Positions 1 to 32,000 are shown, numbered from the stretch's first letter. The stretch is 32,000 bases of DNA from Ignicoccus hospitalis KIN4/I (GCF_000017945.1 NC_009776.1:510001-542000), one strand, 5' to 3'. Translations and numbers: made by a program. The notes: a model not told the origin generated them from the sequence alone.

Positions 1-814
1 CTATCAAGATGCTTGAAGTGTCCAAGATGTACTCCGTTGAGGCCCCCTCACCCCCCACCTTGATGGGGAGGAGGCCGGAGAGGTAGAGCGAGCTGTCGAA
101 GCCCATCCAACTCCTCGAGCTTCTGCTCGCCTTGATGAACTCTTTCATGGCTCTCAAAGACGTGCTGAAGACCTTCTTGGTTTCCTCTTCCTCATTGCCG
201 CACAGCTTAAATTTGACGCTCATAATGTTGAAGCCGCCCATCATCGCGTCTACCTTTACCTCGATTTCTGGACACTTCCTATCAGTAGCCTCGTTTATCC
301 TCTTGGTCAGCTCGGCCACCCTTTTCCTTATAGGTCCCAAATGGTTCAGCTCGACCTTTATCTTGTCGGCATAATTAGTGAACTTCGTGTTGAAGTCACT
401 CGAAGGCAAAAAGTAGACCTTCTGGAAGGTTCGGGGCACGTAGGGGAAGTACAGACCTCTCCATAAAGAGAAGGGGAAGCTCACGTGTGCTATAGTATTG
501 AAGGCCTTCGAAGCGGCCGCGGCGAGGGAAGCGCCCCCGGGGGAGACCGCCACGACGTCCGCCTTGACCTCCTTCAACTTTTTAACTCTCTCCTCCAAAT
601 CTGAATCAGAGTCGCTGGGGACCTCCTTCATCTCGACTTTAAACCCCGCCTTCTCTAGGAACTCCTTGAAGGTCTTAGCGTTCATCCTAGCTCCTTCCGA
701 GCTAGTGTAAACTATTGTTACCTCCTCCGCGCCCAGCTCCTCCAAGACCCTAACCGAGGAAAAGGCGGCCTCGAGGTTGGGTCTCCCGGCTACGAGCAAA
801 ACCGCGACCTTCAT
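1..814 (-). CDS. Partial CDS (N-terminal 271 codons, continues beyond window start): Rossmann-like (CARF/Csa3-like) domain protein running into a probable PIN-domain start
   Basis: Absent from the ORF track because it has no stop in the window. Hand translation of the reverse strand gives ATG at 814-812, and the frame stays open down to position 2. Sequence: MKVAVLLVAGRPNLEAAFSSVRVLEELGAEEVTIVYTSSEG...KADVVAVSPGGASLAAAASKAF...GGEGASTEYILDTSSILI. The ATG overlaps the glyS stop (ATGA at 814-811). Codon usage (AAG/GAG/GTC/AGG) matches the neighbours. The + strand track ORFs 132..374 and 498..710 are low-complexity antisense shadows of this gene. Confidence 0.6.
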   Translation of the reverse strand, partial: MKVAVLLVAGRPNLEAAFSSVRVLEELGAEEVTIVYTSSEGARMNAKTFKEFLEKAGFKVEMKEVPSDSDSDLEERVKKLKEVKADVVAVSPGGASLAAAASKAFNTIAHVSFPFSLWRGLYFPYVPRTFQKVYFLPSSDFNTKFTNYADKIKVELNHLGPIRKRVAELTKRINEATDRKCPEIEVKVDAMMGGFNIMSVKFKLCGNEEEETKKVFSTSLRAMKEFIKASRSSRSWMGFDSSLYLSGLLPIKVGGEGASTEYILDTSSILI

Positions 815-2553
815 TGGGGCCCGGCCGAGACGGGCTCCCCGAGCTCCTCTATAGGGAAGCCGTTCAAGAAGGCCCTCAGCTTCCCCGGGAGCTCCTCGAC
901 CCTTACGCGTACTTGCTTCCACGTGTCCCTGTCCCTCAGCGTTACGGTGTTGTCCTCAAGGGTCTGGAAGTCCACCGTTATGGCCGCCGGCACGCCCACC
1001 TCGTCGTACCTCGCGTACCTCCGCCCTATCGAACCCTTCTCGTCGTACTCCACGCGGAAGCCCGCGTCGGCCAAGAGCTTCCAGACCTCCTTGGCCTTCT
1101 CGACCAACGGCTTCTCTTCTAAGAGCGGCAGCACCACCGCTTCTATTGGAGCTAGCCTCCGGGGCAAGCTCAGCACTAGCCTCCCCTCCCTCTCCTTCAA
1201 GGCGTACTCTAAGGTGACGTACAACAACCTCTCCACGCCGAAGGAGGGCTCCACGACGTGGGGCACGAAGCGCTCTCCGGTCACCTTCTCCTCCGCCTCC
1301 TCTACCCACACCAAGCCCCTTTCCAACCTCTCGCCCGCCACCTCGACGTAGCCCTTCTCCTCCAAGCTCTTCTCCACCTCTTCGGGGTTCATCCTCTTCA
1401 GCTCCTCTATCACTTGCTTCGCCTTGGCCTTCAACCTTATACCTATTTCTTTTGCGTTCCACTTCACTACCTTTACCTTAACGACCTTAGGCTCCTTGTA
1501 CTTCCTGAAGGCGTACAGATCCTTGCCGCTGAACTTTATGTGCCTACTTAAGTCGTAGTCGCCCCGGTAGGCGTGGCCGCTGACCTCCATCCAGCCGTAG
1601 CGTTCAGTCTTCACCAACTGGTCGTACGTCTGGGAGGAGTAGTGGGCCCTCTCCTCCGGCCCTTTCTCCTCGAAGTACTGGTTCTCGTCGGGTACGCCCA
1701 ACTCGTTTAACAGCTCCTTGGCCTTCAACATCCAATAAGCCATCCACTTGTTTATTATCCATCCCTTCTCCAAGGCTTCTCTGACCGTCACCTCCACGGG
1801 CTCTTTCCTCCCCTCCTTAGCTAGCTCCCAAGGCAGGAGCCTCAGCTTGGCGTCGTAGTCCAACGGAGGTTCGCCGGGGTCCAAGGGGTCGATGAAGAAC
1901 TCTATCTCAGCTATTGTGAACTCCCTAAGCCTCAACAACCCTTGACGGGGAGATATCTCGTTCCTCCCTACTCTGCCTATCTGCGCTATCCCGAAGGGGA
2001 GCCTCTCCCTCATGTATTGGTATACGCGCTTGAAGTTGACGAAGGCGCCTTGGGCGGTCTCCGGCCTTATGAAGCCCTTGTCGCCTTCGTAAGGGCCTAT
2101 CTGGGTCTGGAAGAGCAGCAAGAACGGGCGGACCTCCCCCAACTCGCCGCCGCACACCGGACACCTTATGTTATTCTCTCTAATGAGTTTGGTTAAGTCC
2201 TCGGGGCTGAGGCCTTCTACCTTTATCCCCAGCTTTTCCTCTATCAAGTGGTCGGCGCGGAACTTCCTCCCGCACGACTTACACTCCACCACCGGGTCGG
2301 TGAAGTTCTCGACGTGCCCGGACGCCTCCAACACCTTGTAGGGCGTGATTATTGGGGTCTCCATTTCTACTACCATCCTTTGAAGGGGCCTTACCAGCTT
2401 CTCCTTCCACAACTCAACAATCTTGTTCTTCAGTTCCTTGCCCAAAGGACCCAGGTCGTAGAAGCCGGCCACGCCGCCGTAGATCTCCCAAGAGGGCCAG
2501 TAGAAGCCCCTCCTCTGGGCTAGGTCGGCCACCTTCGAGGCCTTGTCTTGCAA
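811..2553 (-). CDS. glyS: Glycyl-tRNA synthetase, archaeal/eukaryal class II type
   Basis: 580-aa ORF with a TTG start. N-terminus is QRRGFYWPSWEIYGG. Has a motif-2-like FIRPETAQG, a SFGVERL motif, and a CxxC-x36-CxxC insertion (CKSCG...CPVCG). Confidence 0.93.
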   Translation of the reverse strand: MQDKASKVADLAQRRGFYWPSWEIYGGVAGFYDLGPLGKELKNKIVELWKEKLVRPLQRMVVEMETPIITPYKVLEASGHVENFTDPVVECKSCGRKFRADHLIEEKLGIKVEGLSPEDLTKLIRENNIRCPVCGGELGEVRPFLLLFQTQIGPYEGDKGFIRPETAQGAFVNFKRVYQYMRERLPFGIAQIGRVGRNEISPRQGLLRLREFTIAEIEFFIDPLDPGEPPLDYDAKLRLLPWELAKEGRKEPVEVTVREALEKGWIINKWMAYWMLKAKELLNELGVPDENQYFEEKGPEERAHYSSQTYDQLVKTERYGWMEVSGHAYRGDYDLSRHIKFSGKDLYAFRKYKEPKVVKVKVVKWNAKEIGIRLKAKAKQVIEELKRMNPEEVEKSLEEKGYVEVAGERLERGLVWVEEAEEKVTGERFVPHVVEPSFGVERLLYVTLEYALKEREGRLVLSLPRRLAPIEAVVLPLLEEKPLVEKAKEVWKLLADAGFRVEYDEKGSIGRRYARYDEVGVPAAITVDFQTLEDNTVTLRDRDTWKQVRVRVEELPGKLRAFLNGFPIEELGEPVSAGPQ

Positions 2554-2572
2554 TTCCGCGTCCCCGAAGGGG

Positions 2573-2593
2573 GTTTAAGCGGAGCATATATTC
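2573..2593. promoter_or_regulatory. Putative bidirectional promoter elements (tttaag / gcatatatt) between glyS and the small membrane ORF
   Basis: These are the only AT-rich boxes in the 58-nt divergent spacer 2554..2611. Each lies about 20-27 nt from the start codon it faces (TTG 2553 on minus, GTG 2612 on plus), as expected for leaderless crenarchaeal transcripts. Confidence 0.35.
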
Positions 2594-2611
2594 ACCTCGG
2601 GGACCGGACGA

Positions 2612-2800
2612 GTGAAGAAGCGTTACTACGGCCCTTTGTTGAGCGTTGCGCTGAAGCTCGCCCCGTTCTTGGCTCTGACGGCCTTGTTGGCGCTTCCGTT
2701 CGTATTTAAGGAAACGTTCTTCATGCTACTAGGGGTAGCCTTCTTCATATACCTAATCGTCAACCTAGCTTACGTCGCCTACTTAGAACGCTCTCTATGA
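2612..2800 (+). CDS. Hypothetical small membrane protein (2 predicted TM helices)
   Basis: 62-aa ORF with a GTG start. Hydrophobic segments are LLSVALKLAPFLALTALLALPFVF and FFMLLGVAFFIYLIVNLAYVAYL. A promoter-like box lies about 20-25 nt upstream. The 3' end overlaps the convergent glycosyltransferase-like gene by 41 nt. No homolog recognised. Confidence 0.4.
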   Translation: MKKRYYGPLLSVALKLAPFLALTALLALPFVFKETFFMLLGVAFFIYLIVNLAYVAYLERSL

Positions 2801-4097
2801 TTTCCTCTATCGCCTCCTCGCTCCGGGTCCTCTCCCTCAGCTCGCACTCGCACTCCCCCGGACCCGCTTTCACCAACTTGAGGGCGACCTCTAGGAGCTC
2901 CTCGAAGTTGTTCACAACTATCGCGCAGTCACACTTCTTAGTCAAGGCCTCGAGTGTTTTCAAGTATTCTTCGTTATTCCAAATTATGATGGGCTTATTA
3001 AACAAAACGTAGTCAGCTAACTTAGCAGGGGCGCCGTAGAACTTATAAGCTCTGAAGGGGTCGTAGAGGGCTAAGAAGGCGTCGCACTCTCGCGCGTACG
3101 CTTTGTAAAGCTCCTCCTTAACGGTTATGTAGTCGAATTCTACGTTGCTAAAGGCGCCTACCAAGTTCTTGAAGAACCGATATAGGTTTATTGGAGCCCC
3201 GAATATCTTGAACTTTATTTTGTCATGCATATCAAAGGCCTCGTTCATAGCATATATCAACTTCGCCAGCTCCTTCCAGCCTTGATGGGGGTAGAAGCTG
3301 CCGGAAGTACAAAACGTGAAGGGCCCTCCCTCCTTGGAGCTGGGGTACTTTGTCTTGGAGTACAAAGGCGGGTACAAGGCTATCATCTTACCCTTACACA
3401 ACTTCTTTAGAGGCCAAGGCACCTCTTCGAGTATGACCTCGGCCCCTCCTTCAGATATGGTAAACACGAAGTCGTGAAGCAAACAAGACAAGATCCTCGT
3501 GAGCCACACTTGGGAGGCTTGTGCAGCTATAGCCTTAATTTTTGAGGGAAAGGCGTCCACGCCCAGCTCTATCAAGCCCCACAAGTTTTCGTTGAAGTTT
3601 TCGTCAACCAAAATCGCGTCTCGAGGAGAAGAGAGGCGGAGGGCCAGCCAATAGGCCAATGAGAGGGAGGTGGTCGCTGGGGGTCTACTAATTATTAAGC
3701 TACTTAATTTTAACGCCTCCCTAAGCCGTCTAACTCCATCCCTTGACAGTACTAGGGGAGGAAAATAGCTAAAGAGTCCTCTGGTCAACCTTTGGATGGT
3801 TGCGTTTAAGTTTTTAAGATTATAGTAGAGCGGGTTGTACATATCTGCTTCGATTACCTTTATGTTCAATGAGCTGTCGAATTTGGGCTTCTCTACGAAC
3901 ACTCTTCCCGCAAAGACCAAGTCCACCTCGTAGTCTACACCCTTCTCCTTCAAAACTTGAGCTATTGAGGTTGCTAAGTTAACTACATGAGAATAAGAAC
4001 CGCCCGCTACCCGGACCTCCGGGTGGCCGTAAACCACGCTGACTTTTACCAAGTAGCGATCACCTCCTCCCAAACGCTGTAGGAGAACACTTGCCAC
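2760..4097 (-). CDS. Glycosyltransferase-like protein (GT-B / GT4-like, divergent)
   Basis: 445-aa track ORF. The likely real start is TTG at 4052 (codon 16), which removes most of the overlap with asnB. From there the protein reads (L)VKVSVVYGHPEVRVAGGSYSHVVNLATSIAQVLKEKG, a typical GT4 N-terminus. The C-terminal half has YGAPAKLADYVLFNKPIIIW, which resembles the GT1/GT4 donor-binding region. Assignment by eye only. The gene is visibly AT-richer than its neighbours. Confidence 0.5.
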   Translation of the reverse strand: MASVLLQRLGGGDRYLVKVSVVYGHPEVRVAGGSYSHVVNLATSIAQVLKEKGVDYEVDLVFAGRVFVEKPKFDSSLNIKVIEADMYNPLYYNLKNLNATIQRLTRGLFSYFPPLVLSRDGVRRLREALKLSSLIISRPPATTSLSLAYWLALRLSSPRDAILVDENFNENLWGLIELGVDAFPSKIKAIAAQASQVWLTRILSCLLHDFVFTISEGGAEVILEEVPWPLKKLCKGKMIALYPPLYSKTKYPSSKEGGPFTFCTSGSFYPHQGWKELAKLIYAMNEAFDMHDKIKFKIFGAPINLYRFFKNLVGAFSNVEFDYITVKEELYKAYARECDAFLALYDPFRAYKFYGAPAKLADYVLFNKPIIIWNNEEYLKTLEALTKKCDCAIVVNNFEELLEVALKLVKAGPGECECELRERTRSEEAIEEIIESVLSRRRKLG

Positions 4098-5878
4098 GCT
4101 ACGAATGACAACCTCTTCGTATCGTACCTCTCAAATATGTTCGGGTCTATGACCTTTTTTAATATCTCGCTGCTCTTGAGCCTTGAGGGTGCCTCCTCCT
4201 CGGCTATCCTCATTAGGACGTCCTTAGCTTGCTGTCCGAAGCCGACCTTCCTAGATGTGACCTTTCTCCAAGTCTCCTCACTCAAGTATTTCTTTAATAT
4301 CAACTTCCCAATGAGCTTTGGCTCTTTCATCATTATGTATCTCTTCCAAGCTGGGTCTAAGCTCATAGCTTTTTCTATTAACTTGTAGTCCAATAGCGGC
4401 GCCCTGGCTTCCACGCTCGCAGCCATAGAGTAGAAGTCTACCTTCAAGTTCAAGTGGTTGGGTATCCTCTGGTTGTACTCGTACGAGAGGAGCCTCTCGG
4501 CGAGGTTCCTAGGGGCGGAGAGGGACTCCAGAACCCGGTAGCTTAACACTAAGAGGTCGCAGAGCTCCGGGGGGAAGGCCTCGCAGCACTGGGACCTCAA
4601 GGAGAGCCCCCTGGCGGTCACGAGCTTGTGTAGGGTGGCGTAACACAAGGCCTTGTTGTAGTAACTTCTAACTTCCTTCACGACCCAGAAGGGGAGCTCG
4701 AGCAAGGGGAGGGAGGAGAGGGTTAAGGTGAGCTCGTATATTTGTTTATACACGGGGTAGCCGAAGAAGAGCTCGTCCCCTCCCTCCCCGACGATGATTA
4801 CCTTGTAGCCCCTTTCCCTCGCCGCCTTAGCCATCCCGTACCCCATCACCAAGCTGGGGTCAGTTATGGGCAGCCCGACCTTTTTGGTCAGCTCGTAAGT
4901 GAGCTTTATGTAATCCTCAAAGTCGAATTCGACCACTGCGTGGTCGAGGTTTAGCTCCTCAGCAACTTTAGAGGCCAACTCCACTTCGTCGAACTCCCCG
5001 GCGCCCTTAACAGTCACGGTGAAGGTGCTAACGTCGTTCCTGTTGAGTTCCTTCGTTATTATTGAGGCTAGCAACGTAGAGTCCACGCCGGAGCTCAAGG
5101 CCAAGGAGACCGGCACGTCCGCTATTAACCTATACTCCACCGCCCTTATCAGCTCTCGATGGAGCTCCTTCACGTAGCTCGTTATATCACTCACCCTTTT
5201 ATCGAACTTCAAGGTGTAGTACTTCTTCTTTTCTATAACCTTCCCGTCTTTTATTATCATATATTCTCCGTTCCTAAGCAACTTGACGTTTTCGAAGAAG
5301 TGCTGTTCCGGGAGGGGGGAGAAGTGCGCGAAGAGGTAGAAGGCTCCCAAGGGGTTCTTGCTCAAGTTCTTCACGAACGCCTTAATCGCTGAAGGCTCTG
5401 AGGCGAGAACGACGAAGTCCTCACCTTGGTAATAGAATAAAGGCTTCTTGCCCACGTGGTCCCTGGCAACGAATATTGTGCCCTTCCTTTCGTCGTATAT
5501 CGCGAACGCGAACATCCCCCTTAAGGAGTGAACCACGTCCACTCCCATCTCCTCGTACGCGTGCAACAAGACCTCGGTGTCCGTGTTGGACAAGAACTCG
5601 TGTTCGTCCTTCAAGTTCTGGCGGATTTCTTTATAATTGTATATCTCACCGTTCAACACTACTCCCACGGAACCGTCCTCGTTGAACATGGGTTGGAGGC
5701 CCTCGTCCTTAGGGTCTATTATGGCTAGCCTGACGTTGCCCAGCGCGGTCTTGCGGTCCTCAGATATCCAATACCCCCTCCCGTCCGGCCCCCTGTGTTC
5801 TATTGCGTCCAGAGCAGAGACGAGTCGGCGCTCCTCCACGCACGGCCTAGCGCAGCTCACCGCTACGATCCCGCACAA
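4046..5878 (-). CDS. asnB: Asparagine synthase (glutamine-hydrolysing) family amidotransferase
   Basis: 610-aa ORF. TTG-TGC-GGG-ATC gives MCGIVAV, carrying the Ntn glutaminase Cys. Also LNGEIYNY and the PP-loop LSSGVDST. An in-frame TGA three codons upstream fixes TTG as the start. AGGTGA lies about 7 nt upstream of the TTG. Confidence 0.87.
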   Translation of the reverse strand: MCGIVAVSCARPCVEERRLVSALDAIEHRGPDGRGYWISEDRKTALGNVRLAIIDPKDEGLQPMFNEDGSVGVVLNGEIYNYKEIRQNLKDEHEFLSNTDTEVLLHAYEEMGVDVVHSLRGMFAFAIYDERKGTIFVARDHVGKKPLFYYQGEDFVVLASEPSAIKAFVKNLSKNPLGAFYLFAHFSPLPEQHFFENVKLLRNGEYMIIKDGKVIEKKKYYTLKFDKRVSDITSYVKELHRELIRAVEYRLIADVPVSLALSSGVDSTLLASIITKELNRNDVSTFTVTVKGAGEFDEVELASKVAEELNLDHAVVEFDFEDYIKLTYELTKKVGLPITDPSLVMGYGMAKAARERGYKVIIVGEGGDELFFGYPVYKQIYELTLTLSSLPLLELPFWVVKEVRSYYNKALCYATLHKLVTARGLSLRSQCCEAFPPELCDLLVLSYRVLESLSAPRNLAERLLSYEYNQRIPNHLNLKVDFYSMAASVEARAPLLDYKLIEKAMSLDPAWKRYIMMKEPKLIGKLILKKYLSEETWRKVTSRKVGFGQQAKDVLMRIAEEEAPSRLKSSEILKKVIDPNIFERYDTKRLSFVAWQVFSYSVWEEVIATW

Positions 5879-5937
5879 GCCCCTTCACCTTTCGCCGGCA
5901 CGCTCCGGCTAAGGGCCCGCGACGCGCGACTTTTGAC

Positions 5938-7407
5938 CTAAAAGCCGTACTCGCGCCACCTCCTCTCCACCAATTCCGAGACCTTGGGGTCAGGCGCGCT
6001 CCGCTCCGGCCACTCGTAGCCGCACTCTTCCTTGAACTTCCTCGTCGCGTCTATTATCATCTTGCTCCCAGCTGGAGGGCTGGGCGAGGTGTGGTCCAGC
6101 ACGTCTGTCACGTCGTTTCTAATGATCTCTACGTCCCTCTCGGGGTCTACGGTGGAAGCTATCGCGTAAGCCACCTCGCCCCAGTCGTGCACGTTCACGT
6201 CTTGGTCTACCACTATCACGATTTTCGTGAAGCTCATTTGGCCTAGGCCCAACAAGGCGTGAGCTACCTTCCGCGCGTGGCCGGGGTACTTCTTCCTTAT
6301 GGACACTATGGCGATCCCGTGGAACAGCCCTTCGGGGGGCAAATTCATATCGATTACCTCGGGGACGAGCCACTTGATCAAAGGCAAGAATATCCTTTCC
6401 GTCGCCTTGCCTATGTAAGCGTCCTCCATAGGTGGCCTCCCCACAACCGTCCCGTAGTAAATTGGGTCCGTCCTCACGAAGAACTTCTCTGCGTGGAAGA
6501 CGGGGTACAAGTCCCTAGGGGTGTAATAGCCGGTGTGGTCGCCGAAGGGGCCCTCCCAAGCGAGCTCGCCTACCTTCACGTAACCAGTAATCACAGCCTC
6601 CGCGTAGGCTGGGACCAAGAGGTCGCCTACCTCTACCACCTTGACCGGCGAGCCCCTCAAGACCCCGGCGAAGGCGTACTTGTCTATCCCCTCCGGGACG
6701 GGAAGGGCTCCGGTAAGCAAAGTGGCGGGGTCCCCGCCTATCACAATGGCCACTGGCATCTTCTCGAAGCCTAGCTCTTTGTATTTAGCGTAGTGAGAAG
6801 CCCCCCTCTTATGCACTTGCCAATGTATGACGGCCCTCTTGGGAGAGTATATCATTATCCGGTAGATGCCGAAGTTGTAAGTACCGCTCTCCGGGTCCTT
6901 CGTAACGGTCAAAGCGTAAGTCAAGTACCTCGAAGCGTCCTTAGGCCACGTCTTAAAGGCCGGCAACGAGAGGAAGTCCGGCTCCTTTTCGTTCTCTAAA
7001 ACGGGGCCCTTGCGAACTTTCTTGGGTAGGTACTTTCCCATGTTTATGAACTCCATTAAGGTCTTGACCTTTTCACCGAAGCTGCGCGCTCCGGAAGCTT
7101 TGAAGGGTGCGAGGAACCTCTCCCCGAGCTCCTCGAGCTCCTCAGTTCCCAAGGCCAGCTTTATCAAATTCGTGGAACCGAACAAGTTACCGGCCACCTT
7201 CCAGTCGGGGTAGCCCTTGAGCTTCTCGAAGAGGACCGCCTTGTCGAACCTCCTCCACATGAGCCTCCTGAGAACCTCGGGGACCTCCTCGACGGGGTCT
7301 ACCTCGACGTTGACCTTGTGCAGTAGACCTTTCTCATCGAGTAAGTTTAAGTAATCCCTCAAGTCCTCGAGCAAGCTAGCCCCGGTCGCCCCAGCAAGCA
7401 AAACCAA
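5938..7407 (-). CDS. UbiD-family (prenyl-FMN dependent) decarboxylase; candidate anhydromevalonate-phosphate decarboxylase
   Basis: 489-aa ORF. N-terminus LRDYLNLLDEKGLLHKVNVEVDP, then VAIVIGGDPATLL and WEGPFGDHTGYYTP. All are typical UbiD signatures as I recall them. The specific substrate is inference only. Confidence 0.85.
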   Translation of the reverse strand: MVLLAGATGASLLEDLRDYLNLLDEKGLLHKVNVEVDPVEEVPEVLRRLMWRRFDKAVLFEKLKGYPDWKVAGNLFGSTNLIKLALGTEELEELGERFLAPFKASGARSFGEKVKTLMEFINMGKYLPKKVRKGPVLENEKEPDFLSLPAFKTWPKDASRYLTYALTVTKDPESGTYNFGIYRIMIYSPKRAVIHWQVHKRGASHYAKYKELGFEKMPVAIVIGGDPATLLTGALPVPEGIDKYAFAGVLRGSPVKVVEVGDLLVPAYAEAVITGYVKVGELAWEGPFGDHTGYYTPRDLYPVFHAEKFFVRTDPIYYGTVVGRPPMEDAYIGKATERIFLPLIKWLVPEVIDMNLPPEGLFHGIAIVSIRKKYPGHARKVAHALLGLGQMSFTKIVIVVDQDVNVHDWGEVAYAIASTVDPERDVEIIRNDVTDVLDHTSPSPPAGSKMIIDATRKFKEECGYEWPERSAPDPKVSELVERRWREYGF

Positions 7408-7447
7408 TTAACGCTCCACCAGAAGGCGGGCCGAGGGTCTTAGAGCG

Positions 7448-7702
7448 ATGTGCCTAGGCATACCCGCGACCGTGAAAGAGGTGTACGAGGACGGCACCGC
7501 GGCGGTGGACGTCTTCGGCAACGAGGCGATAGTGGACTTGACCTTAGTGCCGGACGTCAAGCCCGGAGACAAGGTGATAGTCCACGCGGGCGCGGCGATA
7601 GCTAAGGTGGACGAGGAGCGGTGGCGGGAGGCCTACGAGCTCTGGAAGCAAGTCCTCGAGACGCTGGACAAGTTATACGAAGAGCAAGCCCAGAGTCAAT
7701 AA
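7448..7702 (+). CDS. hypC: Hydrogenase maturation chaperone HypC/HupF
   Basis: 84-aa ORF with an ATG start. Has the diagnostic N-terminus MCLGIPA. Size is typical of the family. Confidence 0.9.
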   Translation: MCLGIPATVKEVYEDGTAAVDVFGNEAIVDLTLVPDVKPGDKVIVHAGAAIAKVDEERWREAYELWKQVLETLDKLYEEQAQSQ

Positions 7703-7717
7703 GTCGTCGAAGCCCAT

Positions 7718-9064
7718 GTGGACGGAGCGTTCGGTATGAGAGAGCTCGGGCTCGCCGAGGCCGTCGCCCTGGGCGTCGGGATAATAATAGGTGCTAGCAT
7801 ATTTTCGTTGGCCGGAGTTGGGGTCAAGCTAGCGGGCCCGAACTTACCCGAGGCCTTCGCCCTCTCAGCAGCGTACGCGTTCTTGATAGCCTACTCCTAC
7901 GCTAAGCTCAGTAGGAAGTTCATCTCCAACGCCGGGCCCGTGGAGTACGTCGTCCGGGCATTCGGAGATAACTTGCTCGTGGGAACTTTAGCCTTGATAT
8001 ACTGGTTGAACTTCGTATTTTCTATATCTTTGTTCACATACACTATAGCCGGTTACGCGCTGGGCGCCCTAGGCCTTGCAGATGACGCCTTCTTGTTTTC
8101 AATATCCCAAGCCTTAATTATTTCCATATTTGTGGCCTTAAACTTTAAGGGATCAAAGGCAGTAGCCGACACCGAGCTGATTTTAGTAATATTTAAGTTG
8201 GCTGTGCTACTGACCTTAATAGTGCTAGGTCTGAGGGTAATCAACCCTGAACTCTTGAAGCCCGACGCCAGCCCGCAAGGCATATTAAACGCCTTAACCG
8301 CTTCCAGCTTATTCTTGCTCAGCTACGCCGGCTTCGGAGTGATAACGAACGCTTCAGAAAACATAAGGGACCCCGAGAAGAACGTCCCCCGAGCTATATA
8401 CCTAAGCTTGGCCTTGTCAGCTGTTGTCTACCTCGGCGTCTCGATAGTGACCGTGGGCACGACCGAGCGCGCTAAGGTGCTCGAGGCGGAGGAATACGCG
8501 CTGGCAGTAGTAGCGAAGAGCGCTATTGGCTCCTGGGGGCCGGCGTTATTGACGCTAGGGGCAATAGTTTCGGCGTCGACCGCGCTGAACTCGGCCTTGT
8601 ACGGAGGCGCCAACGTGGCCTACTCGCTAGCTAAGAAAGGGGAGCTGCCGGAGTCCTTCGACCGGAGGGTGTGGTTCGGCGAGCCGGAGGGCCTTTATGT
8701 CACTGCCGCGCTGGCGCTGGCCTTCTCACTATCTCTGAACCTCGAAGGGGTGGCCGAAGTAACTACCATATCATTAATACTCACGTACATTTCTGTTGTC
8801 CTCTCGCATTGGAAGCTGAGGAGGGTCGTGGGAGGCAACGCCGCCGTCGTGTTAACGGCGTTGGTCGTGCTAGTCTTTAACGCTATAATCATATTGAGTC
8901 ACGAGTTCCTCACCAACCCGCTGGCCTTCCAAGCCTCAGTCGGGACCGCTGTGGGAGCGTTGATCTTCGAAGCGTTCTACCGCTCTTGGAGGAAGAGGGC
9001 GATTAAGGCGAGAACCTTACAAGGCGCTGAGGGCCTTAAGCGACAGCCAGTAGAGACAAGCTAA
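7718..9064 (+). CDS. APC-superfamily amino acid/polyamine permease
   Basis: 448-aa ORF made almost entirely of hydrophobic segments (about 12). The N-terminal LGLAEAVALGVGIIIGASIFSLAG resembles the APC signature. An alternative ATG start is at 7736. Confidence 0.8.
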   Translation: MDGAFGMRELGLAEAVALGVGIIIGASIFSLAGVGVKLAGPNLPEAFALSAAYAFLIAYSYAKLSRKFISNAGPVEYVVRAFGDNLLVGTLALIYWLNFVFSISLFTYTIAGYALGALGLADDAFLFSISQALIISIFVALNFKGSKAVADTELILVIFKLAVLLTLIVLGLRVINPELLKPDASPQGILNALTASSLFLLSYAGFGVITNASENIRDPEKNVPRAIYLSLALSAVVYLGVSIVTVGTTERAKVLEAEEYALAVVAKSAIGSWGPALLTLGAIVSASTALNSALYGGANVAYSLAKKGELPESFDRRVWFGEPEGLYVTAALALAFSLSLNLEGVAEVTTISLILTYISVVLSHWKLRRVVGGNAAVVLTALVVLVFNAIIILSHEFLTNPLAFQASVGTAVGALIFEAFYRSWRKRAIKARTLQGAEGLKRQPVETS

Positions 9065-9274
9065 CCTCCTAACGCTCCCCCGTACTTCGACCTTCGGTAA
9101 CCCTAAGTCGGGACAAGCGGCGTCTTGATACATCACTTCCCAGAACCTCTTGTCCTCTTTGAGCTCCCGGGGGTCGTTAACCACGAATGCGTGTTCCACC
9201 AAGCCCGCCTTGACGGAGAGGACCACCAGGGGGTCTCGGCCGCAGCAGACCGCTACGCTACTTCCCCTCTTCAA
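9017..9274 (-). CDS. Hypothetical small protein (85 aa), doubtful
   Basis: TTG-start ORF that fills an otherwise ~190-nt gap downstream of rpoL on the same strand. The start overlaps the rpoL stop region and the 3' end overlaps the permease by 48 nt. No recognisable motif apart from VAVCCGRD. Codon usage is acceptable but not compelling. Confidence 0.25.
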   Translation of the reverse strand: MKRGSSVAVCCGRDPLVVLSVKAGLVEHAFVVNDPRELKEDKRFWEVMYQDAACPDLGLPKVEVRGSVRRLACLYWLSLKALSAL

Positions 9275-9602
9275 GTTCCCTCACGAACTGATTTAGGTAG
9301 TTTATCGCTTCGTCTATGGTTTCCAGTAAGACCTCGTAGGGATCCACGGAGCCGTCGGTCCTTATGGTTATCCACAACACTTGCCTTAGGGGGTGCTCTA
9401 CCATGTAGAGCGCCGTAACTCCCTTCTTCCTAGAAGCTAACTTGGTTATTAGGTTCCCTAGGGTGTGGCTCTCGTTTGGTATCCTTATTCGCACCTCTTT
9501 GTCGTTCCTAACTACGACCTCGGGCTCGGCTATCACTTGAGCCACGGCCCTCACCACTCTTCGCTGAGCCGCTCTGAGACCCGCTTTATTACTTTCCTCC
9601 AC
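9258..9602 (-). CDS. rpoL: DNA-directed RNA polymerase subunit L (Rpo11)
   Basis: Contains IPNESHTLGNLITKLA...GVTALYMVEHPL, typical of Rpo11/RpoL. The track ORF is 114 aa. A more likely start is GTG at 9554, which overlaps the upstream gene's TGA as GTGA and gives about 98 aa. Confidence 0.85.
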   Translation of the reverse strand: MEESNKAGLRAAQRRVVRAVAQVIAEPEVVVRNDKEVRIRIPNESHTLGNLITKLASRKKGVTALYMVEHPLRQVLWITIRTDGSVDPYEVLLETIDEAINYLNQFVRELEEGK

Positions 9603-10156
9603 TCCTCCCTCTGTTCGTACTTGAAGTCGCCCTCCTCCAAGAGGCCCTCCCGCAGCATGACGTTCACCACTTCCTCCGGGTTAACCCCGTAGACTGTGCT
9701 CAACACGGCCACCGCCTTCTTCATGCTGTGTGGTAGCCTAAAGCGCACTATCTCCGAATCTATTATTTCTTTCATCTTTCTGGCGAGGGCCGCCACCTCC
9801 TCGAAGGGGGCGTCAGATACGAGCGTCCTCCCCTCTACTTTGGCAGAGTAGCCCAACAGCTTGAGTGCCTCCACTAAGGCGTCTATGGGGACCGCGGCCT
9901 TGGTCAGCTTGGGCAGTTCGTCCACGCTCACCCTCGTGTAGGGCAGCATTGCCGACTCTATCTCTTTTTTGAGTTCTTCTATTTCGTACCTCAATTCCTT
10001 CAATTCGTAAGGGAACCCCAAGGCTTCTATGAGAAGCTTGTTGCCGTCGACTTCGCCCTTGATCCACCTCGCGCTCACTTCTTCGCTTATCTTGTGGAGC
10101 AGTTCGTAACAAACCTCCTCGTTAATACACTTAATGACGAAGCGTCTAACCTTCAT
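9551..10156 (-). CDS. Hypothetical protein lying between csl4 and rpoL
   Basis: 201-aa ORF with an ATG start 9 nt after the csl4 stop. Its stop overlaps a candidate rpoL start. Good codon usage and a charged helical composition. I cannot name a family with confidence. Confidence 0.65.
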   Translation of the reverse strand: MKVRRFVIKCINEEVCYELLHKISEEVSARWIKGEVDGNKLLIEALGFPYELKELRYEIEELKKEIESAMLPYTRVSVDELPKLTKAAVPIDALVEALKLLGYSAKVEGRTLVSDAPFEEVAALARKMKEIIDSEIVRFRLPHSMKKAVAVLSTVYGVNPEEVVNVMLREGLLEEGDFKYEQREEWRKVIKRVSERLSEEW

Positions 10157-10165
10157 TATCTTTCC

Positions 10166-10744
10166 TTACTTCTTGGGCTGGTGCTTAGCTTTAAGTATGT
10201 AGTCTGGGGAGATCAATCGGTCCTCCACCCTCCCGCAGTAAGGGCACTGGAGCTGGTTGCCCACCTTGTACAAGGGATGACCGCAGTTGCTGCAGTAAGC
10301 CAGTATTACCCCTAGCCTCGGGCCCTTGAGGCTCAGCTGGTAGGGCGGGGAAGAGAGAACCTTGGCCTTGACCACGTCGCCGGGCCTCACGACGTCGTAC
10401 AAGCTATCCACGGGCTTTCCCGCTTGGCTTATATGGAGGACCGCGCTGAAGGCTCTGGCTCTAAATACCTCGTCGAAGCTTCTGGCAACCTTCAGCTGGG
10501 CGAGCTCATTCCTCATGCTCACCACCTCTCCGTAAACCACTTCTTTCGGAGACAACACCTTCTTCTCGGCGCTCGGCCCCCTCACCTCAATTACGTAGTT
10601 GACCGTGTCTATCCTCACGGTCCCCGGAATGCTCGCCCTGACTATCCCGTCGTCCTCGTAGGTCCCCGGGCCAGGGGCGTACTCCTCTATTACGCAGAGA
10701 GGGTCCCCCGGCGCCACCACGTCACCGTTCTTGACGAACGGCAC
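10166..10744 (-). CDS. csl4: Exosome complex RNA-binding subunit Csl4
   Basis: 192 aa. N-terminal V.PGD..CVIEE, a central S1-like region (VVYGEVVSMRNELAQLKV), and a C-terminal zinc ribbon CSNCGHPLYKVGNQLQCPYCG. Confidence 0.85.
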   Translation of the reverse strand: MPFVKNGDVVAPGDPLCVIEEYAPGPGTYEDDGIVRASIPGTVRIDTVNYVIEVRGPSAEKKVLSPKEVVYGEVVSMRNELAQLKVARSFDEVFRARAFSAVLHISQAGKPVDSLYDVVRPGDVVKAKVLSSPPYQLSLKGPRLGVILAYCSNCGHPLYKVGNQLQCPYCGRVEDRLISPDYILKAKHQPKK

Positions 10745-10797
10745 TTCTGTACCCCCCTCCCCGCTCGTGTTAGAAGGATTTTAGGGGATGAGCGTCC

Positions 10798-11241
10798 ATG
10801 AAGGTGAGGCTGCGGAACCCCACTCCTAGCGACGCCAAGAGGATATACGAGATAGAGGTAAGCTCCTTCGATCACCCCTTCTCTTTCCTAGTTATACTTT
10901 CCCAAGTTATTTTGCACGGAGACACCAGCTTGGTCGCCGAGGTCAACGGAAAGGTGGTAGGCTACGCCATAGCGGCCAAAGAAGTTGACAAAAAATTACA
11001 CTTGCTTAATTTCGCAGTCGATCCGCAGTACAGAGGCTTGGGGATAGGCTCTGCCCTCTTGGAGTCGCTCGAGAAACTGGCAAAGAAGAAGGGATTAAAG
11101 AGTATATACTTAGAGGTAGAAGAGGACAACTACAGAGCGATGAGGTTGTATAAAAAGATGGGATTCGTCGAAGTCGGAAGGATAAGGAAGTACTATCCGT
11201 GGGGTAAGGACGCGATCGTGATGGTCAAAGAGGTAGCTTGA
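10798..11241 (+). CDS. rimI: GNAT N-acetyltransferase (RimI / archaeal Ard1-like)
   Basis: 147 aa. Has acetyl-CoA motif A, QYRGLGIGSALL. Size and N-terminus (IR.ATPSDAKRIYEIE-like) are typical of RimI. Confidence 0.85.
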   Translation: MKVRLRNPTPSDAKRIYEIEVSSFDHPFSFLVILSQVILHGDTSLVAEVNGKVVGYAIAAKEVDKKLHLLNFAVDPQYRGLGIGSALLESLEKLAKKKGLKSIYLEVEEDNYRAMRLYKKMGFVEVGRIRKYYPWGKDAIVMVKEVA

Positions 11242-11662
11242 GACCGCTCCTTAACGCGATCTCCGTCACGCCGGGGAACGGGCAAGTACCCTTAGCCTTA
11301 ACCCCCTCGGGGGTGACGAGGGCCTCGAAGCTCCCCGCGTCTCCCTCAGCGGTTACGAACAGCTTGGGAGAGACGTGGGACTTGGCGACGCTCAAGTAGC
11401 CGTTGCCTATGCACTTCCGGAGCTGGAGGGCCCCCTCTCCGAAGAACTCCGACCACAGCCCCTCCGGGGCCTTGGTAGTTAAGTATATCTCGGTGACCTT
11501 TTCCGTGCAGCGGACCTCCGCTATCGGGCCCTCCTCGTCCATGGACTGGATCGCCTTCACTCCCCCTCCTTCCAAATAATCCACGAACTCTAAGTATTTC
11601 TTCATCAAATTGACCACTTCTTCGGGGCTGGCTTTGCAGCCCAAGACGTCGGCGCCGTACAA
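11225..11662 (-). CDS. Hypothetical protein
   Basis: C-terminal about 145 codons of track ORF 11225..11851. The upstream part of that ORF is antisense to the cysteine-synthase start and was rejected. Candidate starts are TTG 11662 or ATG 11605 (MKKYLEFVDYLEGGG...). No family recognised. The 3' end overlaps rimI by 17 nt. Confidence 0.45.
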   Translation of the reverse strand: MYGADVLGCKASPEEVVNLMKKYLEFVDYLEGGGVKAIQSMDEEGPIAEVRCTEKVTEIYLTTKAPEGLWSEFFGEGALQLRKCIGNGYLSVAKSHVSPKLFVTAEGDAGSFEALVTPEGVKAKGTCPFPGVTEIALRSGLKLPL

Positions 11663-11717
11663 GGGCTCCGCCTCTTCGGGCGCTTCAAGGTTCTCCTTAT
11701 AATCTCCCCTCGTCGCA

Positions 11718-12671
11718 GTGGGACGGCTGATGCCTATTGTGTGGGTGGGGGAGGCCGTAGGGAACACCCCAGCCGTGCTGCTGAGGAGGCTCACCAGCGG
11801 TAAGGGCAACGTAATGGTAAAGCTGGAATTTATGAATCCCAGTGGCAGCATAAAGGACAGGCCAGCTCTCTACATGATCAAAGAGGCGGAGGAGAGGGGC
11901 CTCCTGAAACCGGGATCGACCATAGTCGAACCCTCTTCCGGAAACACAGCCCTCTCCTTGGCCATGCTCGCAGCCGCCAAGGGCTACAAGATGGTCGCGG
12001 TGGTCCCGGAAACTACGAGCGAACAGAAGGTGAAAATGATGGAGTTGTTGGGGGCCAAGGTAATTTTCTCCAAAGCGGGCGTACCCTTGGGCCACCCTGA
12101 ACATCACTACACCTTGGCGAAGAGGTTGGCTGAGGAGAACGGGTGGGTGATGCTGGATCAATACAAGAACGAGGCGAACGTGAGGGCCCATTACGAGACC
12201 ACCGGGCCGGAGGTACTCAAGCAAGCGAGGGAGCTCATGGGAGGGTTGGACGCCTTCGTGGCCGGGGTGGGCACCGGAGGCACCGTCATAGGCGTTGGAA
12301 AGTTCTTGAAGGAGAGGGTCAAGGGCGTCAAGGTAGTGGCAGTAGTTCCCAAGGGAACTAAAATAGCGGGCTTCTTCGGCTCCGAGGGAGAGCGGCTGAG
12401 CCACGCCATAGAAGGCTTGACGGCGATGCCCGTCAGCGAGCTAATCAAGAAGTACAAACACGTAATAGACGAAATAATCGAAGTGGACGACGAAGAGGCC
12501 GTGAAGACCGCTAGGGAGTTGGCCTCGAAGGAGGGCCTCTTGGCAGGCTTGAGCGCCGGCGCAAACGTCCGCGCCGCACTGGAGCTGGAAAGGGAGGGCT
12601 TGAGGGTGGCCACAGTCGCGCCGGACGGCGCCATTAGGTATTTGGAGAGGCTCACCTCACGAAGATCTTGA
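11718..12671 (+). CDS. PLP-dependent cysteine synthase / cystathionine beta-synthase family enzyme
   Basis: 317 aa. PLP-lysine context NPSGSIKDRPA, Asn-loop SSGNTALS, and Gly-loop GVGTGGTVIG. ATG 11730 (MPIVWVGEAVGNTP) is the more likely start. Confidence 0.87.
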   Translation: MGRLMPIVWVGEAVGNTPAVLLRRLTSGKGNVMVKLEFMNPSGSIKDRPALYMIKEAEERGLLKPGSTIVEPSSGNTALSLAMLAAAKGYKMVAVVPETTSEQKVKMMELLGAKVIFSKAGVPLGHPEHHYTLAKRLAEENGWVMLDQYKNEANVRAHYETTGPEVLKQARELMGGLDAFVAGVGTGGTVIGVGKFLKERVKGVKVVAVVPKGTKIAGFFGSEGERLSHAIEGLTAMPVSELIKKYKHVIDEIIEVDDEEAVKTARELASKEGLLAGLSAGANVRAALELEREGLRVATVAPDGAIRYLERLTSRRS

Positions 12672-13110
12672 ACTCGCAGTGGGGGTCTCCCTTGGCCTCG
12701 CAAGCGACTTCCTTCACGTCGACCCTCCTTCCGGTAGCGCTCTCTAAGAGGCCCGCCAGTATTCCCGCCACCACCGCGTCCGCCGGCTCGGAGCTCCTAA
12801 TTCGGGAGCCGAAGAGGAGCCCCTTGCCCCTCACGACCATCCGTTCCTCGTCTACCTCAACTTCCCTCGCGAGCCCGCTCTTCACCAAGTAGTTGGTCGC
12901 AAAGCGTAGGGGGTCCTCCCCGTCAAGCCTTAACTCGCTGGCCAGCCTCTTAGCTGAGGCCTTTGCCAAGTTGTATAGGAAAGCGTTGCTCGTGTTCATT
13001 ACCTTCTTCATCTCCTCGTATATCAACGCGAACATGTCGCTCGTGGCAGAAGGCGCTTCTCTTACCGGTCTGTCTAAATGGGTGCTCATCATACATATCA
13101 CCGATTCCAC
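12652..13110 (-). CDS. V4R-domain protein (small-molecule-binding domain)
   Basis: 152 aa. The C-terminal AVVAGILAGLLESATGRRVDVKEVACEAKGDPHCEFKIF matches the V4R pattern (G..aG.l......v.E..C.a.Gd..CeF). Confidence 0.7.
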   Translation of the reverse strand: MESVICMMSTHLDRPVREAPSATSDMFALIYEEMKKVMNTSNAFLYNLAKASAKRLASELRLDGEDPLRFATNYLVKSGLAREVEVDEERMVVRGKGLLFGSRIRSSEPADAVVAGILAGLLESATGRRVDVKEVACEAKGDPHCEFKIFVR

Positions 13111-13231
13111 CTCGATCCCACCGTTCTAATATTCTTTGGTGAAAATTGTGAGGGTAAAAGTTCTTAAACGAACTAAAAAAGGTCCGGTCTTCGATTTATT
13201 ATCACGCCGCGCAGAGGGGAGGAGGAAGCCC

Positions 13232-14389
13232 ATGCCGGCCAACTTAACGCCCGAGGCCCAAGCGAAGCTCGCAGAGTACTCAGAGGCGAAGACCGTAGAA
13301 GCCAAGATAAGAGCTTTAGAAGAGTTCTTGAAGGTTGCCCCCAAGCACAAGGGCGCAGAGAACCTACTGTACTGGGCTAGGAGGAGACTGGCCGAGCTCA
13401 AGGAACAGCTGGAGACCGAGAAGAAGAAGAGGAAGGGCGGGAGGAACCCCTTCGTCGTAGAGAAGGAGGGCGCGGCCCAAGTGGTGCTCTTCGGGATCCC
13501 CAACTCCGGCAAGAGCAGCATAATAGCGGCCACCACCAGGGCTAAGGTAGAGGTCTCGCCCAGGCCCTACACGACCTTGGTGCCGGCAGTGGGCATGTTA
13601 CCTTTCGAGGACGTCCAGTTCCAGCTCGTCGAGGCGCCGGGGGTAGCGCCCGGAGTCGGCTGGGTGCATAGGAGCATAGGGCTGGTGAGGAACGCCGACC
13701 TCGTTGCCATAGTATTGGATTTGAGTTTGAATCCAATTAAGCAGTACAACTACTTGAAAAATCTCCTCGAAGAGAGCGGAATCAGTTTGAAGAAGCCGGA
13801 GGGGAGGGTCGAGATAGTCAAGGAGAGGGCCGGCGGAATAAAGGTAGCGATCATGGGCGAGTTGGTAGACGGCGACGTGGAGGACGTCAAGAGGTTGCTG
13901 AGGGCTTACGGGATACACAGCGCTACTGTGAAGCTCGTGGGGAAGGTCAGCTTAGACGACGTCGAAAAGGCCATATTGGGTACGAACCAATACAAGCCTT
14001 CTATAATAATACTTAACAAGGCCGACGTCCCCGGCGCCGAGGAAAAGGTGAAGGAGTTCTTAGAGGCTTACGACGGAGAGGCACCGGTTCTGGTGGTGTC
14101 CGCCAAGGAGGGCAAGGGGCTGGAGGAGCTGGGATCCACGATATTTAAGGTTTTAGACATCATTAGGGTCTACACAAAGAAGCCCAACGGCCCGAAGGCG
14201 GAGAAGCCCCTAATCTTGAAGAGGGGGGCCACGGTGGAGGACGTGGCGCGTTCCATACACTCGAGGATGGTGGAGGGCTTCAAGTTCGCGAAGGTCTGGG
14301 GGCCCTCCGCCAAGTACCCCGGAGAGAGGGTGGGGCTGGACCATCAAGTGGAGGACGGGGACGTGATAGAAATACATTACAAAGGGTAG
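13232..14389 (+). CDS. DRG/Obg-family GTPase with C-terminal TGS domain
   Basis: G1 GIPNSGKSS, G3 LVEAPGV, G4 LNKAD, and a TGS-like C-terminus (KRGATVEDVARSIH...GDVIEIHY). The track ORF starts at GTG 13136. I prefer ATG 13232, which is preceded by GGGGAGGAGG at 13216-13225, because the 13127-13200 stretch is AT-rich and promoter-like. Confidence 0.85.
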   Translation: MPANLTPEAQAKLAEYSEAKTVEAKIRALEEFLKVAPKHKGAENLLYWARRRLAELKEQLETEKKKRKGGRNPFVVEKEGAAQVVLFGIPNSGKSSIIAATTRAKVEVSPRPYTTLVPAVGMLPFEDVQFQLVEAPGVAPGVGWVHRSIGLVRNADLVAIVLDLSLNPIKQYNYLKNLLEESGISLKKPEGRVEIVKERAGGIKVAIMGELVDGDVEDVKRLLRAYGIHSATVKLVGKVSLDDVEKAILGTNQYKPSIIILNKADVPGAEEKVKEFLEAYDGEAPVLVVSAKEGKGLEELGSTIFKVLDIIRVYTKKPNGPKAEKPLILKRGATVEDVARSIHSRMVEGFKFAKVWGPSAKYPGERVGLDHQVEDGDVIEIHYKG

Positions 14390-15462
14390 AAGGCCTTCAA
14401 CAAAGCCTTGAGCAACTTGAAGGCTTTCTTACTTTGGACCAACTCCGCCAAAGTCTTCAAGTGGTTGTCGTACTCGGTTACCCTCAACACCTCCCCGTCC
14501 AAGGCTGTGAAGAGCTTGACGTAAGCCCTTTGGGGGGCGCCGTGGAGGGCCCTAGCCACCGGCGTCTCCGCGAGGAGCCTGGGCACTATTACTCTGTAAG
14601 CCTTGACCAGGTTGTCCACGTTCGAAGGGTAGCGGGAAGCTACGTAGAGCGAGGGATAAAGCCCTCCCCCGGTGACGGGCTTGTTCAAGCCCGCCGCGTC
14701 GCCTGTGGCACAGACCTTCGAGGCGCAAGGAGTTAACGAGGGTGGCCCGGTCTGAATTACGCCGCCGTATTCCTTCTTCACCTCCCCCTCTACCAACCCC
14801 CTCCTCTCCGCCACTTCCAACGCCTTCCTAGCTAGGGCCCTCACGTCGTAACCCTTCGTGGCCGCCGTGCCGACTACGGCCTTCCCGTCGAGCATTACTA
14901 CCCAAGAGAAGAAGCCCGGGGCCAAGCTTTTGTCGAACCAGACCTCCGCCCTCCCGGGGTAGGCGGCCCTCCCGACGACCTCGAGGTTGAGGCCGTAAAC
15001 CCTGCGGGGCTTGGCCGCGACGCCTAGCCTCTCCGAGAGCTCCGCCCTCCACCCCTCGGCTATTACCGCTCTGTCGTACTTTTCGTTGTCCACGTACCCC
15101 TTCGGAGTCACTCTGATGACTAACTTTTTGACGAACTTAACTCCCTCGGCCAGTGCGGTCTCCAACAATTCCTCTTCTAACCTCCTCCTGTCGAGCTTCG
15201 CCGCGAAGCCCTTGGGGCCCTTGAGGGTCACTCCCACGCCTTCCGGGAGGCCCAAGAAGAACTCCTCCAAGGCTCCTTCGTTTACTTCAGAACTGACGAA
15301 GGAGGACAGCGCTTCCCACACGGCGCCGGAGACCACGCCGGTGCAGTGCTCCGGAACTCCGACCTCCCCGTGCTCTTCGAACAAAGTTACGTTTGCGACT
15401 CTGCTCAAGTAGATGCTGGAGACTAGGCCCGAGAACCCGGCCCCCACCACGGCCACTCTCAT
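14377..15462 (-). CDS. FAD-dependent oxidoreductase, geranylgeranyl reductase family
   Basis: 361 aa with an ATG start. Dinucleotide fold MRVAVVGAGFSGL, HCTGVVS, and CATGDAAGLNKPVTGGG. The 3' end overlaps the GTPase gene by 13 nt. Confidence 0.75.
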   Translation of the reverse strand: MRVAVVGAGFSGLVSSIYLSRVANVTLFEEHGEVGVPEHCTGVVSGAVWEALSSFVSSEVNEGALEEFFLGLPEGVGVTLKGPKGFAAKLDRRRLEEELLETALAEGVKFVKKLVIRVTPKGYVDNEKYDRAVIAEGWRAELSERLGVAAKPRRVYGLNLEVVGRAAYPGRAEVWFDKSLAPGFFSWVVMLDGKAVVGTAATKGYDVRALARKALEVAERRGLVEGEVKKEYGGVIQTGPPSLTPCASKVCATGDAAGLNKPVTGGGLYPSLYVASRYPSNVDNLVKAYRVIVPRLLAETPVARALHGAPQRAYVKLFTALDGEVLRVTEYDNHLKTLAELVQSKKAFKLLKALLKAFYPL

Positions 15463-15509
15463 GGTAGAGCACCGAATAAGCCCCTCTCAGTCCCCCTAGG
15501 GGGTTAAAC

Positions 15510-16124
15510 TTGCTCGCGAGCCTCACGGACGCATACGTACGTCTGAAGAGGCCCCTAGTCATGGGCTTGGTGTCGCCGCCCACCTTGGACAAGGTAACCA
15601 GCGAAGGGGTAATAGTGAACTTGGAAGTATTTACGAGGGACGAAAGGTTGGCAGCTACGTACTTTCCTAAGTTCTATGTGTGGAAGGACGGCCTGGCCGC
15701 CGCGCCCATGCTGGTGCGGAAGGAGGACGCGCTCGCCCTTAACGAGCTTCGCGAGAGGGGTAACGTAATAATAATTTCGCAACTCAAGACTAAGGGGAAG
15801 GTCTACGTATTCGACGGGATCATGATAGCAGTTAGAAACAAGTTCGTGGGGAACATGGCGTGGTACTCCGCGGAAGGGGGCTACCCCCCTCTGGCGGTTG
15901 GCGAGGAGCCCTTGTACCGCTCCCCTCCCTTGCTGGCGACGGTAGAGTCCATAATCAGCGGCGAGGGGGCGTACGTGTACTCGGAGCGGGTCGTGGAGGT
16001 GGACGTCAAGAAGCTGCTTATCCCCCCGCCCTTAGCTCTGTTAGGAATAGCCGGTTGGAGGATGAGGAGGCTTGCTGCCCGTAAAGAGGTTGGAGAAGGA
16101 CGCCGTAATGCCGAAGAGGGCTAA
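15510..16124 (+). CDS. Hypothetical protein with C-terminal hydrophobic anchor
   Basis: 204-aa ORF (TTG start; alternative ATG at 15561). The C-terminus LLIPPPLALLGIAGW is followed by a basic tail, RMRRLAARK. No obvious signal peptide. The last 53 nt overlap dut in another frame. Confidence 0.5.
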   Translation: MLASLTDAYVRLKRPLVMGLVSPPTLDKVTSEGVIVNLEVFTRDERLAATYFPKFYVWKDGLAAAPMLVRKEDALALNELRERGNVIIISQLKTKGKVYVFDGIMIAVRNKFVGNMAWYSAEGGYPPLAVGEEPLYRSPPLLATVESIISGEGAYVYSERVVEVDVKKLLIPPPLALLGIAGWRMRRLAARKEVGEGRRNAEEG

Positions 16125-16530
16125 CCCTTGGGACGCGGGTTTGGACCTCCACGCGCTGGAGGAAGTGGTAGTAGAGCCCGGGGAAGTGAAGGTCGTCCGC
16201 ACGGGAATAGCGATAGCTATACCCAGGGGGTTCGTGGGGCTGATCAAGGATCGCTCCTCTCGAGCGCTGAAGGGTCTACACGCGCTGGCCGGGGTAATAG
16301 ACCCCGGTTACCGGGGGGAAGTTAAGGTTGTTGTTACGAACTTAGGCAGTGATAAAATAACCATTAGGAAAGGGGAGAGGTTCGCACAGCTAGTTATAGT
16401 CCCGGTAGCTTACTTGGAGCCGGTCGAGGTCGAGGAGTTGCCCCCAAACGACGGCAGGTCGGGGGGTTTCGGCTCTACGGATGAGGAGTTGGTCCGGGTC
16501 GCGAGGGGTGAGCGGAGAGGGCCCCCCTAG
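16072..16530 (+). CDS. dut: dUTP diphosphatase (trimeric dUTPase family)
   Basis: 152 aa. Motifs DAGLDLHA, GVIDPGYRGE and RSGGFGST. The TTG start is supported because the conserved N-terminal VKRL...P.RA region lies upstream of the first ATG. Confidence 0.85.
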   Translation: MLPVKRLEKDAVMPKRANPWDAGLDLHALEEVVVEPGEVKVVRTGIAIAIPRGFVGLIKDRSSRALKGLHALAGVIDPGYRGEVKVVVTNLGSDKITIRKGERFAQLVIVPVAYLEPVEVEELPPNDGRSGGFGSTDEELVRVARGERRGPP

Positions 16531-16540
16531 CCGACCTCGC

Positions 16541-17353
16541 TCAGCGCCCGAACCTCCTCTGCCTCCTCTGGTAGTCCCGGAGGGCCCTCAGTATGTCTAT
16601 CCTCCTTATTTCTGGCCAGTAGATGTTGGCGAAGTAGAGCTCGCTGTACGCCGACTGCCAGAGCAAGAAGTTGCTTATCCTCTCCTCCCCGCTCGTCCTT
16701 ATTATCAAGTCGGGGTCGGGTAAGTTCTCCGTGTATAAGTGTTGGGTGATCACGTTCTCGTCTATCTGGTCCGGCTCCAGCTCCCCCCTCTTCACCTTCC
16801 AAGCTATCTTCCTCACCGCGTCAACTATTTCTTGTCGGCCCCCGTAACACACGGCGACGTTTATCACCCTCTTGTTGTAACCCTTCGTAGCCTCCTCTAC
16901 CTCCTTAGCGGCCTCGAGGAGTTCCTTGGGCCACAAGTTCCTTCTCCCTATTACCATGACCTTTACTTCGTTTCTGTGAACTATCTCGTCCTTGGCGAGC
17001 TCCCTCAAGCCCCCGGCTATGAGCTCGTAAAGCTTTTCCCTCTCCTCCGGGCTCCTCCTAGTGCAGTTCTCCGTCGACATAGCGAAGACTGTGACCACCT
17101 CTATCCCTAACTCCAACAACCACATTAACACTTCCCTCATCTTCTTGTAGCCTTCTCTATGACCCAACCACTCTTGGAGCCCCCTCATCCGCGCCCACCT
17201 CCTGTTGCCGTCGGGAATTATTGCTACGTGTTTGGGCAAATGGTCCTTGCTTATCTCCGCTTCCAGCTTCTTTTCATATATCTCGTATATTGGCTTCATC
17301 AAGAAGGATATTGTCCTCCAGCCCCTGTTCGCTAGCGCGGCTCTGGTTTGCAA
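16541..17353 (-). CDS. uppS: cis-prenyltransferase (undecaprenyl/dolichyl-type diphosphate synthase)
   Basis: HVAIIPDGNRRWA and DLIIRTSGEERISNFLLWQSAYSELYF. Start is either TTG 17353 (an AT-rich box lies about 30-40 nt upstream) or ATG 17299. Confidence 0.9.
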   Translation of the reverse strand: MQTRAALANRGWRTISFLMKPIYEIYEKKLEAEISKDHLPKHVAIIPDGNRRWARMRGLQEWLGHREGYKKMREVLMWLLELGIEVVTVFAMSTENCTRRSPEEREKLYELIAGGLRELAKDEIVHRNEVKVMVIGRRNLWPKELLEAAKEVEEATKGYNKRVINVAVCYGGRQEIVDAVRKIAWKVKRGELEPDQIDENVITQHLYTENLPDPDLIIRTSGEERISNFLLWQSAYSELYFANIYWPEIRRIDILRALRDYQRRQRRFGR

Positions 17354-17495
17354 GCATTAACTCCCGTTCAGCGGGTTAGTTGGGATTAAAATTAAGTAGG
17401 GATGAGAGGCCCGAACCTGACTTCGGGGGCAAGCAGTTGGACTTCGTGGAGCGGGAAGAGTAGGACGAGGTGTAGGGTGGTGGCGGGGCCCCGCG

Positions 17496-17572
17496 TGGTA
17501 GCGGGGGGTGGATTTGAACCACCGACCTCGGGGTTATGAGCCCCGCGGGCTACCAGGCTGCCCTACCCCGCT
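17496..17572 (-). tRNA. tRNA-Met (CAT), initiator type, CCA encoded
   Basis: Hand-folded from the reverse strand: AGCGGGG TA GGGC AGCCTGGTA GCCC G CGGGG CUCAUAA CCCCG AGGUC GGUGG UUCAAAU CCACC CCCCGCU A CCA (77 nt). The A1:U72 pair and the three G:C pairs closing the anticodon stem are archaeal initiator hallmarks. Confidence 0.9.
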
Positions 17573-17608
17573 AGGTCTCCCCGCCGTTGGGGACTTCCCC
17601 CATTGGGG

Positions 17609-17616
17609 TTAATAAG
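17609..17616 (-). promoter_or_regulatory. TATA-like box (CTTATTAA) upstream of tRNA-iMet
   Basis: The reverse strand reads gcAAACTTATTAACCCC, about 37-44 nt upstream of the tRNA 5' end. It is nearly identical to the box upstream of tRNA-Pro. Confidence 0.45.
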
Positions 17617-17620
17617 TTTG

Positions 17621-18823
17621 CTACATGGTGTGTATTTGTATCGGCGCGCCCTCTCTGGGGCTGAGGCGGTAGCTTGCGCCGGCCCTCTTTCTCATAACCT
17701 TATCGACGGCCGCTAAGAAGTCTTCCATAGTTACGTACTTGCGCTTGTTTCTGAGGGCATTATAGCCGGCCTCGGTCACTATCGCCTTCAAGTCCGCTCC
17801 GGTAGCCCCCTCCGTCATCTCCGCTATCTTCTCCAAGTCTACGTCGTCCGCCATCCTCATGTTTCTAGTGTGGATCTGCAATATCTCTAGCCTACCCTTC
17901 TTGTCCGGCGGCGGGATGTAGATTATTCTGTCAAACCGTCCCGGCCTCAAGATCGCGGGGTCGAGTATGTCCAGCCTGTTCGTGGCGGCTATGACCGCTA
18001 CCCCGCTCAGAGGGTCGAAGCCGTCGAGCTCCGCCAAGAGCTGCATCAACGTTCTCTGCACCTCCCTCTCGCCGGAGGTACCCATCTCTATTCTCTTGGC
18101 GGCTATGGCGTCTATCTCGTCTATGAATATTATGCTGGGCGCCTTCTTCCTAGCCATGTTAAAGACCTCTCTGACTATCCTCGCCCCCTCGCCTATGAAC
18201 TTGTTAACTAGCTCGCTCCCCACGACCCTTATGAAGGTAGCCCCTACCTCGCCCGCCACCGCCCTCGCGATCAAGGTCTTCCCGCAGCCGGGAGGGCCGT
18301 AGAGTAGGACTCCTTTCAAGGGCTCAATTCCTATCTCCTTGAACATTTCGGGATTCTTCAAGGGAAGTTCCACAACCTCTCTAACCTCCTCCAACTGCTG
18401 TTTCAACCCTCCTACGTCGCTATACCTTGTCTTGGGGCGTTCGACAACCTCCATAGCTTTTACGTAAGGATCCTCCAAACCTTTCAACACGTCCACTACA
18501 GTTGAACCCCTCTGGTTAACCGCCACGCTTATGCCGGGCTTGAGCAGTTCCTTGGGGACGCGGGAGCTTACCTCGACCACTAGGACCGGGCCGGCGCTGG
18601 ACTTCACCACCGCCCTCCCGTCAGGCAAGACGTCGAGCAAGGTCGCCTCTATGAGGGGCGGGTTGGTCAGCTTGTTGACCTCCCCCTTCCAGTACTCCAG
18701 CTCGGACTTGAGTCTCTTTACCTCCTTAGTCAGCCTGTTTATTTTTCTCTTGAGGAGTTCGACGTCCTCCACGTCGTCGCTTTCCTCTCCCCCAAATTTT
18801 CTATCAATATCAAACGCTACCAT
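17621..18823 (-). CDS. pan: Proteasome-activating nucleotidase (AAA+ ATPase)
   Basis: 400 aa with an ATG start. N-terminal coiled coil ([24 protein letters not shown]), Walker A GPPGCGKT, Walker [10 protein letters not shown], and AAA second region of homology ([21 protein letters not shown]). Confidence 0.93.
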
Positions 18824-18935
18824 TCAACTTCCCGTCTTCTGAGTAGCGGCATAAGGAAATTTTGAGGTTGGGCGGTAGGTGTTAACTAGTTATCATAGAG
18901 CGTCCCGGTTACGATTTCAAAGGAGAGAATCGAGC

Positions 18936-18942
18936 TTTATTA
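18936..18942 (+). promoter_or_regulatory. TATA-like box (TTTATTA) upstream of the rps19 block
   Basis: Lies 34-40 nt upstream of TTG 18976 in the divergent pan/rps19 spacer. Confidence 0.4.
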
Positions 18943-18975
18943 GAAACTTCCCGGAGGGCGGCGGGGTATCGAAAT

Positions 18976-19395
18976 TTGGAAGTGCCGGCCGCGTGGAAGA
19001 AGTTTAGGTACCGCGGGAAGACGTTGGAAGAGCTGTTGGAGATGCCCCTAGACGACTTCATAGAGTTGTTGCCGGCTAGGCAGAGGAGGAGTTTGAAGAG
19101 GGGCTTCAACGACGCTCAGAGGAGGCTCTTGGAGAAGGTGTTAAAGGCCCGAAAGGAAATGGAGAAAGGCAAGAAAGTGAAGATAAGGACCCACGTGAGG
19201 GACATGGTCATACTCCCGATAATGGTAGGGCTGACTATAGAGGTTTACAACGGCAAGGAGTTCGTGCCGGTCAAAATAGTGCCGGAGATGATAGGGCACT
19301 ACTTGGGAGAGTTCAGCCACACCACCGCCGTGGTCAAGCACGGTGAGCCCGGCCTGAAGGCGACCAGGAGCAGCTTGTTCGTAGCGGCCAAGTGA
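18976..19395 (+). CDS. rps19: 30S ribosomal protein uS19 (S19p/S15e)
   Basis: [15 protein letters not shown]...[10 protein letters not shown]...[14 protein letters not shown]...YNGKEF...[10 protein letters not shown]...GLKATRSS. The exact start is uncertain (TTG 18976 or GTG 18982). Confidence 0.92.
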
Positions 19396-19405
19396 GGTGT
19401 GAACC

Positions 19406-19885
19406 GTGCCCACGTGGCATTACTCCACTGATATAGCTGAGAAGAACCCGGAGAAGACCGCCAAAGCGATGATGTGGGACGCGCCGATATCGCCCAAGGA
19501 AGCCACGGAGCTTGCGAGGGTGATAAGGGGTATGAAACTAACTGAGGCCAAGGCTTACCTTGAGAGAGTAATAAAGATGGAGGAGCCCGTGCCTTATAGG
19601 AGGTACCACGGAAAGGTAGCCCACAAGAGGGGGCTGGCGGACAAGCACGGGATCCCCATGGGGAGGTACCCGGTAAAGGCCGCCAAGTACTTCCTGAAAT
19701 TATTAAAGAACGTCGAGGCTAACGCGGAGTTCAAGGGGCTCGAGGTAGAAAAGCTAAAGATAGTACATATTGCCTCTCACAAGGGGATGACGATTAAAAG
19801 GTGGATGCCCCGCGCCTTCGGGAGGGCCACGCCCGAGTTCGAGAGGAGGACTCACCTAGAGGTGATCGTGGAGGAGGTGGAGTAA
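19406..19885 (+). CDS. rpl22: 50S ribosomal protein uL22
   Basis: 159 aa. GTG start, preceded by GAGGTG 6 nt upstream. Conserved position after uS19. ISPKEATELARVIRGMKL is typical of uL22. Confidence 0.9.
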   Translation: MPTWHYSTDIAEKNPEKTAKAMMWDAPISPKEATELARVIRGMKLTEAKAYLERVIKMEEPVPYRRYHGKVAHKRGLADKHGIPMGRYPVKAAKYFLKLLKNVEANAEFKGLEVEKLKIVHIASHKGMTIKRWMPRAFGRATPEFERRTHLEVIVEEVE

Positions 19886-19886
19886 G

Positions 19887-20612
19887 TTGAGCGTGGCTAA
19901 AAAGAACATAAAGAAGTACTTCTTGGAACAAGCCTTAACGCAAGTCAAGGTTGACGAGTACCTAGCGTACAAGTTTCACAGCGTGGGCTACAGCAAGGTA
20001 GAGCTGCAGAAAACGCCCATGGGTACGAGGGTCATAATATACGCGGAGAGGTCGGGAGCGATAATAGGGAGGAGGGGCCAGACCATTAAACAAATAACGA
20101 AGGTGTTGGAAGAGTGGTTCGGCATACCCAACCCTCAAGTGACCGTAGTAAAGGTTGAGGAGCCCGAGCTAGACGCTAGAGTCATGGCCTTCAGGCTGGC
20201 GAACGCCCTCCAGAGGGGGTTCCACTTCAGGAGGGCCGCCTACACGACCCTCAGGAGGATAATGGGGGCGGGGGCTATAGGGGCCCAAGTGAAGGTCTCC
20301 GGCAAGCTTAGGGGCGAGAGGGCGCGCTTCGAGAAGTACATAGCCGGCAAGGTCTACAAGAGCGGCAACCAAGTGGTCAGGTTGACCGACAGGGCGATAG
20401 CGCACGTCTTACTCAAAGTGGGCGTAGAGGGTGTAGAAGTAATCATATCGAAGAAGAGCGAAGAAGAGAGGCCGGACGACGAGGTTAGGATAAAGAGCCC
20501 CGAGGAGGTCAATGAAATAGTGCAAAAGATAAGGGAAGAAATGCAACAGACCCAACCGGAAGCCCCTACGTTGGAGGAAACGGTCGAACAGAGCGGGGGT
20601 GAGACGCAATGA
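19887..20612 (+). CDS. rps3: 30S ribosomal protein uS3
   Basis: 241 aa. KH-domain region (GTRVIIYAERSGAIIGRRGQTIKQIT) and a charged C-terminal tail. Conserved operon position. Confidence 0.92.
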   Translation: MSVAKKNIKKYFLEQALTQVKVDEYLAYKFHSVGYSKVELQKTPMGTRVIIYAERSGAIIGRRGQTIKQITKVLEEWFGIPNPQVTVVKVEEPELDARVMAFRLANALQRGFHFRRAAYTTLRRIMGAGAIGAQVKVSGKLRGERARFEKYIAGKVYKSGNQVVRLTDRAIAHVLLKVGVEGVEVIISKKSEEERPDDEVRIKSPEEVNEIVQKIREEMQQTQPEAPTLEETVEQSGGETQ

Positions 20613-20827
20613 CTAACTTGAAGCCGGACGAAATAAGGAAGATGAGCAGGGAAGAGAGGGAACAGAAGTTAAAGGAGCTCAAAAGCGAGCTGATAACGCT
20701 GAGGTACCAAGCCAAGATGGGACACATAGACAACCCGGCTAAAATTAGGAACATCAAAAGGACTATAGCTCGGATACTCACGATAAACAGAGAAGAAGAG
20801 CTGGGCTTGAGAAGGGGCAAACAATGA
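20609..20827 (+). CDS. rpl29: 50S ribosomal protein uL29
   Basis: 72 aa. Overlaps rps3 by ATGA. Contains [25 protein letters not shown], typical of uL29. Confidence 0.9.
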
Positions 20828-21102
20828 AACACACGCCGAAGAACGTTATTTACCACAACTTGGTGGGCCTCCGGGTAGAAGTGTTAGCTCACCCGGACCC
20901 CTCAATGAAGGGCTTGAAGGGTAGGATAATAGACGAGAGCAAGTCCTTCCTAACCATAGAGAAGGACAATGGGGAGTTGGTGAAAGTGCAGAAGCTCGGT
21001 ACCTTCGTGTTGGTGCTACCTAGCGGGAGGAAGGTTGAAGTAAGGGGGGAACTGCTAAGGGGGAGGCCTGAGGAGAGGCTGAAGAAGTTCCTAAAAGCTT
21101 AG
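20824..21102 (+). CDS. rnp1: RNase P protein component 1 (Rpp29/Pop4)
   Basis: 92 aa. Overlaps rpl29 by [38 protein letters not shown]...GRPEERLKK matches the archaeal Rpp29 pattern and its conserved position after uL29. Confidence 0.85.
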
Positions 21103-21154
21103 GCGCGAAGGCCTTGTTAGAGCTGGGCTGAAGGGAAGCTTATGGGGATTTAAA

Positions 21155-21562
21155 GTGGCGACATTAAAGTTCCCCAGCGAAGCTTCTACATGCGAAGAAT
21201 GTATATACTACTCCAAGCTCCTCAAGTACTGCCTCAAGTACAAAGTCCCAGTGGAGGACCCGCGCTCGCCCCCGTGCAAGCCGAAGGGCTACTTCATGTA
21301 CACTCGGCCGGACGAGAACACGCTTGTCGGCGAGCTCTGCCTTCCGGACGTAGGCGTCTTGAGTAAGGTGATCCCACTAAAACCCAAGGTCCGCGTGGGC
21401 GAGATACTCGACGCGTTGGAGAAAGTCGGATGTAAACCCAAAGAGAGCAAGAGGGTGAAGGACTACGTCACCATCTACTTGACGTGTCCGTGTGCAGTGA
21501 GGGCGAGCATTAAGTGTACTGAAGAAGCTTGCGTCTACAGAATAATGGGTAAAGGGAAGTGA
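21155..21562 (+). CDS. Hypothetical Cys-rich protein (10 Cys in 135 aa)
   Basis: GTG start. Codon usage resembles that of confirmed genes. Cys pattern is CxxC-x9-C-x14-C at the N-terminus and CxC-x7-C-x4-C at the C-terminus. No family recognised. Confidence 0.55.
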   Translation: MATLKFPSEASTCEECIYYSKLLKYCLKYKVPVEDPRSPPCKPKGYFMYTRPDENTLVGELCLPDVGVLSKVIPLKPKVRVGEILDALEKVGCKPKESKRVKDYVTIYLTCPCAVRASIKCTEEACVYRIMGKGK

Positions 21563-22119
21563 AGGGTGCCCCCAGCGCGTTAATACTGCCATTCAATTAC
21601 TTTTTCGAACTCAAAGAGGACTTCTATTCAAGCGTAGCGGGCGAGGAGGCGTACTTGGTCTCCTCCCCCTTCGTAGTCAAGGCCTACTGTAGGGCAGAGA
21701 GGCTCTTGTTGAGCGTCCCCCCGGGCAGCCTCATAGCTTATGAGGAGGGACTCTTGGACTTGGGGGCTTGCGTGGCCCTCGAGTACTTCTGGTTTGAAGG
21801 GTGGGAGCTGGGATGGGAAGTGGAGGACTGGCCCGAGTGGGTAGACGAGGTCGCGAGGAAAGCCGGCTTTAGGAAGGGCAAGGGGAGGCGTTTGAATGGA
21901 ATCGAAGGGGAAGAGGGGGAGGTCGAGGTAGTCAAGCCGTGGCACCCTGCGGCGAGGGCGCTCGAGGGCCGATGCGAGGGCGGCGAAGCCGAAGGGGAGC
22001 TGCTGGCCAAGTGCGGGGGCTCGAAGTTCCTCGTGGACAACGGCGAAGAAATATTCGTAGGGAAGATAGACGAACCTTGGAGGCTCTTGCCCGTTGTCGC
22101 ATACGCCTCAAGGCGATGA
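21559..22119 (+). CDS. Hypothetical acidic, Trp-rich protein
   Basis: 186 aa. GTG start overlaps the upstream stop (GTGA). Contains EYFWFEGWELGWEVEDWPEWVDE. No family recognised. Confidence 0.55.
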   Translation: MKGAPSALILPFNYFFELKEDFYSSVAGEEAYLVSSPFVVKAYCRAERLLLSVPPGSLIAYEEGLLDLGACVALEYFWFEGWELGWEVEDWPEWVDEVARKAGFRKGKGRRLNGIEGEEGEVEVVKPWHPAARALEGRCEGGEAEGELLAKCGGSKFLVDNGEEIFVGKIDEPWRLLPVVAYASRR

Positions 22120-22212
22120 GGTTTGCACGTCAGGCCGACCGGTGAGGAGGATTGGCCTTTCCGAGCCAAACCCCTTTTACCGCCGAGTCTCTAACGCGTC
22201 GCGGCGACAGCA

Positions 22213-23751
22213 ATGGGGCTCCGTAAGCCCGAGGAGTACATAAGCGCTCTCAGAGAGAAGAGCAAGAGGGCCGAAATATACGTCCTCGGGGAGAGGGTAG
22301 AGGACGTCACGAAACACCCCTTCACCCTGCCGGCCGTCAAGGCCTTCGAGTGGACCTACAAGGCCCCGTGGGACCCCTACTTCTACGACAAAGAGATGGG
22401 CGTCCACCTAGCTAAGGCCTACTCGCCGTTCATAAACGAAGAGATAAACCGCTTCAACCACATCCACCAGAGCCCTCAAGACTTAGCCATTAAGGTCAAG
22501 TACTTCAGGAAGCTCTCCCACAAGGCCGGCTCGTGCTTCCAGAGGTGCGTAGGCTGGGACGCCATAAACACGATAAGCATCATCTCCTATGACATAGACA
22601 AATGGTACGAACAGAAGGGCGAGAAGCCGGAGCACTTCGAGCACTTCGGCACTTACTACGAGAGGTTCCTCAAGTTCCTCAAGTACGTACAAAAGGAGGA
22701 CATCGCGCTCGCCGGAGTCATGACCGACGCCAAGGGAGTGAGGTCCTTGAGGCCCCACGAACAGCCAAACAAGGACGTTTACGTGCACGTGAAGGAGGTA
22801 GCCGACGAAGGCATAATAGTGAGGGGAGCTAAGGCCAACATAACTGGTGTCGTAGCCAGCGAAGAGATGATTGTAATGCCTACCAGGGCCATGACGGAGA
22901 AGGACAAGGACTTTGCCATAGCCTTCGCGGCGCCGATAGACGCCGAAGGGGTCACCTTGGTAGTCGGCAGGTACACGAACGACACTAGGAGGTTCGAGGA
23001 GCCCAACGTGGACGCGCTGCCCGGAGTCTTTCCGGCTGAGGCCATAGTCATCTTCGACGACGTGTTCGTCCCGTGGGAGAGGGTGTTCATGTTTAGGGAG
23101 TACCAGTTCGCCGCCGAATTGGTCGAGATATTCTCGAGCTACCACAGGCAAGCCTACGGCGGCTGCAAGCCGGGCTTAGCGGACGTGATAATAGGCGGCG
23201 CTTACCACTTGGCGAAGCAGATGGGCATAGCCAACAAGTGCCACATACGGGAGAAGCTCACCGAGATGATATTCCTCACGGAAGCCATGCACGCCGGCGG
23301 GCTCGCCGCCGCTTGGGAAGGCAAGAAGGCCGCCTCCGGCACTTACTACGTCGACCAGATGAAGGCCAACGTAACCAAACAGATGGTCACCAGGTTCCCC
23401 TACGAAATAGCCAGGTTGGCCCACGACATAGCCGGCGGCCTGATAGGCACTTTGCCGTCTTACAAGGACTTGATGCACGAGAAGATAGGGAAGTACTTAC
23501 AGCAGTACCTCCAGTGCTTGCCCGACTACCCGGCGGAGTGGAGGCACCGCGTGCTCCGCTTGCTGGAGAACATAACTTTGAGCGTGGAGTTCCTAATAGA
23601 GAGCGTACACGGAGCGGGGAGCCCAGAGGCCCAGAGGATATGGATGAGGAGGTTCTACCCGTTGGAGGAAATGGAGGATGTCGCCCTTTCCTTGGCCGGC
23701 ATAAACCCGGAGGAGAAGCCGGAGAGGAAGAAGCAGAAAGAGCAAACCTAA
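22213..23751 (+). CDS. abfD: 4-hydroxybutyryl-CoA dehydratase / vinylacetyl-CoA isomerase (AbfD family)
   Basis: 512 aa with an ATG start. The HpaB/AbfD-fold length and the two [4Fe-4S] ligand motifs of AbfD are both present: CFQRC (Cx3C) and YHRQAYGGC (H-x6-C). Confidence 0.88.
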   Translation: MGLRKPEEYISALREKSKRAEIYVLGERVEDVTKHPFTLPAVKAFEWTYKAPWDPYFYDKEMGVHLAKAYSPFINEEINRFNHIHQSPQDLAIKVKYFRKLSHKAGSCFQRCVGWDAINTISIISYDIDKWYEQKGEKPEHFEHFGTYYERFLKFLKYVQKEDIALAGVMTDAKGVRSLRPHEQPNKDVYVHVKEVADEGIIVRGAKANITGVVASEEMIVMPTRAMTEKDKDFAIAFAAPIDAEGVTLVVGRYTNDTRRFEEPNVDALPGVFPAEAIVIFDDVFVPWERVFMFREYQFAAELVEIFSSYHRQAYGGCKPGLADVIIGGAYHLAKQMGIANKCHIREKLTEMIFLTEAMHAGGLAAAWEGKKAASGTYYVDQMKANVTKQMVTRFPYEIARLAHDIAGGLIGTLPSYKDLMHEKIGKYLQQYLQCLPDYPAEWRHRVLRLLENITLSVEFLIESVHGAGSPEAQRIWMRRFYPLEEMEDVALSLAGINPEEKPERKKQKEQT

Positions 23752-23759
23752 AAGCAGCC

Positions 23760-24965
23760 TCAGTAATAGAAGTTTCCACTAAAGTACCTAATTTTTCCCC
23801 TCACTACGGTTGCCACTACCTCTCCCCAGAGGTTCATGCCCTCGAAGGGGCTGTACTTAGCTTTGCTCTCGAACTCCCAAGGCTCCACCCTCCTCCTCTC
23901 GTTTACGTCCACCACTGTGAAGGAGGCCAAGGAACCGGTCTCCAGCCTCCCCAAGTCCGGCCAGAGGCCCAGTAGCTTGGCGGGGAGCTCGGAGTAGCTC
24001 CTCACTACCTTGTTGAGGGAAATTATGCCCCTCTTGTACAAAGTTAAGAGCAAGGGCAGCGCGGTCTCCAGCCCGGGGAAGCCCGGGGGACAGTCGTAGA
24101 ATGGAAGCTCCTTCTCCCACACGGCGTGAGGGGCGTGGTCGGTTACCATCATTACGTCCTTGTTGACGAAAATGTCGAACATCATCCCCCTCCTCGGCTC
24201 GTCCCGCAGTGGAGGGTTCACCTTTGCGACGCATCCTTTTAGCTTTTCTACTTCGTTGTTTAACAATATGTGATGGGGCGTTACGTCGAACGTAAAGCCC
24301 ATTTCCTCGGCTTTTCTCGCCCCTTCCGGGGTGCTTACGTGGGTGAAGTGAACTTTAGAGAAGCCCCTAAACAGCTCCATAGCCGCCGGCTCAGCGAAGG
24401 GCGACCTCGAGAGCCCCCTCTCGCCGGGGTCGGGGCTCTCCTTGACGAACGCGGGGTGCTCGGGGTGAACCACTATCAAACCGTCATAGTTCCTCAAGAC
24501 GTGTAGGTTAGGGTAGTCCTCTGGATACACCTTCACTCCGACGACGTGTTTAGACATCGCCCTCAGCTCCTCCGGGCTTTCCGGGACCCCGGCGTACTGG
24601 TAGCAGTCGACCAAACACGTTCGCTTGAACTCTTCCAACCTTTTCTTCAATATTTCTAGATTGTTTATCTTGGGTAAGGTGTTCGGCATGTCGGCTATGG
24701 CAACTACCCCTCCCTTGAGCGCTGCCCGGGAGGCCGTCAAGGGGTCTTCCTTGTGTGACAACATGAGGCCCCTCGTGTGCACGTGCGCGTCGACCATGCC
24801 GGGCAGGGCGATCGTACCCCTCATCTCGAGGCAAGTCTCACAGTCACAAGCGGCCGAGGGGCCGCGCACCGCCAAGCGCTCCCCTTCTGAGATGAGGGTC
24901 GCCTCGACCACCTCTCCTTTATAAAATATCTTCCCCTTGTAGCCTACTGCGCACTCCTTCGCCAA
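23760..24965 (-). CDS. pyrC: Dihydroorotase
   Basis: 401 aa. Metal-binding motif MVDAHVHTRG and a later VTDHAPH motif. TTG start 24965 overlaps the upstream V4R-like ORF by 47 nt. An alternative GTG start is at 24911. Confidence 0.85.
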   Translation of the reverse strand: MAKECAVGYKGKIFYKGEVVEATLISEGERLAVRGPSAACDCETCLEMRGTIALPGMVDAHVHTRGLMLSHKEDPLTASRAALKGGVVAIADMPNTLPKINNLEILKKRLEEFKRTCLVDCYQYAGVPESPEELRAMSKHVVGVKVYPEDYPNLHVLRNYDGLIVVHPEHPAFVKESPDPGERGLSRSPFAEPAAMELFRGFSKVHFTHVSTPEGARKAEEMGFTFDVTPHHILLNNEVEKLKGCVAKVNPPLRDEPRRGMMFDIFVNKDVMMVTDHAPHAVWEKELPFYDCPPGFPGLETALPLLLTLYKRGIISLNKVVRSYSELPAKLLGLWPDLGRLETGSLASFTVVDVNERRRVEPWEFESKAKYSPFEGMNLWGEVVATVVRGKIRYFSGNFYY

Positions 24966-25401
24966 CGTCTTTTACCTCTTCCGCGCTAACCCCCCTCACG
25001 CGGGGCTTGATAATGCAATCAGTCCCCTCCACCCTGGCGGACGCGTCCCAAGGGGCCCTACAGAGCCCGCTCATTATCCCCGCAACCAAGCCCCTCTCGA
25101 AGGGACAGCCGTAGCTGAACCCCGGCGCGTCTCTGATTACGACCTCTTCTCCCTCCTTCTCAGCTTCCAGCCCTATCCACTTCACCAGCTCCGGTACCTT
25201 CTCTAACGCCTCTGGGGGTTCGAAGTGTTTCTTGAAGGCCGAAGAGGCCACCCGCGAACCAACCTCCCAGCCGAACTCGTAGAGGACCAAGGTGGCGAGT
25301 ATCTCGTCGCCCCTCTTGCTGACCTTGTCGTAGATCAAGGTGGGAGCGTCTATAGGTAACAACAGCGCCCTTACCTTCCCAAGCTTTATCAAGGTTCGCA
25401 C
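24919..25401 (-). CDS. V4R-like domain protein
   Basis: 160 aa. The GTG start is preceded by TAGGAGG with a 10-nt spacer. FSYGCPFERGLVAGIMSGLCRAPWDASARVEGTDCIIKP resembles the V4R core (C.f..G..aG.....l ... E....C), though the second Cys pair is less canonical. Confidence 0.55.
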   Translation of the reverse strand: MRTLIKLGKVRALLLPIDAPTLIYDKVSKRGDEILATLVLYEFGWEVGSRVASSAFKKHFEPPEALEKVPELVKWIGLEAEKEGEEVVIRDAPGFSYGCPFERGLVAGIMSGLCRAPWDASARVEGTDCIIKPRVRGVSAEEVKDVGEGVRSRLQGEDIL

Positions 25402-25411
25402 ACAAAAACGT

Positions 25412-25416
25412 CCTCC
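25412..25416 (-). promoter_or_regulatory. Shine-Dalgarno-like GGAGG for the V4R-like ORF
   Basis: The reverse strand reads TAGGAGGacgtttttgtGTG, within the 26-nt spacer after the CBS gene. Confidence 0.5.
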
Positions 25417-25427
25417 TAGGGGTATTA

Positions 25428-25844
25428 TTAGCAGTAGAAGAGGTGGAGGAGCAAGAGCAAGCTCTCCAGTATGTCTCTGAAGGCGACCACTCCTACGGGC
25501 CTCCCCTTGTCGTCCACCACGGGCAAGTGCCTCACGTTAGCGTCCTTCATTATCTTTATAGCTTCCATTATATCCGTTTTGGCCTTGACACTTATAGGGT
25601 CTTCAGTCATCACGTCACTTGCCTTAAGCTTGACCCCTTCCTCCCCTTCGCTGAGGGCGTACAACAAGTCCCTCTCAGTTACGATGCCTATGAGCTTGTC
25701 GTCCTCTATTACCAACGCCGAACCGTAGCCGTGCTCCAGCATCTTCTTAGCGACGTCCACTACGCTCTCGTCAGGGCTGACCACTAGGGGAGGCGTGGTC
25801 ATGATGTCGTCGACCGTGAGTGGGATCTTCCTCCTACGACGCAC
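25428..25844 (-). CDS. CBS-pair domain protein
   Basis: 138 aa. Two tandem CBS motifs: VDDIMTTPPLVVSPDESVVDVAKKMLEHGYGSALV....GIVTERDLL, and VMTEDPISVKAKTDIMEAIKIMKDANVRHLPVVD....GVVAFRDIL. Confidence 0.87.
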   Translation of the reverse strand: MRRRRKIPLTVDDIMTTPPLVVSPDESVVDVAKKMLEHGYGSALVIEDDKLIGIVTERDLLYALSEGEEGVKLKASDVMTEDPISVKAKTDIMEAIKIMKDANVRHLPVVDDKGRPVGVVAFRDILESLLLLLHLFYC

Positions 25845-25944
25845 CGCGCTTCCCTGTGGAGGTCGAAACGCGAAGGTTATTGGGTGTTAGAGGAAGGACG
25901 TCGTTATTTACCTTCGAGGAAGCCCCCTCGGAGGTGTCCGGACC

Positions 25945-26511
25945 TTGATTAGGGCGCTCCCGGCCTTGCTGGCCTTGGCGTTGCTCGTAACTGCGGAGCC
26001 ATGGGCGGTGCCAGGGTTCACCTTGGTATATTCGTACCACGTGAAGGCCTCCGGATTGTTGTCCCTCAGGGGAAAGGAAGTCAACGGCACCATAACTTAC
26101 GTCTACTTAAACACCACCGGCAACACTATATACGTTAATATGACCGTCAACGCTAACGTAACCCTTCCCAATGGAAAGATAAAGGTGTTTAAGAGTTCGA
26201 CGATAATGAAGTTTAGAGACGACGCGTCGCTGATATTCTTAACTAACAAGACGTTGGAAGGGCTAAGGGGGCAAATGCGTTGCGAGGACGGGTACTGTAC
26301 CTTGAACGTCTCCACTGAGCAAGCGTTGAACACGGGAGCTAAGGTAGTACTGAACGCCACTTCCAAGTTCGACTTGAAGTACATGGTTATGGTTGAAAGT
26401 CACAGCGTGTTGAAAATGGCGAGCTTGCACGGGAAGAGGGCCCTAGGGACCATGACCACTGAGATGAGGCTGGTTAAGATCGTTCCTCCCTCAACGGGTA
26501 ACGTCCGGTAA
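25945..26511 (+). CDS. Hypothetical secreted, sequon-rich protein
   Basis: 188 aa with a TTG start. Signal-peptide-like N-terminus MIRALPALLALALLVTAEPWA. Seven N-x-S/T sequons (NGT, NTT, NMT, NVT, NKT, NVS, NAT). The 3' end overlaps the PurF-like gene by 38 nt. Confidence 0.6.
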   Translation: MIRALPALLALALLVTAEPWAVPGFTLVYSYHVKASGLLSLRGKEVNGTITYVYLNTTGNTIYVNMTVNANVTLPNGKIKVFKSSTIMKFRDDASLIFLTNKTLEGLRGQMRCEDGYCTLNVSTEQALNTGAKVVLNATSKFDLKYMVMVESHSVLKMASLHGKRALGTMTTEMRLVKIVPPSTGNVR

Positions 26512-27748
26512 AGCAGCCCATACAAGCCTTGATCGGTATTAGTTTTTCTAACTCCTCCGGCGGGAGCCACTCGATGCTCTTAGCCCCTATATACTCGGCT
26601 ATCTTTTCGTTGTCCATCTTAGCGGCGATCAGCTGGTCCGCGGGGGGCACCTCCACGCCGTAAGGGCAATGGCTTATTATCTTCGGGCTCCCTATGAGTA
26701 CGTCGACGCTCACAGCTCCCACCTTGCTCTTTAGGGTTTGTATCACCGTCTTCAAGGTCAGGCCTCTGACCACGCTATCATCAATAATAAGGGCCCTCTT
26801 CTTTCTGAAGGTGCTCCTTATCGGGTTCAGCTTCAATTGTACTCCTATCAACCTCTCGCTCAAGTCTGGCTTTATGGCAGTCCTCGCCTTCCTCCCGGTA
26901 GCGATAAAGCCCAAGCGGTAGTCTTTCTTGGCCTCCTTAGAGTACCCTATCGCAAATGGTATCGCAGTCTCCGGGACGCCCACGACCACGTCCACGTCCC
27001 TCGGGTAGAGCTGGGCGAGCCTCTTGCCTATCCTCTCCCTCACTTCGTAGACCTCTACGCCGTCTATGACCGAGTCCGGCCTCGCGTTGTAGATGTACTC
27101 GAAGGCACAGACCACCTTCTCGCTGGGCTTCACCGAAACCTCGTTGAAGTACAGCTGAGAGGCGTAGAAGCCCGTCCCGGGGTCGAGGTCCTTCTTCAAG
27201 TCGGCGCCTATGACGTCGAACGCACAGCTCTCGGAGGCGAAGGTGACCATGTCGAAGCCCAAGCCTCCCAGCTGGAGGGGCCTCAGCCCCGGAGGGGAGC
27301 GGTAGGCCAAGAGCTCGCCGGAGGCAGTTAAGGCGAGCATGCTAAAGGCTCCCTTTAAGTCCTTCACGAGCTCTTTGAGTAGGTCCTCCCCCTCGTAGCC
27401 GCTGGCCTTCAGCTCCGAGAGCTTCTTGGCGACGTCGTAGGGAGTGGCGTTGAACAGCCTGCCGTCCAAGACTACAGCCGCCTCCGCGGGCTCTTCTGAG
27501 TAGGCCCGGTAACCCGGGTGTTCGCTCCACACCCCTCCTATGGCCGCCCAGCCGGCCAAGTTGGTGGCTGGAGGCAAGACCTCGTCGACGAAGCCCTTGC
27601 CACAGACCCACTCTATCTTTTCACCGTCGGCGACGTAGAGGCACGCCTCCTCTTGTCCCCTGTGTTGGAGCGAGAGCAAGGAGTAGTACACGAACCTAGC
27701 TACGTTCCATACCGGGTCGAAGGCCAGAGCGCCCGCTATTCCGGCCAA
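26474..27748 (-). CDS. Amidophosphoribosyltransferase (PurF)-like protein lacking the N-terminal catalytic Cys
   Basis: 424 aa. LQHRGQE, the PRPP loop ALIIDDSVVRG, and Fe-S ligand contexts VVCAFEYIYNARPDS, SHCPYG and CMGCFTGRYP. The N-terminus is TTG-GCC-GGA-ATA = M-A-G-I instead of M-C-G-I. An in-frame TGA lies two codons upstream. Confidence 0.85.
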   Translation of the reverse strand: MAGIAGALAFDPVWNVARFVYYSLLSLQHRGQEEACLYVADGEKIEWVCGKGFVDEVLPPATNLAGWAAIGGVWSEHPGYRAYSEEPAEAAVVLDGRLFNATPYDVAKKLSELKASGYEGEDLLKELVKDLKGAFSMLALTASGELLAYRSPPGLRPLQLGGLGFDMVTFASESCAFDVIGADLKKDLDPGTGFYASQLYFNEVSVKPSEKVVCAFEYIYNARPDSVIDGVEVYEVRERIGKRLAQLYPRDVDVVVGVPETAIPFAIGYSKEAKKDYRLGFIATGRKARTAIKPDLSERLIGVQLKLNPIRSTFRKKRALIIDDSVVRGLTLKTVIQTLKSKVGAVSVDVLIGSPKIISHCPYGVEVPPADQLIAAKMDNEKIAEYIGAKSIEWLPPEELEKLIPIKACMGCFTGRYPLREERS

Positions 27749-27754
27749 CCTTCA

Positions 27755-29272
27755 CTACCGCTGTCGCGGTCCTCCCCTTAGGTTAAATTCGACCCCGCCG
27801 AACAAGGCCTTGTAGGCGTTCAGCTCGCTGCAATAGCTTATCCCACCTACCTCGAGCTGGGAGGCGACGTGCCACAACGCCTTCACCGGGTCCGCCCAGC
27901 CCCTCCTCACCCCCTCTTGTTCGTATACGCAGCCCACCGTGAGCAGTACGAGCTTCGCGACCGTCTGAGGGGGCAAGACGCCTTGCTTATACTTTGAGTA
28001 ACACTCCTTGCAAAGCAGTACCTTGAGCAAGTCCTCGGACTTGTTTAAGAAACTGGATATGTCGAATACGTTCTCGAACTCCCCTCGAGAAACCCTCTCG
28101 ACAAACCTTTCAACAGCATTTATATATTCGTCGACGTCCACGTCTAAGAACTTGTCGCAGACCGCGCACTTGGGCCTGAATATCCTCTTAACTACCAAGT
28201 TCTTCCAAACGCACTCGCCCTCACCCTCTACGACTCTAATCATCTTTATGTTCAAACCCAGCGCGTCCAGCTTCTTCTGCACCGGACAAGCCCTCACGCA
28301 TGCATGGCAGCCCACGCACGCGGCCGGCAGGTGAGTTAAGATCACCATAGCCGGGGTGGGCGTTCTGAGGACCAGCGAGCGCGTGGGACAAGCCTCGCTG
28401 CAAGCTGTACACGCGTCGCAGAGCTTCGGGTTTACCACGACTTCGTAGAAGTCCTCCAAAGAGTAGGCCATCTTTATCGAGACCAAGGGGGAGACGTCCT
28501 CGGGGAGGGAGTGGTCGCAACGCCGGGGCTCCGCTTTGGAGGGCCTCACGCAGCCCTCGTCGTCACAGTACTCCCAGCCCAAGACCTTGGTGAAGTATTC
28601 TACAATTATCCTGACGCGTAATGGTATTCCTAACACGACCAACGTCCTTTCCTTAAAGTCCGACGGGGAGAGCGTGTCGGGGGTCCTCCAGACCACCCTT
28701 TCGGCCGCGCCGGCCTTGGCCGGAGGGACGGCCGCGAAGAGCTCGTTGGGCGCGAGGCCGGGCATGTCGAGGGAGTAAAGTGGGCAAGCGGCCACGCACA
28801 GGCCGCAAGAGGTACACTTGTCCGGGTCTATCGATACCCTACCCTCCTTGAGCCTTATCGCATTAGAAGGGCAAACCGACTTACACATCCTACATGAAGG
28901 GGACGCGCAAGCGAAGGTGTTCTCCGGTACTGCGACAATCCTAGCCTTGAGCCCTTCCTTTACTAGCTTCTGGATTGCGCCCCTGCGGTCGACCTTCCCC
29001 CTCGGGTACTGGAAGCTTACGGAGTAGTGCACCTCCCAGTGGTCCGCGAGCTTGGCGAGGGTCTCCACTACCTCTTCGGGACAGCCGTCGTGGCACAAGA
29101 AAAGCCGGTACCAGAAGGAGTCCTTCGCTTCCTTCGCGAGCTCCGTCAGACCCTCCGGGTCCCCGACCGCTACCACGCCCCCCCTCTTCAAGGCGTTGCG
29201 TACGTCGTCCTTCACGACGGGGTACTTGTCGAAGGCGCTCGGTCTGTCGCTTAACTTGATCACTTCTACCAT
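27755..29272 (-). CDS. Polyferredoxin-like Fe-S protein (four 4Fe-4S-type motifs plus a CxxC...CxxC ribbon)
   Basis: 505 aa with an ATG start. Cluster motifs CASPSCRMCKSVCP, CTSCGLCVAACP, CDACTACSEACP and CVGCHACVRACP. C-terminal CAVCDKF...CKECYSKY. The N- and C-terminal regions are unassigned. Confidence 0.8.
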   Translation of the reverse strand: MVEVIKLSDRPSAFDKYPVVKDDVRNALKRGGVVAVGDPEGLTELAKEAKDSFWYRLFLCHDGCPEEVVETLAKLADHWEVHYSVSFQYPRGKVDRRGAIQKLVKEGLKARIVAVPENTFACASPSCRMCKSVCPSNAIRLKEGRVSIDPDKCTSCGLCVAACPLYSLDMPGLAPNELFAAVPPAKAGAAERVVWRTPDTLSPSDFKERTLVVLGIPLRVRIIVEYFTKVLGWEYCDDEGCVRPSKAEPRRCDHSLPEDVSPLVSIKMAYSLEDFYEVVVNPKLCDACTACSEACPTRSLVLRTPTPAMVILTHLPAACVGCHACVRACPVQKKLDALGLNIKMIRVVEGEGECVWKNLVVKRIFRPKCAVCDKFLDVDVDEYINAVERFVERVSRGEFENVFDISSFLNKSEDLLKVLLCKECYSKYKQGVLPPQTVAKLVLLTVGCVYEQEGVRRGWADPVKALWHVASQLEVGGISYCSELNAYKALFGGVEFNLRGGPRQR

Positions 29273-29324
29273 TTGCGCTCATAGGGAGTTCGCGGGAGAA
29301 GTAATATCGTGTGGCCCTCAAAAA

Positions 29325-29333
29325 CTTAATAAT
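29325..29333 (+). promoter_or_regulatory. TATA-like box (CTTAATAAT) upstream of tRNA-Pro
   Basis: caAAAACTTAATAATCCC lies 30-38 nt upstream of the tRNA 5' end (29363). It is similar to the tRNA-iMet upstream box. Confidence 0.45.
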
Positions 29334-29362
29334 CCCTTGAGGGTTGCCGTAGGACGGCGAGA

Positions 29363-29477
29363 GGGCCCGTCGTCTAGCCTGGACTAGGATGCGGGGTACG
29401 CCGGCGAGCCCCGCGACGGGTCCGGCGCCCGACTCGGGTCCCCGTGGCCCCGGGTTCAAATCCCGGCGGGCCCACCA
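29363..29477 (+). tRNA. tRNA-Pro (CGG) with a 36-nt intron, CCA encoded
   Basis: Hand fold: GGGCCCG UC GUCU AGCCUGGACUA GGAU G CGGGG U[intron]UCGGGU CCCCG UGGCC CCGGG UUCAAAU CCCGG CGGGCCC A CCA. After splicing the anticodon loop is UUCGGGU, giving anticodon CGG, G37 and discriminator A73. The mature length is 79 nt. Confidence 0.88.
29398..29433 (+). other. tRNA intron bounded by a bulge-helix-bulge (hBHBh') motif, inserted between tRNA positions 32 and 33
   Basis: The central 4-bp helix pairs 29392-29395 (CGGG) with 29428-29431 (CCCG). The 3-nt bulges are GUA (29396-98) and ACU (29432-34). The intron helix pairs 29399-29404 (CGCCGG) with 29422-29427 (CCGGCG). The outer exon helix has G29391:C29435 and U29390:G29436. 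The exact cleavage phase within the bulges is assumed to be after the 2nd bulge nucleotide. Confidence 0.75.
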
Positions 29478-29522
29478 CTCAAAACTCCTACGCGAACTCC
29501 TCTCGGTCTGGGCCCACAAGTA

Positions 29523-30248
29523 TTGAGACCGCCCAAGTTTGTTCTAGATGAGATAGCGAAAAGCATCGCCGGGGAGATAGCGCTCTCCGACGATCCGGGT
29601 TCGACCTTGAAGAAGTGGAGGGAGATCTTCGAAGTGGGCATAAGGGAGCTGGCGAGAAAGATGAACGTTTCGCCGAGCGTCATAAGCGACTACGAGAAGA
29701 ACAAGAGGGCGCCCGGAAGCAAGTACATCAAGAAGTTCGTGAGGGCCTTAATGGAGATAGACGCAGAAAGGGACTGGAAGGTAATAAATTCCTTGGCCCA
29801 AAAGATGTTAGGCATAAAGAGCAAGGCGTTGGACATTTATGAGTATAAAAGGAGCGTGCGCTTGGAGGAATTGGTCAACGCCTCCAAGGGCTACATAGTT
29901 AACTCCCGATTCGACCCGAACGAGGTGGTCTACGGCTTTATCATATTGGATAGCCTCAGAAGCATAGAAGAACTCGACTCTAAGGACTTCTTACTGCTCA
30001 TGTCTATGTCGTACAAGAAGGCTTTGGTCTTCACTAAGGTGGGCACCGGGAGGCCGCCGATGGTGGCGGTTAGGATATCCCAGATAAAGCCGGTCGTGGT
30101 CATACTCCACAAGCCGGTCAACTTGGACCGGCTGGCGGTGAGGATAGCCGAAAAAGAGGGGATAGCGCTAATAGTCTCCCTGTGCTCCGAGCCGGGCGAG
30201 CTCATGGACCGGTTGAGGCTCTTGGACGTTCAACAGCCCTCCTCTTGA
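29523..30248 (+). CDS. HTH (XRE-type) transcriptional regulator with an uncharacterised C-terminal domain
   Basis: 241 aa with a TTG start. LKKWREIFEVGIRELARKMNVSPSVISDYEKNKRAPGSKYIKKF is a classic HTH_3/XRE helix-turn-helix. The C-terminal ~150 aa are unassigned. Confidence 0.75.
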   Translation: MRPPKFVLDEIAKSIAGEIALSDDPGSTLKKWREIFEVGIRELARKMNVSPSVISDYEKNKRAPGSKYIKKFVRALMEIDAERDWKVINSLAQKMLGIKSKALDIYEYKRSVRLEELVNASKGYIVNSRFDPNEVVYGFIILDSLRSIEELDSKDFLLLMSMSYKKALVFTKVGTGRPPMVAVRISQIKPVVVILHKPVNLDRLAVRIAEKEGIALIVSLCSEPGELMDRLRLLDVQQPSS

Positions 30249-30604
30249 AGCTTGACTATCGCCTCGGCGATGTCCCCCTTCGTCTCGATAAGCGCTTGCT
30301 TAGCCTTCTCCGGCGAGCACCCGGTCTGCTCGACCACGACCTTCACGTCGTCCTCGGAGACCTCTTGGACTTCCTGCCCTTCCTCGACCCCCTTTTCTTT
30401 GACCACCTCCTTAGGGTTGAGTATTTGGTACGCCTTAGCTTGGCCGGGCAGCTCCAGCTCCAATACCTTGGGCTCGACCAATATTATCTTTTCGTCCACC
30501 CCCTCTATTATCACGCGTTCAACCCCCTCTAGCTCGTAGACCTTTAACCCCGCCTTCTTCAACATCTTCTCTAGGGCCTTCATGTTGAAGCCGAACGGGA
30601 GCAC
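30230..30604 (-). CDS. nac: Nascent polypeptide-associated complex protein (archaeal NAC, NAC + UBA domains)
   Basis: 124 aa. The GTG start is preceded by GGAGGTG. NAC domain (ELEGVERVIIEGVDEKIILVEPKVLELELPGQAKAYQI) and a C-terminal UBA-like region (DVKVVVEQTGCSPEKAKQALIETKGDIAEAI). Confidence 0.87.
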   Translation of the reverse strand: MLPFGFNMKALEKMLKKAGLKVYELEGVERVIIEGVDEKIILVEPKVLELELPGQAKAYQILNPKEVVKEKGVEEGQEVQEVSEDDVKVVVEQTGCSPEKAKQALIETKGDIAEAIVKLQEEGC

Positions 30605-30674
30605 CGCGTTACCACCTCCCTTAAATTGCCTTCGTGAACCGGTCCAAAAGGGTTTAGATAAGCGGTGATGGGGA

Positions 30675-31961
30675 ATGGGCGCAGAGATAACTTTCTTGGG
30701 CGGCGCTAGGGAGGTGGGCAGAGCCGCTTATTGGGTCAAGGACGGCAAGGCGAGTCTCCTCCTCGACTACGGGGTCAGCTTCGACGAAGAGGATAGGCCG
30801 GTGTTCCCGGAGTACGTGTCTCCCAAGGACGTGGGCGCGGTGGTGCTCAGCCACGCCCACTTGGACCACTCCGGCGCGCTGCCGATGCTTTACTCCGCCA
30901 TCCGCAGGCCTGCCTACATGACAAAGCTGACCAAAGAGCTCACCGCGATACTGATAAACGACTTCTTGAAACTTTCGGGATACTACGCGACCTACGGAGA
31001 GACCGAAGTCAAGGAGTTCTTAGAATCCGTGAGGACCGTAGACTACAGGAGGACCGTGGAGATACCGGAGGCCGGCGGGACCCTCTTGACCTTCTACGAC
31101 GCCGGCCACATACCGGGCAGCGCAATGGTGAAGTTAGAGCTCCCCAGCGGCTTGAAGCTGCTCTACACCGGCGACGTCAGGTTGAGCGAGACCCAGCTGC
31201 TGGGAGGGGCGGACGTCAGCGGCTTGGAAGCGGACGTGTTAATAATAGAAGCCACGTACGGGAAGTCCGACCATCCCCCCAGGGAGAACGTGGAGGCGCT
31301 GTTCGTCAGCGACGTGAGGGAGGTTTTGCAGGGCGGCGGGACGGTACTCGTCCCGGCCTTCGGCGTAGGAAGGGGTCAAGAGATACTCGCGGTGCTCGCG
31401 GACCACGAGGTGGAGGGAGACGTTTACCTAGACGGCATGGTGAGGAACGTAACCGAGCTCTTGATTCAAGGCGAAAACAAAAAGTTCTTGAAAAATCCGG
31501 ACATGCTAGAGAAAGCCTACGAGGAGGCCAAGGTGGTGAGGGGCTGGCAAGATAGGAGGAGGGTGTGGAAGAGGAACGGCGTAATAATAGCTTCTGCCGG
31601 CATGCTCAGAGGCGGCCCATCTCTATATTACGCGAGGAAGATCCAAGGGATCCCGAAGGACGCTATCTTCTTGGTGTCCTTCCAAGCACCCGGGACCCCC
31701 GGGCGCAGGTTAGTGGAGGAAGGAGTCATCGAGGAGGGCGGACCCCGGGTGGAGGCGAGGACCCAGTGGTTCGACTTCTCCAGCCACGCGGGGGCCAGCG
31801 AACTCTTGGAGATAATAAAGTCGGTCAACAAATTGAAGAAGGTTATAATAGTTCACTCAGAAGAGAGCACGGCCCTCCACTTCGCGCAGAGGGTGAGGGA
31901 GGAGACGGGCCTCGACGTGATAGTTCCGAAACCAATGGAGACGCTGAAGGTCGAAGTATAG
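30675..31961 (+). CDS. Metallo-beta-lactamase / beta-CASP ribonuclease (aCPSF2-like, no KH domains)
   Basis: 428 aa. The ATG start is preceded by GGTGA. Motifs VLSHAHLDHSGALP (HxHxDH), YDAGHIPGS and EATYG, with a C-terminal HSE...-type motif (VIIVHSEES). Confidence 0.85.
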   Translation: MGAEITFLGGAREVGRAAYWVKDGKASLLLDYGVSFDEEDRPVFPEYVSPKDVGAVVLSHAHLDHSGALPMLYSAIRRPAYMTKLTKELTAILINDFLKLSGYYATYGETEVKEFLESVRTVDYRRTVEIPEAGGTLLTFYDAGHIPGSAMVKLELPSGLKLLYTGDVRLSETQLLGGADVSGLEADVLIIEATYGKSDHPPRENVEALFVSDVREVLQGGGTVLVPAFGVGRGQEILAVLADHEVEGDVYLDGMVRNVTELLIQGENKKFLKNPDMLEKAYEEAKVVRGWQDRRRVWKRNGVIIASAGMLRGGPSLYYARKIQGIPKDAIFLVSFQAPGTPGRRLVEEGVIEEGGPRVEARTQWFDFSSHAGASELLEIIKSVNKLKKVIIVHSEESTALHFAQRVREETGLDVIVPKPMETLKVEV

Positions 31962-32000
31962 CTACTTTTTATACAGCGGCTTCTTAACTTCGTGTACCTC

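What the first reader, a model, noticed from the sequence alone, without database searches (positions are those of the whole stretch)
26474..29272. PurF paralog with a dead glutaminase site, 6 nt downstream of a 505-aa four-cluster polyferredoxin
Seen in the sequence: two minus-strand ORFs are separated by only 6 nt (TAG tgaagg TTG). The upstream ORF has four ferredoxin-type cluster motifs (CASPSCRMCKSVCP, CTSCGLCVAACP, CDACTACSEACP, CVGCHACVRACP) and a CxxC...CxxC ribbon, flanked by regions I cannot assign. The downstream ORF is clearly PurF-like (LQHRGQE; PRPP loop ALIIDDSVVRG; Fe-S ligand contexts VVCAFEYIYNARPDS, SHCPYG, CMGCFTGRYP). However, it begins M-A-G-I-A-G where active PurF and other Ntn amidotransferases have M-C-G-I. 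An in-frame TGA two codons upstream rules out a longer N-terminus. A by-eye alignment also puts IGGVWSEH where PurF has GHxRYsT (the Arg73 position) and LDGRLFN where PurF has HNGNLxN (the Asn101 position). Inference: the glutaminase half is catalytically dead while the PRTase/Fe-S half looks intact. The protein would then use free ammonia or another nitrogen donor, or have a different role. Its tight coupling to a large redox protein has no counterpart in textbook purine biosynthesis, which makes this my strongest candidate for an undescribed two-component system.
Basis: partly seen in the sequence, partly recalled or inferred. Interest (0 to 1): 0.7.

Follow-up and report, generated by a model that had tools for sequence, protein, structure and literature searches.

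The report
Known cysteine-less PurF paralog (PurF') of Ignicoccus
The gene is the Ignicoccus hospitalis copy of PurF', an archaeal duplicate of the first purine-synthesis enzyme that lacks its glutamine-splitting cysteine and was catalogued in 2011; its closeness to an iron-sulfur protein gene is confined to this genus and probably does not mark a two-protein system.

Summary
Two minus-strand ORFs (505 aa, four Fe-S motifs; 424 aa, PurF-like, starting M-A-G-I) lie 6 nt apart. The window is Ignicoccus hospitalis.

The 424-aa protein is Igni_0600. Brown et al. 2011 already list it as PurF' ("Igni_0600 no C"). A canonical MCG-PurF (Igni_0902) sits elsewhere in the genome.

PurF' is a monophyletic, pan-archaeal paralog. 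In my alignment Cys1 is absent in 115 of 120 members, Asn101 is usually Asp, and Arg73/Tyr74 are lost. The PRPP loop, Arg332 and all four Fe-S cysteines are kept.

In 70 of 80 species-level loci PurF' lies directly after purF, and in 63 of those directly before purD. The Fe-S gene precedes it only in the Ignicoccus lineage. There the spacer is 37-67 nt and carries a TATA-like box. The 6-nt gap arose because the I. hospitalis Fe-S ORF reads on into that spacer.

Published proteomics gives PurF' about 12 times the Fe-S protein and about 50 times canonical PurF, similar to other purine enzymes.

Most likely function (untested): glutamine-independent, ammonia-using phosphoribosylamine synthesis. 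An Fe-S/PurF' partnership is not excluded but is unlikely.

The parts
26474..27748 (-). purF' (Igni_0600 / Iho_0600; arCOG00094), 424 aa, TTG start, N-terminus M-A-G-I-A-G. A paralog of glutamine PRPP amidotransferase without the Cys1 nucleophile.
   Evidence: AF2 model pLDDT 91.7 with TM 0.86 to B. subtilis PurF 1ao0.
27134..27748 (-). N-terminal Ntn-type (glutaminase-like) domain, about aa 1-205. Substitutions: C1A, R73W, Y74S, N101D, D127T. Arg26/Gly27/Gly102 equivalents are kept.
   Evidence: Alignment columns. No Pfam GATase hit. The fold is retained. dN/dS about 0.12, so the domain is under purifying selection.
26477..27133 (-). PRTase domain, about aa 206-424. PRPP loop I322-D-D-S-V-V-R-G; Arg289 (= E. 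coli R332); Fe-S ligands C214, C361, C409, C412. PurF' signature G257-V-P-E-T-A and T284-G285...A291 in the flexible loop.
   Evidence: dN/dS about 0.065.
27749..27754 (-). 6-nt spacer (TGAAGG) between the Fe-S ORF stop (TAG) and the purF' TTG start.
27783..27789 (-). AATTTAA box at -41 to -35 from the purF' start: a putative TATA box for a dedicated purF' promoter. In I. hospitalis it lies inside the end of the Fe-S ORF.
   Evidence: It aligns with AAATTTAAGC (L008) and GATATTAAGG (I. islandicus), both in true intergenic spacers. Similar boxes lie at -30 to -45 of GlyRS, UPPS, PAN and Iho_0599. The chance of an all-A/T 7-mer in a given 15-nt coding window is 2.8%. Promoter function is inferred, not shown.
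27755..27793 (-). I. hospitalis-specific 3' extension of the Fe-S ORF (about 13 codons, ...VEFNLRGGPRQR*) across the ancestral spacer.
   Evidence: The protein alignment shows a unique C-terminal tail. In the DNA alignment the TGA stops of L008 and I. islandicus fall at the I. hospitalis 'TCGAA'.
27755..29272 (-). Igni_0601 / Iho_0601 (arCOG02187), 505 aa. An Fe-S protein restricted to the Ignicoccus lineage, with two 2x[4Fe-4S] ferredoxin domains separated and flanked by unassignable domains.
28769..28918 (-). First dicluster ferredoxin domain (aa 119-168; C122/127/130/134 and C153/156/159/163).
28274..28435 (-). Second dicluster ferredoxin domain (aa 280-333; C285/288/291/295 and C319/322/325/329).
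28001..28168 (-). CxxC...CxxC pair (C369, C372, C421, C424), possibly a Zn-ribbon or rubredoxin-like site. All four cysteines are invariant in six homologs.
   Evidence: No Pfam match.

Best explanation
The 424-aa ORF is Igni_0600, the Ignicoccus hospitalis member of the PurF' family (arCOG00094). PurF' is an ancient archaeal tandem duplicate of glutamine PRPP amidotransferase. It has lost the Cys1 nucleophile and the glutamine-binding and oxyanion residues. It keeps a folded, selectively constrained N-domain, a complete PRPP-binding and catalytic PRTase site, and the [4Fe-4S] ligands.

The organism also has a canonical MCG-PurF (Igni_0902) elsewhere in the genome.

Most likely function (inferred, not shown): PurF' makes 5-phosphoribosylamine from PRPP using free ammonia instead of glutamine, feeding PurD. 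In I. hospitalis, under the NH4+-containing growth conditions used, it carries most of the flux.

The upstream 505-aa Fe-S protein (Igni_0601) is a fast-evolving protein specific to the Ignicoccus lineage. Its adjacency to purF' arose after the pur genes scattered in this lineage. purF' probably has its own promoter. The 6-nt spacing is a recent accident: the Fe-S ORF reads through into the old spacer.

Rough confidence by layer:
- Identity as PurF': above 0.95.
- No obligate Fe-S/PurF' system: about 0.75.
- Ammonia-dependent PRA synthase: about 0.5.
For: Identity
- A 100% identical protein is annotated from I. hospitalis.
- Brown et al. 2011, Additional File 1, lists PurF = Igni_0902 and PurF' = '(Igni_0600 no C)'.
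- The canonical PurF, P0159, is on the same 1.297-Mb replicon and starts MCGVAA...GHVRYST.

Residues
- 124 Cys1-column sequences (119 canonical PurF plus five Cys-retaining PurF'-clade members): C1, N101 and D127 in 124/124; R73 in 117; Y74 in 119.
- PurF': C1 in 0/115; N101->D in 91/115; R73 and Y74 absent.
- PurF' keeps D366/D367/S368, R332 and all four Fe-S cysteines in 115/115.

Fold and selection
- AF2 pLDDT 91.7 and TM 0.86 to PDB 1ao0.
- dN/dS is 0.12 for the N-domain and 0.065 for the PRTase domain.

Clade and synteny
- The PurF' clade is monophyletic in an NJ tree, n = 120.
- purF lies directly upstream in 70/80 species loci, and purD also lies directly downstream in 63 (examples).

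Proteomics (Giannone 2011, Table S1), normalised spectral counts in pure culture
- PurF' 104; Fe-S protein 8.7; canonical PurF 2.1.
- PurD 193, PurC 267, PurE 148, PurQ 73, PurM 30.

Fe-S protein
- Only about 6 full-length homologs exist among 1.84 billion representatives.
- It is 39% identical in a genome where PurF' is 83-84% identical.

Spacer and promoter
- Gaps are 37-67 nt in the other genomes.
- The AT-box is positionally aligned, and the I. hospitalis ORF extension is visible in the alignments.

Established knowledge: E. coli PurF C1A/C1S mutants lose glutamine-dependent activity but keep NH3-dependent activity (Mei & Zalkin 1989, as cited in PMC3261824).
Against: - No PurF' has been assayed, so ammonia-dependent activity is pure inference.
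- The flexible loop that closes over PRPP is systematically altered. N327T and R328G are nearly invariant, F334 becomes A or M, and K326 is Ala in Ignicoccus. This could mean a changed reaction or a loss of catalysis rather than a simple change of nitrogen source.
- The conserved Asp at the Asn101 position and the constrained N-domain suggest that domain still does something the ammonia model does not explain.
- The Fe-S gene/purF' adjacency survives in every Ignicoccus-lineage genome examined, although the flanks on both sides have been rearranged. That is more than a purely incidental neighbourhood predicts.
- The proteomic ratios come from one spectral-counting study.
- The promoter is inferred from sequence only.
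Confidence: 0.6

Rival explanations
1. The Fe-S protein and PurF' form a real functional module in Ignicoccus. For example, the four-cluster protein could donate electrons to, repair or sense the [4Fe-4S] cluster of PurF', coupling the first purine step to redox state.
For: - The same-strand adjacency is kept in all Ignicoccus-lineage genomes seen: the window, L001, L003/L013, L008, L010, L011, L012 (partial) and L090.
- Meanwhile the flanks change. The upstream neighbour differs in I. islandicus, and the downstream neighbours differ in I. islandicus and I. pacificus.
- Every Fe-S homolog whose context could be read is next to purF'.
- PurF' carries an Fe-S cluster.
Against: - The pairing is absent in the next relatives (67% and 53% identity) and in 76 of 80 species loci.
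- Spacers of 37-67 nt carry a TATA-like box.
- The two proteins differ about 12-fold in abundance.
- dN is 0.34 for the Fe-S protein against 0.105 for PurF'.
- The PurF cluster is known as a structural and O2-sensing cluster, not a redox-cycling one (established knowledge of B. subtilis PurF).
- Pur genes are scattered throughout this genome, so any neighbour is possible.
Confidence: 0.13
2. PurF' is a non-catalytic or regulatory partner (a pseudoenzyme). It would form hetero-oligomers with canonical PurF and/or hand labile phosphoribosylamine to PurD.
For: - PurF' almost always co-occurs with a canonical PurF, in tightly packed purF-purF'-purD order, in 63-70 of 80 loci across many phyla.
- The N-domain is conserved although catalytically dead.
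- PurF enzymes are homo-oligomers, so paralog mixing is plausible (established knowledge).
Against: - All PRTase catalytic and PRPP-binding residues are conserved, which a scaffold would not need.
- In I. hospitalis PurF' exceeds PurF about 50-fold (152 vs 3 spectra), and the genes are unlinked.
Confidence: 0.17
3. PurF' catalyses a different PRPP-dependent transfer, with a nucleophile other than ammonia. It would then feed a pathway other than, or in addition to, purine and thiamine synthesis.
For: - Family-wide invariant changes occur in the flexible loop and the pyrophosphate loop: T-G for N-R, and G-V-P-E-T-A for P-V-P-D-S-G.
- Asp is conserved at the Asn101 position.
Against: The gene sits between purF and purD in most genomes. 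Its abundance matches the other pur enzymes. No alternative acceptor is suggested by the gene context.
Confidence: 0.1

Closest known systems
PurF' of Crenarchaeota (Brown, Hoopes, White & Sarisky 2011, Biol Direct 6:63; arCOG00094)
   Same: This is the same family, and the same gene is listed there ('Igni_0600 no C'). It is PurF-like, has Ala in place of the N-terminal Cys, co-exists with a canonical PurF, and carries the same proposed ammonia-dependent role.
   Different: In most genomes purF' is flanked by purF and purD. In Ignicoccus it is unlinked from all pur genes and follows a lineage-specific Fe-S gene. My survey also finds the family well outside Crenarchaeota: Asgard lineages, Bathyarchaeia, Nitrososphaerota, and several euryarchaeal-type MAGs.
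Canonical glutamine PRPP amidotransferase PurF (B. subtilis 1ao0/1gph, E. coli 1ecf; TIGR01134)
   Same: Two-domain fold (TM 0.86), PRPP loop, Arg332, and the four [4Fe-4S] ligands of the B. subtilis type.
   Different: It has no Cys1, Arg73, Tyr74, Asn101 or Asp127. The flexible loop and channel residues are altered. It scores below the equivalog cut-off (240 vs 350 bits). Its N-domain is shorter.
E. coli PurF C1A/C1S site-directed mutants (Mei & Zalkin 1989, cited in PMC3261824)
   Same: Same substitution at the nucleophile. These mutants are the experimental precedent that such a protein keeps NH3-dependent PRA synthesis while losing glutamine use.
   Different: Those are laboratory mutants with an otherwise intact glutamine site and channel. 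PurF' has remodelled both.
MvhB/VhuB/FwdF-type polyferredoxins
   Same: The best sequence matches of the 505-aa protein fall in their 2x[4Fe-4S] ferredoxin domains.
   Different: Igni_0601 has only two dicluster domains (4 clusters), embedded in about 340 residues of unassignable sequence. It has no hydrogenase or formylmethanofuran dehydrogenase gene context. Full-length homologs exist only in the Ignicoccus lineage.

Membership tests
Canonical PurF (glutamine PRPP amidotransferase, TIGR01134 equivalog) | N-terminal nucleophile Cys (Cys1), exposed after Met or propeptide removal | tested here: not met
   The sequence is M-A-G-I with in-frame stops directly upstream. The Cys1 column is Ala in all 10 Ignicoccus-lineage sequences and Cys in 124/124 sequences classed as canonical by that column (119 canonical PurF plus five Cys-retaining PurF'-clade members).
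Canonical PurF (glutamine PRPP amidotransferase, TIGR01134 equivalog) | Glutamine-site and oxyanion residues Arg73, Asn101, Gly102, Asp127 | tested here: not met
   They are W74, D95, G96 and T102; only the Gly is retained.
Canonical PurF (glutamine PRPP amidotransferase, TIGR01134 equivalog) | Score at or above the curated equivalog cut-off | tested here: not met
   240.4 bits against a 350-bit cut-off. No Pfam GATase_6/7 hit.
Canonical PurF (glutamine PRPP amidotransferase, TIGR01134 equivalog) | Type I PRTase domain with PRPP loop, and [4Fe-4S] ligands of the B. subtilis class | tested here: met
   I322-DDSVVRG; R289; C214, C361, C409, C412.
PurF' (Brown et al. 2011; arCOG00094) | Full-length PurF-like protein lacking the N-terminal Cys (Ala, Val and similar) | tested here: met
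   The fold is confirmed.
PurF' (Brown et al. 2011; arCOG00094) | Falls in a clade separate from canonical PurF | tested here: met
   In the NJ tree all 120 first-search hits form one clade sharing the T-G...A loop signature.
PurF' (Brown et al. 2011; arCOG00094) | Co-exists with a canonical Cys-bearing PurF in the same genome | tested here: met
   P0159 (I. hospitalis), P0157 (I. pacificus) and P0193 (I. islandicus) all start MCG. Igni_0902 is listed.
PurF' (Brown et al. 2011; arCOG00094) | Usual (not defining) neighbourhood next to purF and other pur genes | tested here: not met
   There is no pur gene in the 32-kb window. purF is upstream in 70/80 other loci.
PurF' (Brown et al. 2011; arCOG00094) | Ammonia-dependent PRPP aminotransferase activity (proposed) | not testable with these tools
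   No biochemical report was found.
Polyferredoxin (MvhB/VhuB type) | Many tandem 2x[4Fe-4S] domains making up most of the protein, encoded with hydrogenase/Hdr/Fwd genes | tested here: not met
   There are two dicluster domains only (aa about 119-168 and 280-333). The other regions have no Pfam match. NCBIfam scores are far below the cut-offs. No such neighbours are present.

The most novel reading that the evidence does not exclude
In the Ignicoccus lineage PurF' may have been captured into a dedicated module with the lineage-specific four-cluster Fe-S protein Igni_0601. That protein would reduce, repair or sense the PurF' cluster. The first committed, glutamine-independent step of purine synthesis would then be gated by cellular redox or H2 status. 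Such a link could matter for an organism that must also supply purines to Nanoarchaeum equitans.

A milder and more probable novelty (about 0.4) is that PurF', not PurF, carries most phosphoribosylamine flux in I. hospitalis and perhaps in many archaea.
Probability: 0.12. Interest if true: 0.6.

Novelty: already known. Interest (0 to 1): 0.3.

Why it matters
PurF' sits between purF and purD in most of the 80 species-level archaeal loci surveyed, spanning many phyla, yet its activity has never been measured. If it is an ammonia-using phosphoribosylamine synthase that carries the main flux, as the I. hospitalis proteome hints, then the textbook first step of purine synthesis (glutamine-dependent) does not describe much of the archaeal domain. 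For genome annotation, the label 'amidophosphoribosyltransferase' on these genes is likely wrong with respect to the nitrogen donor. The Fe-S neighbour itself adds little: it is a fast-evolving, genus-restricted protein of unknown role.

Tried and rejected
Checks that returned nothing
- Structure of the Fe-S protein: the AF2 model from 5 sequences has pLDDT 61, and Foldseek against the PDB gave nothing at E <= 0.001.
- Pfam on the three non-ferredoxin segments at E <= 10 found nothing meaningful.
- Distant two-ferredoxin-domain proteins from the exhaustive search share only the Fer4 domains; one has an FlpD insert, so they say nothing about function.
- The context of the weak Acidianus homolog P0126 is not on record.
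- Literature searches for locus tags (Igni_0600/0601/0599; Saci_1611/1612, SSO0632/0633, Msed_1981/1982) and for 'PurF-like/PurF2/paralog' found no functional study of PurF'.

Ideas rejected
- Start-site or frameshift error hiding a Cys: rejected because of the in-frame TAG-TGA upstream and the same [MV]-A-G-[IV] N-terminal motif in the nine other protein clusters of the Ignicoccus lineage.
- Complementary degeneration (PurF keeping only the glutaminase, PurF' only the PRTase): rejected because canonical archaeal PurFs keep D366/D367/R332 in 122-124 of 124 sequences.

- AlphaFold-Multimer on the pair could not be run.


Full report
**1. The observation**

The window carries two adjacent minus-strand ORFs. 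One is 27755-29272 (505 aa, ATG start). The other is 26474-27748 (424 aa, TTG start).

Pfam sees only 4Fe-4S ferredoxin domains in the first protein, at aa about 120-170 and 280-333. In the second it sees only a phosphoribosyltransferase domain and no glutamine amidotransferase domain. The NCBIfam PurF equivalog scores 240 bits, below its 350-bit cut-off. The best solved relatives are B. subtilis PurF 1ao0/1gph (E about 1e-65).

**2. Whose genome, and is this known?**

The 424-aa protein is 100% identical to a protein annotated as amidophosphoribosyltransferase from Ignicoccus hospitalis, on a 1,297,538-bp contig.

Brown et al. 2011 (Biol Direct 6:63, PMC3261824) report that each purine-making crenarchaeon has two PurF-like genes falling in two clusters. 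One has the N-terminal Cys. The other, named PurF', lacks it ("many had alanine or valine"). They propose that PurF' might be an ammonia-dependent phosphoribosylpyrophosphate aminotransferase. Their Additional File 1 lists PurF = Igni_0902 and PurF' = "(Igni_0600 no C)" for I. hospitalis. The core of the finding is therefore already in the literature, down to this gene.

I found no later functional study.

I verified the second gene directly. P0159, from I. hospitalis KIN4/I on the same replicon, is 432 aa and begins MCGVAA...GHVRYST. I. pacificus and I. islandicus also have MCG-PurFs. P0159 has no pur neighbours either, and the 32-kb window contains no other pur gene. Pur genes are simply scattered in this small genome.

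**3. Anatomy of PurF'**

I aligned 120 relatives of the window protein, 120 relatives of a canonical archaeal PurF, and the E. coli and B. subtilis enzymes. The two bacterial sequences are partly from memory; the E. coli numbering reproduces the literature positions R73, N101, G102 and D127.

| Position (E. coli numbering) | Cys1-column set (n = 124)* | PurF' (n = 115 without Cys) | I. hospitalis |
|---|---|---|---|
| Cys1 | 124/124 | 0/115 (Ala 53, Ser 26, Gly 12, Pro 12, Thr 6, Val 5) | Ala2 |
| Arg73 | 117/124 | never Arg | Trp74 |
| Tyr74 | 119/124 | never Tyr | Ser75 |
| Asn101 | 124/124 | Asp in 91/115 | Asp95 |
| Asp127 | 124/124 | Asp in about a third | Thr102 |

*Sequences with Cys in the Cys1 column: 119 canonical PurF (117 archaeal relatives plus E. 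coli and B. subtilis) and the five Cys-retaining PurF'-clade members described below, which account for the non-Arg73/non-Tyr74 entries.

Arg26, Gly27 and Gly102 are kept in PurF'. In the PRTase half, PurF' keeps D366-D367-S368, Arg332 and all four Fe-S cysteines in 115/115 sequences (query C214, C361, C409, C412).

The family also has its own signature. N327->Thr and R328->Gly are nearly invariant. F334 becomes Ala or Met. The pyrophosphate loop reads G-V-P-E/D-T-A in place of P-V-P-D-S-G.

An NJ tree puts all 120 relatives of the window protein in one clade. Five members nested inside it, from Bathyarchaeia and Freyarchaeota, still have Cys1, Asn101 and Asp127.

An AF2 model of the window protein is confident (pLDDT 91.7). 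It superposes on B. subtilis PurF over both domains (TM 0.86), so the Ntn fold is retained.

Between I. hospitalis and a relative with 85% identity, dN/dS is about 0.12 for the N-domain and about 0.065 for the PRTase domain (dS is near saturation). The "dead" domain is therefore not decaying.

**4. Gene neighbourhood**

*Within the Ignicoccus lineage*, the Fe-S gene directly precedes purF' on the same strand in every genome examined:

| Genome / locus | Gap |
|---|---|
| I. islandicus (L001) | 40 nt |
| I. pacificus (L003/L013) | 67 nt |
| MAG L008 | 40 nt |
| L090 | 37 nt |
| L010-L012 | about 40 nt (L010, L011); L012 cut at the contig end |

The flanks differ. In I. islandicus the upstream neighbour is a thiolase, not the HTH gene. 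The downstream genes differ in I. islandicus and I. pacificus.

*Outside that lineage* the pairing disappears. A relative at 67% identity has purF' beside ribosomal protein genes. A relative at 53% identity has purC-purF-purF'-purD. So do a Thermoprotei MAG and Saccharolobus.

I then scanned one genome per GTDB species with a PurF' profile, which returned 80 loci:
- 70 have a canonical purF directly upstream, and 63 of those also have purD directly downstream.
- 4 have the Fe-S gene upstream; all are Ignicoccus lineage.
- 3 have other neighbours.
- 3 are cut by contig ends.

These loci span Thermoproteota, Nitrososphaerota, Bathyarchaeia, Nezhaarchaeales, Methanomethylicia, Asgard lineages, and MAGs labelled Theionarchaea, Methanofastidiosia and Thermococci.

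**5. The 6-nt gap and the promoter**

The Fe-S protein of I. hospitalis has a unique C-terminal tail...GGVEFNLRGGPRQR. In the DNA alignment, the TGA stops of L008 and I. islandicus align with I. hospitalis "TCGAA". Their spacer boxes AAATTTAAGC and GATATTAAGG align with I. hospitalis GAATTTAACC, which there encodes E-F-N. So an indel let the I. hospitalis ORF run about 13 codons into the former spacer.

The AATTTAA box lies at -41 to -35 from the purF' start. That position and composition match the boxes upstream of GlyRS, UPPS, PAN and Iho_0599 in the same window. An all-A/T 7-mer occurs in only 2.8% of 15-nt coding windows here. I infer that purF' has its own promoter. This is not demonstrated.

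**6. The Fe-S protein**

A word-indexed search found five full-length relatives (63, 62, 39 and 32% identity, plus the protein itself). An exhaustive profile search of 1.84 billion representatives found six full-length members and two fragments below E = 1e-30. Everything else matched only through ferredoxin domains.

Twenty-six cysteines are invariant among six homologs. They are the 16 of four [4Fe-4S] motifs plus C60, C64, C252, C354, C369, C372, C421, C424, C448 and C481.

The N-terminal, middle and C-terminal regions match no Pfam family. The model gave no significant structural match.

The protein evolves about three times faster than PurF' (dN 0.34 vs 0.105). In L090 it is 39% identical to the I. 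hospitalis protein, while the adjacent PurF' is 83-84% identical.

**7. Expression**

Data are from Table S1 of Giannone et al. 2011 (PLoS One 6:e22942, PMC3149612).

| Protein | Adjusted spectral counts (pure / co-culture) | Normalised counts, pure culture |
|---|---|---|
| Iho_0600 (PurF') | 152 / 114 | 104 |
| Iho_0601 (Fe-S protein) | 15 / 14 | 8.7 |
| Iho_0902 (canonical PurF) | 3 / 0 | 2.1 |

Other purine enzymes in pure culture score PurD 193, PurC 267, PurE 148, PurQ 73 and PurM 30.

PurF' is thus a real, abundant protein at the level of the rest of the pathway. It is about 12-fold above its Fe-S neighbour and about 50-fold above canonical PurF. This is one spectral-counting data set and should be read with that caution.

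**8. Interpretation**

*Shown:*
- Identity as PurF'.
- Loss of the glutaminase catalytic set.
- Retention of the PRTase and Fe-S sites and of the fold.
- Purifying selection on both domains.
- Co-existence with a canonical PurF.
- The pan-archaeal purF-purF'-purD arrangement.
- The Fe-S adjacency is confined to the Ignicoccus lineage.
- The 6-nt spacing is confined to I. hospitalis.

*Inferred:* PurF' makes phosphoribosylamine from PRPP and free ammonia. The experimental precedent is the E. coli C1A/C1S mutants, which keep NH3-dependent activity (cited). In I. hospitalis it carries most of the flux.

*Rivals:*
- A genuine Fe-S/PurF' module restricted to Ignicoccus. The conserved adjacency amid flank rearrangement is the point in its favour.
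- A regulatory or scaffold role with PurF or PurD. This fits the tandem arrangement but not the 50:1 abundance or the intact catalytic residues.
- A different PRPP-dependent reaction. This fits the remodelled flexible loop.

**9. Verdict**

However, the object is a catalogued family member, not an undescribed system, and the proposed coupling to the Fe-S protein is weakly supported.

The remaining interest lies in the still-untested biochemistry of PurF' and in the proteomic hint that it, rather than PurF, is the working enzyme.

Noticed in passing
window 29363-29477 (+): A tRNA-Pro(CGG) gene with a 36-nt intron and an encoded CCA lies between the Fe-S gene start and the HTH gene. Default ARAGORN and Rfam at gathering threshold both missed it. 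ARAGORN with introns allowed finds it. It explains the long 'intergenic' region and makes the overlapping 192-aa ORF 28941-29519 (-) spurious.
   Followed up: partly
loci L014-L089 (GTDB species representatives): The PurF' clade is not limited to Crenarchaeota as described in 2011. It occurs in Nitrososphaerota, Bathyarchaeia, Nezhaarchaeales, Methanomethylicia, Asgard lineages (Njord-, Jord-, Frey-, Hod-, Wukong-archaeota), and MAGs labelled Theionarchaea, Methanofastidiosia, Thermococci and Undinarchaeota. It is nearly always in purF-purF'-purD order.
   Followed up: partly
L021, L029, L044, L046, L048, L049, L054, L056, L075; proteins P0035, P0042, P0049, P0051, P0063: Nine PurF'-clade loci (mostly Jord- and Freyarchaeia, some Bathyarchaeia/Thermoproteota) still carry Cys at the nucleophile position, and the five clade proteins checked also keep Asn101 and Asp127. 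The nine loci nevertheless sit directly after a canonical purF. They nest inside the Cys-less clade in the NJ tree. This implies either repeated independent loss of the cysteine or a tree artefact.
   Followed up: partly
PurF' N-termini: The residue replacing Cys1 is always Ala, Ser, Gly, Pro, Thr or Val. These are exactly the small residues that allow removal of the initiator Met, and the residue is always followed by Gly. A free, small N-terminal residue therefore seems to remain under constraint. Ser and Thr are nucleophiles in other Ntn hydrolases, but Ignicoccus has Ala.
   Followed up: no
Giannone 2011 Table S1; gene Igni_0902 lies outside the window: Canonical PurF of I. hospitalis is almost undetectable in the proteome (3 and 0 spectra). 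PurF' and the other purine enzymes are abundant.
   Followed up: partly
window 4046-5878 (-): Asparagine synthase (glutamine-hydrolysing), another Ntn amidotransferase, starts TTG-TGC-GGG = M-C-G. The genome therefore does keep the Cys1 nucleophile in a sister enzyme that also uses a TTG start. This is a useful internal control.
   Followed up: yes
window 25945-26511 (+): A 188-aa ORF (Iho_0599) has predicted signal peptide and TM features and was not detected in the proteome. It converges on purF' and overlaps its 3' end by 38 nt. The overlap and the gene are conserved in L008 and L090.
   Followed up: no
window 2760-4097 (-): A 445-aa ORF with no NCBIfam match overlaps the start of the asparagine synthase gene by about 50 nt.
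   Followed up: no
L005 265-1188 (+): In the MAG whose PurF' is 67% identical, the gene upstream of purF' is a 307-aa product with a Ribosomal_L2_C hit, longer than a usual L2. It lies beside an S19-L22-S3-L29 cluster on the other strand.
   Followed up: no
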